Assembly (NCBI GenBank): GCA_016432465.1
Contig: CP066690.1
Location: 683,666-747,665 of the forward strand
Source of the DNA: Candidatus Sungiibacteriota bacterium
GTDB taxonomy: Bacteria > Patescibacteriota > Minisyncoccia > Sungbacterales > HO2-52-23
Direction: 5' to 3'
Length of the DNA: 64,000 nucleotides
In this document: piece after piece, positions 1 through 64,000 of the stretch
How positions within the stretch are numbered: the first letter of the stretch is position 1
Layout of the letters: the number at the start of each line of letters is the position of its first letter
Position numbers and translations under genes: made by a program
Notes under the pieces: generated by a model
The model's input: the letters and a program-made list of their open reading frames with translations, nothing else
Database searches by the model: none
What the model was told of the DNA's origin: nothing

Positions 1-24
1 ACAAAAAATAGCCGCAAGGGGTAG

Positions 25-53
25 TTGTCAAAATTATATTTTTTGCTTAAAAT
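25..53 (+). promoter_or_regulatory. sigma70-like promoter (TTGTCA-17-TAAAAT) upstream of the tRNA cluster
   Basis: TTGTCA at 25-30, 17-nt spacer, TAAAAT at 48-53. Read directly from sequence. Confidence 0.4.
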
Positions 54-114
54 TGTTTATACACGATCAGTCGCCTATTTAGGATTGTGTAGTTCAGCTT
101 GCCCCGCCACCTCT

Positions 115-409
115 GGGCGTATAGCTCAGTGGGCGAAAGACAATCCGTCTTTCGCGGGAAATTTAGTGAGCCTGCGAAGCAGTGCGAACGTAAAGAATTT
201 CCCGGGGTTTTGCCGAGAAGGTAAAACAGCGCGTCATCCCCCACTTATTTCGGACAGTATTTCGGGTGTGTAGCTCATTGGTAGAGCACTTCACTGATAA
301 TGAAGTGGTAGAAGGTCCGATTCCTTCCACACCCATTTTTAGTCCGCAATAAGTGGGGGACAAGCTGATAATGACGAGGTCCATGGTTCGATCCCATGTA
401 CGCCCACCA
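115..409 (+). ncRNA. split or interrupted tRNA-like gene. The 5' acceptor/D region GGGCGTATAGCTCAGTGGG is at 115-133. The 3' half is at 365-409: anticodon loop CTGATAA, T-arm CATGG-TTCGATC-CCATG, acceptor TACGCCC, discriminator A and an encoded CCA. About 230 nt of structured intervening sequence lies between, and it contains the tRNA-Ile gene
   Basis: GGGCGTA at 115-121 is complementary to TACGCCC at 399-405. The leader ccccgccacctc (102-113) is complementary to the trailer gaggtggcgggg (410-421). The intervening sequence carries group-I-like P and P7 candidates. The fold is unresolved. Confidence 0.35.
264..335 (+). tRNA. tRNA-Ile (anticodon GAT). The cloverleaf is complete, the T-loop is atypical (TCCGATT), and no CCA is encoded
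   Basis: Hand fold: acceptor GGGTGTG/CACACCC, D-arm GCTC-ATTGGTA-GAGC, anticodon arm CTTCA-CTGATAA-TGAAG, T-arm GAAGG-TCCGATT-CCTTC. Confidence 0.6.
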
Positions 410-417
410 GAGGTGGC

Positions 418-480
418 GGGGTGAAGTAGAACGCTATCCTGATAAGATAGAGGTCCCAGGTTCGATCCCTGGCACACCCA
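418..480 (+). pseudogene. degenerate tRNA-Ile(GAT) copy. The anticodon arm, T-arm and acceptor 3' strand (CACACCCA) are intact, but the D-arm is deleted and the 5' acceptor is imperfect
   Basis: CTATC-CTGATAA-GATAG, CCAGG-TTCGATC-CCTGG and CACACCCA are present. The 5' side reads GGGGTGAAG rather than GGGTGTG. Confidence 0.4.
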
Positions 481-523
481 TTAGAACCCAAGTTTTGGTA
501 CGGGGCACAGTAAGACAGAGGCC

Positions 524-548
524 GTAGGTTCGATTCCCACCACACCCA
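524..548 (+). pseudogene. tRNA 3'-end fragment consisting only of a T-arm and the acceptor CACACCCA
   Basis: GTAGG-TTCGATT-CCCAC-CACACCC-A. No anticodon arm lies upstream. Confidence 0.3.
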
Positions 549-613
549 GTTTTAGAAAAAGGCAAAGAATTTTAGGCGAAAAAAGGTCGATAAACGGATT
601 AAAACAAAAAATT

Positions 614-1174
614 ATGAACGAAGTACCACCAGAACAAACTCTTGAACAAGAGCAAATAAGCTCCGAATACGGTATAGAATTATCGCCAGGTTTTTACCTA
701 AAGGAGGAAGATGCCGATAATATAGAGGGCGGCGTATCTGTGCATATACATAGAAAAATTTTTACTTTATTTACAGCAGACAGTGCCCCTAAAGATTACC
801 ACGAAGAAGCACCGAGATATACAATAGGATACTATACAGCAAGCTATAAAAATGCCACGCCGGAATTCATTACTAATAAAATATTCAAAGACTCTTCACC
901 AATCAGGGTGGAATCGAATCCACCGTTTAGTCGCGCTTATTATCCGAGAAAAGGAGAATATAAATTTGTTACTGTTGGTATATTTAAAGGCACGTTCGGT
1001 ACCGGAGAGCAGTACTTAACCGGAGAGCGTGCCATAAGCGTAGGCAAATTCAAAGACACAATCGAGAAGGGAGAGAGAAAAGAGAAACTTATTGATTATA
1101 TTGAGGCAATGAGAAGAATTGAAATACAAGAACGTAAAATGTATGTGGAAGCGGCTGAAACTTTTAATGGATAG
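614..1174 (+). CDS. hypothetical protein (186 aa) in an AT-rich stretch
   Basis: Long ORF with no recognisable motif. Local GC is about 38%, below the surrounding sequence. Confidence 0.45.
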   Translation: MNEVPPEQTLEQEQISSEYGIELSPGFYLKEEDADNIEGGVSVHIHRKIFTLFTADSAPKDYHEEAPRYTIGYYTASYKNATPEFITNKIFKDSSPIRVESNPPFSRAYYPRKGEYKFVTVGIFKGTFGTGEQYLTGERAISVGKFKDTIEKGERKEKLIDYIEAMRRIEIQERKMYVEAAETFNG

Positions 1175-1399
1175 ATCTACCAAATACAAAGAAAGGTTAA
1201 TAATTAACCACACCACTAAGTGCCGCGTTTTCCGCCGCGCCCGAGCGTTCAGTTTCGGTTCTGTCGTCCCGCAAACGGCAAGAGCAATCAGTTAGTTTCG
1301 TTCAAAACCAGAGGCCATTTTATGGGCGGTTTGTCCTCCTTCGCTCAAGCTACGGAAGGCAAGCAGTGCCACCCATGAAATTCAAGCCCAATTCATCGT

Positions 1400-1675
1400 A
1401 TGACCTTGTTAGGGTTTCTAGGGTTTATCGGCATCATTTTGGTTACCAGTGCCTATATTCCCCAGATTGTTAAGATCTGGAAAACCAAAAATGCCGAAGG
1501 AATAAGCATTACAGCGTGGCTTACATGGCTTGTGGGTACTGTTTTCATACTTATTCACGCCTTTTCAACCAAAGACGGGGTTTTTATCGTATTTCAAACA
1601 CTTAGCTTTATTTTCGTGGCAACGATTACGCTGCTTGCGATAGTTTACAGAAAACGTCCAAGCCAATCACTGTGA
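1400..1675 (+). CDS. semiSWEET-type sugar transporter (PQ-loop/MtN3 family, 3 TM segments, 91 aa)
   Basis: Three hydrophobic helices with the PQ motif (YIPQIVKIW). The size is typical of bacterial semiSWEETs. Confidence 0.65.
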   Translation: MTLLGFLGFIGIILVTSAYIPQIVKIWKTKNAEGISITAWLTWLVGTVFILIHAFSTKDGVFIVFQTLSFIFVATITLLAIVYRKRPSQSL

Positions 1676-1679
1676 ATAA

Positions 1680-1779
1680 CCCCGTTAGAGATAAGGTTTC
1701 TACCCTGATAACAAAGATCACCAAAATTACAGGTGAGTATTATTCAAAGGCGCTGTGGATAACTAAATCTCTAACGGGG
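1680..1779 (+). repeat. MITE-like palindromic element with 13-bp terminal inverted repeats CCCCGTTAGAGAT / ATCTCTAACGGGG
   Basis: Arms at 1680-1692 and 1767-1779. The same ACCCCGTTAGA core recurs at 38357-38427 and 41398-41526. Confidence 0.55.
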
Positions 1780-1957
1780 CTTGCCTTTTCTCGTAAATTA
1801 AGCTAAAATAAGCTAAATCTAATGTAATGCCTTGTCCCAAGCTAAACTTCTTCGTGTTGAAGGCTTGGCTTGGGACAAGAGCAAAAGCAGGGCGCCAACT
1901 ATTTTATTGGTCGAGGCGGCTTGCAATATTGGCTTAGATATCAAAATTTATACAAAA

Positions 1958-2116
1958 ATGGCAACTGAAGCTTATTGTGTAAAGTGTCGCTCCAAGCGCA
2001 TGATGAAGGACGAGAAAGAGGTTTCTATGCCCGGAAAAGGGGGTCAGCGTCGGGCAATGACTGGATTTTGTACTGTCTGCGGCACAAAAATGTTCAGGAT
2101 ACTGGGGAAGAAATAG
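1958..2116 (+). CDS. small zinc-ribbon protein (about 52 aa, CxxC..CxxC). The ORF track's upstream extension from 1832 is unlikely
   Basis: The reading MATEAYCVKC...CTVCGTK has two CxxC pairs. Confidence 0.5.
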   Translation: MATEAYCVKCRSKRMMKDEKEVSMPGKGGQRRAMTGFCTVCGTKMFRILGKK

Positions 2117-2349
2117 AACTGCTTCTATTTCTTCGGGCATTTTAGGCCGAGCCTGTCCCGACCAGTCGGGACGTGTCGAGGCCGTAAAAATGCCCAGGGC
2201 CGCGCCGAGGAGGCGCGGGAAATAACTATTTCCCGGAGTATTTTGACTTAAAACGGTAAGAACCTCTCGTTGAGAGACGGGTTTTGTTTTAATAAGTTAG
2301 ACGTGTGCTAGACTAAGTCTGGTACAGCTGCAAAAAGGTAAAGCCCGCC

Positions 2350-3039
2350 TTACGAAGCGGGCTGGAATGGGTACGGCTGATCAAAGTCGCACTTCCTGTT
2401 TTTGCACTGGAAGCGTTTGGTTTTAGCAAAACACCGCTTTTCAGTCTGACATTTAGGACAGGCCACCATCCATGAATCAGTACCCTTGTGATCGGTCTTA
2501 CGATATGGACTGGTTACCACTGGCCCAACAGCAGCATCCATCACCTCTTGTAACCACTGCTTGTGTGTTTCGTTTGTTGGTACGGGGTTGCGACCATTTG
2601 TTTTGTCTTCCTCAATCCTCCTTAGCTCATGAGTAAAAAGTCGTTTGGCGAACTCTTTGGGGAAAATATCCAAAAGCTGCATAAGGAAAAGATCCTGCCA
2701 GTCCATACCTTTTAGGGGACCCTCGCGCACCGCCGTGTCCAGAATACTTTCGGTCGTAGCCAAACGAAGAGCAAACTCAAAGTGCGGGTCAGAAAACAGG
2801 GTGTCTTTATTCACACGGGATTGTAGCTCTGTAGTAAACAGGTCAGCCATCTCTGCGGATAAACCGTCTTTCTTCAGCGAGACTATTAACGATTTCTTTC
2901 CATGGGCTACGATTAGACTTAAACAGGCTAGAGCCTGCTCCGGGGTCATGTTGTGGATTTCTCTTTGTATCTGCATTGTGGCTCTACCTATTGTTAGGAT
3001 ACGAGCCATACCCCGATCAAACACATCTAGTTTCAGCAT
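2350..3039 (-). CDS. hypothetical protein with a C-terminal zinc-ribbon (CPKC...CKNRKC)
   Basis: 229-aa ORF. The opposite-strand ORF 2645-3064 is antisense noise. Confidence 0.5.
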   Translation of the reverse strand: MLKLDVFDRGMARILTIGRATMQIQREIHNMTPEQALACLSLIVAHGKKSLIVSLKKDGLSAEMADLFTTELQSRVNKDTLFSDPHFEFALRLATTESILDTAVREGPLKGMDWQDLFLMQLLDIFPKEFAKRLFTHELRRIEEDKTNGRNPVPTNETHKQWLQEVMDAAVGPVVTSPYRKTDHKGTDSWMVACPKCQTEKRCFAKTKRFQCKNRKCDFDQPYPFQPAS

Positions 3040-3164
3040 ATTATCCTCCCCCAGTTTAAATTAAGTATATCAAGTTTAATGTAAAAAGTCAATAACAGCC
3101 GTAAAAATTTGTAATTTCTATAAAAATGTCGTATAATTTAGATACAAACAGAAAGGATATAATT

Positions 3165-4253
3165 ATGCCCAAGAGTGGTTCTTCAAGAGTCATTCTAGGT
3201 CTTTCCGGCGGGGTTGATTCGGCGGTGGCCGCAGCCCTTTTAAAAGACGCCGGTTTTGAAGTGATTGCACGCTACATAAAGGGGTATGCTCTTCCCGGTA
3301 TAGAGTGTCCGGAGGAGCAGGATATGCGGGATGCGCGCCTGATTGCTTTGAAGCTCGGCATTGATTTTTCGGTCGTTAGCGAGGGATCGGAACTTTATCG
3401 GCGCAGTGTTTATGAGCCGTTTCTCGCCTCTTACTTTTCCGGCAAAACACCCAATCCTGATATTTGGTGCAACCAGTTTGTAAAGTTTCCTCTGCTTGGG
3501 CAGCTTAAAGAAGAATACGGCGCTGATTTTATTGCAACCGGACACTACATCCGGAGGATAGGAGATCGGTTTTACGCGGCATCGGACACAAACAAAGATC
3601 AGTCCTATTTTCTTTATGCAGTTCCCCGAGATATTCTTAAGACCTGCCTTTTCCCCATTGGTGAACTTGCAAAGAACCGCGTTAGAGAGATGGCCAGAAG
3701 TCTTGCTCTGCCTATTGCTGATAAGCGTGGAACACGGGGCGTTTGCATGGTAGGCCAGCTTCCTATTGACGAGGCGTTGGAGTGGGCAGCCGAGGAACGG
3801 AATGAGAAGTTTGGTCCCGCGCGAGCGATATTGATTGACAAGGGCCAGGAAGTTGAGCTTGGAACACTGCCCGCGTCTAAATTCTTTTCTGCGACCATTG
3901 GGCAGAGAAGTGGTTTGGGGATCAGTCATAGGTTCCCCATTTATGTAGTAGCCAAAGACCCTAAAGTCATGAATCTTTATTTCAAGATTTTGCCGGAGGG
4001 AGAGCGTAAGTTTTCTGTATCGGATGTCAATTGGGTTGTTCCCGAAGTTCCCAAACTTCCGCAGCGCGCGCTGGTTAAAATTCGCACTCCCGGTAAAATG
4101 CTGTCCTGTAAAGTTACAGAATCAGATAACCAGATGCTTGAAGTTATTCTTGATGACCCCGATACCGGTATTGCACCCGGACAGTCAGCAGTTTTTTATC
4201 AGCTTGCCAAGGGAGGTCTTATCGAACTATGGGGAGGAGGTGTAATACAGTAG
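3165..4253 (+). CDS. mnmA: tRNA-specific 2-thiouridylase MnmA
   Basis: PP-loop SGGVDS, conserved MnmA blocks (DQSYFL, catalytic Cys region) and a C-terminal beta-barrel. An RBS precedes the ATG at 3165. Confidence 0.9.
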   Translation: MPKSGSSRVILGLSGGVDSAVAAALLKDAGFEVIARYIKGYALPGIECPEEQDMRDARLIALKLGIDFSVVSEGSELYRRSVYEPFLASYFSGKTPNPDIWCNQFVKFPLLGQLKEEYGADFIATGHYIRRIGDRFYAASDTNKDQSYFLYAVPRDILKTCLFPIGELAKNRVREMARSLALPIADKRGTRGVCMVGQLPIDEALEWAAEERNEKFGPARAILIDKGQEVELGTLPASKFFSATIGQRSGLGISHRFPIYVVAKDPKVMNLYFKILPEGERKFSVSDVNWVVPEVPKLPQRALVKIRTPGKMLSCKVTESDNQMLEVILDDPDTGIAPGQSAVFYQLAKGGLIELWGGGVIQ

Positions 4254-4290
4254 CCCTGCGTAAACACGTGGGGCTACTTATTTCTGCTTG
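4252..4290 (+). terminator. rho-independent terminator after mnmA
   Basis: AGCCC...GGGCT hairpin followed by a T-rich tract. Confidence 0.45.
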
Positions 4291-4344
4291 AGTATCCCTA
4301 GTCGGTTGCGGCAAGCTTTAATAATTTTTTGAAGCGACCCCTTG

Positions 4345-4373
4345 AACTTTTTGCTGTTTTAGTTTAAAATGTT
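4345..4373 (+). promoter_or_regulatory. sigma70-like promoter (TTGAAC-17-TAAAAT) for rpoD
   Basis: Read directly. It is followed by two GGGAAGTCTGAC direct repeats at 4384-4414. Confidence 0.45.
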
Positions 4374-4435
4374 CTCAAAGTCCACGGGAAGTCTGACTTC
4401 TCAAGGGAAGTCTGACGTCCCAAGGAGGATAGACC

Positions 4436-5689
4436 GTGAACCTTGATAGCTATAATCAGGAAGAAACACGCAAAGAGTACTCTGACCCCAGAGATGATGT
4501 CGGCCGCTACCTAGATGAAATCGGACTAATACCGATGCTCAAGGGTCGGGAAGCAGAAAAGGAGTTGAGTGAGGAGATCGAAAAAGCCAGGCGCAGTATT
4601 TGGCGGCTGATTCGGCATATTCCCCTTATTACCGAAACAAAAAATAACGTAGGGGTTTCAACGGGTGACCTGCCGCGTCTTGTAAAGAAGTTACATCGGC
4701 GTCTCCAAAAGATGGAACGGCTGGTAGAAGAAAGCGCCTCTTTGTCTCCGGGCCAAAAACGCAGCGCTTTAAGGCGCGAGAAACAACGTCTCGAAAAAGA
4801 AGTCGGCATCTCTCATCGGAAGTTAAGAAGTATCTTTAAAAAAATTAATGCCTTTGAAGCTCAAGCCCTTTCGGCGAGGAACAGGTTGGTAGAGGCCAAC
4901 TTGCGGTTGGTGGTTTCTATTGCGCGTGGGTATAGGTCTCCCGGGCTTACTTTGGGTGACTTGATTCAAGAAGGCAACACCGGTCTTATGAGGGCTGCAG
5001 CCAAATTTGATGCCTCTATGGGGTTTAAATTTTCAACCTATGCCACGCCTTGGATAGAACAAGGCATCAGAAGGGGCATTGAAAATCAGGGACGGTTAAT
5101 CCGTCTTCCGGCTTACGTACAGAGCAACTTTACGCATTTACGGAAGCTTCAGCGTTCTTTGCTGGGTAAGTACGGACGCCTACCAGATGAAGAAAAGCTT
5201 CGTGCTTTTGTCCGGGCCTCCGATCGTGGGGTTAAAGACCGAAGTTTATCCGGTCTTATTCCTTCCTTCTTTATACACGAAAACAGTCTCTTATCGCTTG
5301 ATCGTGAGTTGGGGAAAGAGGGAGAAGAAAGAGTCACTAAGTTGTCTGATTTGTTTGAGGACGAATCGATCGCCTCTCCCGAAGATCAGGTTGCAGCCAA
5401 AGAATTTACGGCGAAAATGTTAACGCGGCTTGAAGGACGCGATGGTTTTTATGAACGTATGGCCGAAGTCATACGTTTGCGTTTTGGGGTTGATGGTGTG
5501 GAGCGTCCTCACACTCTTGATGAAGTTGGCAAGATTTTGGGTGTTTCCCGGGAGCGGGTAAGACAGATCGAGGAGAGGACGCTTCGTAAACTTAGCATAT
5601 ATGCCAAACAGCTTATGAGGATAAATCTTAGGCCGGCACAAAGTGGTGTAAACGGAAAAGTCTTTGGGTCCACAGCCCATAGAAATTAA
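4436..5689 (+). CDS. rpoD: RNA polymerase sigma factor, sigma-70 family (primary sigma, RpoD-like), GTG start
   Basis: Regions 1.2, 2.1-2.4 (DLIQEGNTGLMRAAAKFD, FSTYATPWI), 3 and 4.2 (TLDEVGKILGVSRERVRQIE). RBS AAGGAGGA at 4420-4427. Confidence 0.9.
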   Translation: MNLDSYNQEETRKEYSDPRDDVGRYLDEIGLIPMLKGREAEKELSEEIEKARRSIWRLIRHIPLITETKNNVGVSTGDLPRLVKKLHRRLQKMERLVEESASLSPGQKRSALRREKQRLEKEVGISHRKLRSIFKKINAFEAQALSARNRLVEANLRLVVSIARGYRSPGLTLGDLIQEGNTGLMRAAAKFDASMGFKFSTYATPWIEQGIRRGIENQGRLIRLPAYVQSNFTHLRKLQRSLLGKYGRLPDEEKLRAFVRASDRGVKDRSLSGLIPSFFIHENSLLSLDRELGKEGEERVTKLSDLFEDESIASPEDQVAAKEFTAKMLTRLEGRDGFYERMAEVIRLRFGVDGVERPHTLDEVGKILGVSRERVRQIEERTLRKLSIYAKQLMRINLRPAQSGVNGKVFGSTAHRN

Positions 5690-5712
5690 GACCGAGCAAT
5701 CGGTCTTTTTCC
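5690..5712 (+). terminator. rho-independent terminator after rpoD
   Basis: GACCGA-gcaa-TCGGTC followed by TTTTT. Confidence 0.6.
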
Positions 5713-5955
5713 ATTTTTGTCCAAATTTTCAAACCGAGGCGTAGAAAATTTGGAAACAAAAATGAGAACCCCGCACTAATTTTGATAATAGGTTTATGCT
5801 GGCAGGGACGGAGCCGTAGGCGACACCGCGAGATATACACCGCGAAAGAAGTAGTTTGAAGCGGATTTTAGTGCGGGTTAATTGACGAATAAATCATTTT
5901 ATGGTATCCTTACAGGGGTTAGTTGAAATTTTTCGTATAGAAAAAGGAGAAGAAA

Positions 5956-6333
5956 ATGCGTTTTACTCATGGGACACTACTTACTCTAGTAGTTTTGGCT
6001 TTGGGGGTTGTTGGATCTCTTCACGCTTTTAAATATTTCTATCCTCCAAAAACTATCTTGACTGTTGAGGTGGTTGGTTTTAGCAATATGATTGTTACTT
6101 TAGAGCGCGTCGGCGAGAACGGAAAAATGGCGCCGCCGATTTTTGCAACTACCGATGAGGGTGGCAAAACATATTTTATTGATTTACCAGTTCCTAGCAA
6201 ATGGCGGGTATCTCTGGTAAGTAGTCGCAGAAAAGTAATAAATGAAATGATATTTTCAATTCCGGAGGGGACGGTAAATTCCAAAATTACATTTTCCGGT
6301 TCTTCCTCCAGTTTTGAAGTTACAAAACCGTAA
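5956..6333 (+). CDS. hypothetical secreted or membrane-anchored protein (N-terminal signal/TM)
   Basis: Hydrophobic N-terminus. RBS AAAGGAGAAG. No recognisable motif. Confidence 0.5.
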   Translation: MRFTHGTLLTLVVLALGVVGSLHAFKYFYPPKTILTVEVVGFSNMIVTLERVGENGKMAPPIFATTDEGGKTYFIDLPVPSKWRVSLVSSRRKVINEMIFSIPEGTVNSKITFSGSSSSFEVTKP

Positions 6334-6492
6334 GGTATTTAAGCCTCGTTTTGCGGGGCTTTTGATTTTTAGGAAAATTTGCTTTAATAGCTTTATGGAG
6401 TCGCAGGAAATCAGGAGAAAGTTTTTAATATTTTTTTCCGCCTCCACCAAGGGCGGATCCGCCTCTGGCGGAGAAGACAACAAAGATAACCC

Positions 6493-8217
6493 ATGATCAC
6501 ATCAAAAGAAATAAGAGATAAATTTCTCAACTTCTTTAAACAAAGAGGACACGCCGTAGTACCTTCATCTTCGCTTATTCCCGGTGACCCGTCGGTTTTG
6601 CTTACCACCGCCGGCATGCAGCAGTTCAAGCCCTATTTTTTAGGTAAAGCAGACCCAGTGCATGATTTTGGTACAAGACGCACCGCCTCTATTCAAAAGT
6701 CATTCCGCACCTCCGACATAGACGAAGTGGGGGATGAGTCGCATCTTACTTTTTTTGAAATGCTGGGGCATTTCTCTTTCGGCGACTATTTTAAAAAAGA
6801 AACCATTGAGTGGACCTACGAGTTTCTCACGACGGTTTTAAAAATTTCTCCGGAACGTATTTGGGCATCAGTTTTTGAGGGTGATGATGCCATTCCTTTT
6901 GACCAAGAGTCTTATGATGCTTGGTTACGGTTTATCCCCGAGAAGCGCATTAAAAAAGGCGGGCGCGAAGGAAACGTGTGGGGTCCGCCCGGACCAGAAG
7001 GGCCTTGTGGGGCCGCCAACGAAGTTTATGTTGACGACTTGGAAGTCGCAACCCTTGTTTTTATGGAATACTACTGCGCCCAAGACGGCAGTTTGAGTCC
7101 GCTCGCAGATAAGGGGGTTGATGTTGGTTGGGGGTTGGAACGCGCGGCGAAGGTTATACAAAACGCGTCCACTGTTTTTGACACCGACCTTTTTCTGCCG
7201 TTTATGGAACTACTTCCGGCCGATCTAGAAATACGCATAAAACGTATCGTGACGGATCATCTGCGCGCCGTTGCTTTTTTACTTGCTGATGGTTTGCGTC
7301 CTTCCAACAAAGAAGCCGGATATATTTTGCGGCGTCTTCTGCGCAGAGCCCTTGTCTATGAACATATTTATAAAGTTCCACAGCACGTTTTTGACGCGGT
7401 TATTCACGACATAGTACATGAGTATGGGGAATTTTATCCGGAGCTTTTGCGGGAAAATGAGAATATACGGCAGGAATTTAACGCAGAGCGTCAGAAATTT
7501 GGGAGTACACTACAGCGCGGCCTAAAAGAATTAGAGAGAGTAAACACCATAGACGGCACGATTGCTTTTAATTTATATGAGACCTTCGGGCTGCCCTATG
7601 AAATTATCAAAGAGCTTGGCGGGGCGAGGGCCCAAACACTTTCGCATGAATCTTTTGACGGAGAATTTAGAAAACATCAGGAAATTTCCCGCGCCGGACA
7701 GGAAAAAAAATTCGGCGGGCATGGGTTACTGTTGGATACCGGAGAATTAAAAGCAGGCAACGAGGAGGAACTGAAAACCGTTACTCGTCTTCATACGGCC
7801 ACTCATCTCTTAAACGCCGCGCTCCATAAGGTGCTGGGAAATACGGTTGAGCAGCGCGGTTCGGATATTACTCCCGAGCGCACGCGTTTTGATTTTCTTT
7901 TTCCAAGAAAACTTACAGGCGAAGAGCTCAAAAAAATTGAAGAGCTGGTGAATTACGCTATTGCCAAAGATTTTCCGGTGAGCGCAAAAGAAATGTCTCT
8001 GGAAGAGGCTAAAAAATCCGGCGCGCTTTTTTTCTACGAAGGGCATTATCCGGAAAGGGTGAAAGTTTACACTATTGGGGACGATAAGGAAATTTTTTCG
8101 CAAGAACTTTGCGGCGGGCCGCATGTGACGCACACCGGAGAAATTGGTCATTTTAAAATAGTCAAAGAGGAATCCTCCAGTTTCGGCGTAAGACGCATCC
8201 GCGGCGTCATTGACTGA
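6493..8217 (+). CDS. alaS: alanine--tRNA ligase, short form (574 aa). It has the catalytic and editing domains but no C-Ala domain
   Basis: FEMLGHFSFGDYFK hallmark. Editing-domain motifs HTATHLL and CGGPHV. The length is about 300 aa short of canonical AlaRS. Confidence 0.85.
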   Translation: MITSKEIRDKFLNFFKQRGHAVVPSSSLIPGDPSVLLTTAGMQQFKPYFLGKADPVHDFGTRRTASIQKSFRTSDIDEVGDESHLTFFEMLGHFSFGDYFKKETIEWTYEFLTTVLKISPERIWASVFEGDDAIPFDQESYDAWLRFIPEKRIKKGGREGNVWGPPGPEGPCGAANEVYVDDLEVATLVFMEYYCAQDGSLSPLADKGVDVGWGLERAAKVIQNASTVFDTDLFLPFMELLPADLEIRIKRIVTDHLRAVAFLLADGLRPSNKEAGYILRRLLRRALVYEHIYKVPQHVFDAVIHDIVHEYGEFYPELLRENENIRQEFNAERQKFGSTLQRGLKELERVNTIDGTIAFNLYETFGLPYEIIKELGGARAQTLSHESFDGEFRKHQEISRAGQEKKFGGHGLLLDTGELKAGNEEELKTVTRLHTATHLLNAALHKVLGNTVEQRGSDITPERTRFDFLFPRKLTGEELKKIEELVNYAIAKDFPVSAKEMSLEEAKKSGALFFYEGHYPERVKVYTIGDDKEIFSQELCGGPHVTHTGEIGHFKIVKEESSSFGVRRIRGVID

Positions 8218-8261
8218 AACAACACTAAGTGTTATAATGGTTTTACGGGTTAAGAAGTCCC

Positions 8262-8921
8262 ATGTATCTAAATAGGAGGCCGCGGATAGTGGGTAGACCC
8301 GGACGAATCAAGCGTGAAGCGTGTAAGGAACGGGACGAGTTGATTGCCCGTCTTAAAGAGCAAGGTTTTGACAGGGTGATAATGATTAAGGGTCTAGCCA
8401 AGTGTAAAGAGTTTCGTGATGTTTCGAGTGATGCTATCAAGGGTTATGTAAAGCGGTATGAGGCAAGGGGCGGCAAGCTTCCGGAACTAAAAACACCTGC
8501 CCCCCCAAAAAAATTGTTTTCGGGCGTTATGGTGGCGGCGACGAACTTTCAACTTTCGATGCCCGCCAAATCATTTTTGGACGCTATATTGAATGAGATG
8601 CAACTTCGTCTTACGATTCCTGCCATGCGCGAGATAGATAGATTTCTGCGTCGTATCAGGCCGGAAGTGCGCCGGCTAGAAGCAGAGGCTTTAAGGGTTC
8701 AGGCTCTTTTAAGGGAAATAGAGGGTTTAAAAGAAAAATTAGCGGAATGGTCCAATCATTCTTGTCCAGAGGTTGACCTTGATATTCGTGATGCCAACGC
8801 GAAACTTCAGGAAAGAGTTAGTTATCTTGAAAAACGGGTTCAAGCCCTTTCCGAACTAGCGGGCCGTCACCGCCCCCTTGACGATCAACATCTGGCGGTC
8901 TCTTCAAGAGCAGGAGATTGA
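8262..8921 (+). CDS. hypothetical coiled-coil protein
   Basis: ORF with heptad-rich, Arg/Glu-rich C-terminal half. The start is uncertain. Confidence 0.4.
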   Translation: MYLNRRPRIVGRPGRIKREACKERDELIARLKEQGFDRVIMIKGLAKCKEFRDVSSDAIKGYVKRYEARGGKLPELKTPAPPKKLFSGVMVAATNFQLSMPAKSFLDAILNEMQLRLTIPAMREIDRFLRRIRPEVRRLEAEALRVQALLREIEGLKEKLAEWSNHSCPEVDLDIRDANAKLQERVSYLEKRVQALSELAGRHRPLDDQHLAVSSRAGD

Positions 8922-9070
8922 ATATAGTCCCGGGATGCAGCGATGCATCCTTTTATGTTAGGAAGCTCTAAGCAGTAGAGTCGTGCAAGAGTTATTGCGC
9001 GTCGCTCTTGGCCTCGGATGGAATTGCGCAATTTCGCGACGAAAAGTATTTTGAGACGGGCTCTAGAGTT

Positions 9071-9099
9071 TTGAACGCTTATAGGTAAACAGGTATAAT
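9071..9099 (+). promoter_or_regulatory. sigma70-like promoter (TTGAAC-17-TATAAT). The -10 element ends 6 nt before the ATG, so the mRNA is probably leaderless
   Basis: TTGAAC at 9071-9076, TATAAT at 9094-9099, ATG at 9106. Confidence 0.5.
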
Positions 9100-9105
9100 G
9101 AAGTC

Positions 9106-10248
9106 ATGGCTTTCTTAGGGCTGTCCCATACAACAAAAACACCCGCAAGGGCAGTTATTGATGTTGGTTCGGACAGCATAAAAGCGGTTATTTTTGCGGC
9201 TGGCAGTGGGGAAAAACCACCCCAGATTTTTAAAAAGATGGTTGCTAAGCTTCCGGTTGCGGTCAGTCAGGAAAGGACTATTACCAAATTGCGGGAGTTT
9301 TTGTTTGTAATGGTAAAGGAGCTTGGCAGGGTTCCTCAAAAGATTACAGTGGCCCTTGGGCCGCAGATAGCAGAACACAGGCTTCTTACTTGGAGCGTTC
9401 GCCCTGCAGAAAAAGGCCCGCTCTCACGCGAAATGCTTCGTCGTTATTTCCAAAATCTTATAGAGCAAAATCGTGAGGGCACGCGTCATTTCACAGCGCA
9501 CCCGGTAGCGCTTTTTGACAATGGTTATAAGGTGGACCCTTCGGATTTAGAATCAGCTAGTATCTACGATTTATGGTTTCGCACGCTTCTTCTTTATTTT
9601 CCCGGCGAGGTAGGTAGGGTGCTTGCTGATGCAAAAAAAATTCTGGGCGGCATGCCGATTGAGTTTATTCCCGCAGTTTTGGCCTACGAATATGCTATCG
9701 TACGGTCTTTAAATGTTGCCGAGGCCTTAACAGTGGTTGTGGATGGCGAGGAAACAACAATTCTGTACATTCAAGACGGTACAATCGTTGGTGTAGCAGT
9801 ATTCCCCATGGGCGCACGACACTTTTTGCGAAAAATATCCCAAGTGACCAACAGTTCTTTTTTGGAGGCAGAAGATGTTAAAAGACAGTATGCCAGCAGG
9901 ATGCTGGATGCGGGACGAAGTCAAAAACTTCAGGAACATCTGGGCGAGGAAGTTTCCCTGTGGAGGAAAATGTTTCTGGACGAGCTGGATGGTTTTTACC
10001 ACTTAGGTCCTATACCCGAACAGATTTTTCTGACGGGCAAGGGCGCATTGCTTCCGGAACTTCAGGCGGTTTTGAGAGATGCGGAGTGGATAAAGCAGTT
10101 TTCGTACAGCGTCTCACCCCGTGTTAAAATTTTTGAGGCGCAAGGTCTTTTTCAGGGAAACACCATGAATGGACTCTTACGGGGTGTTGAGGAATCGGGT
10201 TTGGCTTCACTTATTATATACTCTCTACACCATGAACCAATTTTTTAA
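9106..10248 (+). CDS. actin-like ATPase of the PilM/FtsA family
   Basis: N-terminal VIDVGSDSIKAV phosphate-1 motif. The size and second nucleotide-binding region fit PilM/FtsA. Confidence 0.55.
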   Translation: MAFLGLSHTTKTPARAVIDVGSDSIKAVIFAAGSGEKPPQIFKKMVAKLPVAVSQERTITKLREFLFVMVKELGRVPQKITVALGPQIAEHRLLTWSVRPAEKGPLSREMLRRYFQNLIEQNREGTRHFTAHPVALFDNGYKVDPSDLESASIYDLWFRTLLLYFPGEVGRVLADAKKILGGMPIEFIPAVLAYEYAIVRSLNVAEALTVVVDGEETTILYIQDGTIVGVAVFPMGARHFLRKISQVTNSSFLEAEDVKRQYASRMLDAGRSQKLQEHLGEEVSLWRKMFLDELDGFYHLGPIPEQIFLTGKGALLPELQAVLRDAEWIKQFSYSVSPRVKIFEAQGLFQGNTMNGLLRGVEESGLASLIIYSLHHEPIF

Positions 10249-11644
10249 CAAAGACCGGAAAATTACGGACGGCATAAGAAGGCGGATGGTGCATTCAGCC
10301 GGGTATCCCAAAAAAGAAATTTCGGTTTCGGCCGCACCAAAACCCCAAGCCGAAGAAATAAAGGTAAAAAGTAAAGAAGCTTTTGCAGGGACGGCCGAAG
10401 AGAACGGCATCGTTATTACAGAGCCGGCCGGAGGAGAGGAGGTAATCAGCGGCGACTACGATTATACGCCGGTTGCTGGTCGCAGGGCCGTTTCTTCGCG
10501 TTTACTTTGGCTGGGGCTTGGCGCCGGATTTTTAGCAGTTTTGGCAGGAGTTATTCTTCTCACAACCGTTTTTGCGCGCCTGACAGTTACGATAAACCCC
10601 CGTTTGGACCAGATCACTGTTGCGGATACAGTAATGGCTTTAGATACTTCTCTTTCTCGTCCCCTTATGCAGCAAAGGGTTGTGCCGGCGCAGTTTCTTG
10701 AGTTTTCCAGAAAAGAAACAGAAGAGTTTGAGGCAACAGGGAAAGAGTTTATAGAAGAACGGGCGCGGGGCAAGGTAAAAATTTATAATCGTTTCAGCTC
10801 TTCCCCGCAGACACTGGTAGCCTCAACCCGGTTTATGACCGACTCCGGTATTTTATTTCGTCTCGCTCGGAACATTGTGATTCCGGGTGCAAAAATAGAA
10901 GAAGGTAAAATAATACCAGAATCAATTGAGGCTGAGTTGATTGCGGATAAAGCCGGCGATGACTCCAATACCCCCTCCGAAGTCGTACTCAAAATTCCCG
11001 GCTTTAAGGGTACGGCCAAATACGACGGTTTTTACGCGTCAGCCCCTTCCGGATTTTCGGGAGGTTTTCGCGGAGAAGCGCGGGTGGTTTCGCAGGACGA
11101 TTTAAGGCTTGCCCAAGAAGCGGTTACCAAAAATCTGCATGAAGGATTACGCCAAGAAATAGCCCGCAAAATCCCGCCGGATTTTAAACTGATTGAAGGA
11201 CTTCGTGAAATCCAGATTACCAATTTAGATTCTCCGCGTCCCAAAACCCGGCGTGACCGTTTCTCCATAGAAGCAGAAGCAAGGGGGAGGGTTTTGGTGT
11301 TTCGTGAAAAAGACGTTGCCGCCGTTATTAAAGAACGATTTAAGCAGGAAGACGCGGGCCGTCTACCAATAGAAGAATCTGAAGAGTTGAACTATCAAGT
11401 TAGGGTAACCGACTTTGTTAAAAAAAGAGGTGAACTTATAGTGCGCGGAAGTTTTAAGGCAGTACCGATTATCCAACAGCAGGAACTGGCCGCTCTGATT
11501 AAAAGTAAAAAAGAGGGGTCCATCTTGGAAATCCTGAAAGGTAGAAAAGAGGTTGCGGATTTTGCAGTATCCTTCTTTCCACCGTGGCTTTTTAAGGCCC
11601 CGGGCGATACTGATAAAATTAAAGTGATTATAAAAGAACCATAA
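10232..11644 (+). CDS. bitopic membrane protein with a large extracytoplasmic domain. It may be the partner of the upstream PilM/FtsA-like ATPase
   Basis: Single TM segment (LLWLGLGAGFLAVLAGVILLTTVF). Its start overlaps the stop of the preceding gene. Confidence 0.45.
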   Translation: MNQFFNKDRKITDGIRRRMVHSAGYPKKEISVSAAPKPQAEEIKVKSKEAFAGTAEENGIVITEPAGGEEVISGDYDYTPVAGRRAVSSRLLWLGLGAGFLAVLAGVILLTTVFARLTVTINPRLDQITVADTVMALDTSLSRPLMQQRVVPAQFLEFSRKETEEFEATGKEFIEERARGKVKIYNRFSSSPQTLVASTRFMTDSGILFRLARNIVIPGAKIEEGKIIPESIEAELIADKAGDDSNTPSEVVLKIPGFKGTAKYDGFYASAPSGFSGGFRGEARVVSQDDLRLAQEAVTKNLHEGLRQEIARKIPPDFKLIEGLREIQITNLDSPRPKTRRDRFSIEAEARGRVLVFREKDVAAVIKERFKQEDAGRLPIEESEELNYQVRVTDFVKKRGELIVRGSFKAVPIIQQQELAALIKSKKEGSILEILKGRKEVADFAVSFFPPWLFKAPGDTDKIKVIIKEP

Positions 11645-11763
11645 GTTGTTCTATTGACTTTTAAAATAAATTATGCTATGATTAGAATAATTAGTCCCTA
11701 ACCCGGTCGATTTTTGGTGGGGGGGCTAAAGCTAACTATTAAGTAAAAATAAATAAAAACAAA

Positions 11764-12900
11764 ATGGACAAAAAAGTAATAATTGGAATTATTGTTTTAG
11801 TGATTTTGGTGGCCGGCTACTTTATATTAAAAAGTCCGGGCGAAGTCACCACCGGACCCGTTAAAATCGGGTTTATCGGACCCCTTACCGGGGATGCAGC
11901 TACTTATGGGGAGCCATTGAAAAATATGATTGGGTTGGCAGTTGGAGAGATTAATGATCAAGGCGGGATAAACGGCCGCAAACTAGAAGTAGTTTACGAA
12001 GACGGTAAATGCAGCGGTCCTTCTGCTGCATCGGCCATGCAAAAGTTGGTCAATGTAGACAAGGTGAAAATAGTTATTGGAGGTTTTTGCTCAAGTGAGT
12101 CGCTAGCCGCCCAACCCATTGCCGCACAAAATAAGGTTTTTCTGTTTTCTGCAGGATCAAGTAGCCCGGATCTAACCAACATTAGTAAGTTTTTTGTAAG
12201 AAACTATCCGAGCGACGCTACACAAGGAACCGTTCTTGCCGATGTTGCCTACAACCAAGAAGGATGGAGGAAAACCGCCTTTATACAAGAACAGCTTGAT
12301 TACCCCTTGGGTATTTATAAGACCTTTGCGGCTCAGTTTACAAAGCTGGGCGGAACTGTTGTTAAAGAAGAGTTTCCAACAGCTACAACTGATTTCCGTT
12401 CACACCTGACTAAACTGCGCGGTCAAAATCCAGATGCTTTGTTTATTGATACGCAAACTGCCGCTGCCGCTGATAGAATTATGAAGCAGGTACAGGAGTT
12501 GAAGTGGAAACCCCGTATACTTCTGTCGGATGCTGTAAGCGGTGACCCTTCAACTATAAGTAAATATGCTCAACTGTTGGAAGGAGCTCTGGCTGCAGAA
12601 TTTGGTGTTGATTCCTCAAATCCGAAGTTTAAAAGCATGATAGCATCGTATAGACAAGTTTATGGGGCAGAACCTCCTTATCAAAGCTATGCGCAAACAG
12701 AGTATGATGCTGTCTATATGATACGTGACGCTATTGCTGCGGTTGGCTATGACGGAAAAAAGGTTGCAGAGTGGACGCGCAGAGTTAAGAACTGGCCCGG
12801 TGCTTCTGGAATGGTTACTATTGGAGATAATGGTGATAGGGTTGGCGGACACGTGCCTAAAATTATTAGAAACGGAAAAGTGGAGATACGTACTAAGTAG
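11764..12900 (+). CDS. livK: branched-chain amino acid ABC transporter substrate-binding protein (LivK/LivJ family)
   Basis: Type 1 periplasmic binding fold with an N-terminal anchor. Promoter TTGACT-17-TATGAT at 11655-11683. Confidence 0.8.
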   Translation: MDKKVIIGIIVLVILVAGYFILKSPGEVTTGPVKIGFIGPLTGDAATYGEPLKNMIGLAVGEINDQGGINGRKLEVVYEDGKCSGPSAASAMQKLVNVDKVKIVIGGFCSSESLAAQPIAAQNKVFLFSAGSSSPDLTNISKFFVRNYPSDATQGTVLADVAYNQEGWRKTAFIQEQLDYPLGIYKTFAAQFTKLGGTVVKEEFPTATTDFRSHLTKLRGQNPDALFIDTQTAAAADRIMKQVQELKWKPRILLSDAVSGDPSTISKYAQLLEGALAAEFGVDSSNPKFKSMIASYRQVYGAEPPYQSYAQTEYDAVYMIRDAIAAVGYDGKKVAEWTRRVKNWPGASGMVTIGDNGDRVGGHVPKIIRNGKVEIRTK

Positions 12901-12923
12901 GCGAACACTAAATTTCAAAAACA

Positions 12924-12960
12924 AAAGAGCCCCGCTTGAAGCAGGGCTCTTTTGTTTTCT
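12924..12960 (+). terminator. rho-independent terminator or attenuator after livK
   Basis: AGAGCCCcGCTT..AGCaGGGCTCT hairpin followed by TTTTGTTTT. Confidence 0.55.
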
Positions 12961-12990
12961 TGGGAAAGAAATTACGCTATAATTCATTTT

Positions 12991-13857
12991 ATGAATATCC
13001 TTCCGCAACTCATCCTCAATAGTGTTATTGCCGGAGCAATTTATACCTTAGTTGCCTTAGGATTTAATTTAAGTTTTGGCGCCGCCAGATTTTTTAACCT
13101 TGCCCACGGTACGGTAGCTGTGGCCGGAGGATATGTGGTTCTTTTTTTAATGAAGTGGCTTCAGGTGGACCCTGTGCTAAGCGTTATTTCCGGCGTAGTC
13201 TCTGCCGGGTTTATTGGATACGGTCTTTTTCAGTTGGTTTATGCGCCGCTTCGCGAACACAAGGCCTCTAATCTCGTTTTGCTCGTTGCTTCTTTGGGCG
13301 CTTTTATTGCGCTTCAAGCGATACTGGCCATGCTTTTTTCCTCACAGTTTCAGACACTCTATCAGGGTTCTCTTGTCCCCACAACCTATGCAATTTTGGG
13401 AGGCGTTATCACTCAAGTTCAGCTTCTTACTTTGGGCTCGGCCTTTTTGATTACCTTGGGTCTGGCTCTTGTTTTAAACATGACGGTTTTTGGAAAAGCG
13501 GTCAGGGCAGTGAGCGACGATGAGGAGGTGGCCAAGATTGTTGGTATTAACACCCGTAAAATAATCGGCCGCGTATTTTTTATGGCTTCGGCCATCGCGG
13601 GGCTCGGCGGAATTTTAATTGGTTTTGATACGGGCCTTGAGCCCACCACCGGTCTTCCCCTGCTTCTTAAGGGGGTGATTGCATCCATTATTGGGGGTAT
13701 TGGCAACGTTTACGGCGGTGTGCTTGGCGCTTTTCTTTTGGGTTTTGTGGAAAATTTTGGCATCTGGAAAATTTCCGGAGAATGGAAAGACGCTATCGCT
13801 TTTACCCTTCTGATTATTTTTCTCATATTTAGGCCGAATGGAATAATCAGAAGGTGA
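12991..13857 (+). CDS. livH: branched-chain amino acid ABC transporter permease LivH
   Basis: Polytopic permease with the conserved LivH family signature region. Confidence 0.8.
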   Translation: MNILPQLILNSVIAGAIYTLVALGFNLSFGAARFFNLAHGTVAVAGGYVVLFLMKWLQVDPVLSVISGVVSAGFIGYGLFQLVYAPLREHKASNLVLLVASLGAFIALQAILAMLFSSQFQTLYQGSLVPTTYAILGGVITQVQLLTLGSAFLITLGLALVLNMTVFGKAVRAVSDDEEVAKIVGINTRKIIGRVFFMASAIAGLGGILIGFDTGLEPTTGLPLLLKGVIASIIGGIGNVYGGVLGAFLLGFVENFGIWKISGEWKDAIAFTLLIIFLIFRPNGIIRR

Positions 13858-13881
13858 ATTAGGATTTAAGAATTATGATTT

Positions 13882-14265
13882 ATGAATGAGAAAATCAGGG
13901 ATTTTAAGGATCTATACGCTTGGCAAGAGGCGCATAAACTTGTTGTCATGGTTTACAAAATAACGGAAAAGTTCCCGAAATCCGAGGTGTTTGGTTTGAC
14001 AAATCAAATGCGGAGGTCGGCTATTTCAGTAACTTCTAATATCGCCGAGGGGTTTGGAAGGCAAGGTTACAAAGAAAAAGTTCAGTTTTATTATCTTGCG
14101 CAGGGATCTCTTATTGAACTGAAAAACCAGCTTATCGCTGCGAAGGATGTAGGTTATTTGACTGACAAAGATTTTGCAGGACTGGTAGAACAGGCAAACC
14201 TTGCTCATAAAATACTACAGGGATTGATTACTAAATCTAAACACCTCTTAAACCATGATTCCTGA
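13882..14265 (+). CDS. four-helix-bundle protein of the 23S rRNA intervening-sequence protein family (TIGR02436-like)
   Basis: Conserved blocks YAWQEAHKL, RRSAISVTSNIAEGFGR and LAQGSLIEL. It is flanked by roughly 23-bp imperfect inverted repeats. Confidence 0.8.
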   Translation: MNEKIRDFKDLYAWQEAHKLVVMVYKITEKFPKSEVFGLTNQMRRSAISVTSNIAEGFGRQGYKEKVQFYYLAQGSLIELKNQLIAAKDVGYLTDKDFAGLVEQANLAHKILQGLITKSKHLLNHDS

Positions 14266-14323
14266 ATCATTCTTAATTCCTAAATCTTAAATCATAAATC
14301 TTAAGTCATAGATCATCTCTGTT

Positions 14324-15190
14324 ATGGAATATTTAATTCATCTGGCAATTTTATTCAGCATCTACGCGATGCTTGGTATCTCCTTGAACCTTGTGGTTGG
14401 ATTCACCGGCCTTTTATCGGTGGCCCAAGCCGCGTTTTTTGGCATTGGCGCCTATACCACCGCGATTTTGATGACCAGTTTGGGTGTTAATTTTTTTGTA
14501 TCGGTAGCGGCAGCAGTGTTTTTGACCGCGCTTATTAGTTTTCTTATAGGGTTTGTTTTGAGTAAATTTTCCGGAGATTATTATGCCTTGGCTTCTTTGG
14601 GTTTTAACGTTATTGCAGTGAGCGTGTTTCTTAACTGGCAAAGTCTAACTCGGGGTCCCTTGGGAATTCCCGGAATTTCACGGCCTGAATTTTTGGGCTT
14701 TCCTTTTTTTTCTAATACTGCCTTTTTGGTCTTGGCGCTGGCGGGTTTATTGATTGTTTATCTTGCCTCGCGTCTTATTGTGAACTCCTCTTTTGGCCGC
14801 GTGCTAAAAGCCATACGCGAGGATGAATCAGCCATCCAAATTTTTGGATACAAGACTCTTTATTATAAACTAACGATATTTGTTATCGGCGCAATTTTTG
14901 CGGCTCTGGGCGGTTCGCTTTTTGCTTCCTACATTACTTTTATTGACCCCTCCAGCTTTGTTCTATTTGAGTCCATATTTATAATGGCGATTATAATTTT
15001 GGGAGGACTTGCCAATTTGGAAGGTTCGGTACTAGGCGCTCTTTTTTTGATTTTGCTTCCAGAAATTTTACGCTTTGTAGGGTTCCCTATTGATATCGCA
15101 GCCCAGATGCGTCAACTCGTCTATGGATTGTTGTTAATTCTTTTGATGCTTTATCGGCCGCAGGGCTTACGCGGCGAATTTAAATTATGA
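14324..15190 (+). CDS. livM: branched-chain amino acid ABC transporter permease LivM
   Basis: Polytopic permease downstream of livH. Confidence 0.8.
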   Translation: MEYLIHLAILFSIYAMLGISLNLVVGFTGLLSVAQAAFFGIGAYTTAILMTSLGVNFFVSVAAAVFLTALISFLIGFVLSKFSGDYYALASLGFNVIAVSVFLNWQSLTRGPLGIPGISRPEFLGFPFFSNTAFLVLALAGLLIVYLASRLIVNSSFGRVLKAIREDESAIQIFGYKTLYYKLTIFVIGAIFAALGGSLFASYITFIDPSSFVLFESIFIMAIIILGGLANLEGSVLGALFLILLPEILRFVGFPIDIAAQMRQLVYGLLLILLMLYRPQGLRGEFKL

Positions 15191-15918
15191 TTCTTGAAAC
15201 TAAAAACTTAACCAAAAATTTTGGAGGCGTGCGGGCGGTTGCCGGTCTCTATCTTGGTTTTGAGCGTGGTAAAATAACAGGTCTTATTGGTCCCAACGGA
15301 TCAGGCAAAACAACTTTAGTTAATCTTCTTAGCGGTATGATACCGGCTGATAGGGGTCTGGTGGTTATCAGCGAAAAAGTAAAACTTAGCACCGTAAAGC
15401 CGTACGAGGTTCTGACCTATGGCCTTACCCGCACTTTTCAGGATGTGCGGCTGTTCAATCAAATGCCGGTTTTGGATAATATCCTTGTGGTGCTCACCGA
15501 GAGAAATGTTTTTGGTGCTCTTTTTGAAAAACACAGCGCATATCATTTTAAAAAAGCCGAAGAGGTTTTAAGGATGGTGGGACTTTGGGAGAAGCGGCAG
15601 GAGCTTGCGGCCAACCTATCGTATGGACAGAGAAAACTTCTTGAAATTGCGCGGGCTCTGGCTACAGATGCCGATATTCTTCTTTTAGATGAGCCATTTG
15701 CCGGTCTTTTCCCGGAAATGGTGAAGGTGGTGGTCTCGGTGGTCAAAGACCTAAGGGCTAAAGGAAAGACCGTTATCCTTATAGAGCATAATATGGAATT
15801 AATTAGGGAACTTTCCGATTTTATTGTAGTTTTGGATAGCGGTGAGTTGCTGGCCAAGGGGAAACCGGAGGACGTTTTATCACAGAAAAAAGTTATTGAG
15901 GCTTATTTGGGAGAATAA
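15187..15918 (+). CDS. livG: branched-chain amino acid ABC transporter ATP-binding protein LivG
   Basis: Walker A GPNGSGKTT, ABC signature LSYGQRK, Walker B LLLDEP. Confidence 0.85.
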   Translation: MILETKNLTKNFGGVRAVAGLYLGFERGKITGLIGPNGSGKTTLVNLLSGMIPADRGLVVISEKVKLSTVKPYEVLTYGLTRTFQDVRLFNQMPVLDNILVVLTERNVFGALFEKHSAYHFKKAEEVLRMVGLWEKRQELAANLSYGQRKLLEIARALATDADILLLDEPFAGLFPEMVKVVVSVVKDLRAKGKTVILIEHNMELIRELSDFIVVLDSGELLAKGKPEDVLSQKKVIEAYLGE

Positions 15919-15987
15919 AGTTTTAGTTATAATTGACAAGTAAACATTTTTAAATTATAATATATATTATTCTGCAAATATTTTATC

Positions 15988-17058
15988 ATGAAAAACCTAT
16001 ACAAACCAAATTTAAGAAAAATTATCCTAGGGTTAGTCATTCTTATAATCTTAGTTGGGGCTGCTTACCTAACTTTCATCGATAAACAATCATCGAACGC
16101 AATAACCGTCGGAGTGATCACAGATCTGACTGGACCAGCAGCTTATTGGGGTGAGTCAACACGCGAAGGTGCTCAGTTAGCGGTCAACCAACTTCAAGAG
16201 AGCGGCATTGGTGTTCAGGTCGTATTTGAAGACTATCAATTGGAGGCAGCAAGGGCGGTTGGTGCCGCCCAAAAGCTCGTTGCCGTTGACAAGGTTGATG
16301 CGGTTTATGCCGAATTTAATCCAGCGGCGATTTCAGTCGGGTCCTTTCTGAAGGACAAGAATATTTTATATGTTTACGACGCTGCAGTCGTATCACCACT
16401 TAGGGGTTTGCCCTATGCGTATAAGACTTATTTGGATTACAAGGGTGGGTGTAAGGCAATTGCCAAGAAGTTTAAGGAAACGGGAGTAAATAAAATAGGA
16501 GTCTTAAAAGTCAACCTTGAATTCGGTGAGCTTTGTCTAGAGGGAGTTAAAGAAATTTATGGGAACCCTGTAATTTCTGAGGGGTATAACTTAGGTGACA
16601 CTGATTTTCGAACCCAACTTCTTAAAATAAAAGGTAATGGTGCTAATGCAGTTATAAATGTTGGGTTTGAGGGGGATACTTACAATACTCTTAAGACTAT
16701 TCGGGATTTTCAATATAAAATGTTATATGGGACTGTTGATGATACCATCACCGATAAGGTTAAAAAGGATTTTACGTCTGAATTAAAAGGCGGGTTTACT
16801 TTCGGGTTTAGAGACGTTGATCCGGTCTTCAGGGCCAAGCTAAAAGCAAAACTCCAAGATAAAACGTTGGCAACCGAGTATGCGGCCGCCCTTGCTTATA
16901 CCCACATTAGGCAGATAACTGAAGCACTGCATCAATGCAACAAAGACCTTTCTTGCGTAATAAAGAAACTTGATGCGGCCAGGCCGGACCCAACTATTGG
17001 TTTTGAGAGATTTGATAAACACATCGGAGTTCTTGATATGTCCATCAGGAGTTATTGA
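15988..17058 (+). CDS. second Liv-type substrate-binding protein (type 1 periplasmic binding fold, N-terminal anchor)
   Basis: Own promoter TTGACA-17-TATAAT at 15935-15963. Confidence 0.7.
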   Translation: MKNLYKPNLRKIILGLVILIILVGAAYLTFIDKQSSNAITVGVITDLTGPAAYWGESTREGAQLAVNQLQESGIGVQVVFEDYQLEAARAVGAAQKLVAVDKVDAVYAEFNPAAISVGSFLKDKNILYVYDAAVVSPLRGLPYAYKTYLDYKGGCKAIAKKFKETGVNKIGVLKVNLEFGELCLEGVKEIYGNPVISEGYNLGDTDFRTQLLKIKGNGANAVINVGFEGDTYNTLKTIRDFQYKMLYGTVDDTITDKVKKDFTSELKGGFTFGFRDVDPVFRAKLKAKLQDKTLATEYAAALAYTHIRQITEALHQCNKDLSCVIKKLDAARPDPTIGFERFDKHIGVLDMSIRSY

Positions 17059-17789
17059 CAACAATGAAAAGAGAACTACTTTTGCAGTTAGTGGGCACAT
17101 CGGTTCATTACGGCGGCGTAAGGGCCCTGGATAGTGTGGATATTTTTATTGACGAAGGGGAGATTGTGGCTCTTATGGGGCCCAATGGCGCCGGCAAATC
17201 AACGGTGCTCAAAGCGATTTTTGGATTGGCCCCGATTCATTCCGGAAAAATCCTCTGGCACGAAAAAGAGTTGGCCCCGCGCTCGCACGAGGTTGTTAAA
17301 TTAGGTATCGCTTTTGTACCGCAGGGAAGAAGGGTTTTTAGTCATCTGACTGTGGAGGAAAATCTTGAAATGGGCGGATTTTTGATTAGAGAAAAAGAAA
17401 GATTAAGGGCCCGTATGCAAGAGGTCATGGAAACTTTTCCGGTGTTGGCTCAAAAATGGAGTATCAAATCAGGCGCTCTCTCCGGCGGCCAGCAACAGAT
17501 GCTGGCTCTAGGTCGGGGATTGATGACTGATCCCAAAGTCTTGCTTCTGGACGAGCCCTCTTTGGGCCTTGCGCCCAAAATTGTCAAAGAAGTTTTTGCT
17601 AAAATCAAAGAAATCAACGAAAAACACAAAACCGCCATTATGGTGGTGGAGCACAATATAAAATCGCTTCTTGAGATTGCAGACCGCGCTTATGTATTGG
17701 ATAAAGGGAAAATTGTAGCCAAAGACACATCGCAAAAACTTTTGGAAAGTGATGTTTTGGAGAAGGTATTTATGGGGGAAACAGCTTGA
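17055..17789 (+). CDS. livF: branched-chain amino acid ABC transporter ATP-binding protein LivF
   Basis: Walker A GPNGAGKST, signature LSGGQQQ, Walker B LLLDEP. Confidence 0.85.
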   Translation: MTTMKRELLLQLVGTSVHYGGVRALDSVDIFIDEGEIVALMGPNGAGKSTVLKAIFGLAPIHSGKILWHEKELAPRSHEVVKLGIAFVPQGRRVFSHLTVEENLEMGGFLIREKERLRARMQEVMETFPVLAQKWSIKSGALSGGQQQMLALGRGLMTDPKVLLLDEPSLGLAPKIVKEVFAKIKEINEKHKTAIMVVEHNIKSLLEIADRAYVLDKGKIVAKDTSQKLLESDVLEKVFMGETA

Positions 17790-17946
17790 TGCTGTTTTCA
17801 AAAACTGCCCACCTGGGCGTTTTTGATTATTGTTTCCTGGGGGTTTCTTACTTAATCTGCCTCTTCTGAACCAACCTTATTTGGAGATTAGCTCGGAAGA
17901 GGTGGGAGGGCGCATCCCGAAGGACGTACCCTCCTCCTTTTTTGGG

Positions 17947-18372
17947 TCAGCCGATGACCCCCTTCGTGTCAACCTTGCCGGCCTTGACCAGTATGGCAAG
18001 GATCTTCTTGGCGGTGAGCGGACGGTCCCCGCGCAGGTGAGCCAGCCGGAGTGCTCGGCCACCCGGCAAGATGATCGGATTTCCTTGGTTCTCGTACGGG
18101 TCATACCCGTCCGTAACCAAAGTATCGCGGTAGCCGCGAAGGCCATGCGCGGCAGCGGCCTTCCGGAACTTCTGCTCCTCTCTCACTGCCTCCGCGACGG
18201 AGAGCGGCTTTGAGAAGACTTTCTCGTAGCCGCAGAAGTGCAAGCGTCGGGTCCCGTAATCCCGGCCCGACCAACCGAGCGCGTTCACGCCTTCCTCCTT
18301 ACGATACCAGTCGGAAGGAGAGGAAGTTGGACGCGCGTGCTGGATAAAAAGTCCTTTCACCTTCACTTTCAT
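17947..18372 (-). CDS. hypothetical protein (141 aa) in a GC-rich (~60%) island. Resemblance to Arr-type ADP-ribosyltransferases is weak
   Basis: Strong RBS (AAGGAG 8 nt upstream of the ATG on the minus strand). The composition departs sharply from the flanks. Confidence 0.55.
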   Translation of the reverse strand: MKVKVKGLFIQHARPTSSPSDWYRKEEGVNALGWSGRDYGTRRLHFCGYEKVFSKPLSVAEAVREEQKFRKAAAAHGLRGYRDTLVTDGYDPYENQGNPIILPGGRALRLAHLRGDRPLTAKKILAILVKAGKVDTKGVIG

Positions 18373-18471
18373 CTTCCCGCTCCTTTCTCTCGGGCTTTCC
18401 CCGAGAATATAGTGATCTTCCCTATATCTACATTATACCACTATTTTGTTAAAAAGTCAATAATATTGAGT

Positions 18472-18500
18472 CATTGACCCGCACTGTCCTATTTGCTATG
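18472..18500 (+). promoter_or_regulatory. sigma70-like promoter (TTGACC-17-TATGAT) for infA. The inverted repeat GTCAAT..ATTGAC overlaps the -35 element
   Basis: Read directly from sequence. Confidence 0.45.
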
Positions 18501-18518
18501 ATTAAGAAGTAATTCTTT

Positions 18519-18734
18519 ATGAAGCAGGATAAGATATATATGGAAGGGATAGTGCTGGAAAATCTTCCGAGCACTCTTTTTAAGGTCAAAATGGACGACG
18601 GGCGGGAGATTTTGGCTCATCTATCGGGAAAAATGAGGCTTCATTTTATTAAGGTTCTGCCCGGAGATAGGGTGAGAGTGGAAATGACTCCGTACGATGA
18701 GACCAAGGGGAGAATTGTGCATAGATTAAAATAA
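18519..18734 (+). CDS. infA: translation initiation factor IF-1
   Basis: S1-like OB fold. Near-identical in length and conserved residues to IF-1. Confidence 0.95.
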
Positions 18735-18824
18735 TAGAAGCAAAATTAAACGCCACGCTCACGCAAAAGTAAACGCAATAGCGTATAGAGTTGCGTGATA
18801 GTTTGCGTTTAGACCTTGCTTCTA
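18735..18824 (+). repeat. palindromic intergenic repeat, copy 1. Ends TAGAAGCAAAATTAAACGC ... TTGCGTTTA..TGCTTCTA
   Basis: A second copy at 21467-21568 shares both ends. Nested inverted repeats. Confidence 0.6.
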
Positions 18825-18828
18825 CGGC

Positions 18829-18942
18829 ATGAAGGTTCGCGCTTCTGTTAAAAAAATTTGTGCAAGGTGCAAGCTCGTCCGGCGCAAAAGACGGCTTTTT
18901 GTTATTTGTACGAGCCCAAAGCATAAACAAAGACAAGGATGA
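18829..18942 (+). CDS. rpmJ: 50S ribosomal protein L36
   Basis: Hand translation [37 protein letters not shown]. Below the ORF-track length cutoff. Confidence 0.9.
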
Positions 18943-19325
18943 GAATCGTAGGAGTAAACATTCCTGATAATAAAAAAATAGAATACTCACTTCCATATAT
19001 ATATGGAATCGGTTTGCCGTCCGCAAGAAAGATAGTTCGTCAAGCCCAGGTAGATCCAAATAAATTGGCCAAAGATCTTACGCAGCAGGAGTCGGGCCGT
19101 ATCCGGGAGATAATAGAAAAAAGTTACAAAACAGAAGGAGACCTGCGAAGAGAGATCATGCTTAATGTTAAAAGATTAAAGGAGGTGCAAAGTTATCGCG
19201 GTATAAGGCATAGTCGTAGTCTTCCGGTTCGTGGACAGCGCACTAAAACCAACTCACGGACCAGACGCGGTAACGTACGAAGGACTATGGGCTCGGGTAG
19301 AAAACCAGCCGCAAGTCCGACTTAA
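18939..19325 (+). CDS. rpsM: 30S ribosomal protein S13
   Basis: Conserved S13 blocks (YIYGIG, EGDLRR, YRGIRH, PVRGQRT). Confidence 0.95.
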
Positions 19326-19349
19326 AATTAATTTGAGCGTAAGCGAAAG

Positions 19350-19787
19350 ATGGGCAAGAAACGTATAATTAAAAAAGGGGAGGAATCGGTAGAGAAAGAG
19401 ACTGCGGTTTCCAAACCGCAGTCAGTTAAGTCCCCCCAAAAGCTTACCAAGGGTATTGTGCACATTCAGGCAACTTATAACAATACCTTGATTTCTATAA
19501 CAGACGAGAAGGGTAACATGATTGCTTGGTCTTCGGCTGGCTCTTTGGGTTTTTCCGGAGCAAAAAAAGCGACTCCATTTGCGGCAGCGCGGGTTGCGGA
19601 AACCGTGGTGGAAAAAGTTAGAAAGACGGGACTGCAGGAAGTTGCGGTCAGGGTAAGCGGTGTAGGTTCCGGCAGGGATTCGGCCATCAGGGCCTTAGCC
19701 AACCAGGGTCTTAGCATTGCATATATAAAGGACGTAACCCCCCTTCCGCATAATGGTCCAAGGCCGCCCAAGTTAAGGAGGGTTTAA
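19350..19787 (+). CDS. rpsK: 30S ribosomal protein S11
   Basis: Conserved S11 core ([21 protein letters not shown]). Confidence 0.95.
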
Positions 19788-19824
19788 ATAACATGGTTAA
19801 CATTCATTCGTAATTATCATAATA

Positions 19825-20451
19825 ATGGTACACGTGCTTGAAAAAAAAGAACGCCGTCTTGGAGAAAAACTTCTGCTTAAAGGAGATCGTTGTTCCGGTC
19901 CCAAATGCGCCCTGATTAGGCGCGGATACCCACCCGGTATTCACGGCAAGAAAAAAGGAAGAAGGAGAGGATCTTCCGAGTACAAACAACTTCTTAATGA
20001 AAAACAAAAGATCCGATTCCTTTACGGCCTTGACGATAGGGATATGGAGCAGTATAGTAAGAAGGCTGCCTCGCGTTCCGGCATTTTTAGTTCCAATCTT
20101 ACCCGTCTGCTAGAGCGCAGGCTTGATAACACCGTGTTTAGGTTGGGTTTGGCGGTATCCAGACATAACGCACGGCAGTTAGTTGGCCACGGTCATGTGT
20201 TAGTAAATAGCAAGACAGTTAACATACCCTCATTTCAGGTAAAAAAAGATGACCTTATAAGTTTAAAGGAGTCTTCTTTGAAGTCCGATCTTTTTAGGGA
20301 TCTTGAGATGCGATTGAAAAAGTATGAGGCGCCGGCTTGGTTGAGTCTGGATAAAAATAAAAAGGTAGGGAAGGTCGTGGGTCTGCCGGAGAACGAAAAC
20401 GTGGGGGCAGTTGCCGATATTACAAAAATTAAAGAGTTCTATTCGCGTTAA
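19825..20451 (+). CDS. rpsD: 30S ribosomal protein S4
   Basis: S4 N-terminal Zn-ribbon-like region and S4 RNA-binding domain (RLDN.VFR.G...R..ARQLV.HG). Confidence 0.9.
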   Translation: MVHVLEKKERRLGEKLLLKGDRCSGPKCALIRRGYPPGIHGKKKGRRRGSSEYKQLLNEKQKIRFLYGLDDRDMEQYSKKAASRSGIFSSNLTRLLERRLDNTVFRLGLAVSRHNARQLVGHGHVLVNSKTVNIPSFQVKKDDLISLKESSLKSDLFRDLEMRLKKYEAPAWLSLDKNKKVGKVVGLPENENVGAVADITKIKEFYSR

Positions 20452-20497
20452 ACCTAGCGGTCAACAGAGATTATAATTATAATATCTATTACCAGTT

Positions 20498-21469
20498 ATG
20501 AACATTCCTTTACCAGCAGCCCCAAAAATCGTATTGGAGGAAGGCAAGCGCGCTGTTTTTGAAATTGAGGGGTTATATCCCGGTTATGGCCAAACCGTAG
20601 GAAACAGTCTACGCCGCATTCTCTTATCTTCTTTAGATGGGTCTGTTATTACTTCGGTAAAAATAGAAGGTGTAGGACACGAGTTTTCAACCATAGAGGG
20701 CGTTGCGGAGGACGTGGTGGATATAATTTTAAACCTAAAACAGTTAAGGTTTCGTCTACATACTGAAGAGCCGGCAGTGATTAATCTCTCGGTAAAAGGT
20801 GAGAAAGAAGTAGTAGGCAAGGATTTTAAAACTCCTTCCCAAGTAGAGCTAGTGACACCAGATGTTCATGTAGCTACCATCACCTCCAAAAAGACAAGTC
20901 TTAACATTGAAGCGGTGGTGGAGTCGGGGCGTGGTTATGTACCCGTAGAGGCGCGTACTAAAGAAAAAGTAGAGGTGGGCACTATTGCGCTTGATGCCTC
21001 TTTTTCGCCGGTGCGGCATGTTAACTATGAAGTGGAAAATATGCGGGTTGGAGATCGCACCGATTTTAATCGTGTACGATTTCATATAGAAACCGACGGT
21101 TCCATAACGCCGCAGGAAGCTTTTAAAAGCGCAGCCCGAATTTTGGTTGAACAGTTTAGCGCTTTAGCGGAAGGTTTTACAGAACAGGTAACCAAAAATA
21201 AGTACGACGAAGAAACAGAGGAAGAAAAAGTTAGGAAAGAAGAGGTTGAGGAAAAAACAGAAGACGAGCCTATTCTTAAAACAAAACTGGACGAGTTAAA
21301 ATTTTCTAACCGTACTCTCAATGCGTTACGTGAGGCGGGTATTAAAACCGTAGGGGGGCTGGCACGTAAAAAAGAAGAAACGTTGAGAGAGATTGAGGGT
21401 TTGGGAGATAAAGGAATACAGGAGATAAAAAAAGCCTTGGGAAATTTTGGGATTACTTTGAAACAATAG
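20498..21469 (+). CDS. rpoA: DNA-directed RNA polymerase subunit alpha
   Basis: N-terminal dimerisation domain, an acidic linker and the C-terminal domain. Confidence 0.9.
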   Translation: MNIPLPAAPKIVLEEGKRAVFEIEGLYPGYGQTVGNSLRRILLSSLDGSVITSVKIEGVGHEFSTIEGVAEDVVDIILNLKQLRFRLHTEEPAVINLSVKGEKEVVGKDFKTPSQVELVTPDVHVATITSKKTSLNIEAVVESGRGYVPVEARTKEKVEVGTIALDASFSPVRHVNYEVENMRVGDRTDFNRVRFHIETDGSITPQEAFKSAARILVEQFSALAEGFTEQVTKNKYDEETEEEKVRKEEVEEKTEDEPILKTKLDELKFSNRTLNALREAGIKTVGGLARKKEETLREIEGLGDKGIQEIKKALGNFGITLKQ

Positions 21470-21568
21470 AAGCAAAATTAAACGCTACGAAATACGCAAA
21501 ACTAGACGCAAGCTTTTGAAATAATAGCGTTTAGGTTGCGTAATAACTTGCGTTTATCACTGCTTCTA
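21467..21568 (+). repeat. palindromic intergenic repeat, copy 2
   Basis: Same terminal sequences as copy 1. It lies between the rpoA stop and the rplQ start. Confidence 0.6.
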
Positions 21569-21573
21569 CGGAT

Positions 21574-21921
21574 ATGAGACATTTAAAAAAAGGCAGAAAA
21601 TTTGGTCGTGAACGAAATCAACGGCGTGCTTTATTGAAGAGTCTAGCCTCTTCATTTTTTATGTTGGGGAGAATAAAAACCACCGAAGCTAAAGCTAAAG
21701 AGCTAAGGTCACACGCCGAACCCTTTATTACGCGTGCCAAAAATCCGACTTTGGTTAATCGGCGTTATCTTGCACGTTTTTTTGACGAACGCACCGCAAA
21801 GAAAGTTTTTGAACGGGCGAACGAGTTTAAGAATCGTCAAGGCGGCTATACCCGGATTATAAAATCTGGTCGGCGTACAAGTGATGGCGCGAGGATGGCT
21901 ATAATTGAGTTTGTTAAATAA
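21574..21921 (+). CDS. rplQ: 50S ribosomal protein L17
   Basis: MRHLKKGRK..GR start and the conserved L17 core. Confidence 0.95.
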   Translation: MRHLKKGRKFGRERNQRRALLKSLASSFFMLGRIKTTEAKAKELRSHAEPFITRAKNPTLVNRRYLARFFDERTAKKVFERANEFKNRQGGYTRIIKSGRRTSDGARMAIIEFVK

Positions 21922-22273
21922 TGAATCCCGATAGTGTTCCTAAATTTTACTATGTCTATGTATTACGCAGCCAAAGAAATAGCAGATGGTATGTCGGTTT
22001 TACGATGGATTTACGGAAGCGCTTTAAAGAACACAATGAGGGTAAATATAATTCTTGGACACTACGGCGTCCATTCATCCCCGCAGCAAGCTACGGGGTA
22101 CTCTGGGAAGGTGGGGGGATAAAGCCGATGCTCAGTCAAGAGAAAAACAGCTTAAATCAGGTCAAGGAAGGGCTTATCTTAAACAAAGAGTAAAGCGCTT
22201 CCTAACACTATCGGGATGGAGTACAAAATTGACGCAGCCAATAAAATATTGGGACGGCTCGCTACTGAAGTAG
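21921..22273 (+). pseudogene. small GIY-YIG nuclease-domain gene interrupted by a frameshift at the G6 run (22113-22118)
   Basis: The N-terminal part (YYVYVLRS..WYVGFT.DL.KRF.EHN) is in frame 1. The C-terminal REKQLKSGQGRAYLK continues in another frame after the poly-G run. Confidence 0.55.
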
Positions 22274-22569
22274 TGGTTCTTTTGCGCGGCAAAAATAGTC
22301 CGAGTTTTGATCCCGCGCGTATGAGCGGGAACAAAGTTATTGTTTTTAACACCGACAAGATACGCGTAAGCGGTAAGAAACTTGGCCAGAAACTATATCG
22401 TCGCCACTCCGGTTACCATGGGGGTTTAAAGGAAGAAAAATTGCGCGAGGTTCTCGCCCGAGATTCACGTCTTGTATTGCGGCGCGCGGTAATGGGTATG
22501 TTGCCCAAAAACAGACTTAGAAAAAAAATGATAAAAGATCTTATTTTGGTTAAAGAAGAAACTTCTTAA
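22216..22569 (+). CDS. rplM: 50S ribosomal protein L13
   Basis: GRLAT.V...LRGK, HSGY.GG blocks. Confidence 0.85.
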   Translation: MEYKIDAANKILGRLATEVVVLLRGKNSPSFDPARMSGNKVIVFNTDKIRVSGKKLGQKLYRRHSGYHGGLKEEKLREVLARDSRLVLRRAVMGMLPKNRLRKKMIKDLILVKEETS

Positions 22570-22571
22570 AA

Positions 22572-23126
22572 ATGCCTGCCAAAAAGAAAACAGTTAAAAA
22601 AAAGATAAGTCTTAAGCCCCAAAAGATTAAAGAAGAGAAAAAGGCAGCGCTTAAAGCGCCGACCCCGGAGATTATAGCAGAAGTAAAACCAGATTTGACC
22701 GGGCAGGAGGAATTTTTAAAAGAAACCGCCAAAAAACCCGAACGGTATTTTGAGGCTGTGGGACGGCGTAAAACCGCTGTGGCGCGGGTACGCCTTTTTA
22801 CGCGCGCCGGAGACTTTTCAGTAAATGGCAAAATTTATAGTGAGTATTTCCCCACTTTTGATTTGCAAAAAATTGCGGAAGAGGCGCTTCAAAAAATGAA
22901 GCTTTTGGGGCGATTCAGGGTTTCCGTAAAAATTTATGGAGGTGGAATCCATGCCCAAGCCGAAGCAATACGTCACGGCTTGGCGCGTTGTCTTGAAAAG
23001 TTCAACCCCGATTTTAGAAAACGTCTCAAACGCGCCGGATTTCTGCGTCGTGATCCCCGCATGAAAGAGCGTAAAAAATTCGGACTCAAGAAGGCAAGAA
23101 GGGCCCCGCAATGGGCGAAGAGATAG
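22572..23126 (+). CDS. rpsI: 30S ribosomal protein S9 with a roughly 50-aa Lys-rich N-terminal extension
   Basis: GRRKTAVARV core and C-terminal ...KKARRAPQWAKR. Confidence 0.9.
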   Translation: MPAKKKTVKKKISLKPQKIKEEKKAALKAPTPEIIAEVKPDLTGQEEFLKETAKKPERYFEAVGRRKTAVARVRLFTRAGDFSVNGKIYSEYFPTFDLQKIAEEALQKMKLLGRFRVSVKIYGGGIHAQAEAIRHGLARCLEKFNPDFRKRLKRAGFLRRDPRMKERKKFGLKKARRAPQWAKR

Positions 23127-23261
23127 GCCTTGGCAAGAAGTCGGGAATCTCTTCTGAGACTGTCATGCGTCAGCCCGACGCAGTCCCGAACTCAATGCGA
23201 AGCATTGTAGTGTCGGGACAAGGAGGGCACCACAGTGGGCGAAGAGATAACTTAATTTTCA

Positions 23262-23300
23262 AATCAAAATCCCGGCAGTTACCGGGATTTTGATTGATTT
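23262..23300. terminator. bidirectional rho-independent terminator between converging rpsI and the PEGA gene
   Basis: AAAATCCCGG-cagtta-CCGGGATTTT. Confidence 0.6.
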
Positions 23301-24385
23301 TATATTTCAATCTTGTACCAAGTTTTGCCGCGTTTGAAAAAAATGGCGTTGGGAAGTTCATATGCGGTTAAAACCTCGTCAGTTCTTCCGGAAAGGATTT
23401 TTAGTGTATTTTTTCCTCCCCGGCCGTCAACCTCGGTAAAAAAAATTCCTTCACCTGTTTTAAACGCCACATGCGCACCGTCTTCGTAAAACCAGGCAGC
23501 GTTTTGTACCTCGTCTGTATTCTCAAGTATTATTTCCACTGTTCCTTTTTTTTGGAAAGGTTGATAAGTATTGTCAGCAAGCCATAAAATTTCAAGACCC
23601 CGTTCTTTTATAAGAAGTAACTTCTCCCCCTTTTGGTCAAAGACGACTTTTTTAAGACCACCTTTTATGGGCGTTATTTTATTATTTGAGGCGTCAAGTA
23701 TAAATAATCCGCCTGAAGGGTCCAGAATTGCTACATCTCCTTTTACCGACTCAACAAAGATAAGCGGTCGTTCGTCAAGGAAAAACCCCGGACGCTCAAT
23801 AGTTTCAGTGATTTTTGTGCCGGGATCAAAACGCGCCAAAAATCCGTTTTTGTCCACAAAAAGCACTCCTGATCCGACTAGGGCAAAAGAGTTCACATTT
23901 TTGGCGAGAACAGCCTTAGTTTTAGTTTCCACCAAAGACCCCTTTTTGTTTTTTTGTAGAGAAAGCGTTGGTTTGGGGGCGGGCAAAAACAATTTTTGTT
24001 CCGCCGCAGTTGAGGTTGCCGCTATAATATTCAGCGGGACTAAATAAATATTTCGCAGCTCCGTCACGATTTCCGGTTTAACCTCCACTTTTTTGGACCA
24101 GGGGTGGAATCCTGTTTTTTCAAGACGCACAAAATGGTTTGCGGGTTTAAGGTCAATCAACAGAGCCCCCCCAGAAATAAGGGAGTTTTCTTTAGCAAAA
24201 TTTCCGTCAAGAAAAAGGGCAAGCCCCCTTGTTTTTGATTTAATAAAAATGCCGCCGGTCTTTTGGACGGCGCCCTTAATTAAGTCAAACTTGTAGCCCA
24301 GAGAGTATACAATCAGGACCGGAGAGGCTGCGAGAAAAATAGACACCAAGAAGTAAAATAAAAAGCGCCTCGTTCTTTTTTGCAT
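23300..24385 (-). CDS. membrane-anchored PEGA-domain protein
   Basis: N-terminal TM segment and a PEGA-like beta-sandwich region. Confidence 0.55.
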   Translation of the reverse strand: MQKRTRRFLFYFLVSIFLAASPVLIVYSLGYKFDLIKGAVQKTGGIFIKSKTRGLALFLDGNFAKENSLISGGALLIDLKPANHFVRLEKTGFHPWSKKVEVKPEIVTELRNIYLVPLNIIAATSTAAEQKLFLPAPKPTLSLQKNKKGSLVETKTKAVLAKNVNSFALVGSGVLFVDKNGFLARFDPGTKITETIERPGFFLDERPLIFVESVKGDVAILDPSGGLFILDASNNKITPIKGGLKKVVFDQKGEKLLLIKERGLEILWLADNTYQPFQKKGTVEIILENTDEVQNAAWFYEDGAHVAFKTGEGIFFTEVDGRGGKNTLKILSGRTDEVLTAYELPNAIFFKRGKTWYKIEI

Positions 24386-24441
24386 GCGTTTAATTTAGCA
24401 CTCTTTTTACATCTTGTAAATTTGTTCGGGGCGGGCATAAG

Positions 24442-25746
24442 ATGGAAACAATGGAAAGGTTAGTTATAAAGGGCGGACGCCCCTTGGTGGGCGAAGTTGA
24501 AGTACGGGGCTCAAAGAATGCCGCGTCAAAGTTGATAGTGGCCTCGCTTCTTACTAAGGAGCCGTGCGTTATAGAAAACGTCCCTCTCTCTGCCGAGATT
24601 GATATCACGCGGGAACTTTGCGAGTACGTAGGAAGTGACATACACGTTGAGGGCCGTAAGATGACAATTCAGACGAGGGCGATTAAAAATTTTTCCGTAT
24701 CAGAACTTTCCCGCAAAAATCGTATTCCAATTTTGGCTATAGGCCCGCTGTTGCATCGCAGTGGCAGGGCCGAAGTTCCTGTTTTGGGTGGGTGTCCTAT
24801 AGGCCACCGCCCGGTTAATTTTCACATTGAGGCCTTAAATAAATTGGGGGCAAGAATTGAACGAAGGGAGCGTTCTTACTTTGCTCAAGCTTCAGAACTT
24901 CAGGGAGCAGAAATTTATTTTCCTTACCCATCGGTGGGAGCCACGGAAAATGTTTTATTAAGTGCCGTTCTCGCCCAAGGTAAAACGATTGTTGTCAATG
25001 CTGCGATAGAGCCGGAAATTATGAATTTGGTGGACATGCTTGTTAAGATGGGTGCGCGGATAAGTGTTGATGAAATGTCTCGTCGGGTGGAAATTGAGGG
25101 TGTGAGTAGGCTCGGCGGTGTTGCCATAAGCGTAATGCCTGACCGCAATGAGGCTGTTTCTTTTGTTACGGCCGCGCTAGCCACCGACGGCGACATTTTT
25201 ATAAAAAATATAGAAACCCGGTACCTGCATTCTTTTATGGAAAAGGTAGCGGCCTTGGGCGCCTATTATGAAGTTCAGGAAGGGGGCATAAGATTTTTTG
25301 GAGAAAAACCATATCGTGCGGTTTCCTTGGATACAGCACCTCACCCCGCATTTATGACCGATTGGCAGCAGCCCTTTTTGGTGCTATTGACGCAGGCGCG
25401 CGGTAAGTCAATAATACACGAGACAGTATATGAGGATCGGTTCGGGTATACGAAAGATTTACAGAGGATGGGTGCAGATATTATGGTTTCTGACGAGTGT
25501 CCGGAGGGGAGCAAATGCAGATTTTATGGCCAGACATTTAACCACGTCGCTCATGTCTTTGGACCTACAAAGTTGCGCGGCGGAGAAATTACCATGACAG
25601 ATATACGCGCAGGAATGGCGCATATTGTAGCGGCGCTGGCGGCCGAAGGGGAATCTGTTATCTCCGGCGTAGAACATGTGGATAGGGGATACGAGAGGAT
25701 TGATGAGAGGTTGAGGGAATTGGGAGCGGACATAAAAAGAGTTTAG
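24442..25746 (+). CDS. murA: UDP-N-acetylglucosamine 1-carboxyvinyltransferase
   Basis: EPSP-synthase-fold signature: N-terminal GG.PL.GEV...GSKNA and the active-site Cys region. Confidence 0.9.
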   Translation: METMERLVIKGGRPLVGEVEVRGSKNAASKLIVASLLTKEPCVIENVPLSAEIDITRELCEYVGSDIHVEGRKMTIQTRAIKNFSVSELSRKNRIPILAIGPLLHRSGRAEVPVLGGCPIGHRPVNFHIEALNKLGARIERRERSYFAQASELQGAEIYFPYPSVGATENVLLSAVLAQGKTIVVNAAIEPEIMNLVDMLVKMGARISVDEMSRRVEIEGVSRLGGVAISVMPDRNEAVSFVTAALATDGDIFIKNIETRYLHSFMEKVAALGAYYEVQEGGIRFFGEKPYRAVSLDTAPHPAFMTDWQQPFLVLLTQARGKSIIHETVYEDRFGYTKDLQRMGADIMVSDECPEGSKCRFYGQTFNHVAHVFGPTKLRGGEITMTDIRAGMAHIVAALAAEGESVISGVEHVDRGYERIDERLRELGADIKRV

Positions 25747-25894
25747 GCGGTTCCCTCGGCAATATGTTTTCTCGACACGACTCGCTCGTTCCAGCGACTC
25801 GCTCGCTAATGGTCGTCGCGATTTGTCCGACCTCGGTCGAACACCAAGCAAATCGCTCCTCCCATTGTCTCAAAAACATATTGCCTCGACCGCC
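25747..25894. repeat. roughly 150-bp element with imperfect terminal inverted repeats (GGCGGT..GGCAATATGTTTT) and an internal direct repeat CGACTCGCTCG x2. MITE-like
   Basis: Left arm 25747-25777. Right arm 25867-25894, reverse-complement match with a 13-nt exact core. Confidence 0.45.
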
Positions 25895-25930
25895 CATCCC
25901 TCAACCACTAAAGGGAGGTTGGTGAGGGGA

Positions 25931-26950
25931 ATGTATACTATGTTCATAAGAAAAATAGGAATTGATCTCGGTACCGCCAACACCCTTGTTTTTGTTCCCA
26001 AAAAAGGGGTGGTGGTAAATGAGCCTTCGGTGGTTGCGGTCTCGCGTGACGAGAACCGGGTTTTAGCTGTGGGAAATGAAGCTCGGAACATGATCGGGCG
26101 CACGCCCGAAACTATTGTTGCTTATCGTCCGCTTCGGGATGGAGTTATTGCCGACTATCGGGTCACGGAGGCTATGCTGCGTTATTTTATAAATAAAGCC
26201 GGCGGCCGCGTACGCCTCTTTCGTCCCGAAGTTATGGTTTCAGTTCCGGCTGGCGTAACTTCTACAGAACGAAGAGCGGTGATTGAAGCCACCGTAAATG
26301 CTGGGGCAAAAGCTGCTTATGTGGTAAAAGAGCCGGTGCTCGCCGCCATCGGCGCTGGTATTCCTATAAATGAGCCGGCAGGACACATGGTGGTTGATAT
26401 TGGCGGCGGGACTACGGATATTGCCGTAATTTCTCTGGGCGGAATTGTGGCTTCAACCTCGGTAAAAGTTGCCGGCAACAAACTGGATCAGGCAATTTCG
26501 GACTATATAAAAAAACATTACAATCTCGCGATTGGGGATCGTACTGCCGAAGATATAAAAATCAAAATTGGTTCGGCGGTCCCGGTTGATGACGAAAAGT
26601 TAAAAATGGAAATTAAGGGACGCGATTTAATGTCAGGACTCCCGAAAACTATTGAAATTCATTCTCCGGAAGTTACGGATGCTATTTCGGATGAGCTGGA
26701 CGAAATTATCCGTGCCGTAAAAGCAGTAATGCATGATACGCCGCCGGAGCTTGCGGCGGATATCATGGATAAAGGGATTGTGATGACCGGCGGAGGAGCG
26801 TTACTGCGGAATATTGATGAACTTGTGTTTCAGGAGACCGGCGTTCCTGCGCATATTGCCGAGGACGCGCTTTTGTGTGTAGCGAAAGGCACGGGGATTG
26901 CGCTGGAACATTTGGATGTATATAAACGCTCAATTATGAGTAAGCGATAG
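25931..26950 (+). CDS. mreB: rod shape-determining protein MreB, paralog 1, stand-alone
   Basis: IGIDLGTANT and actin-fold motifs. RBS AGGGAGG upstream of the ATG at 25931. Confidence 0.9.
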   Translation: MYTMFIRKIGIDLGTANTLVFVPKKGVVVNEPSVVAVSRDENRVLAVGNEARNMIGRTPETIVAYRPLRDGVIADYRVTEAMLRYFINKAGGRVRLFRPEVMVSVPAGVTSTERRAVIEATVNAGAKAAYVVKEPVLAAIGAGIPINEPAGHMVVDIGGGTTDIAVISLGGIVASTSVKVAGNKLDQAISDYIKKHYNLAIGDRTAEDIKIKIGSAVPVDDEKLKMEIKGRDLMSGLPKTIEIHSPEVTDAISDELDEIIRAVKAVMHDTPPELAADIMDKGIVMTGGGALLRNIDELVFQETGVPAHIAEDALLCVAKGTGIALEHLDVYKRSIMSKR

Positions 26951-26957
26951 TTTATTT

Positions 26958-27662
26958 ATGCCGCGATACGAATACCAACCGTATATAGGTAAACCCAAAG
27001 AGGAGAGGCGCGAGATGGCTAGCGCCAGCGGCTGGGTTGAGCGTAAACGATTCCTTTTCTCTTCTCATCCGGAACTTAAAGAACGCCTGGCCGGCCTTCA
27101 GGAGATCGTACGCGACTTTCAGAAACAATATCCGGAGCTTATTTCACTATCCATCTACGGATCACTTATCAAAGGATACGCTACGCCGGAATCAGACATA
27201 GACGGAGTTATTATCTTGGACGAGGAGGTTCAAAGAGAGCTGCAAAAGAAAAATCCACAATACAGTCCTTTTTCAATGAGCAATTTCTATAAAGCGCTTA
27301 AAGAAAAGTTATCGCTCACCTACGCACAAATGAGCATTCAATTGTCACTAATAGACAAAAAGGATCTTTTATTATTTGTACAGCGTGGTGACATTCCTCG
27401 CGAACTTTTTTTCTTATCTATAGGAGGACGGAAAATAAGTCAATACCGTAAAGTTATTCTTGACCAACTGGAAGCTATGGGTGAACAAGGGGAGGAAACA
27501 TGGAGGAACTTTGGTCTTAGTCTTTTAAAGTGGGAATGGGGATCATATAACTGGGGGTCGGGTGGAAATCGGGAAATGGGTGAAAAACGAAAGAAACTTT
27601 ATCCTTGGACAATTGCCGAAGCCAAGAAGTATTTTTTACATGGAGGCGATGATCTCCATTAA
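26958..27662 (+). CDS. nucleotidyltransferase-domain protein (Pol beta superfamily GS..DxD motif; two-domain, KNTase/LinB-like size)
   Basis: The motif reads IYGSLIKGYATPESDIDGVII. Confidence 0.55.
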   Translation: MPRYEYQPYIGKPKEERREMASASGWVERKRFLFSSHPELKERLAGLQEIVRDFQKQYPELISLSIYGSLIKGYATPESDIDGVIILDEEVQRELQKKNPQYSPFSMSNFYKALKEKLSLTYAQMSIQLSLIDKKDLLLFVQRGDIPRELFFLSIGGRKISQYRKVILDQLEAMGEQGEETWRNFGLSLLKWEWGSYNWGSGGNREMGEKRKKLYPWTIAEAKKYFLHGGDDLH

Positions 27663-27689
27663 GGTTTGGTTTGATAAATTTCTTGAGAT

Positions 27690-28589
27690 ATGGTTCTCGG
27701 ACATGAGCGACAAATTGATTATTTAAATAAAGTATTAAAACGTGGGCGTATGGCGCACGCCTATTTATTTTCCGGGCCGGAGGGTATAGGGAAATTTGAA
27801 GTGGCCAAGGCGATCGCTAAATCTTTTTATTGCGAAGGAGCAAAAAAGTCGCTCCACGATGTTTGCGGCGAATGTGTCCAATGCCGGCTTATTGACTCCG
27901 CTGCCCATCCGCACGTCGTAATACTGGATCCGAAACACACGTTAGTTTCTAAAAAAGTTCCTAGATCCGACCACGGTCGGACCGGGATGGCGGTCTCTAG
28001 GCCAGAAGGCCGTGATGGCCTAGCCACTGAAAGCCTAGCCAAAAAACGAAAAGAAATTCCTATACAAGACGTCCGCGAGCTAAAACGGGTTTTTTCTTTA
28101 GCCCCACAGGGTAACAACTGGAGGATTGCAATTATTAATAATGCTGATAAAATGAGTCAAGAAGCGGCTAACTCTTTCTTGAAGCTTTTGGAAGAGCCTG
28201 GTCAGCAAACCTTGATTATACTCCTTAGTGCCTATCCGGAGATGTTGCCTCAAACCGTTGTCTCACGCACCCAAGTGATTAAATTTTTTGGAGGGCGTGC
28301 GGGTTTCTCCCAAGAGGATAAAGAACTTAGACAGGAATTGGCTTTACTGGTTAGACAGCGGGATTTACCCCGTGCCTTTAAATTTTTTGAGAAAGCAGTC
28401 GACAATGACGAGCTTCGCAAAAAAACTATTTTTTTACTTTTGGCCACGGCGCGTAATAAGTTGCTCGCCACGCCCCAAAGAGAAAGCGTGATGACTATCA
28501 AGGAGATGCTGCGTATCGCCGAAATTATGGAAACCACAAATGTTAATTCACGCCTAGCGTTGGACGTTTTATTTTTAAAACTGGTTTGA
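27690..28589 (+). CDS. holB: DNA polymerase III subunit delta'
   Basis: AAA+ clamp-loader fold, degenerate P-loop (GPEGIGK), Zn module CGECVQC. Confidence 0.8.
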   Translation: MVLGHERQIDYLNKVLKRGRMAHAYLFSGPEGIGKFEVAKAIAKSFYCEGAKKSLHDVCGECVQCRLIDSAAHPHVVILDPKHTLVSKKVPRSDHGRTGMAVSRPEGRDGLATESLAKKRKEIPIQDVRELKRVFSLAPQGNNWRIAIINNADKMSQEAANSFLKLLEEPGQQTLIILLSAYPEMLPQTVVSRTQVIKFFGGRAGFSQEDKELRQELALLVRQRDLPRAFKFFEKAVDNDELRKKTIFLLLATARNKLLATPQRESVMTIKEMLRIAEIMETTNVNSRLALDVLFLKLV

Positions 28590-28590
28590 G

Positions 28591-29739
28591 ATGGTCTCCC
28601 GACTGCTTATTTTAATTCTTGTTCTGTTTCTGGGGGCCGTAGTGATTATCCCCTTTGTTTTGAATATCGCCGGTGTTACCAGTTTTCAGTTTGGTTCCCT
28701 AAGCGGCGGTCCGCAAGCCGGCAGTGGTATACTTCTGCGTTCTGGTGACGGAGGAATGGGCTGGGAAAATACGGTATTTTCCGGTGCAAGACGTATCCGT
28801 GCTCCTGATAAAATTTTGGATATCGCATTCCATCCGCAAAATGCTGATATTGTTTTTGCAGGAACCAAGTCATCAGGACTCTGGAAGAGCGATGATGGTG
28901 GAAAATCATGGGGGAAAATTACTGATCAGTCACGAGCCCTTGAATCTAATGCCGACGTATACAGGATTGAAGTGAGCAGGAGCAATCCCCAAATAATTTA
29001 TCTTGCAGTTTTTCAAAACAGTCGCGGTCGGGTATTTAAAAGCGAAAACAGTGGTCTGTCTTTCCGCGAAATATATTTTGTGACCGCCAATCGTTTTGGC
29101 GTTTTTGACTTATACGTCAATCCCCAAGATTCCAACCACGTCATTGTTGTTACGGGTCAGGGCGGGATCCTTGAATCCAGAAATGGCGGCAAAACCTGGC
29201 ACGTTATTAAATGGTTCAGCGAGGCCCTGACAAGAATTTTAGTAAACCCGGCTTTTTACGGAGAGATTTTTGTAGTTATTTCATCGGGCAAACTTTTTAA
29301 AACATTTGATGGCGGAGAAAATTGGGCCGATTTGCAGGAACCCGGCATTAAGACGGGGACCTTTCCTCCACCCAACGCAACCCTAAACCCTTTTGTCGGT
29401 CTTACATCAAAACGTTCTATTGAAGCGCTGGTGGCCGATCCCAATAATTTTACAACCCTTTTCATCGGCTCCAAAGAGGGCCTTGTACGCTCTACCGATG
29501 GCGGTTTTTCGTGGGATCGGGTGAACTTGTTGATCCCGCCGGAAGATTTACCGGTAAGCGCTGTTGCCGTTTCTTACTCCGATTCCAATAAAATTTTTGC
29601 AACAGCATCAACCCAGTTTCATAAGACGACGGATGGGGGAGAAAATTGGACGGTAAGTGCGCTTCCGACTAGATTTAGAACTAATAAGATTTTGGTTCAT
29701 CCCCTGCGTTCAGATACAATGTTTGCGGTGCTTAAATAG
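28591..29739 (+). CDS. membrane-anchored BNR/Asp-box repeat beta-propeller protein (Ycf48-like)
   Basis: Five SxDGGxxW-type repeats (SDDGGKSW, SRNGGKTW, TFDGGENW, STDGGFSW, TTDGGENW). Confidence 0.7.
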   Translation: MVSRLLILILVLFLGAVVIIPFVLNIAGVTSFQFGSLSGGPQAGSGILLRSGDGGMGWENTVFSGARRIRAPDKILDIAFHPQNADIVFAGTKSSGLWKSDDGGKSWGKITDQSRALESNADVYRIEVSRSNPQIIYLAVFQNSRGRVFKSENSGLSFREIYFVTANRFGVFDLYVNPQDSNHVIVVTGQGGILESRNGGKTWHVIKWFSEALTRILVNPAFYGEIFVVISSGKLFKTFDGGENWADLQEPGIKTGTFPPPNATLNPFVGLTSKRSIEALVADPNNFTTLFIGSKEGLVRSTDGGFSWDRVNLLIPPEDLPVSAVAVSYSDSNKIFATASTQFHKTTDGGENWTVSALPTRFRTNKILVHPLRSDTMFAVLK

Positions 29740-29745
29740 ATTTTT

Positions 29746-30288
29746 ATGGAGGAATTTAAGCAAAAACTGGAGAAGATTTTAAAGAGATTTAAAAACGAAC
29801 TCTTATCTCTTCGTACCGGTCGTGCCACGCCGGCCCTGGTTGAAGATTTAGAAGTTGATTATTACGGTTCTAAAACTCCGCTTAAAGCCGTTGCTTCTAT
29901 CTCCAGTCCCGGGCCGCGTGAGCTTCTTATTCAGCCTTGGGATAAAAATGTGATTCCGGCAGTTGAAAAGGCCCTACAGGGTTCTTCTCTGGGATTAAAT
30001 CCGATTACGGATCGTGATGCTATACGTCTTACTATCCCCGCGCTTACGGAGGAACGAAGAAAGGAGTTGGTAAAAATGCTGGGGCGCTACAGTGAAGATG
30101 CGCGGATTCAGGTGCGTAGAGAACGCGAAGAGGTGTTGAAAGAGGTGGAGAGGAAAGAAAAAAACGGGGAGGTATCTGAAGACGAAAAATTCCGGCAGAA
30201 AAACGAAGTACAAAAAATTATTGACGAGACTAATAAAAAAATTGAAGAGACAGGTCTGACAAAAGAAAAAGAAATTATGACTATATGA
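29746..30288 (+). CDS. frr: ribosome recycling factor
   Basis: Conserved RRF blocks across the full length. Confidence 0.9.
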   Translation: MEEFKQKLEKILKRFKNELLSLRTGRATPALVEDLEVDYYGSKTPLKAVASISSPGPRELLIQPWDKNVIPAVEKALQGSSLGLNPITDRDAIRLTIPALTEERRKELVKMLGRYSEDARIQVRREREEVLKEVERKEKNGEVSEDEKFRQKNEVQKIIDETNKKIEETGLTKEKEIMTI

Positions 30289-31010
30289 GCAAGCGGCGGC
30301 TGGATGAAGCAATTATTCGGTTGGGTTTATCTAAAGATAAACAGGAAGCTTTTATCACAGTCACAGAAGGACGAGTATTGGTTGACGGTCAAAAAGCAGT
30401 CTCACCGGCGCAGCTTGTAAGCCCGCAAGCAAAGATAGAGATTCGCGAAGAGCCGCTTTACGTAGGCAGGGGGGCGTATAAACTTGAAGCCGCTCTTAAA
30501 AAATTTGGAATAAACGTAAAAGATAAAATTTGTGCAGATATCGGCGCGGCTACGGGCGGATTTACACAGGTTCTGCTTTTGTACGGCGCCAAAAGAGTTT
30601 ATGCGATTGATACTGCCCGTGGAAAAATCGCCTTGAAAATTCGTAGGGAGCCCCACGTGGTAGTTATGGAAAGCGTTGATGCGCGGGACATTAAAAAATT
30701 ACCGGAGAGCGTGGATATTGTTACTATGGACGTCTCACTTATACCGCTTCGTGAGTTATTGCCCCATACGAGGCGTTTTTTAAAACCCAAAGGCGAAGTT
30801 ATCGCGCTTTTCAAACCCCAGTACGAAACGCGGGACCCAAAAATTTTGAGACATGGTGTAGTGCAAGACGACGTAGCGCGCGGAAAATTGCTCCAAGATT
30901 TTATTGACTGGACTGAAAAGAGCGGATGGCGGATAATGGACCAGATGGAGTCACCAATTAAAGGAGATAAGGGAAACATAGAGTATATGCTATGGTTACA
31001 CTTGTCTTAG
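30285..31010 (+). CDS. tlyA: TlyA-family rRNA 2'-O-methyltransferase (S4 domain plus FtsJ-like MTase)
   Basis: S4 RNA-binding N-terminus and SAM motif DIGAATGGFT. Confidence 0.8.
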   Translation: MSKRRLDEAIIRLGLSKDKQEAFITVTEGRVLVDGQKAVSPAQLVSPQAKIEIREEPLYVGRGAYKLEAALKKFGINVKDKICADIGAATGGFTQVLLLYGAKRVYAIDTARGKIALKIRREPHVVVMESVDARDIKKLPESVDIVTMDVSLIPLRELLPHTRRFLKPKGEVIALFKPQYETRDPKILRHGVVQDDVARGKLLQDFIDWTEKSGWRIMDQMESPIKGDKGNIEYMLWLHLS

Positions 31011-32059
31011 TTTTAGTTGTTATTAGTCTTTTGATCCTCGTTCACGAATGGGGACATTTTTATTCGGCAAGAAAACTGGGTGTAAAGGTTGAAGAATTTG
31101 GGTTTGGTTTTCCGCCCAAAGTTTATTCGCGCATCAAAAACGGAGTGAGGTATTCTTTTAACTTGCTGCCTTTTGGGGGGTTTGTAAAAATTTTTGGGGA
31201 ACACGGAGAAGGCGAAGGAGATAAACAAAGTTTTATTTCGCGTCCCCCGTGGCAGCGATTTACCATACTGGTTGCCGGAGTTGCTATGAATTTTATCCTT
31301 GCTTGGGTTTTTTTCAGCGTTGGCTCCGCAATTGGCGTACCGCAGATGCTGGATGAAAAACGGGATGGAATTCCTGTCTCAATAATTTCCGTGCTTCCCG
31401 GATCTCCGGCGGAACAGGCCGGTCTTAAATTTGGCGATCAGATCTTGGAAATGCGTTCTCCCGATGTTTCTTTGAGAATTGAAACGGAAAAAGATGTACG
31501 CGACTTTGTGGATGCTTATCGCGGGGAAGAAATAACATTAGTTGTTAAACGCAGCAAAGATGTTATTGAAGTTAAAGCAACGCCACGCGCTCATATAGCC
31601 GAGGGTGAGGGACCTTTGGGTATCGGTCTTGCGCGAATTATAGTTAAACGCGCCCCTTGGTATCTTGCTCCGTTGGAGGGAGCAAAGACGCTTGTAAGAA
31701 GCGTATCTGCGATTATTTTGGGCCTTTACACAGTTGTGAGGGAACTCTTGGTTAGGGGTGGGGCCCCGATTGCAGTTTCTGGTCCAGTGGGAATATTCTT
31801 TTTTGCACAAGATACTCGTGCGTTGGGCATCTCATATTTCTTGCAGTTTGTGGGTCTCCTGTCCGTAAATCTGGCTATACTTAATTTTCTGCCCATTCCT
31901 GCGTTAGACGGCGGACGCGCCCTTTTTCTTATCATTGAAAAAATTAGGGGACGACGCATTAACGTAAATATTGAAAATTTTATTCATACCCTTGGTTTTG
32001 CTTTTCTTATTTTAATTATGGTGCTCGTGACCTATCGGGATATTGTGAGGATTTTGTAG
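30992..32059 (+). CDS. rseP: RIP site-2 metalloprotease RseP family
   Basis: HEWGHF zinc motif, a PDZ domain and the LDG motif. Confidence 0.85.
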   Translation: MVTLVLVLVVISLLILVHEWGHFYSARKLGVKVEEFGFGFPPKVYSRIKNGVRYSFNLLPFGGFVKIFGEHGEGEGDKQSFISRPPWQRFTILVAGVAMNFILAWVFFSVGSAIGVPQMLDEKRDGIPVSIISVLPGSPAEQAGLKFGDQILEMRSPDVSLRIETEKDVRDFVDAYRGEEITLVVKRSKDVIEVKATPRAHIAEGEGPLGIGLARIIVKRAPWYLAPLEGAKTLVRSVSAIILGLYTVVRELLVRGGAPIAVSGPVGIFFFAQDTRALGISYFLQFVGLLSVNLAILNFLPIPALDGGRALFLIIEKIRGRRINVNIENFIHTLGFAFLILIMVLVTYRDIVRIL

Positions 32060-32121
32060 CTGTTGATAACTATGTTTGACTCTTAAGATTTGTTTGGTTA
32101 GAATCTTAACGGCACACTTTT

Positions 32122-32553
32122 TTGAGGCGGATCATGAAGCATCCCCTTCAAGCGTTACTCATCGCACCTATTCGTAAAATGCGAGAAGATGTTCTTGCCG
32201 GAAGCAAACAAATTACGATTCGGGATGGACACAGAGATTATAGACTCGGGGGAGTTATGCTTTGCTGTCCTGATAAGCCATGGTGTGTTGCCGCTGACAT
32301 TACGGTCGTACGTCACACCACCTACGGTGAGATTGTTGAGGAAGAATACAAAGCTGATGGATTTTTGAGTCCTCAGGAGATGATTGAGGGGATGCGGAGG
32401 TTCTATCCCTATGCCGATTTTGACAAGCCGGCAACAGTGATTAGGTGGAATAACGTTCACGGCAAACTCGTGGATCAATATCATAAGAGGCAGGCTAAGA
32501 AATTAAGTAAGCATCAAAAAGCCTGCTGTGGTAAAGGTCCTTATAAAGGTTGA
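32122..32553 (+). CDS. hypothetical protein, possibly ASCH-domain
   Basis: Weak beta-barrel ASCH-like pattern (GSKQITIRDG). Confidence 0.4.
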   Translation: MRRIMKHPLQALLIAPIRKMREDVLAGSKQITIRDGHRDYRLGGVMLCCPDKPWCVAADITVVRHTTYGEIVEEEYKADGFLSPQEMIEGMRRFYPYADFDKPATVIRWNNVHGKLVDQYHKRQAKKLSKHQKACCGKGPYKG

Positions 32554-32686
32554 TGTAGTCCGTCAACCTTTTAAGTTGTTGTTTGCATTATTTTCTCCGG
32601 CATGCTATACTGTATATATAGCTTAGTATTAAAACATATTTAGGTCTTAGATATCTACTTTTCGTTGATGTTGAAAGGCCATTCAT

Positions 32687-32743
32687 CCCACACATAACTT
32701 GCACAGGGCATTTGTGCAAAGCACGGTGCAAGTTATGTGTGGG
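32687..32743. repeat. perfect 18-bp inverted repeat (CCCACACATAACTTGCAC ... GTGCAAGTTATGTGTGGG) with a 21-nt centre, flanked by ATTCAT direct repeats. MITE-like palindromic element or hairpin
   Basis: Read directly from sequence. It sits in a 490-nt intergenic region. Confidence 0.55.
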
Positions 32744-33046
32744 ATTCATCCTCCCAACTTTTTGCATCGATAGTTTCGGCTTATTTGCAAGCGGGCGAGT
32801 GAAAAGCAAACTTGTTTGCTTTTCCGAGCGAGTGCTGCAAATATAGGAGAAATTACCCTATATTTTTAAGATAAGACGCCAGAGGTATACGAAATCCTAC
32901 GGCACGTAGATACTTCGCTGCAAAAAGTTGGGAGGACAAGGTTTTAAGAAGAGCAAGGTCGTTACATAATTAGCTTTTAGCTTACAGCTTATAGCTTTCA
33001 GGATAATCCTAGAAGCTAATTCCTAAAAGCTAGAAGCTCGTCGAAA

Positions 33047-33244
33047 GTGGCTTTTCAAGATCAAAGAGGTGGATTTCAGGATGATCGTCCTAAGTACGAC
33101 ATCACCTGTTCCAAGTGCGGAGCAGCCTCTACAGTACCCTTCCCGCCAACTGCGGGACGCGATGTCTACTGTAAGGACTGTTTCCGTGAGATGAGACCGC
33201 CCCGTCGTGACTTTCACGGCGGTGGAGGATTCCGACCTCGATAA
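33047..33244 (+). CDS. small zinc-ribbon protein (CxxC-x17-CxxC)
   Basis: CSKC...CKDC. Confidence 0.5.
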   Translation: MAFQDQRGGFQDDRPKYDITCSKCGAASTVPFPPTAGRDVYCKDCFREMRPPRRDFHGGGGFRPR

Positions 33245-33247
33245 ATT

Positions 33248-33289
33248 AAACCAAAATCCCCTGAACAATGTTCAGGGGATTTTGGTTTA
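33248..33289. terminator. rho-independent terminator (perfect 17-bp stem)
   Basis: AAACCAAAATCCCCTGAACA-atg-TTCAGGGGATTTTGGTTT. Confidence 0.7.
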
Positions 33290-33315
33290 ATATACGGACG
33301 TAGTATAATTTCCGC

Positions 33316-33585
33316 ATGGTAAATTCACTTGTAAGCTGCAAAAAATGCGGCCATACTCTCTATACAAATCGGGAAAAAGAGCAAGGCCTTTGTGAAAACT
33401 GTTCACGTCAGACTGCGGGAAAATGTGTGAGGTGCGGCGTACCGTTAGTAACAACCGGCAGGTCTGGAGGAGAATTTTGTAGTCGTTGTCGGACTCTAGA
33501 AGCAAACTGTATGAAATGCGGTTTAAGGTTATATACTCCGCAGGAGCGAAAAAGCGGAGTATGTGTACGTTGCAGCAGAAAATAA
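33316..33585 (+). CDS. double zinc-ribbon protein (four CxxC pairs)
   Basis: CKKC, CENC, CVRC, CSRC, CMKC, CVRC. Confidence 0.5.
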   Translation: MVNSLVSCKKCGHTLYTNREKEQGLCENCSRQTAGKCVRCGVPLVTTGRSGGEFCSRCRTLEANCMKCGLRLYTPQERKSGVCVRCSRK

Positions 33586-33587
33586 AT

Positions 33588-34811
33588 ATGCAAAAATATG
33601 ACTATTTAATTATTGGTGGCGGGATTGCGGGTGTGACTGCTGCAGAGACTATCCGGGAACGCGCGCCTGATTCTTCCATCGGACTGATTTGCGATGAGTC
33701 GTATCCTTTGTATTCACGAGTAATGCTCCCGGGGTATCTCAAAAAAAAGATCTCGCGCGAGCAGCTTTTTTTGCGGCAGGTGGACGATTTTACTTCCAAG
33801 CGCATTGACCTTCGTCTTAAAGAAGAAGCAGCCTATGTTGATGTAAAAAGAAAGGAGGTGGGTCTGGCTAATCGTATAGTTCTTAGCTACGAGAAACTGC
33901 TTATTGCGAGCGGCGGCAATACACTGGACTGGGGAAGGCCGGAAGAACAAGGGTTTATTTATCGTCTGCAGACCCTGGATGATGCGGATAAACTATTTCA
34001 AAAACTTGAGACTATCCGTCAGCCAATAGTGATAGGAGCCTCGTTTATCAGTTTGGAATTTCTTGAAATTTTTGTAACCAACAGTATCCAGCCCCTGCTT
34101 CTTGTACGTACCCCACACTTTTTTTCGCGTATTTTTGATTATACCGGAGGAGAAATACTGCATGACAATTTTGAACGCCACGGCATAAAAATACAATTTA
34201 ATGACGAGATTGCGGAAATAACAAAACACAACACCGCGTTTTCGGTTCAAACCAAGGGTCTACGCATATTGGAGAGCGACGCCCTAGCGCTTGGATTAGG
34301 AATTAAACGCAATATGGAGTTTATCCGTGGCTCCGGAGTGGAGCTAGGAGAGCAGGGGGTACGCACCAATGAGTATTTGGAGACAAGTATAACTGATGTT
34401 TGGGCAGCAGGAGATGTAGCCGAATTTTACGATGTTATTTTAGGGGAGCACCACGCTATGGGTAATTGGACTAACGCTTTTTTGCAGGGGCAAAGAGTGG
34501 GACTCAATATGACTGGAGAGCGTGAGCCTTTTAAAAAAGTTTCCAGTTATTCCATAACCAATTTGGGATTTCAGATAACGGCATTAGGCAATTGCAACGA
34601 TGGCCGCGATACTATTGTGCGTGTGGATAAAATTAAAAATCAATATGAAAGGTTTTTCCTGCGTGACGGCATTTTGGTTGGGGCGGCGCTTATTAATCGT
34701 TTTCAGGACAAATCTCACCTGGCTAAATTCATTGAGGCCAAAGTATCTATGGAGTCGTATCGCGATAAGCTGACCGATTTTGGATTTGACATAACGGCAA
34801 TACCAGCCTAA
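33588..34811 (+). CDS. FAD/NAD(P)-dependent pyridine nucleotide-disulfide-family oxidoreductase
   Basis: GxGxxG (IIGGGIAG), a second Rossmann motif and GD motif (AAGDVAE). The start is taken at the internal Met (MQKYDYLIIGGG). Confidence 0.7.
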   Translation: MQKYDYLIIGGGIAGVTAAETIRERAPDSSIGLICDESYPLYSRVMLPGYLKKKISREQLFLRQVDDFTSKRIDLRLKEEAAYVDVKRKEVGLANRIVLSYEKLLIASGGNTLDWGRPEEQGFIYRLQTLDDADKLFQKLETIRQPIVIGASFISLEFLEIFVTNSIQPLLLVRTPHFFSRIFDYTGGEILHDNFERHGIKIQFNDEIAEITKHNTAFSVQTKGLRILESDALALGLGIKRNMEFIRGSGVELGEQGVRTNEYLETSITDVWAAGDVAEFYDVILGEHHAMGNWTNAFLQGQRVGLNMTGEREPFKKVSSYSITNLGFQITALGNCNDGRDTIVRVDKIKNQYERFFLRDGILVGAALINRFQDKSHLAKFIEAKVSMESYRDKLTDFGFDITAIPA

Positions 34812-34821
34812 TATAGTCTTT

Positions 34822-35574
34822 ATGGAGGAAGATACTAAAATAGAAACCGAGGATATCAAAAACGCCGGAGCGCATTCGGCACCAAATCCATATCTAGTTC
34901 CTGCCGCGATCGTCATTGCCGGACTTTTAATAGCCGGAGCAGTATTTTACACCAACTCTCCAAAAACTCCGGCAGCCAATCGTCAAACAGCAGCAGCGGG
35001 GGAGCCGGCCATATCAGCGACCGGAGATCTAGCGGATGACGATCCGGTATTAGGCAACCCGGAAGCTTTGGTTACCGTGATAGAATTTAGTGACTTTCAA
35101 TGCCCTTTTTGTCGGCGTTTTTTCCGCGATACTTTATCCCAGCTTAAGGACAAATACATAAAAACCGGCAAAGTGCGTTTTGTTTATAGGGACTTTCCTC
35201 TTACGGGGATTCACGACATGGCCCAAAAATACGCGGAAGCGGCAGAGTGCGCGGATGAACAGGGGAAATTCTGGCAGATGCATGACAAAATTTTTGAGGA
35301 GCAGGATAAACGCGGGGTGGCAACGGTGTTTGATATTACCGTGGCTGACATTAAGCAGTGGGCTCGTGGGGTCGGTCTTAACGGCGCGGCGTTTGATGGT
35401 TGTCTTGACTCGGATAAATATTTTGAAGAAGTGCAAAAAGATTTTCGCGATGGTCAGGCGAATGGCGTAAACGGCACTCCGGGCACATTTGTCAACGGCC
35501 GCCTGATTCAGGGCGCAGTGCCTTTTGAGCAGTTTGCATCCGTGATTGAACAGGAACTTGGGCGGGCAAAATAG
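34822..35574 (+). CDS. DsbA-like thiol:disulfide oxidoreductase, membrane-anchored
   Basis: N-terminal TM segment. CPFC active site within a thioredoxin fold. Confidence 0.7.
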   Translation: MEEDTKIETEDIKNAGAHSAPNPYLVPAAIVIAGLLIAGAVFYTNSPKTPAANRQTAAAGEPAISATGDLADDDPVLGNPEALVTVIEFSDFQCPFCRRFFRDTLSQLKDKYIKTGKVRFVYRDFPLTGIHDMAQKYAEAAECADEQGKFWQMHDKIFEEQDKRGVATVFDITVADIKQWARGVGLNGAAFDGCLDSDKYFEEVQKDFRDGQANGVNGTPGTFVNGRLIQGAVPFEQFASVIEQELGRAK

Positions 35575-35645
35575 TATTTAGCTGTGGAAAAGCGGCTCTT
35601 GACAAGCCGTTTTCTCGGGAGTATACTTATTATTATTGAACAACT

Positions 35646-35951
35646 ATGACAACAAAAGAAGTTAAAGTAACCGATTTGTCAAGAAGACTGGCTCTTTTTA
35701 GCGATCCGGTCAGGTTACGGCTTTTCTTGTTCTTGTTTTCCTCTGGCGAGAAGGATCTTTGCGTCTCGGATATTGCGGCCTACCTTAAGAGTTCGCTTTC
35801 CAATACCTCGCACCAGCTAAGAAAACTGGAACTGGCCGGTTTTGCAAGACCAGTGCGCCATGGCCGTATGATATGCTATCAGTCCATCAAGACGGATACC
35901 AATAAATTATTATATACTTATCTTACACGTTTAATGAGGCGCGGATTGTAG
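35646..35951 (+). CDS. ArsR/SmtB-family metalloregulatory transcriptional repressor
   Basis: Winged HTH with the LCVSDIAAYL metal-site region. Confidence 0.7.
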   Translation: MTTKEVKVTDLSRRLALFSDPVRLRLFLFLFSSGEKDLCVSDIAAYLKSSLSNTSHQLRKLELAGFARPVRHGRMICYQSIKTDTNKLLYTYLTRLMRRGL

Positions 35952-35989
35952 CGGATAGAGGAACAACCCTGTTAGTCTATTCGTTTACT

Positions 35990-36238
35990 ATGCGTGCGTT
36001 ATCTATGGCCCAAGTAAAAATATACACAACTCCCACTTGCGTTTATTGCAAGATGACCAAGGAGTTTTTTAAGCAAAACAATATACAGTATGAGGAGAAA
36101 AACGTAGCTACTGACGCTGTGGCTCGCGATGAGATGATTCAAAAATCCGGCCAGATGGGAGTGCCGGTGGTTGAAATTGATGGAAAAATTATCATTGGTT
36201 TTGACCAGCCGCATCTTAAAGAGGCCCTTGGTATTTAA
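35990..36238 (+). CDS. glutaredoxin/NrdH-like redoxin
   Basis: CVYC active site and Grx fold (GVPVVEIDGK). Confidence 0.7.
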   Translation: MRALSMAQVKIYTTPTCVYCKMTKEFFKQNNIQYEEKNVATDAVARDEMIQKSGQMGVPVVEIDGKIIIGFDQPHLKEALGI

Positions 36239-37257
36239 TGAACAAGGTCACGTTTATTGCTATATTTTTGGCCGCATTGTTGGTGGGATTTTTAGGATAT
36301 CAATTATTTTTTAGACCACAGGTTAAATTACCCAAAGGGGAGCCGCGTGAAGAAAAAATTATGATCGAAGAAGGCAAGGAACAAAACATTTTAGTTACCG
36401 ACGGAGTTAAGCATTCTATTCCGCTAAACGAAATTATTTCTGGCGGCCCGCCCAAAGACGGCATCCCTTCCGTTGATAACCCCAAGTTTATGGCCGTTTC
36501 AGAAGCCAATGGCTGGCTTAAAGATGCAGAACCCGGTCTTGCTTTTTCGCGCGGTAACACGCACCGGTTCTATCCGTATCAAATTTTGGTGTGGCATGAG
36601 ATTGTTAACGATTCAATCGAAGGTGAACGTATTTTGGTGACATACTGCCCCCTTTGTCTAAGCGGATTTGTCTTTGACCCGGTAGTGAAGGGCGAGCGGG
36701 TTGAGTTTGGAACTTCGGGCAAACTCTGGAAATCTAACCTCGTTATGTACGACAGGAAAACCGATTCGCTTTGGTCGCAAATTTTGGGCGAAGCAATTGT
36801 GGGCGAGATGACCGGCATCAAGCTAAAACTGCTTGAGTCCGATTTACTGCGCTATGGGGATTGGAAAAAGAAATTTCCCCAAGGACAGGTGATGTCGCGC
36901 GATACCGGCGCCACAAGATTTTACGGGTCCAGTCCTTATGGCGACTATTTTTCCCCGGTTGATTTTGCTATCGGCCTTACCGGTTCCCGCGATGCCCGTC
37001 TCTCACCCGAAGCATTTATCTTTGGGATTGTGATAAATGAAAAAGCAAAGGCCTATCTGGTTGATGCCGTTAAAAGTAAAGGCGAGGTTGAGGACGATTT
37101 TCAGGGGGTAAAAATTATTTTACGCCACGATAAAGAGTTAGACGTGGTACGAATGTTTAAAAAAACACCAGACGGCCGGGAAGAGCGTATAAATCCTTTC
37201 AGCGCTTTCTGGTTTTCCTGGTCAGCCGTCCACCCGGCGACTGACTTATATAAATAA
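36238..37257 (+). CDS. DUF3179-family protein, membrane-anchored
   Basis: YCPLC and YDRKTDSLWSQ..GEA..G blocks. Confidence 0.6.
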   Translation: MNKVTFIAIFLAALLVGFLGYQLFFRPQVKLPKGEPREEKIMIEEGKEQNILVTDGVKHSIPLNEIISGGPPKDGIPSVDNPKFMAVSEANGWLKDAEPGLAFSRGNTHRFYPYQILVWHEIVNDSIEGERILVTYCPLCLSGFVFDPVVKGERVEFGTSGKLWKSNLVMYDRKTDSLWSQILGEAIVGEMTGIKLKLLESDLLRYGDWKKKFPQGQVMSRDTGATRFYGSSPYGDYFSPVDFAIGLTGSRDARLSPEAFIFGIVINEKAKAYLVDAVKSKGEVEDDFQGVKIILRHDKELDVVRMFKKTPDGREERINPFSAFWFSWSAVHPATDLYK

Positions 37258-37297
37258 GGGTTGGTCGTTATTATTAAAATAAATTTATATTACAATT

Positions 37298-37474
37298 ATG
37301 GATGATCACCATCAAAATAAATGTATGGCTTGTTCTTGTCCTTGCGACATGCATAAAGAGCATACCCACCACGAAGAGGATCACAATATGGACCACGAAG
37401 AAGGCCACGAGAAAGGAGGGTGTATGGCTTGTTCTTGTCCTTGCGACGAGCACAAAGAGCATAACCACGAATAG
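37298..37474 (+). CDS. Cys/His-rich metal-binding peptide (58 aa) with a duplicated CMACSCPCD motif. Metallothionein-like
   Basis: Hand translation MDDHHQNKCMACSCPCDMHKEHTHHEEDHNMDHEEGHEKGGCMACSCPCDEHKEHNHE. Below the ORF-track cutoff. Confidence 0.55.
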   Translation: MDDHHQNKCMACSCPCDMHKEHTHHEEDHNMDHEEGHEKGGCMACSCPCDEHKEHNHE

Positions 37475-37497
37475 TTCGTGGTTATGCTTGCCCGAAC

Positions 37498-38025
37498 ATG
37501 AGCACTAAAAACATTATTTTTCTGGTAGTTGTTATTTTGGCGGCTGCGGGACTCGCGGGTTTATTTCTGGTACAGCGGGGCGTAATCAATCCGCCCTCTC
37601 CGCAAACCAATAAGGCCGCCCCTGAATTTAGTTTTAACGATTACAACGGAAAGGAAGTAAAGCTTTCCGATTTTCGCGGAAAGCCGATATTGGTAAATGC
37701 TTGGGCCGCTTGGTGCCCGTTTTGTCGCGAGGAGCTGTCTGATTTTGCCAAAGTTAAAGAAGAGTTTGGCGGTAAATTTGAAGTTATTGCTATTGACCGC
37801 GCCGAACCGCTTGAGGTTGCCAAACGCTACTCGGACCAGCTCGGAGTTACGGAAAAGTTCGTTTTTCTTCTTGATCCGGCGGACTCCTTTTATCAGTCCA
37901 TAGGCGGTTTTTCTATGCCCGAGACGATTTTTGTGGATAAAGACGGCAAAACTGTTTTTCACAAGCGGGGTCCTATGAAGCAAGAAGAAATACGACGCAG
38001 AATACAGGAAAATTTTAATTTATAG
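37498..38025 (+). CDS. TlpA/ResA-like thioredoxin-fold thiol:disulfide oxidoreductase, membrane-anchored
   Basis: WCPFC active site. Confidence 0.7.
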   Translation: MSTKNIIFLVVVILAAAGLAGLFLVQRGVINPPSPQTNKAAPEFSFNDYNGKEVKLSDFRGKPILVNAWAAWCPFCREELSDFAKVKEEFGGKFEVIAIDRAEPLEVAKRYSDQLGVTEKFVFLLDPADSFYQSIGGFSMPETIFVDKDGKTVFHKRGPMKQEEIRRRIQENFNL

Positions 38026-38033
38026 TTATATTT

Positions 38034-38867
38034 ATGGATTTATCTCTCGTTATTCCGGCATTTATTGCTGGTATCCTGACATTTTTAGCTCCCTGCACCT
38101 TGCCTTTGGTGCCGGGTTATTTGGGCTTTATCAGCGGGGCCTCGCTGGAGGACTTAAAAGACCCGATGAAGGCGTCCACGGCCCGTCGTAAAATTTTTCG
38201 GAACGGTTTATTTTTTATTCTTGGATTTAGCGCCGTCTTTATTATTATGGGTACGTTAGTTGGATTTGTCGGAGCCTCTCTGCTTGCCCCTTACAGATTT
38301 TGGTTATCAAGAATTGGCGGCGTATTTGTTATTCTTTTCGGTCTTTTTATGCTTCACCCCGTTAGAAATCCGCCCCGCTTCTTAAGCGCGGCGGCAGCCG
38401 TCTTGGGGCGGCTTATTTCTAACGGGGTGAATGTTTTAAAAATTTCGTTTCTTGTTCGGGAAAAACAACTTAAGGCGCCGGGCGCATTGGAAAGAGGAAA
38501 GTCGCTAACTTCTTTTATATTAGGTTCGGCTTTTGCTTTTGGTTGGACTCCTTGCGTGGGGCCCATTCTTGGGTCCATTCTTCTTCTTGCTTCAACTTCA
38601 ACCACTGCGTTTCAGGGGTCTTTGCTTTTGGCTGTTTTTTCCGCAGGTCTTGCGGTTCCGTTTCTTCTGGTGGCACTGGGTATTGGTTCGGCCGCGAAAT
38701 TCATTTCCAAAATTTCTAAGTTTTTGAGCGTGGTATCTGTTATCGGCGGCCTTCTGCTTATTTTCTTGGGTATATTATTGCTTACGGGCAATATGGCCCT
38801 TCTGATTTCTTGGGGCTACCGTCTATTTCAATTCATCAACTATGAAAGGTTATTGGATTACTTATGA
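38034..38867 (+). CDS. ccdA: cytochrome c-type biogenesis/disulfide transporter CcdA (DsbD family)
   Basis: TM Cys pair (LAPCTLPLVP..., WTPCVGPILGSIL). A 71-nt palindromic insertion lies at 38357-38427. Confidence 0.75.
   Translation: MDLSLVIPAFIAGILTFLAPCTLPLVPGYLGFISGASLEDLKDPMKASTARRKIFRNGLFFILGFSAVFIIMGTLVGFVGASLLAPYRFWLSRIGGVFVILFGLFMLHPVRNPPRFLSAAAAVLGRLISNGVNVLKISFLVREKQLKAPGALERGKSLTSFILGSAFAFGWTPCVGPILGSILLLASTSTTAFQGSLLLAVFSAGLAVPFLLVALGIGSAAKFISKISKFLSVVSVIGGLLLIFLGILLLTGNMALLISWGYRLFQFINYERLLDYL
38357..38427 (+). repeat. CCCCGTTAGAAAT / ATTTCTAACGGGG palindromic element inserted within the ccdA coding sequence
   Basis: Arms at 38357-38369 and 38415-38427, with a nested CCGCCCC/GGGGCGG pair inside. 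Confidence 0.5.
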
Positions 38868-38927
38868 TAAAACCTTAGCCGTATAATCTTACGAGGCGAC
38901 GCCTCATAAGATCTCCGGATAAATTTT

Positions 38928-39518
38928 ATGGCAAAAAGATACGGACAATCGGTGAGCAATAAGACCTTGATTATAGGAGCGGTGATCATTTTCGCCGGAC
39001 TTATGATTTTTGTTGGTTTTTATAACAGGAATTCCCCTGCGGCTTCCGGAGGAGGCGTTCGTGGCAGTCAAAGTTCGCCCGGAAGTTATCAGGCGGCCGC
39101 GAGCGGCGGTGTTACATCAAAAAATCTTGCCCCCGATTTCACTTTATCAAAACTTGACGGGGGAACGATAAGTCTTGCCGAATTTCGCGGGAAAAAGCCG
39201 GTAGTTGTTGATTTTTGGGCTTCGTGGTGCCCCAATTGCCGCCGCGATATGTCAAATCTCAACCGCTTTTATGAAAACTATAAAGACCGGCTGGAGGTTA
39301 TCGCCGTAAATTTGCAGGAGTCTGAAGGAACGGTAAGGAATTTTATTGAGTCGCGCGGGTTTTCCTTTCCCGTAGCGCTTGACCCCTACGGCGGAGCTGG
39401 TCAGGCCTTTGGCATCCGCTACACCAATACCCACTTTCTTATTGATAAAAACGGGAAAATAGTTCGCGAAATACCGGGCGACATACGCGAAGCGGACTTT
39501 TTGTCGCTCCTGCAGTAA
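38928..39518 (+). CDS. TlpA-like thioredoxin-fold oxidoreductase 2, membrane-anchored
   Basis: WCPNC active site. Confidence 0.7.
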   Translation: MAKRYGQSVSNKTLIIGAVIIFAGLMIFVGFYNRNSPAASGGGVRGSQSSPGSYQAAASGGVTSKNLAPDFTLSKLDGGTISLAEFRGKKPVVVDFWASWCPNCRRDMSNLNRFYENYKDRLEVIAVNLQESEGTVRNFIESRGFSFPVALDPYGGAGQAFGIRYTNTHFLIDKNGKIVREIPGDIREADFLSLLQ

Positions 39519-39534
39519 CTTTTTAAATTCTTAT

Positions 39535-39924
39535 ATGAATCAAGTCGCCAAAAATATACTGACAAGATTAACCCCGGTCTTGGGGGCTGGTGCGGTCGGT
39601 GCGTGCCCGCTCTGTTGGATTGGTTCCGCGTCCCTCCTTACCTATCTTGGACTGGGCGCGCTAATTTCGGTGTGGCGATTGATGGCTTTTGTTTTACTTG
39701 GTATGAGCCTCATTGGTTTTATGTTTGATTATCGCTCCCATAAAAATCTGTCTCCCCTGCTATTTCTTGTGGTAGGCGGCATATTACTTTATCTCGGTCG
39801 GTACGTTTTTGGCGGAGCAGGCTTTGGCGGCTGGCAGATTTGGGGTCCGGGAGCAGTCCTTGTGCTTGCCGCGGTTATTTATAACAGACAACAATTTTAT
39901 AAAAAAAGGACACGAATATTATGA
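39535..39924 (+). CDS. small 4-TM membrane protein with an intramembrane CPLC motif (MerT/MerF-like thiol transporter?)
   Basis: GACPLCW in TM1. It lies immediately upstream of the MerA-like gene. Confidence 0.35.
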   Translation: MNQVAKNILTRLTPVLGAGAVGACPLCWIGSASLLTYLGLGALISVWRLMAFVLLGMSLIGFMFDYRSHKNLSPLLFLVVGGILLYLGRYVFGGAGFGGWQIWGPGAVLVLAAVIYNRQQFYKKRTRIL

Positions 39925-41390
39925 ACAAGTTTGATTACCAATTCATTATCATCGGAGGCGGCGCGGCTGGTTTTGCGGCAGCCATTAAGGCAGATTCTCT
40001 GAAGATTAAAACTTTAATGATATCGGGCGGCAAAGTGCCCTTGGGCGGCACCTGTATTAATGTCGGCTGTATGCCGTCAAAACGATTGCTTACCGCCGCA
40101 GAAGCCTATTGGAATGCCAAAAACAGCAAATTTGATGGAGTAAAAAGCGCCGCGCCGGAATTAAGTTTTGAAGAAGTCATAAAGTCAAAAGACGCTCTTA
40201 TCAACAAACTTCAGAGCAAGGCATATGCCGGCACTCTCAAATTTTTGGTTTATGTCACTCTCAAAGAGGGAGACCCCGAAGGAGTCGCTCCGCGACCCTA
40301 CGGGGCAGGCGCGAAATTTATTGATGAACACACAATCGAAGTAAATGGCGAGAAAATAACCGGAGAAAAGTTCCTTATCTCAACTGGTTCTTCCACATTC
40401 ATCCCGCCGATTTCTGGATTAATTAATGTAGATTATTTAACCAACATAGAAGCCTTGAGCTTAAAAGAATTGCCTAAATCAATGGTTATTTTAGGCGGCG
40501 GTCCTTTGGGGCTTGAATTCTCCCAGATTTACAATCGTTTCGGCACAAAAGTGACCGTTTTGCAGTCAGCGGACAGAATCGCTGATCGCGAAGAGCCGGA
40601 GTTATCAAACTTTCTGCAAAAGAAATTAGAAGAGGAGGGAATTACAATTCACACTTCCGCCCAAACAAAAAGCGTTAGTCGGCATGACGGTCTTATCGAG
40701 GTTCAAGCAGATGTGCGCGGTAAAGAAGTAATAATCAAGGCGGAAAAAATATTGGTAGCAACCGGAGTAAGAGCTAATACCCAACCTTTGAACCTCGAAA
40801 GCATCGGCGTCGGCATCGGTAAAAAAGGAGGAGTAGTAACCAACGAATTTTTGCAGACAGACCTTCCCCACGTATTCGCGGCCGGTGATGTTGTAGATCA
40901 GTATGGGGACGAAATTAATCCCAAATTAGAGACAACTGCCGGAAGAGAGGGTTTTGTTGCCGCGTCCAACCTTCTTGAAAATAAGGGTCTCAAAATGGAT
41001 TTTCGCTCAACTCCGCATGCTATTTTCACTGACCCGCCGCTCGTCAGCGTCGGCCTTACCGATGCCCAAGTCGTCAAGCAAAGCGGGCTTACCTGCAGCT
41101 GCCGCACCCTGAGCCTGGAGCTTGTTCCAAAAGCGCACATTTTGGAAGCGGCAGACGGCTTAATTAAAATGGCAATAGACGCCAAAACAGAGGAAGTTGT
41201 CGGTATTCACATGGCGGGAGCAAGAGCGGAAGAAGTTATTTCAATGGCAAGTTTTATCATCAAAAACAGAATGAAGCTGGACGATATTATTGAGAATACT
41301 TTTATTTTCCCGACTATGGCCGAATCAATTAAATGGGTCGCCCAATCCTTCAGGAAAGATGTCAGCAAGCTTTCCTGCTGTACGGAATAA
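39921..41390 (+). CDS. merA: mercuric reductase-like pyridine nucleotide-disulfide oxidoreductase (MerA core without the NmerA domain)
   Basis: GGTCINVGCMPSK redox-active disulfide and the C-terminal Cys pair (..KLSCCTE) typical of MerA. Confidence 0.6.
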   Translation: MNKFDYQFIIIGGGAAGFAAAIKADSLKIKTLMISGGKVPLGGTCINVGCMPSKRLLTAAEAYWNAKNSKFDGVKSAAPELSFEEVIKSKDALINKLQSKAYAGTLKFLVYVTLKEGDPEGVAPRPYGAGAKFIDEHTIEVNGEKITGEKFLISTGSSTFIPPISGLINVDYLTNIEALSLKELPKSMVILGGGPLGLEFSQIYNRFGTKVTVLQSADRIADREEPELSNFLQKKLEEEGITIHTSAQTKSVSRHDGLIEVQADVRGKEVIIKAEKILVATGVRANTQPLNLESIGVGIGKKGGVVTNEFLQTDLPHVFAAGDVVDQYGDEINPKLETTAGREGFVAASNLLENKGLKMDFRSTPHAIFTDPPLVSVGLTDAQVVKQSGLTCSCRTLSLELVPKAHILEAADGLIKMAIDAKTEEVVGIHMAGARAEEVISMASFIIKNRMKLDDIIENTFIFPTMAESIKWVAQSFRKDVSKLSCCTE

Positions 41391-41397
41391 ATATGAA

Positions 41398-41526
41398 CCC
41401 CGTTAGAAGTCTTGGGCAGAAAAATTTTATGAAAATTTTTCTGCGTGTATATCGCGGGAATTATCAAAATAACCATGAAAAACAACAACATAACACAAAG
41501 TGAGGACGCTCCGACTTCTAACGGGG
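41398..41526 (+). repeat. CCCCGTTAGAAGTC / GACTTCTAACGGGG palindromic element spanning the 5' end of the downstream redoxin gene
   Basis: Arms at 41398-41411 and 41513-41526. Confidence 0.5.
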
Positions 41527-41954
41527 TGAAAGCCCCGGAATTTATAACCGAAAATGAACAATGGCTCAATTCAGAGCCGCCGAAGATCGCTGATTTAAAA
41601 GGCAAGGTGGTTTTAATTAAATTTTGGACTTTTATGTGCTCTTGGTGCCAGCAGGATTTGCCGGGCATTATGGAGATTGAAAAGAAATACAAAGACAAGG
41701 GGTTGGTGGTAATCGGCATCCATTCCCCGGAAACAACTTTTGAGCGCGACGTAGAAGCATTAAAGAAACAAATGAAAGTTTTGAAAGTGGACTTTCCGGT
41801 TCTTACCGATAACGCAAGACAAAATTGGAAAGCATACAAAGTAGAAAACTGGCCGGCGTATTATTTAATTGACCGTGAAGGAAACATTGCTTTTAGCATT
41901 CTTGGTCCGGGAGTCGAGGACCAATTAGAAAATAAAATTAAAAATTTAATATAA
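41475..41954 (+). CDS. thioredoxin-fold redoxin (AhpC/TSA/TlpA-like)
   Basis: CSWC active site. The start is uncertain (41445 or 41475). Confidence 0.6.
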   Translation: MKNNNITQSEDAPTSNGVKAPEFITENEQWLNSEPPKIADLKGKVVLIKFWTFMCSWCQQDLPGIMEIEKKYKDKGLVVIGIHSPETTFERDVEALKKQMKVLKVDFPVLTDNARQNWKAYKVENWPAYYLIDREGNIAFSILGPGVEDQLENKIKNLI

Positions 41955-41958
41955 ATTT

Positions 41959-42207
41959 ATGGAACAAACGAATCACAAAATAACAATTTACGGTACATCC
42001 ACTTGTCAGTCATGCGCTCTCGCGAAAGAATATCTTCATTCTAAGAATTTTGAGTATGAATTTAAAAATGTCGGCGAGGACGCCGTGGCGCGGGAGGAGA
42101 TGATCGCCAAAAACGGCGGCATGCTTAGCACGCCAACAATTGAAATAGACGACAAAATTATTGTTGGTTTTGACAAGGGAAAAATAGACGCTCTTTTGGG
42201 AAATTAA
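41959..42207 (+). CDS. glutaredoxin/NrdH-like redoxin 2
   Basis: CQSC active site. Paralog of the protein at 35990-36238. Confidence 0.7.
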   Translation: MEQTNHKITIYGTSTCQSCALAKEYLHSKNFEYEFKNVGEDAVAREEMIAKNGGMLSTPTIEIDDKIIVGFDKGKIDALLGN

Positions 42208-42253
42208 TTCTCCAAAGTCGAACTATAGAGTAAAAAGCTGCTGTTAATTTACA

Positions 42254-42868
42254 ATGCCCAAAATCAATATTTTACAAATTGGAAAAGAGGTTCTAAAAAA
42301 CGAAGCAGACGCAATCCAAACCGTTGGAAAAAATCTTGACTCGTCTTTTATTAAAACAATTGAATTGTTGTACCACGCGAAAGGAAAAATCGTTCTTGCG
42401 GGAATCGGTAAATCCGGAATAGTGGCGCGGAAAATTGCCGCGACGCTTTCCAGCACCGGCACTTTCAGTCTATTTGTCCATCCGGTGGAAGCACTGCATG
42501 GAGATTTTGGTATGGTCCAGAAGGATGACGTCATTATAGTTATCTCTCACAGCGGGGAGACGCCGGAGGTAGTAAATTTTATAAATATTCTAAAGAGTCA
42601 CGGAAATAAAATTATCGCTATTACCGCGAATAAAACATCAACCATAGCTAAGCTCTCCGATATAATTCTTTTAACCCATGTAAAAGAAGAGGCTTGTAAA
42701 ATTTGTACCACTTTTAACTTAGCCCCAACGACAAGCGCGTTGGCGGAGTTGGCCTTGGGTGATGCAATGTCAAGCGCGCTTCAGGAGATGAAAGGGTTTA
42801 AACGAGAACATTTTATGAAATTTCACCCCGGAGGTACGCTTGGAAAATCAAAGATATTTAAAAAATAG
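42254..42868 (+). CDS. SIS-domain sugar-phosphate isomerase (KpsF/GutQ-like, no CBS domains)
   Basis: GIGKSG and SHSGET blocks. Confidence 0.7.
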   Translation: MPKINILQIGKEVLKNEADAIQTVGKNLDSSFIKTIELLYHAKGKIVLAGIGKSGIVARKIAATLSSTGTFSLFVHPVEALHGDFGMVQKDDVIIVISHSGETPEVVNFINILKSHGNKIIAITANKTSTIAKLSDIILLTHVKEEACKICTTFNLAPTTSALAELALGDAMSSALQEMKGFKREHFMKFHPGGTLGKSKIFKK

Positions 42869-42949
42869 ATTAAAATCCTTTTTCGTATTATGATTTCTAA
42901 CGGGTCAAGTTGTTGCGAAACACCACAATTTAATAAAGGGGGTGAGGAT

Positions 42950-44431
42950 ATGGAAGAGAATAAAACTGAAACACATGAAAAATCCGTGATCGCGCGGGAG
43001 CTTTGGTTTCAAGAAAACGAAAAAGAATTTATCGCAGAACACAGTATTGGCGCAACCATAAGAGCCGGCGACCGAACAGCGGAAACGACCGACCCCAAGG
43101 GCGGATATCGAGAAGGAGGATTTGTTACCTTGAAAATTCAAAAAGCTGACGGTAGCTTTGATCCCTTGGAGACAACGGTAGTGGTATACTCAGCTAAAAA
43201 AAAGGTGTTGGGAGAAATTAAGCCGGAAGATTTAGAAGGAACGCCATTGTCCCAGAAAACCAAAACAGCGCTCATTGAAAAATTAACGCGTCTTTACGGG
43301 AGAGATTTTACCGACAACGACACTGTTACGATTGTGCGGTTTGAATACGCAGATGATCTAAAGGAAGCTGGTAAGAAGATACTTGCATCTCTTCAGACCT
43401 TTGCTCAAAATGATTTACTCGAATTAAAAAACGGGCCTTTTCGTTTGGCCCCTGAATACAAGCCATCTGGTCTTACCCCTGAAAATATCAAAGGCCGGCC
43501 ACTTTCATTTATTATCGGTGAACAGCCCTCCGAGTATGCCGTCAGCCCCCTGATGTGGAATGCAGAATTCAAAATGAGGGGTTCAAATGGACTTTTTTTG
43601 CCCGTTGATATCGCCCCGGATAAAAAGGGTAATCTGAAAGAGTTTATTGATAAAATCGTTGAGATCGGAAATTTGGTTTTTCGTGTTTTGACTATTACCA
43701 ACCCCTACAAAATCGATGCCTTGCAGTACTTCAAAAATCTGCAAGAGAGATATCCTGATCGAGTGGATTTGAGCGAGGATGCTTTGCGTATTGGCGCTAC
43801 CAATCAAATACTAATCGGGCCTGATAACAAGTTTTACGTTATTAACTCCGATGGTCGCGGCATGGCAAATAGTATTGAGGAATTTCTTAGTGGTAAAAAC
43901 CGGGGAAATTTGGAGGCAAAACACGTTGGTCTGGTCGGCGCCGGCGGCGCTGCTCGGGGTATCGCTTATGAGGTTGCCAAGCGAATGGGTCCTCATGGTT
44001 TGCTGACAATATTTAACCGAACGCAGGAAAAGGCCGTAGCTCTGAAAGCGGAACTATCTAGCTATTTACCACAAACACCGATAGAAGCCCGGGGCCTCAA
44101 TGAACTGCCCGGTCAGGCGAAAGAACAGGAAATAATTATTTCGTCCATTACTGAGGGTGACCCTCTTTCCGATTCTGGTGTATATAAAACCCTTCCCCGG
44201 GGAATTTTGATTGTCGATGCTAATTATGGTCCTAAATCTATTATTGAACAAAAGGCGCATGAGGCAGGACGTGACGATCTTGACATTCATGATGGTGCCG
44301 GTATGGTCGTTGAGGGCTATATTATTGCATCACAAGAACTTTCGCGATTGTGGAAATATGAAGTTTCCAGGGAAGTGTATCGGGAGATCGGATTTGTGTT
44401 TGGTTATAGGAAGCGGGCTGCGAGTTCGTAA
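42950..44431 (+). CDS. shikimate dehydrogenase-like (AroE-family) domain fused to a roughly 195-aa N-terminal domain of unknown function
   Basis: SPLMWNA, TNPYK, NSDGRG and VGAGGAARGIAYEV Rossmann motif. Strong RBS GGGGGTGAGG before the ATG at 42950. Confidence 0.55.
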   Translation: MEENKTETHEKSVIARELWFQENEKEFIAEHSIGATIRAGDRTAETTDPKGGYREGGFVTLKIQKADGSFDPLETTVVVYSAKKKVLGEIKPEDLEGTPLSQKTKTALIEKLTRLYGRDFTDNDTVTIVRFEYADDLKEAGKKILASLQTFAQNDLLELKNGPFRLAPEYKPSGLTPENIKGRPLSFIIGEQPSEYAVSPLMWNAEFKMRGSNGLFLPVDIAPDKKGNLKEFIDKIVEIGNLVFRVLTITNPYKIDALQYFKNLQERYPDRVDLSEDALRIGATNQILIGPDNKFYVINSDGRGMANSIEEFLSGKNRGNLEAKHVGLVGAGGAARGIAYEVAKRMGPHGLLTIFNRTQEKAVALKAELSSYLPQTPIEARGLNELPGQAKEQEIIISSITEGDPLSDSGVYKTLPRGILIVDANYGPKSIIEQKAHEAGRDDLDIHDGAGMVVEGYIIASQELSRLWKYEVSREVYREIGFVFGYRKRAASS

Positions 44432-44531
44432 GTTTAAGAGCACTCTTTTTCAGTGCTCTTTTTAACTTGCTAATTCCGCAGCAGCTCTGCTGCGCGGTTA
44501 TTATGTAGGTATGGTATGATTAAGCAAACAT

Positions 44532-45503
44532 ATGATGTATGAGACAATAAAAAATTTATATTCCCAGTTTGAGTTTGAGCCGGTGGTTGAAAACCAAGAC
44601 CGGTTGAAGAAGTTTGATAAATTTATTGTAGTTGGTATGGGCGGCTCGCACTTGGCGGCGGATTTGATTAAAACTTGGAGGCCGTCTACGGCAATGATAA
44701 CCCATGAAGATTACGGCTTGCCGGGTATGGCAGAAAACGTTTTTCAAAACGCTTTGGTTATTCTTAGTTCTTATTCCGGCAATACGGAAGAGGTGCTGGC
44801 GTCTTACGAGATGGCTGGTGAAAGAGGATTTGCGCGCGCCGCGATTTCCATAGGCGGCAAGCTGCTTAAGCGAGCAAAAGAAGACGGAGTGCCGTATGTG
44901 CAGATTCCCGATACCGGGATTCAGCCGCGTTCTGCTCTCGGCTTTATGTTTAAGGGTCTGCTGAAGTTAATGGGTGAAGAAGAAGCGGTGCGGGAAGTAG
45001 GGGAACTTCATAAATCGTTTCATCCCGAAGAGTACGAGGAAAAAGGGAAGAAACTGGCTGAGAAAATTAAAGGGTATGTTCCTTTGATTTACGCATCTAC
45101 TAAAAATGAAGGTATTGCCAAAAATTGGCGAGTACGATTTCATGAGACCGCAAAAATACCTTCCTACTATGATGTGTTCCCGGAACTTAACCATAACGAG
45201 ATGACCAGTTTTGATGTGGTTGATTCAACGCGCCTCTTGGCTGAAAAATTTCATTTTATATTTCTCAAGGATTTAGAGGATCAGCCGCAGACTTTAAAAC
45301 GTATGGAAATTACGGAAAAATTGTACCGCGAGCGCGGTTTGCCGGTAGAAATTGTTGAGCTTGGCGGTCAAAGCGAGCTTCACAAAATTTTCGGGGCGAT
45401 TTCGCTGGCCGACTGGACTGCATATTATCTTGCCAAACATTACGGCACTGACCCCGAAGAGGTTCCGATGGTGGAGGAATTCAAGGGCTTGGTCCAAAAA
45501 TGA
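44532..45503 (+). CDS. SIS-domain phosphoglucose/phosphomannose isomerase-like protein
   Basis: FIVVGMGGSHLAADL and a second SIS half. Confidence 0.6.
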   Translation: MMYETIKNLYSQFEFEPVVENQDRLKKFDKFIVVGMGGSHLAADLIKTWRPSTAMITHEDYGLPGMAENVFQNALVILSSYSGNTEEVLASYEMAGERGFARAAISIGGKLLKRAKEDGVPYVQIPDTGIQPRSALGFMFKGLLKLMGEEEAVREVGELHKSFHPEEYEEKGKKLAEKIKGYVPLIYASTKNEGIAKNWRVRFHETAKIPSYYDVFPELNHNEMTSFDVVDSTRLLAEKFHFIFLKDLEDQPQTLKRMEITEKLYRERGLPVEIVELGGQSELHKIFGAISLADWTAYYLAKHYGTDPEEVPMVEEFKGLVQK

Positions 45504-45820
45504 AAATACAAATCCTACATAATAAATCATGTAATTTTTGGTTGATTGCCAAAAAAGAACTCGAAGAAATCCTCAAAGAAAAAGGAATTAGCGTTCCGAT
45601 TGAAGAGGTTTTAATATCTAATGATGAAGAAGCGGTCCAGTATCACTTTGCCGGCTCGCCGCAGATTATGATTAACGGAAAAGATATTGATCCTATGGCC
45701 GAGAAAATTACCAATTTTCACGAATCCGGCTGTCGTTTTTATCTTTGGAAAGATAAAGCGTACGAATATCCTCCGCGGGAGATGGTGGAGGAAGCAATAA
45801 AAACATCCCAACATACTTGA
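45500..45820 (+). CDS. hypothetical small protein, possibly thioredoxin-like fold
   Basis: ORF only, with weak resemblance. Confidence 0.3.
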   Translation: MKIQILHNKSCNFWLIAKKELEEILKEKGISVPIEEVLISNDEEAVQYHFAGSPQIMINGKDIDPMAEKITNFHESGCRFYLWKDKAYEYPPREMVEEAIKTSQHT

Positions 45821-46367
45821 GAATGTCAGGGTGTTGTGTGGAAGAAATATAAGAGATGTCACGGGAAGTGATATCTCGCAATCCCGTACCGTGTCGCCGA
45901 AGGCGACTCTGGTACCGGGATAAAAGGTGTCATGGGGGGTGGTTGCAAAGAAAAAGGCCCGTGTGACAGGCCTTGCGCGTTAGGAGGATTTAGGTTTCCA
46001 GAGAGGACAGCGAGTTACGGCGAGAGCCACGTTGTCTTCAACACAGACTTGGTAGAGCGCTTGAGCGATGCGACAGTTGTCTGGTTGGCCAGGCTTCAAA
46101 TTACCGCAGTTTAAGCAGAGACATTCGGATCGACGCAGTGATTCAGTGGTCGGGTTTATCCAAACATCATGACCATAGTGCGTTTCCTGCCTCGGCTGTT
46201 CTTTCATTGGAAACCTCCCTGTAGATCGGTTTTGGTTTAAAGATAACAGAGGGGGTATTGAATTGCAAGGCCCGCATGACATTTTCTATAATCCGACTAG
46301 CTTGAAAGGCTTATAACTGAAAATGTGGCTTAAAATATAGAAAATCCGTGCGTGACAGTATTTAAAA

Positions 46368-46431
46368 AGTAAAGGTGTCACATGACGCAGACCAGATACT
46401 CTTCTCTAATTCGCGCGAATAAGCGAATAGT
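46368..46431 (+). repeat. exact 64-bp direct repeat, copy 1 (agtaaaggtgtcacatgacgcagaccagatactcttctctaattcgcgcgaataagcgaatag)
   Basis: Identical to 46970-47033. Confidence 0.8.
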
Positions 46432-46456
46432 GTAAAAGAAATATAAAAGAGATGTC

Positions 46457-46960
46457 ATGGGGCATGAGGATATGAAATACTTAACTGGACAACAAGAAAA
46501 AGAAGCGATTCGATGGATGAATAAAGCGGCAGAAGTTGCCAAAAAGGCTTTATGCCTGAAGGCAAAATGTGGAAGCGTAATTGTAAATGACGGAGAAATT
46601 ATCGGAGAAGGTTATAACGCACCGCCATTAGATAGGGAAGAAAATCGGATGTGCGATAAAGAAGTTGGTGTGGGTAAGGATAAATATGATCGAACATGCT
46701 GTATGCATGCTGAATGGCGAGCGATAATGGATGCGTTGAAAAGAAGCCCAGAAAAGTTGGAAAGATCAAAGTTGTATTTCACGAGAGTAGATGAAAACGG
46801 TCAGATTAAGAAATCAGGGAAGCCATATTGTACGACATGTAGTCGAATGGCGCTTGATTCAGAAATAGAGAAATTTGTTTTATGGCACGAAGATGGCATC
46901 TGCGAATATCCGACTGACGAATACGATAGATTATCTTATCAATATAATCCCGTGGGTTAG
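46457..46960 (+). CDS. cytidine/deoxycytidylate deaminase-family protein (dCMP deaminase/ComEB-like)
   Basis: CMHAE zinc motif, PYCTTC (PCxxC) and GYNAPP. AT-richer than the flanks. Confidence 0.7.
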   Translation: MGHEDMKYLTGQQEKEAIRWMNKAAEVAKKALCLKAKCGSVIVNDGEIIGEGYNAPPLDREENRMCDKEVGVGKDKYDRTCCMHAEWRAIMDALKRSPEKLERSKLYFTRVDENGQIKKSGKPYCTTCSRMALDSEIEKFVLWHEDGICEYPTDEYDRLSYQYNPVG

Positions 46961-46969
46961 GTAATAAGC

Positions 46970-47033
46970 AGTAAAGGTGTCACATGACGCAGACCAGATA
47001 CTCTTCTCTAATTCGCGCGAATAAGCGAATAGG
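46970..47033 (+). repeat. exact 64-bp direct repeat, copy 2
   Basis: Identical to 46368-46431. Confidence 0.8.
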
Positions 47034-47072
47034 GAATAGGCGAATAGTGGGAAAAATGTATAAAAAGAGGGT

Positions 47073-47552
47073 ATGTCCAATAAAAATCAGATCTCCAAAG
47101 AAAAACTTCGTTATTCCAAAATTACGCCCTATATTTATATTGGGACGAATATGCTGCAGTATTCCCATTTTGAGCGTCTGAAAAAACTTGGTATTTCGGT
47201 GGATATTGACTTGGAGGCGGGACATATAGAAAAAATCCCCATGCGGGGTTTGGATACATTTTTATGGCTTCCCACCAAAGACGGTCATGCGCCAACGCAT
47301 AATCAAATGGCCGCAGGTGTTGCCTTTTTAGACCAGATGGTAAAACACAAGAAAAAGGTATATGTTCACTGCAAAAACGGCCATGGACGCGCGCCAACAT
47401 TGGTGATTGCTTATCTTGCGGCACGGGGTATGATGTCAAAGGCCGCGTACGAATTTGTCAAAAAAAGACGGCCCGTGGTACATTTGAATAAAGAACAAAT
47501 GTCTGCAGTTGAGAAATTTGCGCGTTTATACAAAAATCACGATTCAAAATGA
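47073..47552 (+). CDS. dual-specificity protein phosphatase (CX5R family)
   Basis: VHCKNGHGRAP catalytic loop. Confidence 0.7.
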   Translation: MSNKNQISKEKLRYSKITPYIYIGTNMLQYSHFERLKKLGISVDIDLEAGHIEKIPMRGLDTFLWLPTKDGHAPTHNQMAAGVAFLDQMVKHKKKVYVHCKNGHGRAPTLVIAYLAARGMMSKAAYEFVKKRRPVVHLNKEQMSAVEKFARLYKNHDSK

Positions 47553-48133
47553 ACGGTTCAAGTCAAGAACAATTTTCCAGGGCCGACTTAAAAAGAGTGA
47601 GAGTGGACGAGGCATTAAAACGAAAAAATAAAAGGCGTCTCTTGTGGACGATTTTGGTTTTGGCCGTACTTATTGTTTTGGTGGGTGGCGGAATACTATT
47701 AAGCAGGTCTCGTTCTAAAAATCTTCCCGGTGTTTTTGTTTCCGATGAGGGACGCGAGCATGTTTCGCCCGGACACCCGCATACCTATAATTCCAACCCG
47801 CCAACTTCCGGGCCGCATTTTGCCCAGCCGGCTGAATGGGGCATTTATAAGGAAGAGCTTCCGGACGAGAACCTGATTCATAACCTGGAACACGGCGGAG
47901 TCTGGATTTCTTATAAACCCGGAATCTCTGAAGAAATTCGCAAAAAACTTGAGGGGTTTTTTGAGAAATACGGACGCAAAATAATTGTAGAGCCGCGTTC
48001 TAAAAATGATTTGGATATCGCGCTTGTTGCTTGGAACCGTCTGGACAAATTTAACGCCAGTGATTTTTCTGAAGAACGGGTGGATAGATTTATAAAGGCG
48101 TTTAGAAATAAGGGACCGGAATTTGTGCCTTGA
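47549..48133 (+). CDS. DUF3105-family membrane-anchored protein
   Basis: N-terminal TM segment. PPTSGPH..HNLEHG conserved blocks. Confidence 0.55.
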   Translation: MNGSSQEQFSRADLKRVRVDEALKRKNKRRLLWTILVLAVLIVLVGGGILLSRSRSKNLPGVFVSDEGREHVSPGHPHTYNSNPPTSGPHFAQPAEWGIYKEELPDENLIHNLEHGGVWISYKPGISEEIRKKLEGFFEKYGRKIIVEPRSKNDLDIALVAWNRLDKFNASDFSEERVDRFIKAFRNKGPEFVP

Positions 48134-48165
48134 TTGTCCAAATTTAGGAGCCTTTTTTTATTCTT

Positions 48166-49140
48166 ATGCTCTACGACATTGTTGTTATAGGCGGTGGACC
48201 GGCTGGTACGGCTGCTGCGGTCTATGCCGCCCGCAAAAAATTAAAAACCCTTCTTATTACCGAGTCTTTTGGAGGGCAGTCTATAGTTTCGGACGACATT
48301 CAAAACTGGATCGGAGAAAAACATATCTCCGGTTTTGATTTGGCTAAAAAACTTGAAGAACATGTACGCGCTTATCCCGACATGGTGGACGTAAAAGTGC
48401 CGGAGAAAGTGCTGGAGGTTAAAACTTCCCGGTGTATAAACGGAACTAGGGTTTGTGATTTTTCAATAAAAACGGAACAAGGAAACGTGTACGAGGGAAA
48501 GACTGTAATTCTTGCGGCAGGCGCGCGTAGAAGGAAATTGGGTGTTCCGGGGGAGGAGAAATTAAACGGCAAAGGCGTGGCCTATTGCAGCACCTGCGAT
48601 GCGCCATTATTCAGCGGCAAAAAAGTCGCAGTTATTGGCGGAGGTAACGCGGGGCTTGAAGCCGCGCAGGACCTTTTCTCTTACGCGAGTGAGGTTTATT
48701 TGTTCCACCGGGGCGAGGCCCTGAAGGGTGACCCCGTGGAACAGGAGGAAATAAAAAAGAACCCGAAACTTAGGGAGATTATTTTAAATGCTGAAACTCT
48801 TGAGATTTTAGGAGATAAATTTGTGACCGGACTTAAATATAAAAATCTTAAGACCGGCGAGGAGAAAACGCTTGAAGTGGACGGTGTGTTTGTAGAAATA
48901 GGTTCGGTGCCTAACTCCGAAATAGTAAAAGATTTGGTGGAACTTGACCAGTGGGGGCAGGTGAAAATTGATGCCAAACACGCTTCCACATCACAGCCCG
49001 GAATTTTTGCTGCCGGAGACATTACGGACGATCCTTATAAACAAAATAATATCTCGGCCGGGGACGCAGTAAAAGCGGCTTTGGCGGCGTATGCGTATTT
49101 GCAGAAAAGAGAAAAGCAATCACCGGCTGCAGAGAATTAA
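48166..49140 (+). CDS. trxB: thioredoxin-disulfide reductase
   Basis: GGGPAG FAD motif, CSTCD redox centre and GGGNAG NADPH motif. Confidence 0.85.
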   Translation: MLYDIVVIGGGPAGTAAAVYAARKKLKTLLITESFGGQSIVSDDIQNWIGEKHISGFDLAKKLEEHVRAYPDMVDVKVPEKVLEVKTSRCINGTRVCDFSIKTEQGNVYEGKTVILAAGARRRKLGVPGEEKLNGKGVAYCSTCDAPLFSGKKVAVIGGGNAGLEAAQDLFSYASEVYLFHRGEALKGDPVEQEEIKKNPKLREIILNAETLEILGDKFVTGLKYKNLKTGEEKTLEVDGVFVEIGSVPNSEIVKDLVELDQWGQVKIDAKHASTSQPGIFAAGDITDDPYKQNNISAGDAVKAALAAYAYLQKREKQSPAAEN

Positions 49141-49177
49141 AATTGCCGTGGGTGGAAACCACACGGCTGCTAAAAGT

Positions 49178-49384
49178 TTATCTAGACTCGGGTTTCTGTT
49201 TAGCCATGTTTTGCGTAATACGGAATTTGGCCGTCTCAAGGATGACGGGTGTTACAATATCCTCAATATGCTCTTCTTCCATAGGGTTGAGCTCGCCTTT
49301 TAAAAAAGCTTCTGCGACTTTTAGTGGGGTCCCGTATTTAGTCAATAGTCCCCACGCACCGATACTCATTCTCGTCTTTCTCAT
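49178..49384 (-). CDS. small hypothetical protein (68 aa)
   Basis: Strong RBS (GGAGG 7 nt upstream of the ATG on the minus strand). Confidence 0.45.
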   Translation of the reverse strand: MRKTRMSIGAWGLLTKYGTPLKVAEAFLKGELNPMEEEHIEDIVTPVILETAKFRITQNMAKQKPESR

Positions 49385-49559
49385 CTGATGCCTCCTGCAC
49401 TCGGATTCCCGAAGTGCAAATAGTATAATAACAAACTACTAAAAAAGTGTCAACCTTCTTCGAAAACACTCAAAAACTTGTTGAAGAAGTCTCTAGGCTT
49501 TTAGCCGGGATCCCGGCCCCGACGTTATGTCAGGGCTTAGGGGCCCCAAAATTATTCAT

Positions 49560-50807
49560 ATGTCAACTTTTTTTGAGAATACTTCTAAGATAGTCAACAA
49601 GGCAGCTGGTGTCGCCCATATTTCGGACGATATTTTGGCGCGTCTGCAAAAACCGGACAAGATTTTAGAATTTGAAATTCCGGTAAAGATGGATGACGGT
49701 TCCGAGAAAAAATTTCAAGCTTGGCGCGTACAGCATAATAACGCCCTTGGCCCGTACAAAGGCGGTATTCGCTATCATCCCGAGTCAAACCTTGATGAGG
49801 TGAGGGCTCTGGCTTCTTTAATGACTTGGAAAACCTCACTTATGGGTTTGCCTTATGGCGGAGCAAAGGGCGTGGTAAAAGTAGATTCACGAGCATTAAG
49901 TTTGAGGGAGCTTGAGGAGCTTTCCCGAGGATATGTCCGCGCTATTTGGAAAGAAATTGGTCCGCAAAAAGATGTTCCTGCGCCGGACGTAGGCACCAAC
50001 CCGCAAATAATGGATTGGATGACTGATGAGTATTCAAAACTTGTTGGCCAGTGGAGCCCAGCCGCTTTCACTGGAAAGTCGGTTGAAAAAGGTGGCTCGT
50101 ATGGACGAGAAATTGCGACAGGATTTGGGGGATATGTGGTCTTGCGTGAATTTTTAAATCTTTCAGGCCCCAAAATCGGAACAAGCGTGGCCATTCAGGG
50201 GTTTGGTAACGTCGGCTCCAATATCGCCAAACTTCTTGCGCAAAACAATTTTAAAATTATTGCCATTTCCGATTCTAAGGGTGGGCTTTATGAGGAAGCA
50301 GGCATTGATATTAAAAAAGTTGCTGATACTAAAGAACGAACCGGCACTATTGATAGAAAAACCTGCTATGCTCTGGAGCCGCATGGAGAGGCGTGTCGGG
50401 AATTAACCAATGAAGAGCTGCTTACTTTGCCTGTTGATATTTTGATTCCCGCTGCTTTGGAAAATCAAATCACGGCCGACAACGCAGCACATATAAAAGC
50501 CCACGCTATTTTAGAAATGGCCAACGGGCCAACAACTCCGGAAGCGGAGGCAATCATGACAGAACGCGGGATTGAAATTATACCCGATATTTTAGCTAAC
50601 GGAGGAGGGGTTGTCGGCTCATATTTTGAATGGGTGCAGTCACTTGATAAAAAATATTGGACCGAAAAGGAGGTTTTGGATAAAATTGACGAGAAGATGA
50701 AAGAGGCGTTCGGTGCAGTTGTAGAAATGAAAAATAAATATAACACCACATGGCGTCTGGCCTCATATTTGCGAGCCATTACGCGAGTTGCGGAAGCTTT
50801 AAAATAA
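49560..50807 (+). CDS. gdhA: NAD(P)-specific glutamate dehydrogenase
   Basis: GGIRYHP, GGAKGV and Rossmann GFGNVG motifs. Confidence 0.9.
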   Translation: MSTFFENTSKIVNKAAGVAHISDDILARLQKPDKILEFEIPVKMDDGSEKKFQAWRVQHNNALGPYKGGIRYHPESNLDEVRALASLMTWKTSLMGLPYGGAKGVVKVDSRALSLRELEELSRGYVRAIWKEIGPQKDVPAPDVGTNPQIMDWMTDEYSKLVGQWSPAAFTGKSVEKGGSYGREIATGFGGYVVLREFLNLSGPKIGTSVAIQGFGNVGSNIAKLLAQNNFKIIAISDSKGGLYEEAGIDIKKVADTKERTGTIDRKTCYALEPHGEACRELTNEELLTLPVDILIPAALENQITADNAAHIKAHAILEMANGPTTPEAEAIMTERGIEIIPDILANGGGVVGSYFEWVQSLDKKYWTEKEVLDKIDEKMKEAFGAVVEMKNKYNTTWRLASYLRAITRVAEALK

Positions 50808-50822
50808 ACTTATTATTAAACT

Positions 50823-51833
50823 ATGGCATTGGCTAAAATAGCTATAAATGGTTTTGGCAGGATAGGCCGCTCCTTTTTCCGGGGAGCTTTTGGCTTGCCT
50901 GAATTTGATATCGTTGCGGTTAACGATCTGACCGATGCTAAAACCCTTGCCTATCTTCTTAAATACGATTCGGTTTATGGCCGTTACCCCAAGATCGTGG
51001 AGGGGGCGGATAGTTATTTAAAAGTGGACGGCGAAAAAATACAGGTATTGGCAGAAAAAGACCCCGCTCAACTTCCCTGGAAGGATTTAAAAATAGATAT
51101 TGTTATTGAGTCAACCGGCTTTTTTGCCTCTGGGGAAAAAGCTAAACCGCATATTGATGCCGGAGCCAAGCGTGTGGTAATCACTGCTCCCGCTTCCGAC
51201 GGCGTAACAACAGCGCTGATTGGCGTAAATGATGATCGGTTTGCAAAAGCAGGGCCTATTACCTGCAATGCTTCCTGCACTACCAATTCGGTTGCGCCGA
51301 TTATGGCCATAATGCTTGAGAATTTCGGCATACAAAAAGCCGTGATGGTTACTGTGCACGGCTACACCGCCACCCAGAAACTTGTTGACGGGCCGGACGC
51401 AAAAGATCCTCGCAGGGGTAGGGCAGCGGCAGTAAATATTGTGCCTTCCACCACCGGCGCGGCAGGGGCAGTGATTCAAGCCATACCAGAACTGCAGGGC
51501 AAGTTTGACGCCGTATCAATGCGAGTCCCCACCATTAGCGGATCGTTGAGCGCAAACACCGTGCTCACCGCTAAACCTGTTACGCGTGAAAGTATAAATG
51601 ATATTTTCAAAAAAGCTGCCGCAGAAACCCGCTGGTCAAAAATTTTAAAAGTAACCGAGGATCCGATTGTATCAAGCGACATTCTGGGCGAGCCATACGG
51701 CGCTATTGTTGATTTATCCCTCACCAAAGTAATTGACGGTAATCTTGCTACTGTATATTCGTGGTATGACAACGAGGCGGGGTATACGGCGACACTCATA
51801 GAACACGTCCGCAGAATTACTGAGAATCTTTAG
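50823..51833 (+). CDS. gap: glyceraldehyde-3-phosphate dehydrogenase
   Basis: INGFGRIGR, ASCTTN (catalytic Cys) and WYDNE. Confidence 0.95.
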   Translation: MALAKIAINGFGRIGRSFFRGAFGLPEFDIVAVNDLTDAKTLAYLLKYDSVYGRYPKIVEGADSYLKVDGEKIQVLAEKDPAQLPWKDLKIDIVIESTGFFASGEKAKPHIDAGAKRVVITAPASDGVTTALIGVNDDRFAKAGPITCNASCTTNSVAPIMAIMLENFGIQKAVMVTVHGYTATQKLVDGPDAKDPRRGRAAAVNIVPSTTGAAGAVIQAIPELQGKFDAVSMRVPTISGSLSANTVLTAKPVTRESINDIFKKAAAETRWSKILKVTEDPIVSSDILGEPYGAIVDLSLTKVIDGNLATVYSWYDNEAGYTATLIEHVRRITENL

Positions 51834-51910
51834 TTGTAAAAACACTTAATATCAAAACGGCCTTAGGCCGTTTTGACTTTTAAGGGGACTCAGCTACAAT
51901 CTAAAGTATT

Positions 51911-53167
51911 ATGCGTCAATCACAACTTTTCGGGAAAACCCTGCGTGAGGCGCCCAAAGATGAAGTATCGGCCAATGCAAAGCTTCTGGAACGGGGCGGT
52001 TTTATTTATAAAACCATGGCCGGAGTTTATGACTACTTGCCTCTTGGGTATAGGGTACTGGGGAAAATAAATCAGGTGGTAAGAGAAGAAATGGATACTA
52101 TTGGCGGGCAGGAGATTTTGCTGTCGGCCCTGCAGCCCAAGGAGCGTTGGCAAAAAACCGGACGCTGGGAGGGCATGAAAGATATAATGTATCAATTTAA
52201 AGATCACTCCGGGCGCGAGATGGGGTTGGCAACAACCCACGAGGAGGCGTTGGCCGAAATTGCGCTCCGAACCGTTCACTCCTATAAAGACCTTCCGCTT
52301 TTTGTTTATCAAATTCAGACTAAATTCCGCGATGAGCCGCGCGCAAAATCGGGCCTTATCCGCGGCCGTGAATTTTTAATGAAAGATTTCTATAGTTTCC
52401 ACCGCGATTATGACGACCTTGGGAGATTTTATGAAATTGCCGATACTGCATACCGCAAACTTTTTAAAAGACTTAATCTTGATTTTTATGTGACCGAGGC
52501 ATCGGGCGGAACTTTTACTAAAGAATTTACACACGAATATCAGGTGCTGTCGGAGGCGGGCGAGGACTGGATTTTGTACTGCAGCAGATGTCGTTTTGCG
52601 CAAAATAAAGAAGTTAGTCAGATGAGAGACGGCGGGAAGTGTATTAAATGCAACGGAGCGGTAAAACTTGGCAGAAGTATAGAGGTAGGCAACATATTTA
52701 AGTTAGGCACTAAGTTCTCTGAAGCCTTTGGGCTCTATTATTCGGACGAGAAAGGCGCTAAAAAGCCCGTGGTAATGGGAAGTTACGGCATTGGGCCGGG
52801 GCGTTTGCTTGCGACCATCGTTGAGGTGCACCACGATGAGCAGGGAATTATCTGGCCGGATACAGTAGCGCCCTTTCGCGTGCATCTTATTGAAATAATT
52901 CCAAAATCTAAGAATTTAAAAGTTAAAAAAGCCGCAGGACGGTTTTATAAAGACCTCCTTGCCAAAGGGATAGAAGTCTTGTACGATGATCGCGATGATA
53001 AAACCGCAGGAGAGAAATTTGCAGATGCGGATTTGATTGGGATACCGTGGAGAGTGGTGGTGAGCGAGAAAACGCTCCAAAAGAAGGGAGCGATAGAAAT
53101 AAAAAGAAGGTCAGAAAAAAAAGAAATGGTCGTAGACAAAAAAGAACTTTTCAAGAGATTAAAATAA
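51911..53167 (+). CDS. proS: proline--tRNA ligase (short form lacking the insertion editing domain)
   Basis: Class II motifs and ProRS-specific blocks (QPKERW, FRDE.R...GL.R.REF.MKD.YSFH). Confidence 0.85.
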   Translation: MRQSQLFGKTLREAPKDEVSANAKLLERGGFIYKTMAGVYDYLPLGYRVLGKINQVVREEMDTIGGQEILLSALQPKERWQKTGRWEGMKDIMYQFKDHSGREMGLATTHEEALAEIALRTVHSYKDLPLFVYQIQTKFRDEPRAKSGLIRGREFLMKDFYSFHRDYDDLGRFYEIADTAYRKLFKRLNLDFYVTEASGGTFTKEFTHEYQVLSEAGEDWILYCSRCRFAQNKEVSQMRDGGKCIKCNGAVKLGRSIEVGNIFKLGTKFSEAFGLYYSDEKGAKKPVVMGSYGIGPGRLLATIVEVHHDEQGIIWPDTVAPFRVHLIEIIPKSKNLKVKKAAGRFYKDLLAKGIEVLYDDRDDKTAGEKFADADLIGIPWRVVVSEKTLQKKGAIEIKRRSEKKEMVVDKKELFKRLK

Positions 53168-53178
53168 GCCTACTCGCT

Positions 53179-53511
53179 TTAAGCTTTCGGCTCGTACTCT
53201 ACGCGTCTTGTGAAGACACCGTGTTTTTCCCTAAATGTTGCAGGTGATCCATAACCACGGTTCTCTTGCCATTCCTTTGTATTGGTAACAAAGAACTGGT
53301 CTGTAATCGACAAAATCCTCGCGCCTCCTTTTATAGAACCGATAAAATCGTTGATTTTTTCATCCAATCTATGAAACGCATCATGGATACCACCACTAGC
53401 AACAAAGGTTTTTACCATCTCTTCCTCCAAAGAACCGATCCAGTTTAGTCTATAATAATTCAATATTTTTGTCAATACATGCTCAACAAACTCTTCGGAC
53501 ACTTTTCGCAT
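53179..53511 (-). CDS. hypothetical protein (about 110 aa). The longer ORF-track version overlaps mreB
   Basis: It fills the 310-nt gap between proS and mreB. No clear RBS. Confidence 0.3.
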   Translation of the reverse strand: MRKVSEEFVEHVLTKILNYYRLNWIGSLEEEMVKTFVASGGIHDAFHRLDEKINDFIGSIKGGARILSITDQFFVTNTKEWQENRGYGSPATFREKHGVFTRRVEYEPKA

Positions 53512-54531
53512 GATATAGGAATTGATTTGGGTACGGCCAATACCCTTGTTTATGTTCGGGGGCGGGGAATTGTGATAAATGAGCCGTCGGTGGTGGCGGT
53601 AAATCAAAAAACCGGACAGATTGTGGCGATTGGCTCCGAAGCCAAACGAATGGTCGGGCGGACACCGGCCTATATTACTGCTTCGCGTCCGCTGGTTGCG
53701 GGCGTGGTTTCTGATTTTGAAGTTACTGAGGAGATGCTTAAGTTTTTTATCCGCAAGGTTCACGAAGAGGCTTTTTCTTTTTTTGCGCGGCCGCGAGTTG
53801 TCATCGGAATTCCCTCCGGCGTAACAGAGGTTGAAAAACGCGCCGTGGAGGATGCGGCCAAAAATGCCGGAGCACGCGAGGTTTATCTGGTGGAAGAACC
53901 AATGGCGGCAGCCATAGGAGTGCGGATGCCGGTGCAGGAGGCAGTTGGTTCCATGGTAGTAGACATTGGCGGCGGCACTGCAGATATTGCCATGATTTCT
54001 TTGGGCGGCATTGTGGTTTCTAAGGCCCTGCGCATTGCCGGAGACAAATTAAATGAAGATATTATACGTTTTGCCCGGGACGAGTTTAAACTTCTGCTGG
54101 GTGAGCGTACAGCAGAAGATATTAAGATCGCGATTGGTTCGGCTTACGAACTATCAGAGCCGCTTGAGGCCACCATGCGAGGACGCGATTTGGTGACCGG
54201 GCTGCCCAAGGAACTCGTAGTGGACGATGCTGATATTCGCCGCGCCATGCGACATTCCATAAATACTTTAGTAAACGCCATTAAAGCTACGGTGGAGGCA
54301 ACCCCGCCGGAATTAGTGGCAGACATTATGCACCGCGGAATTGTAATGGTTGGTGGAGGATCGCTCCTGCGGGGACTGGACCGTTTAATTCAAGAGGAGA
54401 CAAAAATTCCGGTAAAAGTGGCCGAAGATCCTCTGACTGCCGTGGTGCGGGGCACAGGAATTATTTTGGAAGACATTGACTCTTTACGGGATGTTCTGGT
54501 GAGCACGGGTTATGAGAAAGTCCCAACCTAA
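53479..54531 (+). CDS. mreB: rod shape-determining protein MreB, paralog 2, in an mreBCD-mrdA operon
   Basis: IGIDLGTANT and actin-fold motifs. Confidence 0.9.
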   Translation: MLNKLFGHFSHDIGIDLGTANTLVYVRGRGIVINEPSVVAVNQKTGQIVAIGSEAKRMVGRTPAYITASRPLVAGVVSDFEVTEEMLKFFIRKVHEEAFSFFARPRVVIGIPSGVTEVEKRAVEDAAKNAGAREVYLVEEPMAAAIGVRMPVQEAVGSMVVDIGGGTADIAMISLGGIVVSKALRIAGDKLNEDIIRFARDEFKLLLGERTAEDIKIAIGSAYELSEPLEATMRGRDLVTGLPKELVVDDADIRRAMRHSINTLVNAIKATVEATPPELVADIMHRGIVMVGGGSLLRGLDRLIQEETKIPVKVAEDPLTAVVRGTGIILEDIDSLRDVLVSTGYEKVPT

Positions 54532-55291
54532 CATGATGCGACGTGGTCAAATAATTAAGGTGGTAGCGGCAGTGATTCTTCTCGGGCTGCTTATTTTTTT
54601 TAGTAACGCCGGTTTTGCCAAAAGTATACGCATGGGAATAGTTTTGATTTTCCGGCCCCTGATGAAGATTTCACAAGCTGTCCGAGGAACCTCACTAAAA
54701 TTGTCAGATAAAGAGGTTTTGGATCTTGTCAAAGAAAACCAGCGCCTTAAAGCGTCTCTTTTTGATGCGGAAAAATTAAAACTTGAAAATGAATCCCTGA
54801 AAAAAGCCCTCGGGTTTAAAGAAACTGTCGCGCCGCGCCTTCGGGGTGCAAGAGTTTTGCTTCATGCCCGGGAACTCGGCAAAGAACTTTTAGTGGTTGA
54901 TCATGGTGAAAACTCCGGAATCAAAAAGGGCATGTTGGTTACAGATTCTAACCGGATGTTGGTTGGAAGGGTGTTTGAAGCAGGACCGAACATCGCCAAG
55001 ATTTCTGTTGCCTCCAATCCGGAGGAGGCTTTTGAAGCAGATATCATACCGCTACGCGTCAGAACTTTAATCAAAGGTATCGGCGGCAAGACCTTTTCGC
55101 TGGAGTTAATTTCAGCCGATGCCGCACTGCGTCAGGGGGATTTTGTTATGCTTTCCGGTAAAATGCCCCTTTTGGCGGGCGAGATAACATCCATCGGGCA
55201 AACTTCCGGCAGCGCTTTTAAAGAAGTGCGGGCCTCATTGCTTTCTCGTCCGGAAACGCTTCAGGAGGTATTTATTATTTCTTCGCCTTAG
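54512..55291 (+). CDS. mreC: rod shape-determining protein MreC
   Basis: N-terminal TM segment, a coiled coil (LKLENESLKKAL) and the C-terminal beta domain. Confidence 0.75.
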   Translation: MRKSQPNMMRRGQIIKVVAAVILLGLLIFFSNAGFAKSIRMGIVLIFRPLMKISQAVRGTSLKLSDKEVLDLVKENQRLKASLFDAEKLKLENESLKKALGFKETVAPRLRGARVLLHARELGKELLVVDHGENSGIKKGMLVTDSNRMLVGRVFEAGPNIAKISVASNPEEAFEADIIPLRVRTLIKGIGGKTFSLELISADAALRQGDFVMLSGKMPLLAGEITSIGQTSGSAFKEVRASLLSRPETLQEVFIISSP

Positions 55292-55504
55292 GACCTCTTA
55301 CACAATAACAATTCTACTGCAACTCCAGAATTTTGGCTGCAAATCGTTCAGGCTTCGTCGTCTTATATGCACCATATAGGCCTCCTCATCCTTCACGATT
55401 TTCGCTCAAAATTCTGGAATTTCGGAGACGGGGCGATTTCGCTGCTGTGAAATGCGCCTCGCGTCTTGACACGAATGCTTATTGTGTAAAAGGTCTTTAG
55501 AATT

Positions 55505-55795
55505 ATGCGCAATCTTGTTGTCGTGGTAACATTGCTATTTGTGTTTTTTTTGGAGTTGACGTGGGGATCGCGTATTAGCTTTTTTGGTATTCAGTTGCCG
55601 CTGACACTGCTAACTATATTTTTTTGGTTCTGGACCACGCATTTATATTCTCGTCTTTGGATGGCGGCGTTCGGCGGACTTATTTTGGGCAGTTTTTCGC
55701 TCTACCCCCCTGCTCTTTACGTTGGTATTTTAGCATTTGCCTCTTTTTTAGTTGAGTTTTTGCGCGAGTTCTTCCTCCTTAAACTAAAGGCCTAA
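55505..55795 (+). CDS. mreD: small polytopic membrane protein, MreD candidate by position
   Basis: Three hydrophobic segments. It lies between mreC and mrdA. Confidence 0.45.
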   Translation: MRNLVVVVTLLFVFFLELTWGSRISFFGIQLPLTLLTIFFWFWTTHLYSRLWMAAFGGLILGSFSLYPPALYVGILAFASFLVEFLREFFLLKLKA

Positions 55796-57742
55796 ATGTC
55801 CACTTTCCGCTTTTTTAAAAAAAATAGTCATGGAATACAACTTGATCCGGATGAGGTGCTGGCGGATTCGGCCAGCGCCTTACGGCCCTTTACCGTAACT
55901 GAAGGTAAAATGGAGCGTCCTATTGGCCGGGTTGCGGCTGTCTTTTTTTTACTGGTAGCTGTTGGCGGCATGCTTTATCTTTCCGGCCGCGCGTTGTCGC
56001 TCCAGATAAAATCAGGGTCATCTTTTTTCGCAAAATCCCAGGAAAACAGGTTTTTGGAGAGACCCATTTTACCGCCGCGCGGCGTACTTTATGATCGTTT
56101 CAAAGAGCCTCTGGTTGAAAATGTGCCCTTACTCGGACTTTTATTTGACCGAAGAATGTTTTTTAAGGAGAAAGGCGCGCTTTCGCTCTTGAGAGAACGT
56201 CTGCAGGAACGGTTGGGGTTTTCAAACGAGTTTTTGTTGTCTTTTGGATTTCCAGAGGAAGACGATCCGTCAAAACTACCGCCCAAAATAATTCTTTCGG
56301 ATGAGTTATCGCTTGAGAGATTGGTAAAGATCGCGCCCCATCTTGATGAATTGCCCGGAGTCCAGATCTTTGAGAGTTACCGTCGTGTCTACCAAGACCC
56401 CATGGCCAATGCTCATCTTTTGGGATTTGTCGGCAAGGTGTCGGAAGAAGACTTGGCGCGCGAGCCGCAGCTTGAACTGGAAGCAGTGGTTGGAAAAAGT
56501 GGCTTGGAGGCATTTTACGATTCAGAAGTTCGCGGCAGGAGCGGCAGGAAAATCGTGGAAGTTGACTCAAGCGGACGCGAAACCAGATTTCGTATGACGC
56601 AGGAGTCGGCTCCGGGATCAGGACTTATTCTTACGGTTGAAGGGGGCCTGCAAAAAATCGCCTATGAGGTATTAACGCGTTATATCGGAGGAAAGAAGGG
56701 GGCAAGCGTTATAGCGGTTGATCCCAGGGACGGTGCTGTGCGTGCGCTGCTAAGTTCCCCCTCTTTTAATATCACTAATTTTGGGCAAGCTCTTTCTCCA
56801 AAAGAATTTGAGGCGCGGCTGAAAGATCCGCTCAAGCCCTTTTTTAATCGTGCGATTTCGGGAGAGTTTCCTTCGGGATCAACCATAAAGCCGATTTTAG
56901 CCGCCGCTATACTTGAGGAGAGTTTGATTGATCCGGACAAAAAAATTTATACCGAGGGGTTTATTGAAATCCCTAATCCGTACAAACCGGGTGAAAAATC
57001 AGTTTTTTTGGACTGGAAGAATCATGGTTGGGTAAATTTTTATGATGCGATTGCCCAGTCAGTAAACGTTTATTTCTATACTTTGGGCGGCGGATACAAA
57101 GGGCAAAAGGGTCTCGGAATTGAAAAAATTAAAAAATATGCCCTTGCTTTTGGTTTTGGTTCAAAACTTGGTATTGATCTTCCGGGAGAAAGGACCGGTT
57201 TTTTACCTGACCCGGAAACTAAAAAAATCACCGAGCCCGATAACCCTGTCTGGCGGGTCGGCGATACTTACAATGTTTCCATTGGTCAGGGCGGGGTAAA
57301 AGTAACGCCGCTTCAGATGACTATGGCCACAGCCGCAATTGCCAACGGCGGCAAAATTTGGCAGCCGCATATTATGGACGCGGTGCTGGATGAGGGCGGC
57401 AACATTAAGGAGCGTTACCAGCCGCGTCTTATCCGGGAAAATTTTGTAAGCAAAGAAAATTTATCACGTGTTGTTCGGGGAATGCGTCAGACTGTGACTT
57501 CAGGCACGGCGCGTCTATTGGCTGGTCTTCCCGTGTCTGCGGCCGCCAAGACCGGTACGGCGCAGGCGGGGTCCGGCCTGCCCCACGCTTGGGTAACTGT
57601 GTTTGCGCCGGTGGAAAAGCCGGAGATTGCCATAACCGTGATGGTGGAGCACGCCGGAGAGGGAGCCACAGTGGCTGTGCCCATAACCCGCGATATTCTT
57701 CAGTGGTATTTCCAGAGCCGTAAGTTATCAACAGTTGACTAA
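55796..57742 (+). CDS. mrdA: penicillin-binding protein 2 (peptidoglycan D,D-transpeptidase)
   Basis: SxxK (STIKP), SxN and KTGTA motifs. N-terminal anchor. Confidence 0.85.
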   Translation: MSTFRFFKKNSHGIQLDPDEVLADSASALRPFTVTEGKMERPIGRVAAVFFLLVAVGGMLYLSGRALSLQIKSGSSFFAKSQENRFLERPILPPRGVLYDRFKEPLVENVPLLGLLFDRRMFFKEKGALSLLRERLQERLGFSNEFLLSFGFPEEDDPSKLPPKIILSDELSLERLVKIAPHLDELPGVQIFESYRRVYQDPMANAHLLGFVGKVSEEDLAREPQLELEAVVGKSGLEAFYDSEVRGRSGRKIVEVDSSGRETRFRMTQESAPGSGLILTVEGGLQKIAYEVLTRYIGGKKGASVIAVDPRDGAVRALLSSPSFNITNFGQALSPKEFEARLKDPLKPFFNRAISGEFPSGSTIKPILAAAILEESLIDPDKKIYTEGFIEIPNPYKPGEKSVFLDWKNHGWVNFYDAIAQSVNVYFYTLGGGYKGQKGLGIEKIKKYALAFGFGSKLGIDLPGERTGFLPDPETKKITEPDNPVWRVGDTYNVSIGQGGVKVTPLQMTMATAAIANGGKIWQPHIMDAVLDEGGNIKERYQPRLIRENFVSKENLSRVVRGMRQTVTSGTARLLAGLPVSAAAKTGTAQAGSGLPHAWVTVFAPVEKPEIAITVMVEHAGEGATVAVPITRDILQWYFQSRKLSTVD

Positions 57743-57776
57743 TTTTATTAATTTTAATAAAGTAGGTATCACTTTT

Positions 57777-58229
57777 ATGGAATATGTATCTCAAGAAGGT
57801 TTAGAAAAACTCAAGCAGGAACTTGAGCATTTAAAGACTACCAGACGAAAAGAAATTGCAGCTCGCCTGGAACACGCCAAAACCTTAGGCGATCTTTCCG
57901 AAAACGCCGAATATCAGGAGGCCAAGGAGGAACAATCGTTGATAGAGTCGCAGATTACCGAGCTTGAGGAGACAATCCGTAATGCCGTTCTGATAAAAAA
58001 GGATCGTATCAGCGATACGGTTGACGTTGGTTCAACCATTCGTGTTCGGTCAGGGGAAGGCGAAGAAACATATACTATTGTGGGTTCGGAGGAAGCCAGT
58101 CCCGCACAGGGCAAGATTTCCAACGAGTCTCCCTTGGGAAAGGCGTTTTTAGGCCATCGTGCGGGGGATACGGTTGAGGTAAAAACTCCCGGAGGCATGA
58201 CGACTTACGAAATTCTTGGAATACAATAG
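57777..58229 (+). CDS. greA: transcription elongation factor GreA
   Basis: N-terminal coiled-coil with acidic tip (DLSENAEY) and an FKBP-like C-terminal domain. Confidence 0.9.
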   Translation: MEYVSQEGLEKLKQELEHLKTTRRKEIAARLEHAKTLGDLSENAEYQEAKEEQSLIESQITELEETIRNAVLIKKDRISDTVDVGSTIRVRSGEGEETYTIVGSEEASPAQGKISNESPLGKAFLGHRAGDTVEVKTPGGMTTYEILGIQ

Positions 58230-58298
58230 GGTTCTGTTGATGATGTAGATGTTAAAGCAGGGGTTGATGTCCCTGTTTTTTCTTTTTATACTGGGCTT

Positions 58299-59822
58299 AT
58301 GGCTTTAGAAGATATTCGTAAGGAACGGCTCAAAAAATTAGAAAAGCTGCAAAGTACTGGTAGTGACCCCTATCCGGCCGAGTCGGGCCGGACGCATTTG
58401 ATTGGGGAAGTTTTAAAGAAATTCTCGGCATTGGCTAAGTCCAAAAAAGCGGTGGCCGTGGCGGGGCGCATAATGGCTAAGCGCGAGCATGGGGGATCAA
58501 CATTTATTGATATTCAAGACGCAGGCGGTCCGCCCCTTCGGGGTGAGGCTCGCCCAGCTTCGCTGGGCGGCAAAATTCAAGCCTATTTCAAGAATAACGT
58601 GTTGGGGGAGAAGTACGGGATGTTTATGGAGACCGTTGATATTGGCGATTTTCTCGGTATAGAGGGGAAGCTTTTTAAAACCAAAAAAGGCGAGGAGACG
58701 ATTGAGGTTTCTGGCTGGCAGATGCTGGCAAAATCGCTCCGGCCCCTGCCCGAGAAATGGCATGGTTTGCAGGATGTGGAGGAGCGTTTCCGAAAACGAT
58801 ACTTGGATATTTTGATGAACCCGGAAGTTCGCGAGCGATTTGAGACGCGCTCCAAAATCATCAGGGTCCTGCGCGATTTTTTTGAGAAAAACGGCTTTTT
58901 AGAAGTAGAAACACCCATGCTTCATCCAATTCCCGGAGGGGCGCTCGCCAAGCCCTTTGTAACGCATCATAATGCTTTGGATATTGATTTATATTTGCGG
59001 ATTGCGCCCGAACTTTATTTGAAGCGTTTACTCATAGCCGGCTGGGAGAAGATATTTGAAATTGGCAAAAGTTTCCGTAACGAGGGAATTGACGCATCGC
59101 ATAATCCTGAATTCACAGAACCCGAATGCTACGCTGCTTACTGGGATGAAGAAGATATGATGAAGTTTGTTGAAGATTTATTTTTATCGCTATTGAGGTC
59201 GGACCTCGATAGAAGCTATCGAGGTCCGACCTCCAGACATCAAGTTGAATTTGAAGGTAAAAAAATTATTTTCAAAAAACCATTTCCGCGGATCGCTTTT
59301 AAAGAGCTTCTCAAGCGCTACGCCTTAGTTATTGACTACGACAGTGAGTCGCGGGATTCTTTGGCTACCCGTGCGCGGCAATTTGGAATTGAAGTAGGTC
59401 GGCATGAAACAAAAGGGAAAATTGCGGATGAGATTTATAAAAAAATCTGCCGGCCGCACTTGGTACAGCCGACGTTTGTGGTAAATCACCCGTTGGATAT
59501 ATCGCCTTTGGCCAAAAGGGCAAAGCATGCAGGAGAAGTTAGGCGTTTCCAGCTTGTCGCAGGCGGTATGGAGCTCACCAACGGTTTTGCGGAACTAAAT
59601 GACCCCTTGGATCAGCGAAAACGATTTGAAGAACAAGAAAATCTTCGCGGCGGAGGTGAAGAAGAGGCGCATCGGATTGACGAAGATTATATGGAAGCCA
59701 TGGAATACGGAATGCCCCCTGCTGCCGGTCTTGGAATCGGTCTTGATAGAGTGGTGATGCTATTTACCAATACCAAAAACATTCGTGAGGTAGTATTGTT
59801 CCCCACAATGAGGCAGAAATAA
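58299..59822 (+). CDS. lysS: lysine--tRNA ligase (class II)
   Basis: OB anticodon-binding N-terminus and class II motifs 1-3 (FRNEG, GGAG.GIDR). Confidence 0.9.
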   Translation: MALEDIRKERLKKLEKLQSTGSDPYPAESGRTHLIGEVLKKFSALAKSKKAVAVAGRIMAKREHGGSTFIDIQDAGGPPLRGEARPASLGGKIQAYFKNNVLGEKYGMFMETVDIGDFLGIEGKLFKTKKGEETIEVSGWQMLAKSLRPLPEKWHGLQDVEERFRKRYLDILMNPEVRERFETRSKIIRVLRDFFEKNGFLEVETPMLHPIPGGALAKPFVTHHNALDIDLYLRIAPELYLKRLLIAGWEKIFEIGKSFRNEGIDASHNPEFTEPECYAAYWDEEDMMKFVEDLFLSLLRSDLDRSYRGPTSRHQVEFEGKKIIFKKPFPRIAFKELLKRYALVIDYDSESRDSLATRARQFGIEVGRHETKGKIADEIYKKICRPHLVQPTFVVNHPLDISPLAKRAKHAGEVRRFQLVAGGMELTNGFAELNDPLDQRKRFEEQENLRGGGEEEAHRIDEDYMEAMEYGMPPAAGLGIGLDRVVMLFTNTKNIREVVLFPTMRQK

Positions 59823-59837
59823 CTAAGGTATTATTTT

Positions 59838-61154
59838 ATGCTTGATATCAAGTGGGTTCGTGAAAACTCTAAAGAGCTTAAAAAATCCCTCAAAAATAGG
59901 GGAGTGGAGTTTGGTGTGGAGCATTTACTTGAGGTGGACGAAAAACACCGGGCAAAAATTAAAGAGGTGGACGACTTGCGCGCCGAGCAGAATAAACTAT
60001 CGGAGGAAATTGCGCGTTCCAAAGACCAAGCCAAAATTGAATCGTCCAAAGAACTAAAAAGACGGCTGGGCGATATTGAGTTTGAGTTGAAGAGTTTGGA
60101 AAAAGAATTTACTGATTTAATGTATAAAATTCCCAATATACCAGACCCGGATGTGCCGGTGGGAAAAGATGAAAGCGATAATAAAGTCCTGCGAGAAGTT
60201 GGTGAGAAGCCAAAGTTTAAATTTAAGCCGCGAGATTATATTGAACTTGGCACTAAACTTGATCTTATAGATACGGAACGCGCGGCCAAAGTTTCCGGCA
60301 CGCGTTTTGGATATTTAAAACACGAGGCCCCGCTTCTTGAATTCGCGTTGATTCAGTACGTGATGGATTTTCTGCGCCAGGAAGAAAATATCGCCCAAGT
60401 TATAAAAGAAGAAAACCTTAATCTTCTCCTCAAGTCTTTTATCCCCGTTATTCCGCCTGTTTTAATAAAACCCGAAGCCATGCGGGCCATGGGTTATATG
60501 GAGCGCGGCGGAGACGAGATTTATCATCTGGAAAAAGACAACCTTTATTTGGTAGGGACAGCGGAACAATCAGTGGGCCCGATGCATACGGATGAAGTAT
60601 TTGGGGAAGAAAAACTTCCTCATCGCCACATTGCTTTCTCAACTTGTTTTCGGAGGGAAGCCGGCTCCTACGGCAAAGATACGCGAGGAATTTTGAGGGT
60701 ACATCAGTTTGATAAAACAGAGATGTTTATTTTTGCAACACCGGAAACATCACATGATGAGCATAAATTATTGCTGGCGCTTGAGGAACGTTTTTGGCGG
60801 GCGCTGAAGATTCCTTACCGTGTGGTTCAAATTTCCACAGGAGATCTGGGTGACCCAGCAGCCGCAACATACGACCTTGAGGCCTGGCTTCCCGGACAAA
60901 ATGAAGGAAGGGGTGAGTATCGTGAAGTTACTTCTGCTTCTAACACTACTGATTTTCAGGCGCGGCGCCTTAATATTAAAGTCCGCCGCAAAGACGGTTC
61001 GCTTGAATTTGTCCATATGTTAAATGGTACGGCGTTTGTCATCGGCCGCACCTTGATTGCGATTTTAGAAAATTATCAGCAGGAGGATGGGTCGGTTTTG
61101 ATCCCAGAAGTTTTGCGTCAGTACATGGGCGGAATTGGTGTGATTAAACGCTAA
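59838..61154 (+). CDS. serS: serine--tRNA ligase
   Basis: N-terminal coiled-coil arm and class II core (FRRE, GLDR-like). Confidence 0.9.
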   Translation: MLDIKWVRENSKELKKSLKNRGVEFGVEHLLEVDEKHRAKIKEVDDLRAEQNKLSEEIARSKDQAKIESSKELKRRLGDIEFELKSLEKEFTDLMYKIPNIPDPDVPVGKDESDNKVLREVGEKPKFKFKPRDYIELGTKLDLIDTERAAKVSGTRFGYLKHEAPLLEFALIQYVMDFLRQEENIAQVIKEENLNLLLKSFIPVIPPVLIKPEAMRAMGYMERGGDEIYHLEKDNLYLVGTAEQSVGPMHTDEVFGEEKLPHRHIAFSTCFRREAGSYGKDTRGILRVHQFDKTEMFIFATPETSHDEHKLLLALEERFWRALKIPYRVVQISTGDLGDPAAATYDLEAWLPGQNEGRGEYREVTSASNTTDFQARRLNIKVRRKDGSLEFVHMLNGTAFVIGRTLIAILENYQQEDGSVLIPEVLRQYMGGIGVIKR

Positions 61155-61157
61155 TTT

Positions 61158-62351
61158 ATGACAAGAGATGTAAGAACATGGATTGAGATAAATCAAAGAT
61201 CGCTCCACCACAATGTGGAGCAATTTTTGAAGTTGATCCCAAAGAAGACTTGTCTTATGGCGGTAGTAAAATCTAACGCTTATGGTCACGGTCTCGTACA
61301 AGTTGCAAAATCTTTGCTTGCCCTCCGTAGCTTTAGCGAAGGAGGGTGGTTCGGAGTGGATTCCATTGTTGAGGGTCTGCGGCTTCGCAAAGAAGGCGTT
61401 AAAAATCCAATTTTTGTTCTGGGCGCCACACTTCCCTCACGCCTTGAGGAAGCAGCCAAAGAAAACATAATCATTACTGTTTCCAATTTTGAGATTCTAA
61501 AAGAGTTAAACAGAATAAAAAAACCTCCGGTCTTTCACGTAAAAATGGACACCGGCATGCATCGTCAGGGCTTTTTATCTACTGATATTCCCAAGGTTTT
61601 AAAATTATTGAAATCGTATCGTTTAAGGCCTCAAGGTATTTACACCCATTTTGCCGCAGCCAAAGATGCTGCCTATCCAACTTATACGTTGGAACAACTT
61701 AAAAAGTTTAATAGAGTGGTTTCCGATTTTAGAAAGGCCGGATTTTCCGCCAAAGGCGGATCCCCGTCTTCGCCCGGCTACGGACGGGCAGGCGCCTCGG
61801 GCGGAAAGAATTTAATACGGCATGCCGCGGCCAGCGGCGGTGCTCTTCTTTTCCCGGAGGCACATTTAGATATGGTGCGGATCGGCATGGGTTTGTACGG
61901 CTATTGGCCGTCGCCAGAAGCACAAATTGCAAAGCGCAATGCGCCGATCACCCTAAGGCCGGTATTGACGTGGAAAACAGTTGTGAGCGAGACCAAGGAG
62001 ATACCGCGGGACTCGTTTGTGGGCTATGATCTTACAGAACGAGTACCTCAAGATACAAAAATTGCCGTCCTACCGGTTGGGTATTGGCACGGTTACGATA
62101 GAGGCCTTTCGGGCCTAAGTGATGTATTGGTACGCGGCAGGAGGGTTAGGGTGCTTGGTCGTGTCAGTATGGATATGATAGTGGTTGACGTGACAAAAGT
62201 TTCTAAAGTTAAGGCGGGCGACGAGGTTACGCTTGTTGGACGAAGCGGTAAAGAGGTAATCTGGGCGGACGAACTTGCACTTAAAATCGGCACAAGTCAG
62301 TATGAATTTTTAACTCGTATTAACCCCTTGATTAAAAGATTTATAGTATGA
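61158..62351 (+). CDS. alr: alanine racemase with a low-complexity Gly/Ser/Ala insertion
   Basis: PLP-Lys motif AVVKSNAYGHG and the C-terminal beta domain. Confidence 0.85.
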   Translation: MTRDVRTWIEINQRSLHHNVEQFLKLIPKKTCLMAVVKSNAYGHGLVQVAKSLLALRSFSEGGWFGVDSIVEGLRLRKEGVKNPIFVLGATLPSRLEEAAKENIIITVSNFEILKELNRIKKPPVFHVKMDTGMHRQGFLSTDIPKVLKLLKSYRLRPQGIYTHFAAAKDAAYPTYTLEQLKKFNRVVSDFRKAGFSAKGGSPSSPGYGRAGASGGKNLIRHAAASGGALLFPEAHLDMVRIGMGLYGYWPSPEAQIAKRNAPITLRPVLTWKTVVSETKEIPRDSFVGYDLTERVPQDTKIAVLPVGYWHGYDRGLSGLSDVLVRGRRVRVLGRVSMDMIVVDVTKVSKVKAGDEVTLVGRSGKEVIWADELALKIGTSQYEFLTRINPLIKRFIV

Positions 62352-63181
62352 ACACCAGCCGTATTGTTTATACATCCAAAGAGACTAAGGGCCCGGGGAT
62401 TTTATCAAAAAAAGCGCCGAAGATAGCTGGAGTCTCTGTGCTTTTTATACTGCTGGTCAGCAGTCTTTTTTATTTAGCGCGGTTGCCCAATTGGCAGGTT
62501 GCTAACTTTAGTTTCTCCGGCCTGAAAACGCTTGATCAAAATATGCTGCAGAAAAAGGTTATGAAAATACTTGAGGGTAACTATGCGCTTATTATTCCAA
62601 AAAGATCTTTCTTTTTCGTTAATTCTGATAAATTATCTAAGGCAGTTTTAAATGATTTCCCCAACATTCAGTCCGTTTCCGTCACTAAAAAATTTCCAGA
62701 TTCCGTTAAAATTGCGGTTGAGGAACGTGAGCTTTGGGGGATTTTTTGCGCTAAAGCGGTCAAAAAAGACGTTGCGGCGCAATGCGTTTACGTTGACAAA
62801 ACCGGTTTTGCCTACGAGCAGGCGCCGGATTCTGCAGGATTTCTTATAACCAGAATAAACACTGAAGGATTTTCTCCGGAAGTGCCGTCCCAAATTCTTG
62901 AGCCGCCCCTTACAGAACGGATGCTGTTTTTAGCCGAAGAACTTAGGAAAAACTTGGGCTTGGAAGTTATAGGATATGAACTTTCTAAAAAAGTACCGCG
63001 CGAAATTTGGGTTGTGACCAGCGAAGGTTTTAAAATTTACTTTAATAAAGATGATGATTGGGTTAATGCTTTTAGGGTCTTAAAAACAGTTTTGGATGAA
63101 GAAATAAAAGATAAACGGCCGCAACTGGATTATATTGATCTTAGGTTTGGAAATAAAGTGTTTTACAAGCTACTGCCATAA
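62348..63181 (+). CDS. ftsQ: cell division protein FtsQ/DivIB (POTRA domain)
   Basis: N-terminal TM segment. POTRA and FtsQ beta-domain pattern. Confidence 0.6.
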   Translation: MNTSRIVYTSKETKGPGILSKKAPKIAGVSVLFILLVSSLFYLARLPNWQVANFSFSGLKTLDQNMLQKKVMKILEGNYALIIPKRSFFFVNSDKLSKAVLNDFPNIQSVSVTKKFPDSVKIAVEERELWGIFCAKAVKKDVAAQCVYVDKTGFAYEQAPDSAGFLITRINTEGFSPEVPSQILEPPLTERMLFLAEELRKNLGLEVIGYELSKKVPREIWVVTSEGFKIYFNKDDDWVNAFRVLKTVLDEEIKDKRPQLDYIDLRFGNKVFYKLLP

Positions 63182-63227
63182 AACTTAACTCTTGGTGGAA
63201 GATAAACATGGTGTATAAAAATGTTTA

Positions 63228-63254
63228 GGGTTCCCATTGCTGGGAACCCTTTGG
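63228..63254 (+). terminator. rho-independent terminator after ftsQ
   Basis: GGGTTCCCA-ttgc-TGGGAACCC followed by TTTGG. Confidence 0.5.
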
Positions 63255-64000
63255 TACTGTGATGACCCATCCCTAACGGACGGGAGCTTACCTTACACGA
63301 AGCCGGACACTCCTTCTACTCCTTTCTGCCCGTTTTATGTACGGGCGGGCCGTATGGAGTGGGCGCCGTTAGACATATGGGGCGGGGAGGTGCCAGCAGT
63401 AGCCCCGGCCTGGATCACGAACAAACGTATGGCTCGAGGACTCCTTACTGGGCCTTGCCCGCCCCCCCAGGAGTGGTGTTGCCCGCCCCCAAAATAGTGT
63501 GGCAGGCCACCCTCCCCCAACGGAGCGGCGGTACGGCGGGCTCAAACTGCCATTCCCCGCCGTTATACCGCTGCCCCTCCCGCAAGGTTCCCACGCGGTC
63601 GCCAGTTAAGAGCGATTTTCAGCCTTGTGCTGGGTGGCCTCTCGTAAGGTAGGCCCACTGCCCAGCGGCCTAGCGCGGGGGAACCTTGTTAAAGGAATTA
63701 TGTTAAATGGGCTTTCCCTGACTACTACTACCCCGTCGGGCAGCAGCTCAAGGAGGACGCGCCGTCATGGCCGCTTTAGCCCCCATACCCCGAAGAGACG
63801 GTTACCTCGGCCGAGGTCCTCTCCTGCTGCCCCATAGATCGGGGGCTCGGGATACTTCGAACCCGGCCAACCACTGAACTGGCGCCAGCTCAATGGTTGG
63901 GCTTGCAAACGCCAGTTCTGGTGAAGAAAGCTGGCGTACCGAGCCTGGTTCCCGCCCTGCATGCAATCAGAGGCAGGGAAGGGACTCGGGTAGGTTGAGC
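63255..64000. ncRNA. large GC-rich (~62%) structured non-coding region of unknown class. It continues beyond the window end
   Basis: No credible ORF in six frames. Many GC-rich helices, UUCG and GNRA-type capped hairpins, long-range complementarity (CAAGGTTCCCACGCG / CGCGGGGGAACCTTG) and a 34-nt palindrome. Confidence 0.45.

Follow-up and report, generated by a model that had tools for sequence, protein, structure and literature searches.

How does a complete tRNA gene come to lie between the two halves of another? In the stretch of DNA analyzed here (the window, 64,000 nucleotides of a Candidatus Sungiibacteriota genome), a sequence-only reading had found a tRNA-Ile(GAT) gene enclosed by the halves of a second tRNA with matching acceptors, and had proposed one large intron, a permuted tRNA or repeated integration scars. 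Our analysis confirmed the observation, in that every motif listed is present with coordinates off by 1-2 nt, and partly supported the interpretation. We find that positions ~83-548 hold a stack of at least three, and probably four, tRNA-Ile(GAU) gene copies nested in Russian-doll fashion: each outer copy is split by a small hairpin-armed insertion, and the next copy sits within. When the locus was compared in relatives, the nested layout recurred in CPR bacteria, and we consider the chances about even that tRNA genes are repeatedly invaded by hairpin elements that bring a spare tRNA with them.

Anatomy of the stack

Motif positions, repeats, folding and in silico removal of insertions together give the nested anatomy of the locus (Table 1). 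The pieces are colinear, 5' pieces lying upstream and 3' pieces downstream, so a permuted tRNA can be set aside, and two strings recur along the stack, the anticodon-loop string CTGATAA at 294, 365 and 439 and CACACCCA at 328, 473 and 541. Nested copies of two different tRNA-Ile lineages alternate in the window, and the Level-1 and Level-2 copies become tRNA-Ile genes callable by ARAGORN once their insertions are removed. The flanks of the insertions rebuild the tRNA sequence exactly, with zero duplicated bases, so that the combination of terminal inverted repeats and target-site duplication that defines a MITE is absent. The structure of the locus lies far beyond chance: RNAfold gave -156.5 kcal/mol for 95-430, against -103 +/- 5 for shuffles (z = -10.5), and -217 kcal/mol for 36-614 (z = -8.3).

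Table 1. Coordinates of the features of the nested tRNA-Ile stack in the window.
Feature	Position	Strand	Details
Promoter-like site	25..53	+	TTGTCA-17-TAAAAT; 10/12 matches; putative function
Outermost imperfect inverted repeat, left arm	38..77	.	Partner 573-612; 40 nt, 70% complementary
Level-1 (outer) 5' piece	83..101	+	Acceptor GATTGTG, TA, D-stem GTTC, D-loop start AGCTTG
Level-2 cassette, left arm (leader)	102..114	+	CCCCGCCACCTCT; pairs with 409-421
Level-2 exon 1	115..133	+	GGGCGTATAGCTCAGTGGG: acceptor GGGCGTA, TA, D-stem GCTC, D-loop AGTGGG
Level-2 D-loop insertion	134..222	+	~90 nt, tRNA-free; 3' boundary uncertain by a few nt
Level-2 exon 2	228..236	+	AGC G CGTCA: D-stem 3' strand (one mismatch), position 26, anticodon-stem 5' strand
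Level-3 cassette, left arm	237..263	+	Clamp TCCCCCACTTATTTCGGAC (237-255) and 8-nt linker
Level-3 complete tRNA-Ile(GAT)	264..335	+	ARAGORN; Rfam RF00005, 71.8 bits against a 29-bit threshold
Level-3 cassette, right arm	336..364	+	6-nt linker, clamp GTCCGCAATAAGTGGGGGA (342-360), unpaired tag CAAG (361-364)
Level-2 exon 3	365..409	+	Anticodon loop CTGATAA, TGACG, AGGTC; T-arm CATGG-TTCGATC-CCATG, acceptor TACGCCC (399-405), A406, CCA 407-409
Level-2 cassette, right arm (trailer)	409..421	+	AGAGGTGGCGGGG; pairs with leader 102-114
Level-1 3' piece	426..480	+	D-loop end GTA, D-stem GAAC, anticodon arm CTATC-CTGATAA-GATAG, AGGTC; T-arm CCAGG-TTCGATC-CCTGG, CACACCC, A
Spacer	481..510	+	Ends in GGTACGGGGCACAG; right end of older hairpin element at 35/36 break
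Level-0 3' half	511..548	+	From anticodon position 36: TAA, GACAG, AGGCC, GTAGG-TTCGATT-CCCAC, CACACCC, A
Outermost imperfect inverted repeat, right arm	573..612	.	Partner 38-77

The sole uninterrupted gene in the stack is the innermost, Level-3 copy, which both ARAGORN and Rfam called as the sequence-only reading had it. By its cloverleaf, GAU anticodon and score it is an ordinary bacterial tRNA-Ile(GAU); its CCA is not encoded, and its T-loop, TCCGATT, has C55 in place of the near-invariant U55. The cassette that carries it, with complementary arms, is placed between tRNA positions 31 and 32 of Level 2. A clamp around this gene had been noticed earlier and is present, with CCCCCACTTATT at 238-249 rather than 236-247 and AATAAGTGGGGG at 348-359 rather than 349-360; in full it comprises 19 nt (237-255/342-360) at 95% complementarity, and 0/2000 shuffles scored as high. 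At the 5' junction (236/237) the fold is a continuous helix, with CGUCA stacked on UCCCCC..., and the 3' side of the insertion is an 11-nt bulge made up of CAAG and the anticodon loop. The same junction, ...GGGG(A)CAAG followed by CTGATAA, is also present in loci L117 and L135 (locus numbers are our own).

The exons of Level 2 are those of the canonical Patescibacteria tRNA-Ile gene, exon 1 agreeing with the canonical CPR gene GGGCGTATAGCTCAG..., and joining 115-133, ~222-236 and 365-409 gave an ARAGORN tRNA-Ile(GAT) in 64/70 boundary combinations. The second tRNA is thus interrupted as had been proposed, but by two insertions, in the D-loop and at 31/32, and not by one large intron. The D-loop insertion folds into three hairpins (133-155, 155-204 and 204-227 by RNAfold) and contains the pairs noted before, GCGAAAGAC at 133 with GTCTTTCGC at 147 and GGGAAATT at 156 with AATTTCCC at 196; for 134-226 there was no Rfam match and no relative among the fetched loci. 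The reported 12-nt leader-trailer pairing is real and reaches 13 bp when A409 of the CCA is counted; a repeat search extended it to 102-116/407-421 (15 nt, 100% complementary), a score that 0/2000 shuffles equaled. TGAA at 422-425 may be the tail of the trailer arm.

With these 13-bp arms of its own, the Level-2 cassette occupies the D-loop of Level 1. A D-arm-deleted tRNA-Ile copy had been described at 418-480, and Rfam does report a weak tRNA without D-arm there (417-480, 36 bits); this tRNA belongs to a third copy, of which it forms the 3' part and 83-101 the 5' part. Joined, 83-101 and 426-480 were called as tRNA-Ile(GAT) in 54/60 boundary combinations, and the MFE fold pairs the two strands of the D-stem, GUUC and GAAC. 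Positions 86-96 are 91% identical to 267-277, and the 3' piece is 72% identical to the inner tRNA. Farther out, what had seemed a bare T-arm fragment is a tRNA piece but begins at anticodon position 36; it is the 3' half left by a break at 35/36 in a fourth copy (Level 0). This half was found in all Logan contigs, and a matching 5' half was not found in 1-80. The spacer before it, whose final GGTACGGGGCACAG is directly followed by TAAGACAG, is identical in L001-L006.

The site at 25-53 is presumed, from its sequence, to be a single promoter for the entire stack, and a TTGTCAAAAT...TAAAAT motif also stands 5' of seven other tRNA-Ile loci (L007, L016, L059, L128, L131, L145 and L151). The outermost inverted repeat (shuffle p about 0.002) has its left arm paired in the centroid fold, and this arm overlaps the predicted -10 box.

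Recurrence of nests and of a tagged hairpin

Nested or flanked tRNA-Ile loci were found on 31 metagenome contigs, and the named CPR genomes with nests, among the matches listed, comprise Berkelbacteria (L076, L090), Saccharibacteria (L117), L009 and L068. A genome-collection scan with a 3'-half pattern, too general in that it also matched ordinary tRNA-Ile and tRNA-Val of many phyla, returned the canonical gene and at least five nested CPR genomes; the genome of the window was not among the matches listed. Across 34 loci, upstream flanks contained 752 nt of 5'-half 9-mers vs 71 nt of 3'-half 9-mers, downstream flanks contained 879 nt of 3'-half vs 128 nt of 5'-half 9-mers, and an upstream 5' piece occurred together with a downstream 3' piece in 18/34. 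Because of this polarity, we interpret the arrangement as nesting, and tandem duplication is ruled out. A full-text search of the literature found no description of a nested tRNA-in-tRNA layout in CPR bacteria.

The nests share further properties. One uninterrupted copy is present in each complete locus (a contig end truncates L144), inserts measure ~125-320 nt in many independent lineages, and two loci show same-site self-nesting with identical arms (L135 and L157, the latter with three levels at 35/36). Arms extend to an AT-rich inverted repeat of up to ~60 nt in L128, L134 and L135; type A loci have an ~18-nt direct repeat flanking the inner unit; and L140 and L142 carry arrays of 5'-truncated copies without matching 5' pieces. 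Non-CPR loci returned by the genome-collection scan show ordinary 3' duplicates, kilobases apart (L063) or around a GIY-YIG ORF (L080).

Many insertions end in a common motif, CCCC...GGGG-CAAG, which is found in both orientations. At four different positions of the tRNA and in several lineages, the exon resumes immediately after the terminus ...[CT]AC-GGGG-CA(A/G)G, and GGGG-CA(A/G)G stands directly before the resumed exon in the window and in seven other loci (L068, L117, L127, L129, L131, L141 and L151). Antisense copies at 29/30, in L127, L131, L141, L142 and L145, rebuild the exon junction exactly, the sense strand reading AGCGCG/CTTGCCCCGCAT...GTGCGGGG/TCACTGATAA (slashes mark the junctions). 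The element also occurs outside tRNAs (L129, L134), for example 3' of the 16S gene in L129, with several copies per locus, and near tRNAs the density of GC hairpins is raised 4.3-fold. It is a tagged palindrome, short and imperfect, with a tetranucleotide tag at one end and present in either orientation, and its occurrence in both orientations points to a DNA-level palindromic element.

In the surroundings of the stack, the ORF at 614-1174 is an orphan that hits only itself, and close MnmA relatives lie on contigs of at most 3.7 kb. No transposase, integrase or endonuclease adjoins the stack and, when ORFs within 3 kb of nests were clustered, the only recurring ones were synteny markers (a small membrane protein and a PilM-like protein), both of which count against a hairpin element. 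No RAYT or IS200/IS605 TnpA gene recurs among the neighbors of nests, and GIY-YIG ORFs stand beside tRNA-Ile in a few loci only. A phage origin was rejected: BLAST against phages gave only tRNA-level matches of ~80%, and pattern scans of IMG/VR gave zero matches.

Origin of the stacks

We infer that the stack grew through DNA-level insertion of small non-coding elements, each an imperfect palindrome. Their arms would be rich in GC, often 5'-CCCC...GGGG, with an unpaired CAAG or CAGG tag behind them; the elements would leave zero target-site duplication and would land in or beside loops of tRNA genes. Because the tRNA is essential and normally single-copy, a strike on the working gene would be survivable only with an intact spare tRNA-Ile in the hairpin loop; the spare gene would then be a new target, so the cycle would repeat and the dolls accumulate. 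'Empty' hairpins would gather only in outer copies already disabled, and the ultra-conserved tRNA exons could serve as homology arms when the elements spread from genome to genome. A single transcript, probably started at the promoter-like site, would span the whole stack, and its complementary arms would form long helices that isolate the inner cloverleaf for RNase P and 3'-end processing, making the outer pieces by-products. Strain-level structural variation, in that the L005 stack differs and all Logan contigs break at ~452, speaks for the hairpin-element reading. If this reading is true, a mobile, protein-less DNA element invades an essential single-copy gene by bringing a working replacement, regenerates its own target and nests in itself, an instance of selfish-DNA logic in very small bacterial genomes. 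The acquisition of a tRNA in the hairpin loop is left unexplained by the hairpin-element reading.

Several further observations tell against this reading. In the window it is the interrupted gene, Level 2, whose T-loop is perfect and whose CCA is encoded, whereas the innermost copy has C55, and the antisense reading of the Level-2 cassette is ambiguous. Elsewhere in the 64 kb there is no convincing copy of the tagged hairpin, three loose matches all lying inside ORFs, and loose motif counts lean 19:8 towards the sense strand. Some outer copies have flawless exons (L129, L141, L146 and L157). Among orthologous Saccharibacteria-type loci, moreover, the outer scaffold (D-loop hairpin, clamp and 29/30 hairpin) is roughly 80% identical, by eye, with a neighboring protein just 29-81% identical and leaders and trailers that cannot be aligned, which looks like purifying selection on copies that the hairpin-element reading calls dead.

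These scaffolds raise the question of a third, protein-dependent form of RNA splicing in Bacteria. The loci could be genuine multi-intron tRNA genes whose insertions are removed from RNA by a cut-and-ligate pathway new to Bacteria, for example one in which the helix base is recognized and an RNA ligase then acts, so that all nested genes would yield mature tRNA-Ile and the inner tRNA would be intron cargo; in a milder variant, the outer RNA would be a two-piece, clamp-held tRNA-like molecule or a processing scaffold. Such a pathway would fit the exact rebuilding of canonical sequence at the boundaries, the outer genes that are flawless after removal, the exons of the L129 outer copy, which are colinear despite 4-5 insertions, and the single promoter 5' of the outermost piece. 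It would also fit hairpin families that are specific to their sites and have been kept over deep divergence, the 29/30 hairpin with compensatory changes, and GC-rich complementary arms similar to those of Nanoarchaeum split tRNAs. Recognition in sense RNA is nevertheless hard to square with a tagged element in both orientations, there is no bulge-helix-bulge geometry, and the presence of an uninterrupted copy in every complete locus is joined by many outer copies that cannot form a tRNA even after insertion removal (L076, L090, L128, L133, L136, L139, L145, L152 and L155). The arms are also far longer than an RNA signal requires, reaching beyond the predicted transcription start, and their mismatches show no sense-strand G.U excess (GT:AC of 22:18 and 10:11, a comparison of low power). 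We consider genuine multi-intron genes unlikely, and we are quite doubtful that CPR bacteria possess protein-based, ribozyme-free and BHB-free cutting and rejoining of pre-tRNA hairpin insertions, or clamp-held two-piece tRNAs. If either existed, the outer genes would be functional and a tRNA would be the cargo of another tRNA's intron; protein-based splicing would further constitute a third kind of intron in Bacteria and explain outer-scaffold conservation across deep divergence.

Stacks might also form with no mobile element, through errors of replication or repair at tRNA genes that are highly transcribed and prone to hairpins, where fork stalling, template switching or quasi-palindrome extension would produce inverted flanks and partial duplications and selection would keep one intact copy. 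Arms that are long inverted duplicates of AT-rich flanks, the lack of an associated protein or target duplication, the 5'-truncated arrays of L140 and L142 and the direct repeat around the inner unit in type A loci are all consistent with such errors. What makes this account quite unlikely, in our judgment, is that a tagged terminus and arm sequences are common to several lineages and different tRNA positions, that the L157 levels are identical at exactly one site, that hairpins of the same family lie outside tRNAs, and that two tRNA-Ile lineages alternate in the window nest.

Closest in spirit to our reading, among the explanations offered earlier, were repeated integration scars. In their classical form, successive integrase-bearing elements in the tRNA-Ile gene would each bring a replacement tRNA segment, displace the old one and later lose their interior. 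The tRNA pieces do start at D-loop, anticodon-loop and T-loop sublocations, 3' fragments pile up downstream, the locus differs between strains, and non-CPR loci have the ordinary 3' duplicates described above. The copies here are not classical att duplicates, however: 5' pieces lie upstream in strict nested order, and each inner gene has flanks complementary to one another, something that att recombination does not bring about. An outer 5' half is followed by an arm and a complete gene, with no restoring 3' half and so no hybrid gene; no integrase occurs among the genes 0-13 kb downstream of the stack; the 3' repeats are merely 70-150 nt apart; and the short inserts of so many independent lineages add to a case that makes scars of this kind very unlikely.

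We regard it as highly improbable that a metagenome assembler joined strain variants into an artefact. The arrangement of 1-452 is known from one assembly only, because independent short-read contigs of the species all end near 452; but precise complementary arms around each cloverleaf are unlike mis-joins, and more than 30 independent assemblies show this architecture too. Least credible, with a probability we take as negligible, is interruption of a tRNA gene by a ribozyme intron, whether self-splicing (group I or II) or self-cleaving: Patescibacteria carry group I introns at 35/36 (PMC13011429) and some insertions here lie at that site, but no group I, group II or other ribozyme family matched in 1-700 at E<=10, which leaves the group-I-like P and P7 segments suggested earlier unsupported, and Rfam intron and ribozyme models found nothing inside the nests of 14 other loci at E<=0.5; inserts minus tRNA cargo are only ~55 nt; group I introns follow a 5' exon with U at its last position and themselves end in G, but in the window that exon position is G133 or A236 and in type B it is A35, and the final G of many inserts (CAAG) is by itself not diagnostic; and for group II, which has domain V/VI structure, 5' GUGYG and usually a reverse-transcriptase ORF, Rfam gave no match, and the inserts are 90-130 nt without an ORF.

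Comparison with known systems

Tagged palindromic repeats, including REP/REPIN with RAYT, Rickettsia RPE and IS200/IS605-derived PATEs, provide the nearest parallel to the proposed element (Di Nocera et al. 2013, PMC3733652). Like them, the stack elements are imperfect palindromes, short and rich in GC, that bear a conserved 4-nt tag at one end only and conserved mismatches or bulges, occur in either orientation and probably in several copies per genome, are non-coding, leave no target duplication, and lie inside genes or other palindromes. Unlike REP, REPIN and PATE repeats, they have CAAG or CAGG as the tag and not GTAG or CGTC, target the loops of tRNA genes, in some copies hold a complete tRNA in the hairpin loop, and have no linked RAYT or TnpA. 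With their tags and mismatches, these hairpins look similar to the substrates on which single-strand-DNA (HUH/RAYT-type) transposases act.

Disrupted tRNAs are familiar from archaea, with multiple bulge-helix-bulge introns in Thermoproteales and split tRNAs in Nanoarchaeum and Caldivirga. As in those genes (see also PMC4033280), the stacks have several non-canonical insertion positions per gene and GC-rich complementary arms, and removal restores a canonical tRNA. In contrast, the stack is bacterial, its fold lacks the bulge-helix-bulge (two 3-nt bulges and a 4-bp helix), an intact copy is always present, an insertion carries a whole tRNA of the same kind, and both orientations occur. A splicing endonuclease is not known from these bacteria.

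Patescibacteria have group I introns that interrupt tRNA anticodon loops at 35/36 (Nakagawa et al. 2026, PMC13011429), and these share with the stacks their phylum, gene class and, in part, site, the lack of target duplication and a possible spread by exon homology. The stack inserts differ in having no detected catalytic core, in being far too short, in following a 5' exon that ends in A, and in supplying a spare tRNA instead of splicing out. Integrative elements that target tRNAs, with att sites in the anticodon loop, T-loop or 3' end and partial tRNA duplicates as their traces, likewise use the tRNA gene as a hotspot, save its function with tRNA sequence of their own and leave old fragments gathered alongside; unlike them, the stack supplies a whole tRNA and not the displaced 3' part, its fragments are nested with inverted arms, it is without integrase, and its inserts are about 0.1-0.3 kb.

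Classical rRNA intervening sequences are cut at the helix base by RNase III. These and the many rRNA insertions of CPR bacteria resemble the stack inserts in being helical, in interrupting genes for essential structural RNAs and in occurring in the same lineages, and rRNA inserts may be removed or cut at the helix base. Fragmented rRNA still works, whereas a loop-cut tRNA would not, and in the stacks a spare gene is supplied instead. A genuine group I intron was detected by the RF00028 model in the 16S gene at L157.

Nests of this kind are easily overlooked, as standard tRNA finders return the innermost gene only and the outer pieces look to annotators like stray pseudo-tRNAs; assemblers break at stacks, and every Logan contig of the species ends inside. 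Related 'type A' stacks are carried by Saccharibacteria, of which cultured representatives exist.

Architecture of the window stack

The window carries a stack of at least three tRNA-Ile copies, and probably four, nested from Level 0 (outermost) to Level 3 (innermost). ARAGORN calls a single gene in the entire 64-kb window, tRNA-Ile(GAT) at 264-335, and Rfam recovers the same gene (71.8 bits) together with a second, weak tRNA without a D-arm at 417-480 (36 bits). The canonical Patescibacteria gene, GGGCGTATAGCTCAGCTGGTTAGAGCGCGTCACTGATAATGACGAGGTCCATGGTTCGAGTCCATGTACGCCCACCA (carried by L009, L068, L090 and L109 among the genome-scan matches listed), is found here as Level 2, divided by two insertions into segments 115-133, 228-236 and 365-409; with its 13-bp arms (102-114 / 409-421), Level 2 sits within the D-loop of Level 1, a third copy. 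The D-arm-deleted tRNA copy proposed in the sequence-only reading is present as sequence but not as a separate copy, being the 3' piece of Level 1; the Level-1 D-stem, GUUC/GAAC, is paired in the minimum free energy fold. An older insertion has its right end directly 5' of Level 0, and the Level-0 5' half was not found in window 1-80. After in-silico removal of the insertions, ARAGORN calls tRNA-Ile(GAT) in 64 of 70 boundary combinations for Level 2 and in 54 of 60 for Level 1. Levels 0, 1 and 3 share one lineage (GGGTGTG...CACACCCA, CCA not encoded), and Level 2 belongs to the canonical one. The only uninterrupted gene, at 264-335, does not encode CCA, and its T-loop, TCCGATT, has C in place of the near-invariant U55; in the interrupted Level-2 gene the T-loop is canonical and CCA is encoded.

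The region is structured to an exceptional degree, folding at -156.5 kcal/mol over 95-430 (z = -10.5) and at -217 kcal/mol over 36-614 (z = -8.3; RNAfold). One arm pair, 102-116/407-421, is 100% complementary over 15 nt and another, 237-255/342-360, is 95% complementary over 19 nt; for neither did any of 2000 shuffles match the observed score. An imperfect inverted repeat (38-77 / 573-612) encloses the entire stack. Every motif named in the earlier reading is present, with the coordinates of the clamp (the complementary arms around Level 3) shifted by 1-2 nt, and the permuted tRNA that it had considered possible is rejected, the halves being colinear. A bulge-helix-bulge motif was ruled out, as the 5' junction is a continuous helix and the 3' side an 11-nt bulge.

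Features of the window stack and of comparison loci (L-numbers; fetched contigs and genomes)
Feature	Locus	Position	Detail
D-loop insertion, Level 2	window	134-~222	~90 nt, three hairpins
Cassette between tRNA positions 31 and 32, Level 2	window	237-364	128 nt: clamp arm, complete Level-3 tRNA, second clamp arm, unpaired CAAG
Level-1 5' piece	window	83-101	TGTGTAGTTCA, 91% identical to inner gene
Level-1 3' piece	window	426-480	
Level 0	window	511-548	3' half from anticodon position 36; directly 5', ...GGTACGGGGCACAG
Inner gene	L133, L136, L152, window	D-loop	window: Level 2 in Level 1
Inner gene	L127, L131, L141, L145, L151, L117, L135, window	26-32 region	window: Level 3 in Level 2
Inner gene	L129, L143, L146, L147, L154, L157, window, L005	35/36	window: Level 0; L005: strain variant
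Tagged element end	L129	acceptor/D junction	
Tagged element end	L131, L127, L068, L090, L151	D-loop	
Tagged element end	window, L117, L135	31/32	
Tagged element end	window, L141	35/36	window: Level 0
Irreparable outer copy	L145		D-loop lost
Irreparable outer copies	L133, L136, L152, L139, L155		anticodon-stem 5' strand replaced by hairpin
Irreparable outer copy	L128		anticodon arm lost
Irreparable outer copies	L090, L076		anticodon loops defective
GIY-YIG ORF	L007	5516-5755	
GIY-YIG ORF	L016	5003-5239	
GIY-YIG ORF	L128	808-1038	
GIY-YIG ORF	L031	4563-4798	
GIY-YIG ORF	L080	433-639	

Nested loci in other CPR genomes

Comparison with related genomes, which the sequence-only reading had called for, found the nested layout to be widespread across the candidate phyla radiation (CPR). 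A metagenome scan for AGCGCGTCA and CTGATAATGACGAGGTC separated by 110-140 nt returned 31 contigs, each with one complete tRNA-Ile between partial copies (L144 is truncated by the end of its contig) and several with the locus directly 3' of a 16S gene; named genomes among the matches listed include Berkelbacteria (L076, L090), Saccharibacteria (L117), L009 and L068. Across 34 loci, 9-mers from the 5' half covered 752 nt of the upstream flanks and those from the 3' half 71 nt; in the downstream flanks, 3'-half 9-mers covered 879 nt and 5'-half 9-mers 128 nt. In 18 of the 34, a 5' piece lies upstream and a 3' piece downstream. Given this strong polarity, we conclude that the copies are nested, and reject tandem duplication. 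Inner genes occupy three main positions of the outer gene, and in most loci their two flanks are complementary to each other, the match extending to as much as ~60 nt; L157 has three levels with identical arms at one site.

Complete tRNA-Phe (L143) and tRNA-Met (L150) genes are followed by partial copies that carry twin GC hairpins, inserted in the anticodon loop for tRNA-Phe and in the T-loop for tRNA-Met, and the phenomenon is therefore wider than tRNA-Ile. In several phyla a small GIY-YIG ORF (~77-80 aa) lies directly 3' of tRNA-Ile, and the one in L080 falls between the complete gene and a 3' duplicate; a weakly similar stretch occurs at window 21945-22079, 21 kb from the stack. L157 also contains a group I intron (3271-4058, 56.9 bits) in the 16S rRNA region upstream of its nested tRNA-Ile.

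Hairpin elements and the origin of the stacks

Many insertions, with or without tRNA cargo, have common ends, starting 5'-(C/T)CCC and finishing ...[CT]AC-GGGG-CA(A/G)G; the tRNA exon restarts immediately 3' of the terminal CA(A/G)G tag. At 29/30 the tagged element lies in the opposite orientation (L127, L131, L141, L142, L145), reading AGCGCG|CTTGCCCCGCAT...GTGCGGGG|TCACTGATAA on the sense strand with the exon junction exactly restored, and copies also occur outside tRNAs. Because the one-sided tag is independent of tRNA orientation and the arms reach non-transcribed DNA, the evidence argues for DNA-level palindromic elements. Four further results fit a DNA element: hairpin pairing is kept by compensatory changes at 5 of 16 pairs, with mismatched or wobble positions recurring; comparison of insertion sites with the canonical gene and in-silico removal revealed no target duplication; arm mismatches show no sense-strand G.U excess; and the density of GC hairpins is 4.3-fold higher less than 400 nt from tRNAs than in the rest of the same contigs. 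The tagged elements resemble tetranucleotide-tagged REPs (PMC3733652), and not introns that are defined at the level of the sense RNA.

Other insertions differ in form. A separate twin hairpin, TCCCGAC...GTCGGGATCCCGAC...GTCGGGA, lies between G10 and C11 (TAG|CTCAG) of tRNA-Ile copies in different lineages (L136, L140, L142, L147, L090, L129). In type A loci (L127, L131, L141, L145, L151) the inner cassette, arms plus tRNA cargo, lies between ~18-nt imperfect direct repeats (GAGCGC-TA-CCCCGCAC ... AGCGCG-CTTG-CCCCGCAT), and looks as if it had landed within a pre-existing hairpin element, with duplication. Type B arms (L129, L143, L146, L147), CCCGCCTGCC(G/A)GAGTAC ... GTACGGCGGGCAGG, retain an identical C.A mismatch and U.G pair across four lineages and, on direct reading, a 4-nt GUAC bulge.

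We regard anatomy, recurrence, polarity, shared termini, occurrence of the element in both orientations and the absence of ribozymes as established, and hold with roughly even confidence that repeated insertion of hairpin-armed DNA elements, with selection for a spare tRNA-Ile, builds the stacks. Protein-less elements would enter exposed tRNA-gene loops without duplication; a hit on a working gene would be survivable only if the element brought a spare tRNA-Ile, which would offer a new target and allow the stack to grow, while disabled outer copies would collect empty hairpins. Conserved exons could act as homology arms in spread between genomes, and the stack is probably co-transcribed, its arms presenting the inner cloverleaf to RNase P and 3'-end processing. 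Outer copies are flawless once insertions are removed in L146, L141, L129, both outer levels of L157 and window Level 2, and irreparable in others; at no locus examined did a hairpin-bearing copy lack an uninterrupted companion, which fits a birth-and-death process in which the innermost gene alone is needed.

Conservation of the outer scaffold is a puzzle. Seven nested loci and the un-nested L059 are orthologous, since they share a downstream small membrane protein gene; among them this protein is only 29-81% identical and leaders and trailers are unalignable, yet the D-loop hairpin, clamp and 29/30 hairpin are ~80% identical, as estimated by eye. Either selection maintains the scaffold, which might for instance help the essential inner tRNA to be processed, or conserved elements re-invade the same sites.

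True protein-dependent splicing, or a functional scaffold, appears unlikely. Template-switch repair errors are a slightly weaker candidate, and integrase scars an improbable one; no phage connection was found. A ribozyme, including the group I intron suggested in the earlier reading, is very improbable, as neither the window locus nor 14 other nested loci gave a match to group I introns, group II introns or any other ribozyme family, even at permissive thresholds.

Full-text literature searches returned no description of tRNA genes nested inside one another, nor of tRNA genes that carry CAAG-tagged hairpins. The nearest known kinds are tagged palindromic repeats and disrupted tRNA genes, and the probability that nested loci reveal something categorically new is small but not negligible.

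Genomic setting and strain variation

Logan short-read contigs of the species (L001-L006, L158-L162) all end inside the stack at window ~452, so positions 1-452 rest on a single assembly; an assembly artefact is nonetheless scarcely credible. L005 runs on into a different stack, in which an extra level is joined through ...GGCAGGCGGG|TAAGACAG and the anticodon stem, CTGTC/GACAG, is compensatory. Together these contigs indicate that the locus is structurally polymorphic between strains.

A predicted sigma-70-type promoter, TTGTCA-17-TAAAAT, is a good match at 25-53; a promoter-like motif (TTGTCAAAAT, ~15 nt, TAAAAT) also lies upstream of tRNA-Ile in L007, L016, L059, L128, L131, L145 and L151, and is thus conserved across several unrelated CPR contigs. 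Housekeeping genes that are ordinary for CPR bacteria lie 3' of the stack, encoding MnmA, a sigma-70 factor, a short AlaRS and an FtsA-like protein, and the ORF at 614-1174 is identical to hypothetical protein HYW89_03750 from a Candidatus Sungiibacteriota MAG. Within the first ~23 kb a single gene, at 2350-3039, lies on the minus strand; its product, of 229 aa, weakly matches an IS1595-type zinc ribbon at the C-terminus (E 0.006). With the orphan ORF 614-1174, this gene could form a small inserted island beside the tRNA locus.

Follow-up and report, generated by a model that had tools for sequence, protein, structure and literature searches.

The window, i.e., the whole 64-kb stretch of DNA that was analysed, carries three palindromic elements bounded by the exact 10-mer CCCCGTTAGA and its inverted partner TCTAACGGGG, one behind a semiSWEET gene, one within ccdA and one between a merA-like gene and a thioredoxin-like gene. 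The exact-match scan returned six occurrences of the CCCCGTTAGA 10-mer, which form three inverted pairs with TCTAACGGGG at 1680-1689/1770-1779 (copy 1), 38357-38366/38418-38427 (copy 2) and 41398-41407/41517-41526 (copy 3), in agreement with a preliminary description of this DNA that had assigned a shared terminal core to three loci. The chance expectation for the paired CCCCGTTAGA...TCTAACGGGG pattern in the window is 0.00, and a scan for CCCCGTTAGA allowing one mismatch gave 11 matches compared to 3.8 expected, a number that was reached in 0 of 100 shuffles. The stems extend past the 10-mer by nucleotides that differ from copy to copy and yet are complementary (GAT/ATC, AAT/ATT and AGTC/GACT for copies 1, 2 and 3), resulting in arms of 13, 13 and 14 bp, which confirms the 13 bp reported before for copy 1. 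The ends had been given as aCCCCGTTAGA and TCTAACGGGGt for each copy; the core is indeed shared by all three, but copy 1 ends with GGGGc. The spacers between the 10-nt cores amount to 80, 51 and 109 nt (copies 1, 2 and 3) instead of the proposed 40-100 nt.

Copy 1 (1680..1779, no strand assigned) has a length of 100 nt, and its 13-bp stem, formed by CCCCGTTAGAGAT and ATCTCTAACGGGG, encloses 74 nt. It begins 4 nt, and not 5 nt as counted previously, past the stop codon (TGA 1673-1675) of the semiSWEET (PQ-loop/MtN3) gene, and its flanks ATAA and CTTG show no duplication. Copy 2 and the 4-mers beside it, TTCA and TGAA, occupy 38353..38431 (no strand assigned); the element itself comprises the 71 nt from 38357 to 38427. 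It is located within the ccdA (DsbD_TM) ORF at 38034-38867 on the + strand, as had been recognised, and the ORF reads through the element in frame. Compared to empty ccdA alleles the net insert covers 38355-38429, i.e., 75 nt corresponding to 25 codons (HPVRNPPRFLSAAAAVLGRLISNGV), and the empty site would read TTTATGCTTAATGTTTT or TTTATGCTGAATGTTTT. Copy 3 spans 41394..41530 (no strand assigned) including a clean 4-bp duplication, TGAA being present at 41394-41397 and 41527-41530; the element itself (41398-41526) has a length of 129 nt and a 14-bp stem and begins 7 nt, one less than assumed earlier (8 nt), past the stop codon of the merA-like gene (TAA 41388-41390). Removal of this element and of one TGAA yields ...TAA AT ATG AAA GCC... 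(reconstructed empty site GGAATAAATATGAAAGCCCCGG), suggesting that the insertion hit, and probably split, the start codon of this thioredoxin-like gene. Copy 3 may also supply this gene with replacement starts, as its right end remakes an in-frame GTG (41526-41528) and its interior has an in-frame ATG at 41475. The RNA folds predicted for the three copies are very stable, with -39.6 kcal/mol (z -4.8) for copy 1, -53.1 kcal/mol (z -7.7) for copy 2 and -47.2 kcal/mol (z -7.1) for copy 3, and z ranges from -4.8 to -9.4 if both strands are considered. Terminator or promoter calls were absent at the three copies, a search of the whole window with Rfam 15 at the gathering score returned just two tRNA matches (264-335 and 417-480), neither of them at the three copies, and permissive Rfam searches around the copies gave sub-threshold chance matches only.

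Next to these copies, a solo degenerate right arm, TCTAACGGGT, is present at 42896..42905 on the + strand, where it overlaps the start of the ORF at 42890-44431. This ORF opens with ATG ATT TCT AAC GGG (MISNG), and the arm is probably the relic of an older copy. The 64 kb of the source genome that were covered contain three copies and one relic. Related elements with other stem words are located at the start of the window. The outer one (102..421, + strand, stem CCCCGCCACCTCT / AGAGGTGGCGGGG, flanks CTTG and TGAA, fold z -10.5) interrupts the D-loop of a host tRNA-Ile(GAT), the halves of which lie at 83-101 and 426-480. Nested in its cargo is an inner element (238..359, + strand, stem CCCCCACTTATTTCGGAC / GTCCGCAATAAGTGGGGG), which carries the sole intact tRNA-Ile(GAT) (264-335). 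Read by eye, the cargo of the outer element resembles a second, broken tRNA-Ile. A comparable case is locus L073 in a Saccharibacteria MAG, in which an element with the CCCCGTTAGA stem sits in a tRNA-Val(CAC). At both loci the host tRNA is undetected by ARAGORN with the element in place, and after in-silico removal of the element plus 4 nt ARAGORN recovers the host tRNA-Ile(GAT) at the window start and the host tRNA-Val(CAC) in L073. The D-loop site, reading ...GCTTG before and TGAA-GTAGAAC after the insertion, was thus used twice, by a GTTAGA element in L073 and by a GCCACC element in the window. There are two cases in which a whole tRNA gene forms the interior of an element.

Outside the window, a scan of species-representative genomes for the pattern CCCCGTTAGA-N36-96-TCTAACGGGG gave at least 120 matches, and the matches listed belong to at least six phyla or groups, namely Patescibacteria, Omnitrophota, Planctomycetota, Desulfobacterota, Cloacimonadota and Bacteroidales. 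Going by the taxon names given by the submitters of the MAGs, the 80 genome matches listed comprise 31 Patescibacteria of many classes, 18 Planctomycetota, 10 Desulfobacterota or 'delta' and 7 Omnitrophota, the remaining labels being Cloacimonadota, Bacteroidales, one gammaproteobacterium and others. At least 148 unique copies were collected from more than 120 contigs of many phyla, and the host loci span a GC content of 27-59%. Several contigs terminate inside a copy or at most 100 nt away from it, as expected for repeats that break assemblies. Viral contigs contributed four matches to the paired pattern, including one in a Mu-like phage, none of them linked to a transposase; matches of single-arm 14-mers in viral contigs were mostly solitary and presumably due to chance, and the junction-type site TCTAACGGGG-N4-CCCCGTTAGA, the pattern of an excised circle, was absent from viral contigs. 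In several cases multiple copies on one contig (in L011, L023 and L359 and, among the three copies of L027, two with matching right flanks) belong to larger duplications and are not fresh insertions. Moreover, subfamilies exist, the members of which have homologous interiors and the flanking 4-mer in common at unrelated sites across genomes and phyla; one such subfamily is common to Omnitrophota, a Doudnabacteria MAG and an unclassified MAG.

The anatomy of the stem was derived from 136-148 unique copies. It consists of 13 bp, composed of ten conserved pairs and three variable, co-varying pairs: the two arms are complementary at position 11 in 91%, at position 12 in 93% and at position 13 in 73% of the copies (41, 56 and 34% expected, respectively), and pairing at position 14 is at chance level (27% compared to 29% expected). 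The triplets at positions 11-13 vary (AAT, AGT, GAT, GAA, TAA and others), the three copies of the window using three different ones, and at position 11 the pairs A-T, G-C, T-A and C-G were counted 73, 29, 18 and 4 times, respectively. As complementarity is kept while the sequence of the triplet varies, the conserved object is a 13-bp helix and not the word alone. The interior is arbitrary, ranging from a loop of 3-4 nt up to more than 100 nt, and since the interiors are unrelated the family is defined by its 13-bp ends alone. Copies have sizes of 29-146 nt with perfect arms of 10-14 bp, and the minimal hairpins of 29-32 nt have the same flanks as the longer copies. By eye, no guide-like covariation between the flanking 4-mer and stem positions 11-18 was seen.

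Probable target-site duplications, which the preliminary description had proposed to look for, are present in part of the copies. Identical 4-mers flank 68 of the 148 copies compared to 10.3 expected from partner shuffling (maximum 20 in 2000 shuffles), and the identity reaches 5 nt in three copies only, showing that the repeat is exactly 4 bp long. The target preference is TNNA, within a weak G-TNNA-C context, and in 83 of 130 copies T at -4 with A at -1 on the left is mirrored by T at +1 with A at +4 on the right; rare 4-mers such as TTAG (L015), TAGA, TCCA, CGAG and TATG are duplicated exactly as well. However, the other 80 of the 148 copies have non-identical and still non-random flanks despite perfect arms, and therefore a plain model of cut-and-paste transposition with target-site duplication is incomplete. 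In most of the copies without identical 4-mers CCCC is directly preceded by TTYA, on one strand or on both. Counting the 4-mer 5' of CCCC on either strand (160 half-sites) resulted in 37 TTTA and 35 TTCA compared to 4 TAAA; the flank forms found are TTYA-element-TRAA, TTYA-element-Y and Y-element-TRAA, and the form TRAA-element-TTYA is absent. Furthermore, within subfamilies the flanking 4-mer is in part inherited, TCAA flanking three independent members of one GC-rich subfamily and TTTA/TAAA flanking five of five members of another. There is a weak trend for the element-borne 4-mer to lie downstream relative to the gene direction (14 to 5, p = 0.06).

The elements insert at 4-bp targets, and the site gains the element plus 4 bp. 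Empty sites, a further check that had been proposed, were found in ccdA homologues, for the nested copy of locus L015 and in the restored tRNA genes. In L015 a subfamily member contains a nested minimal copy with TTAG on either side, and the siblings L078, L030 and L013 run through this site uninterrupted (...CCGTTAGAGAAC...), which provides a direct filled-versus-empty pair with a clean 4-bp duplication. For ccdA, the encoded protein, which is identical to an NCBI entry, has 277 aa in the window compared to 252 aa in nearly all homologues, the extra 25 residues being placed between GLFML and NVLK in a loop of CcdA. Empty alleles read ATG CTT/AAT (L340) or ATG CTT/AAC (L131), filled alleles read ATG CTT CA(CCCC...GGGG)T(A/G) AAT. 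The same ccdA site is occupied by elements with two different stem words, of the GTTAGA-type in the window, L127, L128 and L129 and of the CACACC-type in L130 and L338, and both types share the flanks TTCA...T(A/G)AA. The genes bearing an insert do not form a clade; the nearest relatives of P0004 are without insert (distance 0.094), and P0012 and P0116, with a protein distance of 0.27, have inserts that differ at 3 of 45 interior nucleotides. The codons of the ccdA arms show zero synonymous change across homologues that are 66-81% identical in protein. Such recurrent use of the ccdA and tRNA D-loop sites by different stem words is not predicted by random TNNA targeting. Together with the heritability of the flanks it suggests that the flanking 4-mer travels with the element and that a few permissive sites are repeatedly re-invaded or that some site preference exists.

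Within long ORFs 24 of 133 copies are found, about one in six, and all of them are in frame. In nearly all of them the arms are translated as xPVR...SNGV, a few copies use TPLE...LTG, and the third frame of the arms meets TAG or TAA. Coding and non-coding copies taken together, the length of the element with 4 added is a multiple of 3 in 63 of 130 cases, and this excess is consistent with selection acting on those copies that are coding. Many copies are located precisely between adjacent genes of an operon, as in L056, where the element is enclosed by TAGA and TAGA-ATG, and many others directly after stop codons or around tRNAs; both orientations relative to the genes occur. In some cases deletion of the element would join two long ORFs in another frame, but these are neighbouring genes and not interrupted ones, and hence there is no sign of intron-like removal or of ribosomal bypassing. 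Copies persist where the harm is small, i.e., in operon gaps, at gene ends and, inside genes, with a length and frame that preserve the ORF.

The search for the mobilising enzyme covered about 0.9 Mb around the copies, in which neither a transposase nor an element of the size of an insertion sequence bounded by CCCCGTTAGA arms was found. Likewise, no arm pairs 0.3-6 kb apart enclose a transposase in about 2.6 Mb of loci, the matches among arm pairs 0.3-8 kb apart being separate small copies or larger duplications only. Clustering of 974 ORFs, and also of the ORFs around minimal hairpins, revealed no gene family enriched near copies; housekeeping families alone recur. A 229-aa ORF on the minus strand beside copy 1 has only a sub-threshold match to the IS1595 zinc ribbon and no relatives near other copies, and was discarded. 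A Y1_Tnp (RAYT-like) gene is present beside an empty ccdA allele, and further RAYT-like Y1_Tnp genes are common in the same kinds of genomes, accompanied by perfect palindromes of their own, which also occur in frame inside genes. As cognate enzymes they were rejected, because 0 of 83 such genes (those of L340, L056 and L120 and of 80 metagenome loci) is flanked by CCCCGTTAGA hairpins, each having its own palindrome instead. Since an autonomous partner is not evident, the term 'MITE' describes the form of the elements and not a proven mechanism.

With a probability of about 0.8, the three palindromes belong to a family of hairpin elements that are mobile but non-autonomous. That they represent a mobile MITE-like family and not independent terminators, as had been put forward from the window, is supported by the at least 148 copies, the 4-bp repeat, the empty sites and the absence of terminator calls. 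As to how such elements might move, an enzyme supplied in trans would recognise the 13-bp stem, probably as a folded single strand or as a cruciform since pairing, and not sequence, is kept at positions 11-13, and it would cut with a 4-nt offset. One flanking 4-mer may move along with the element as a 'coupling sequence', and the arms can enclose anything, from a loop of 3 nt through 50-130 nt of unrelated DNA to a whole tRNA gene. In its most extended form, which we propose tentatively and as a possibility with less than even odds, this describes a cargo-agnostic, structure-specified hairpin transposon, in which the CCCCGTTAGA-core 13-bp stem moves any DNA, probably as folded single strand, by a candidate enzyme shared or exchanged among at least six phyla. 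Such a transposon would ferry tRNA genes, repeatedly enter and replace resident tRNA genes via the D-loop, enter the same permissive loop of CcdA and write xPVR...SNGV peptide loops.

A possible alternative, which we do not consider probable, is a double-strand cut-and-paste reaction with a 4-bp stagger and carried-over flanks, performed either with piggyBac/IS1380-like flaps or by a Tn916-like recombinase with a 4-bp overlap, the latter having strengths and weaknesses equal to those of the DDE model. The arms would then be protein-binding sites, and an excised circle would form a 13-4-13 palindromic core site. The duplication of exactly 4 bp is what such a reaction would produce, and the CCCC...GGGG ends beside a T..A tetranucleotide recall the TTAA/CCC junction of piggyBac. 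Moreover, retained donor flaps or coupling sequences would give the mixed flanks (TTYA,Y) and (Y,TRAA), and locus L027 contains a head-to-tail dimer joined by a single 4-mer. However, protein-binding arms leave the left-right complementarity at positions 11-13 and the three triplets in one genome unexplained, no gene for such an enzyme was found near any copy, and the junction expected for the circle is the one absent from viral contigs.

Rather doubtful is a single-strand transposition of the hairpin in the style of REP/RAYT or IS200/IS605, in which a Y1 HUH transposase binds the folded stem, cleaves beside a tetranucleotide at either end and places the hairpin, still attached to one tetranucleotide, 3' of a similar tetranucleotide. 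The apparent duplication would consist of the target and of an element-borne cleavage site, so that this model contests the mechanism and not the mobility. It would account for the conservation of pairing instead of sequence at positions 11-13 and the sharp end of the stem at 13 bp, for minimal hairpins that carry the same flanks irrespective of cargo, for the heritability of the 4-mer within subfamilies and for the strong asymmetry of the flanks in favour of TTYA 5' of CCCC. It is also consistent with the tendency of the element-borne 4-mer to lie downstream relative to the gene direction and with RAYT-like genes being common in these kinds of genomes. None of the 83 RAYT-like genes is flanked by CCCCGTTAGA hairpins, however, guide-like covariation was not seen by eye, and HUH transposition leaves no duplication, in conflict with the exact duplication of rare 4-mers. 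REP families are normally species-specific and not common to several phyla, whereas the CCCCGTTAGA core spans phyla.

It is unlikely that the primary object is a functional RNA stem, e.g., an RNase III or other processing site, an mRNA stabiliser, a terminator or a translational regulator, with the DNA features being secondary. The stable predicted stems on both strands, the co-varying base pairs and the many copies after stop codons or around tRNAs, sensible positions for a processing stem, would fit, as would the lack of synonymous change in the ccdA arm codons. Against this reading, exact 4-bp duplications and empty sites are marks of DNA-insertion events, copies have both orientations relative to genes and are translated inside ORFs, a U-tract, a terminator call or an Rfam match is absent, and the flanks in the sense-strand ccdA RNA give a C.A mismatch and not a G.U pair. 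An RNA role could be an added effect after insertion. Highly improbable are invertible DNA switches (invertons), in which the inverted repeats would be invertase sites and the interior would flip. A single inverted repeat recurs at many loci whose interiors differ, a start codon lies within copy 3 and flipping the 51-nt interior of copy 2 would bring in a stop codon, but loops of 3-4 nt cannot invert, the flanking duplications and empty sites indicate insertion, no recombinase gene is nearby and the ccdA copy has the same single orientation in six of six assemblies of the source species; loop size and flanks rule this reading out. Finally, independent, vertically conserved terminators or chance palindromes can practically be dismissed even though copies 1 and 3 lie just past stop codons, given that the paired pattern is expected 0.00 times, that more than 120 contigs from unrelated phyla carry the same 10-mer at sites that are not homologous, and that copy 2 lies inside an ORF with no terminator-like call at any of the three copies.

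Genomes of the CPR/Patescibacteria are usually described as poor in mobile elements. In this CPR window, which comes from a Candidatus Sungiibacteriota MAG, the CCCCGTTAGA element is frequent, with three copies in 64 kb, and the same element also occurs in Omnitrophota, Planctomycetota and Desulfobacterota of similar habitats. If confirmed, the family would mark inter-phylum DNA exchange in subsurface communities and give rise to in-frame protein insertions and to altered gene starts, both now annotated as ordinary sequence, and it would be a cause of contig breaks in MAG assemblies; it would also imply that tRNA genes are carried by, and replaced through, a miniature element. A candidate enzyme that reads a 13-bp stem with any cargo would be of interest for mechanism studies and for tool development. 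In a full-text literature search of incomplete coverage no description of the CCCCGTTAGA motif, of its peptide translations, of in-frame MITEs or of RAYT in CPR was found.

Several known systems share features with the family. The integron attC site is likewise a folded hairpin of variable length that is recognised by its structure, and the duplex GTTAGA/TCTAAC fits the R-box GTTRRR/YYYAAC; in attC, however, the order is 5'-RYYYAAC...GTTRRRY-3', whereas in the CCCCGTTAGA copies the 5' arm carries GTT and the 3' arm AAC, and this reversed polarity rules out the attC reading. In addition, the CCCCGTTAGA copies are single, scattered and also located inside genes, and do not form arrays, and among their neighbours no integrase gene was noticed. 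In PATEs derived from IS200/IS605 inverted terminal repeats are lacking, the ends carry separate subterminal hairpins and no duplication is made, whereas the CCCCGTTAGA ends pair mutually and duplications exist. DDE elements of the piggyBac/IS1380 type have a 4-bp T..A duplication, CCC...GGG ends and carried flanks, and in these features, as the elements are generally described, they resemble the CCCCGTTAGA family. They differ in that the target of the CCCCGTTAGA family is TNNA and not TTAA, in that no DDE gene was found with the CCCCGTTAGA copies and in that a covariation of the stem is unexpected for such elements.

The closest likenesses are to three groups of small repeats. With MITEs such as Correia, RUP and ERIC the family shares the small, non-coding form (below about 300 bp) with terminal inverted repeats, in part of the copies a short, probable target-site duplication, and many copies, which lie between genes and occasionally in frame inside genes. 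Unlike for MITEs, no parent insertion sequence of matching ends was found, the two ends vary together as a paired stem, a simple duplication is missing from half of the copies and the core is common to several phyla. REP/REPIN elements with their RAYT share the hairpin unit, the conserved adjacent tetranucleotide, compensatory changes in the stem and an enzyme acting in trans, as it is presumed for the CCCCGTTAGA family. REPs, however, are extragenic and lineage-specific and flank their own RAYT gene, whereas the CCCCGTTAGA copies lie inside ORFs in 24 of 133 cases, occur in at least six phyla, flank none of the 83 RAYT-like Y1 genes, have real 4-bp duplications and have loops that hold more than 100 nt of cargo. 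Rickettsia palindromic elements (RPEs) have a length of about 100-150 bp, conserved interiors and a distribution confined to Rickettsia. They resemble the CCCCGTTAGA family in their in-frame, translated insertion into unrelated genes, and differ by these conserved interiors, by the restriction to one genus, by the lack of a defined 4-bp duplication and by having no sequence in common with it. RPEs are regarded as palindromic selfish DNA found in frame in unrelated coding genes and translated as extra loops (PMC10969869), and the known bacterial MITEs are confined to a species or genus (PMC10969869). From MITEs, a class that requires a parent insertion sequence, and from RPEs and REPs the CCCCGTTAGA family departs in a defining property each. 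The observations on flanks and recurrent sites are covered by no single model, and the family is larger and odder than the three copies of the window implied.

At the very start of the window, tRNA-Ile(GAT) genes are nested in one another in the manner of Russian dolls (83-480). The host tRNA-Ile(GAT) gene is split into 83-101 and 426-480, its D-loop being interrupted by a hairpin element (102-421), which is related to the mobile 13-bp-stem element but carries different stem words. Read by eye from the sequence, the cargo of this outer element resembles a second tRNA-Ile, broken both in its D-loop and beside its anticodon loop. A further, inner hairpin element (238-359) bears a tRNA-Ile at 264-335, the sole intact one of the nested set. 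The fold of the entire region 83-480 has a z of -10.5.

Set in an otherwise plus-strand region, a minus-strand ORF of 229 aa (2350-3039) adjoins copy 1 of the element (1680-1779). The ORF's only match is a sub-threshold one to an IS1595-type zinc-ribbon at the C-terminus, and no relatives of this ORF were found near other element copies. L001, L002 and L003, which are independent Logan assemblies for this species, all end at the same point, window ~40029, ~108 nt inside the merA-like gene; a break common to all three may point to variation between strains or to a repeat at that position. A 513-aa ORF opens with ATG ATT TCT AAC GGG (MISNG; window 42890-42905), and these first codons are probably a relic right arm of the element. 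A phage ORF at L134, outside the window, likewise starts with MISNGV and does so within an element copy.

In the intergenic region 32685-33301, long hairpins and inverted repeats are clustered, with arms of 28 nt at 32685/32718, of 22 nt at 32749/32915 (144 nt between them) and of 33 nt at 33235/33269. The GC-rich ~800 nt past the POTRA_1 (FtsQ-like) gene (63200-64000) contain stop codons in each of the six frames and gave no Rfam match; they may represent either a structured RNA that has not been described before or a region in decay.

CPR-type metagenome contigs commonly carry members of a RAYT-like Y1 transposase family of ~230 aa (L340 1277-2075; L056 6168-6974; L120 7021-7808; and the 80 metagenome loci L341-L420). 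Most of these genes have their own lineage-specific perfect palindrome on both sides, its arms measuring 10-29 nt and its loop 0-7 nt, and an extra copy often lies in frame within the gene itself. Two perfect palindromes in tandem, TATTGAGGTCGGACCTCGATA and TATCGAGGTCCGACCTC (window 59189-59236), in frame within the ORF 58299-59822, are members of a second palindrome class, which in other genomes flanks RAYT-like Y1_Tnp genes and also occurs within them.

Outside the window, at L023, 320-nt inverted repeats (2046-2369 and 4832-5155) each contain one element copy and enclose a 2.5-kb segment coding for a 686-aa secreted protein; the segment may form an invertible or composite unit. At L027 (2942-3105), two element copies stand head to tail with one 4-mer between them (…TCTAACGGGG CTCA CCCCGTTAGA…), an arrangement that resembles a circle junction or the integration of a recombinase-type dimer.

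Follow-up and report, generated by a model that had tools for sequence, protein, structure and literature searches.

Between livH and livM of a liv-type ABC transporter operon, in a metagenome-assembled genome of Candidatus Sungiibacteriota (Patescibacteria/CPR), lies a cassette in which a four-helix-bundle gene of the TIGR02436/PF05635 family is enclosed by two complementary arrays of heptamers. The site is empty in most relatives and is occupied in others by several very divergent types of the same element, while cassettes of the same type, as judged by both ORF and heptamer family, are found at unrelated operon junctions. From one cassette to another the arms vary in sequence and yet stay complementary. 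Taken as a whole, our favoured explanation, which we hold to be somewhat better than even, is that of a promoterless cassette of the intervening sequence (IVS) type, gained and lost, co-transcribed with liv, and whose stem would act as an RNase III site, a translational gate or both. Its parts differ in strength: the anatomy together with the gain and loss is very probable, and cleavage of the stem by RNase III, which is argued by analogy, has about an even chance.

Results

The cassette and its host operon

The window (the whole 64-kb stretch of DNA that was analysed) contains the following features at the liv locus, which is present in identical form in four Logan assemblies.

11764-17789, + strand: liv-type ABC transporter host operon, from ORF and domain calls
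11764-12900, + strand: SBP gene
12952-13857, + strand: livH-type permease gene, PF02653 (BPD_transp_2), E 1e-36
13858-14323, + strand: whole inserted cassette, 466 bp, filling the spacer from the livH stop to the livM ATG
13859-13886, + strand: 5' arm, four tandem heptamers (TTAGGAT TTAAGAA TTATGAT TTATGAA)
13882-14265, + strand: TIGR02436/PF05635 four-helix-bundle gene (IVP), 127 aa, from profiles and AlphaFold
14265-14317, + strand: 3' arm, five to seven reverse-complement heptamers (nTCnTAA), from the IVP stop codon
13843-14325, + strand: predicted long-range RNA stem, from MFE and centroid folds and inverted repeats
14324-15190, + strand: livM-type permease gene, PF02653 (BPD_transp_2), E 3.8e-44
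15187-15918, + strand: ATPase gene
15988-17058, + strand: second SBP gene
17055-17789, + strand: second ATPase gene

The cassette has the same orientation as the liv operon and leaves almost nothing of the spacer uncovered. The TGA stop of livH (13855-13857) adjoins the 5' arm, and the ATG of livM (14324) lies 6 nt past the last arm base in the outermost pairing register. For livH itself, a junction alignment with relatives places the first ATG that fits the homologues at 12991. A promoter scan of the operon gave promoter-like sites at 11654-11682 and 15933-15961; inside the cassette, the promoter and terminator scan gave nothing exceeding chance. Upstream sequences carry a Shine-Dalgarno-like motif for just 5 of 43 long ORFs; the IVP ORF and livM are not among these.

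The IVP gene is present in one copy in the window. Rfam found no rRNA in these 64 kb and, on the cassette, no meaningful family either at the gathering cutoff or at E <= 1. A scan of the window for the RNase III (rnc) signature motif gave no match, and the genes neighbouring the cassette include no transposase, recombinase or reverse transcriptase (RT).

Heptamer arms and predicted stem

Two period-7 arrays were delimited by TRF and a repeat search, at 13855-13887 (4.7 copies) and at 14271-14316 (about 5 copies). Both run into the gene that they flank. The start codon of IVP sits in the last heptamer of the 5' arm (TTATGAA), in an ATG register common to the homologues, and on the other side heptamer-like sequence begins within the last IVP codons, from about 14246. 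The imperfect inverted repeat that had been described at 13858-13881 and 14300-14322 is real, but its extent was understated, both halves being parts of these longer arrays.

Since both arms are repeat arrays, several pairing registers are possible. They include 13856-13889 with 14267-14300 (34 nt, 82%), 13863-13885 with 14292-14314 (23 nt, 83%) and 13852-13898 with 14272-14318 (47 nt, 74%). Overall the arms, 34-47 nt long, can pair over about 30-45 bp with 74-86% complementarity, in an AT-rich stem. With up to one mismatch, three consecutive TTANGAN units occur six times in the 64 kb, each time in one of the two arms and on opposite strands between them; the chance expectation is 0.04, and none of 100 shuffles reached six matches. 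The energy of the flank duplex departs from that of shuffled sequences by z = -5.2.

Folding of 13835-14345 gave -131.3 kcal/mol (z = -3.67), and the terminal stem was present in both the MFE and the centroid structure. In this prediction, one strand of the stem consists of the end of livH and the 5' arm, the other of the 3' arm and what follows it as far as the livM AUG, and the IVP ORF lies in a loop of about 400 nt. The earlier suggestion that the flanks could form a long stem around the ORF is in line with these folds and with the inverted repeats.

Elsewhere in the window, at 32970-33040, a heptamer hairpin without ORF was observed.

The IVP protein

Family membership is clear. The 13882-14265 product scores 125.5 bits against PF05635 (23S_rRNA_IVP, E 1.3e-36, cutoff 33.8) and 119.9 bits against TIGR02436 (cutoff 24), in agreement with the first identification of a TIGR02436-like four-helix-bundle gene. 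It has the family motif G..R...S...N..EG, given in PMC3936711, and in a 36-sequence alignment R45, S49, N53, E56 and G57 are invariant. The AlphaFold model (pLDDT 92.8) consists of four helices and has the XCC0516 fold (2GSC: TM 0.85-0.98, rmsd 0.6-1.8 Å, 38% identity); with the Avd structures 4DWL and 8UB7 the TM is about 0.75, at 12% identity. A dN/dS of 0.05-0.07, obtained with saturated dS, indicates strong purifying selection. PADLOC defence families gave no match at E <= 0.01, and no IVP homologue was found in the phage genomes searched.

XCC0516 (PDB 2GSC) and BT_0352 (2RLD), pentamers labelled as 'S23 ribosomal protein family', share family and fold with the window protein (profile E 8.7e-25). 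They are structural-genomics entries without known function, and the pentameric state is one described for these entries. The IVP protein probably forms a pentameric barrel that binds nucleic acids, in the service of the element and not of the transporter. The idea of a pentamer reading five heptamers found no support, as the arrays amount to about 3-3.5 units by a strict measure.

The livH–livM junction among relatives

For comparison we took 80 loci from metagenomes, with LivM proteins 65-77% identical to that of the window; 72 of the loci contain both gene ends. The spacer between livH and livM is 0-11 nt in 58 of these 72, and exactly 1 nt in 40, so that in the 58 operons the site is empty and the junction coupled. 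The cassette is indeed an insertion with respect to most relatives, as had been proposed. It is not a unique one: about 15% of the LivM relatives, Wolfebacteria included, carry a TIGR02436 cassette at this junction. Nine of the 72 have a spacer of 417-464 nt with a TIGR02436 ORF, and in four further, truncated contigs such an ORF lies directly 5' of livM. In an HMM scan of the 80 LivM-centred loci, 12 TIGR02436 ORFs were detected, 12/12 at livH–livM and none at another junction. A conserved orthologue without flanking repeats in many relatives, the pattern that the earlier note had named as speaking against an insertion, is not what this sample shows, since most sites are empty and the cassettes are armed.

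Outside the insert, the alignment of filled with empty junctions is exact to the base, and it shows no target-site duplication. Traces of former occupation may be seen in three loci. In L101, complementary heptamer arms are kept around a 181-nt remnant devoid of ORF, and in L154 and L095 short spacers hold remnants of heptamer-like (7-8 nt) repeats. On a neighbour-joining (NJ) tree of LivM, occupied and empty sites are interleaved.

The proteins encoded at livH–livM are 29-83% identical to the window protein, as compared with 65-77% for LivM. At least five very divergent types of cassette occur there, each with its own heptamer arms (units TTAnGAT, AAAGTTA, TTACGGA/GTTAACG, GATAAAG and GAGTTAG; locus L113 encodes a divergent TIGR02436 protein). 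The nearest homologues of the window protein detected by tblastn (83%, 73% and 71% identity, a Wolfebacteria genome among them) are also located at livH–livM, and the occupied junctions are spread over several phyla. Repeated insertion need not explain all of this spread, part of which could stem from an old cassette that was inherited vertically and then lost in places. Judged from these sequences, the junction is recurrently or anciently occupied, with cassettes that were lost, replaced or re-inserted.

Homologues at other junctions

A second sample consisted of 80 genome loci of the closest relatives (43-69% identity), mostly from Patescibacteria. The same layout was found with other units, for example AGTATTT, GTAGGTA, CTAGAAG, AGTGAAC and CTAGGGG, and among the 78 loci measured, period 7 came out best in 54 of the upstream flanks and in 57 of the downstream ones. 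Flank complementarity had a median score of 32, versus 15 for 427 control ORFs of the same loci, and exceeded the 95th percentile of the controls in 64 of 77 loci (p = 8e-32). When arms were compared across loci, in 21 of 79 cases the 5' arm was matched best by the 3' arm of its own cassette, for an expectation of 1. Similarity between arms followed protein identity (Mantel rho 0.29, p = 0.001).

Arm limits were set by local complement alignment; RNAduplex was discarded, as its duplexes extend over the entire sequence by way of large interior loops. By this measure the core arm has a median length of 27.5 nt, begins 5 nt past the upstream stop and ends at the IVP ATG, while the second core arm extends from the IVP stop to 9 nt before the downstream start.

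Same-strand ORFs were present within 200 nt on both sides in 65 of 81 homologues, on one side in 13 and on neither side in 3. No conserved rRNA motif was found in about 170 loci scanned. The statement that the gene usually lies inside 23S intervening sequences does not apply to this clade, given those 65 homologues located between co-directional protein genes and the absence of rRNA motifs from the loci scanned. Further copies, which the earlier note had thought worth seeking, do exist: cassettes 74% identical and with the same TTAnGAT-type arms occupy the secD–secF junction and a site in a T4SS operon, and none was found in rRNA. By Pfam assignment of the neighbours, other junctions were rpsG–fusA, ftsZ–trxB, murE-like–mutM and acyl-CoA-ligase–livH-type permease. 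Plasmids of cyanobacteria also carry copies with the same kind of arrays, for example five GGAGTCA units with TGACTCC in Nostoc punctiforme.

Stems that are selected as sense RNA are expected to bear the signature of an excess of G:U over A:C. The stems of 70 loci contained 394 columns without Watson-Crick pairing, of which 62 were G:U on the sense strand and 72 were A:C, so this excess is not seen in these stems, and selection at the RNA level is neither supported nor excluded by the count. The outcome does go against a constraint that acts purely on RNA. Without G:U enrichment, complementarity may be generated or kept at the DNA level. The mismatches may also arise simply because units differ from each other at the two variable heptamer positions.

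Alternative explanations

This last result bears on an explanation in which the insert is a mobile element acting at the DNA level. The arrays would then be the terminal inverted repeats of a non-autonomous insertion and the RNA stem a by-product, complementarity being made or kept on DNA, for instance by templated synthesis or gene conversion. Such an origin is compatible with our favoured explanation, and it would account well for the clean presence/absence polymorphism at livH–livM, for arms and ORF being inherited together, for stems without G:U over A:C excess (62 vs 72), and for the existence of ORF-less remnants and of the ORF-less hairpin at 32970-33040. However, there is neither a transposase or recombinase nearby nor a target-site duplication, and the hallmarks of a transposon or MITE (conserved terminal inverted repeats, duplication, transposase) were found neither at the locus nor between cassettes. 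The arm sequences are wholly different between cassette types, which leaves no conserved end sequence for an enzyme to recognise, although a transposition enzyme could conceivably act in trans. Moreover, co-orientation with the host operon (65/81 on both sides) and the exact stop-to-start fit point to constraints at the transcript and translation level. We consider a purely DNA-level element possible but rather unlikely. A different view is that of a resident accessory gene of the liv operon, vertically inherited and acting in the expression of the transporter, with repeats that are no more than an intercistronic stabiliser or coupling hairpin. It would fit the purifying selection on the protein and the placement of all 12 TIGR02436 ORFs of the 80 LivM-centred loci at livH–livM, as well as the closest homologues (70-83% identity) being at this junction in other CPR lineages, Wolfebacteria among them. 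Yet the gene is missing from 81% of related operons, where junctions are tightly coupled, and the junction proteins range from 29 to 83% identity to the window protein versus 65-77% for LivM. Moreover, secD–secF and the T4SS operon harbour cassettes 74% identical and of the same arm type, and the family occurs at many unrelated junctions and inside cas operons (PMC3936711). We regard the resident gene as improbable.

The two remaining explanations are weaker still. That the protein is the Avd component of a diversity-generating retroelement (DGR) is suggested by a weak, sub-cutoff match to bAvd (PF22296, E 1.4e-6), by another weak one to PHROG 3206, 'Avd protein of DGR', and by the TM of about 0.75 with 4DWL and 8UB7. 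But the NCBIfam Avd equivalog NF033474 scores 25.3 against a cutoff of 80, identity is 12% to Avd versus 38% to XCC0516, and the gene is surrounded by liv genes and not by a reverse transcriptase. At this locus the sub-cutoff scores and the lack of a nearby RT effectively refute a DGR, which we take to be extremely improbable. Chance repeats of low complexity around an ordinary small gene might be evoked, given the AT richness of the region and the frequency of short repeats in two copies. Six pattern matches where 0.04 are expected, and the recurrence of the architecture with other units in most of about 80 homologues, speak against chance; the pattern count and the flank complementarity relative to controls refute it, and its probability is close to nil.

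Discussion

Relation to known elements

Besides Coxiella burnetii, intervening sequences of 23S rRNA with an S23p/IVP ORF are found in Leptospira, Xanthomonas and Brucella. That of C. burnetii is 428 nt long, lies in helix 45 of 23S rRNA and has a 28-bp terminal stem, in the middle of which RNase III cuts were mapped; two to three tandem GACAGAT and one degenerate copy stand just before the S23p ATG, and its patchy distribution suggests horizontal spread (PMC4990558). The liv cassette resembles it by the homologous four-helix-bundle ORF placed in the loop of a terminal inverted-repeat stem, by tandem heptamers in the stem right before the ATG (here four TTAnGAn), by its similar size (466 nt) and by its patchy distribution. 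That the stem mimics an IVS stem, as was first proposed, agrees with this common layout with an IVS excised by RNase III (PMC4990558). The differences concern the host, which is here a livH stop followed by a livM start and not an rRNA helix, and the ORF, intact and under purifying selection here, whereas the Coxiella S23p is decaying and apparently unexpressed. RNase III cleavage was demonstrated for the Coxiella IVS, while the liv cassette is known from its sequence alone. Complementary termini enclosing the insert and heptamers of the Coxiella type are both present, but the location in 23S helix 25 or 45 is not, and for this reason the liv cassette is not a 23S IVS. In surveys of CPR rRNA insertions, IVP ORFs were reported within insertions of both 16S and 23S (bioRxiv 2024.02.27.582315).

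The heptamers also recall the STRRs of cyanobacteria. STRR hairpins between hupS and hupL were proposed to stabilise the transcript or to couple translation (PMC2670836), and an STRR inside the RNase P RNA gene is attributed to Vioque (1997, as cited elsewhere). The resemblance lies in tandem 7-bp units that form hairpins between co-transcribed genes or in structured RNA genes. By its tandem 7-bp units between co-transcribed genes the liv insert does qualify as an STRR-type hairpin; however, its heptamers enclose an ORF and its host is a Patescibacterium, whereas STRRs were described without ORF and from heterocystous cyanobacteria. We infer that STRRs and heptamer-armed cassettes are the same kind of element. 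The open-access literature searched contained no link between STRR and TIGR02436, and no heptamer repeats tied to the TIGR02436 family outside Coxiella.

Two other systems share the protein. In DGRs, Avd forms a barrel of five subunits with a positive charge, which binds the RT as well as a structured RNA element (bioRxiv 10.1101/2023.10.23.563531). It is, like IVP, a homologous four-helix bundle (bAvd, 4DWL/8UB7), but the liv locus has no RT and no TR/VR, and the match is below cutoff, at 12% identity. In Pleurocapsa PCC 7327, a 23S_rRNA_IVP gene located between cmr3 and cmr2 was called 'cas-associated' (PMC3936711), and 23S_rRNA_IVP is among listed cas-associated genes (PMC10910872). As at liv, a TIGR02436 gene is there wedged between two genes of one operon. 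These reports understood it as a functional association with CRISPR, whereas what we observe suggests that operon junctions are invaded generically.

A model for the liv cassette

As nothing inside the cassette exceeds chance as a promoter or terminator, and as the family is nearly always co-oriented with its host operon, we infer that the liv mRNA includes the cassette. In this transcript the arms would form a stem of about 30-45 bp with imperfect pairing, the base of which would bring the livH stop beside the livM AUG. By analogy with known hairpins, the stem probably serves as an RNase III site or as a gate for translational coupling, or in both ways. A double-stranded stem of at least 30 bp is long enough for RNase III, which would cut it as in the Coxiella 23S IVS and release the IVP message. 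On this view the liv mRNA may be split, as the earlier note had suggested. Alternatively or in addition, the stem may work as a long-range gate that is opened by ribosomes terminating at livH. Initiation would then take place at IVP and next at livM, and the coupling that an insertion otherwise destroys would be preserved. The rarity of Shine-Dalgarno motifs, their absence at IVP and livM, the IVP AUG within the 5' arm and the livM AUG at the stem base are all compatible with such a gate.

A broader reading joins several proposals, and as a joint statement we judge it unlikely. TIGR02436 operon cassettes, ORF-containing rRNA IVSs and ORF-less STRR-like hairpins would form one widespread class of heptamer-armed insertion elements that specifically colonise sites tolerating a hairpin, namely stop–start junctions of coupled genes and helices of structural RNAs. 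These elements would have an Avd-like pentamer as a factor of their own, which might bind to the heptamer stem and help it to be processed, protected or copied. The Avd of DGRs would be a domesticated derivative, and the recurrent occupation of livH–livM by five or more divergent types would result from a true mechanism of targeting or replacement and not from ancestry.

Implications

To our knowledge, rRNA intervening sequences and their 'S23p' ORFs have been without explanation since about 1990, and the STRR heptamers of cyanobacteria likewise. The module made of a heptamer stem and a four-helix-bundle gene is seen here to live mainly in ordinary operons, and not solely in rRNA genes. It fits exactly from stop to start and is gained, lost and replaced, while its protein is strongly conserved. 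More than the single locus, the comparative pattern is of interest, with its precise fit, its recurrent occupation by divergent cassettes and its arms co-varying with the ORF. The element becomes testable in a simple mRNA context. Some caution is also called for with guilt by association, as the presence of 23S_rRNA_IVP among CRISPR-associated genes may merely reflect junction invasion, and an origin is suggested for the Avd of DGRs. Finally, the liv cassette points to a natural device by which a translationally coupled operon may take up a foreign gene and stay coupled, in organisms where Shine-Dalgarno sequences are largely missing.

Possible cassette footprints and multiple cassettes per genome

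In several relatives, the spacer between livH and livM holds repeats and no gene. At locus L101, a related liv operon, the spacer (1068-1251) is 181 nt long and carries complementary AAAGTTCAT.../...ACTTGAT arms, without an ORF. The corresponding spacers of L154 and L095 measure 42-44 nt and contain heptamer-like repeats (7-8 nt), and that of L090 is 64 nt long. The ORF-less spacers of L101, L154 and L095 look like decayed cassettes, or footprints of lost ones.

More than one TIGR02436 cassette per genome was found in several genomes (L167; L023, L026; L052/L067/L072), those of L167 lying at 580-969 and 2223-2594 of the locus. Two cassettes sit within one T4SS operon, one ahead of prgI and the other ahead of a VirB4-like gene, and one Uhrbacteria MAG has three, on separate contigs and each with a different heptamer unit.

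Other repeats and signals in the window

Besides the cassette arms, the 64 kb contain a single period-7 array, a hairpin without ORF, which folds at -31 kcal/mol (z = -3.5):

32970-33040, heptamer hairpin, units TTAGCTT TTAGCTT ACAGCTT ATAGCTT TCAGGAT / TAGAAGC TAATTCC TAAAAGC TAGAAGC

A small CxxC...CxxC ORF (about 33047-33242) lies directly downstream. The hairpin may be a ‘solo’ relative of the STRR repeats, the heptamer hairpins of cyanobacteria described as ORF-less, or a leftover of cassette arms.

The non-coding stretch at 32640-32940 is strongly structured:

32685-32745, hairpin with 28-nt arms (89%)
32749-32770 / 32915-32936, long-range stem of 22 nt (95%)

Apart from generic hairpin matches, no Rfam family matched this stretch, which is a candidate non-coding RNA without annotation.

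Two direct copies of a sequence some 60 nt long (aaaggtgtcacatgacgcagaccagatactcttctctaattcgcgcgaataagcgaata) lie at 46373-46432 and 46973-47035, on either side of one gene:

46457-46960, deaminase-like ORF, 167 aa

A period-8 array, GCGAATAG, comes after the second of these copies. The arrangement may reflect a promoter or leader duplication, or be a gene cassette of another kind.

Within the liv gene string, a perfect sigma-70 consensus (TTGACA-17-TATAAT, 15933-15961) stands immediately upstream of the second binding-protein gene (start 15988), and its sequence suggests an internal promoter. Because a GGAG/GAGG-type motif precedes only 5 of the 43 ORFs of at least 200 aa in the window, translation initiation in the source genome appears to proceed largely without Shine-Dalgarno sequences.

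Arrays in other lineages

Three Bacteroidota homologues (L079, L082 and L083, Flavobacteria-type loci) have period-8 arrays (e.g. ACCTTAGT) on the downstream side only, with no clear upstream array found in these loci; this is a variant architecture. On cyanobacterial plasmids (L172-L175: Nostoc PCC 7120, N. punctiforme, Stanieria), heptamer arrays (GGAGTCA x5 / TGACTCC; CCTCTGC x4) flank the TIGR02436 genes, some of which adjoin transposase genes. These plasmid arrays may be a link between the classical STRR repeats of cyanobacteria and the TIGR02436 family.
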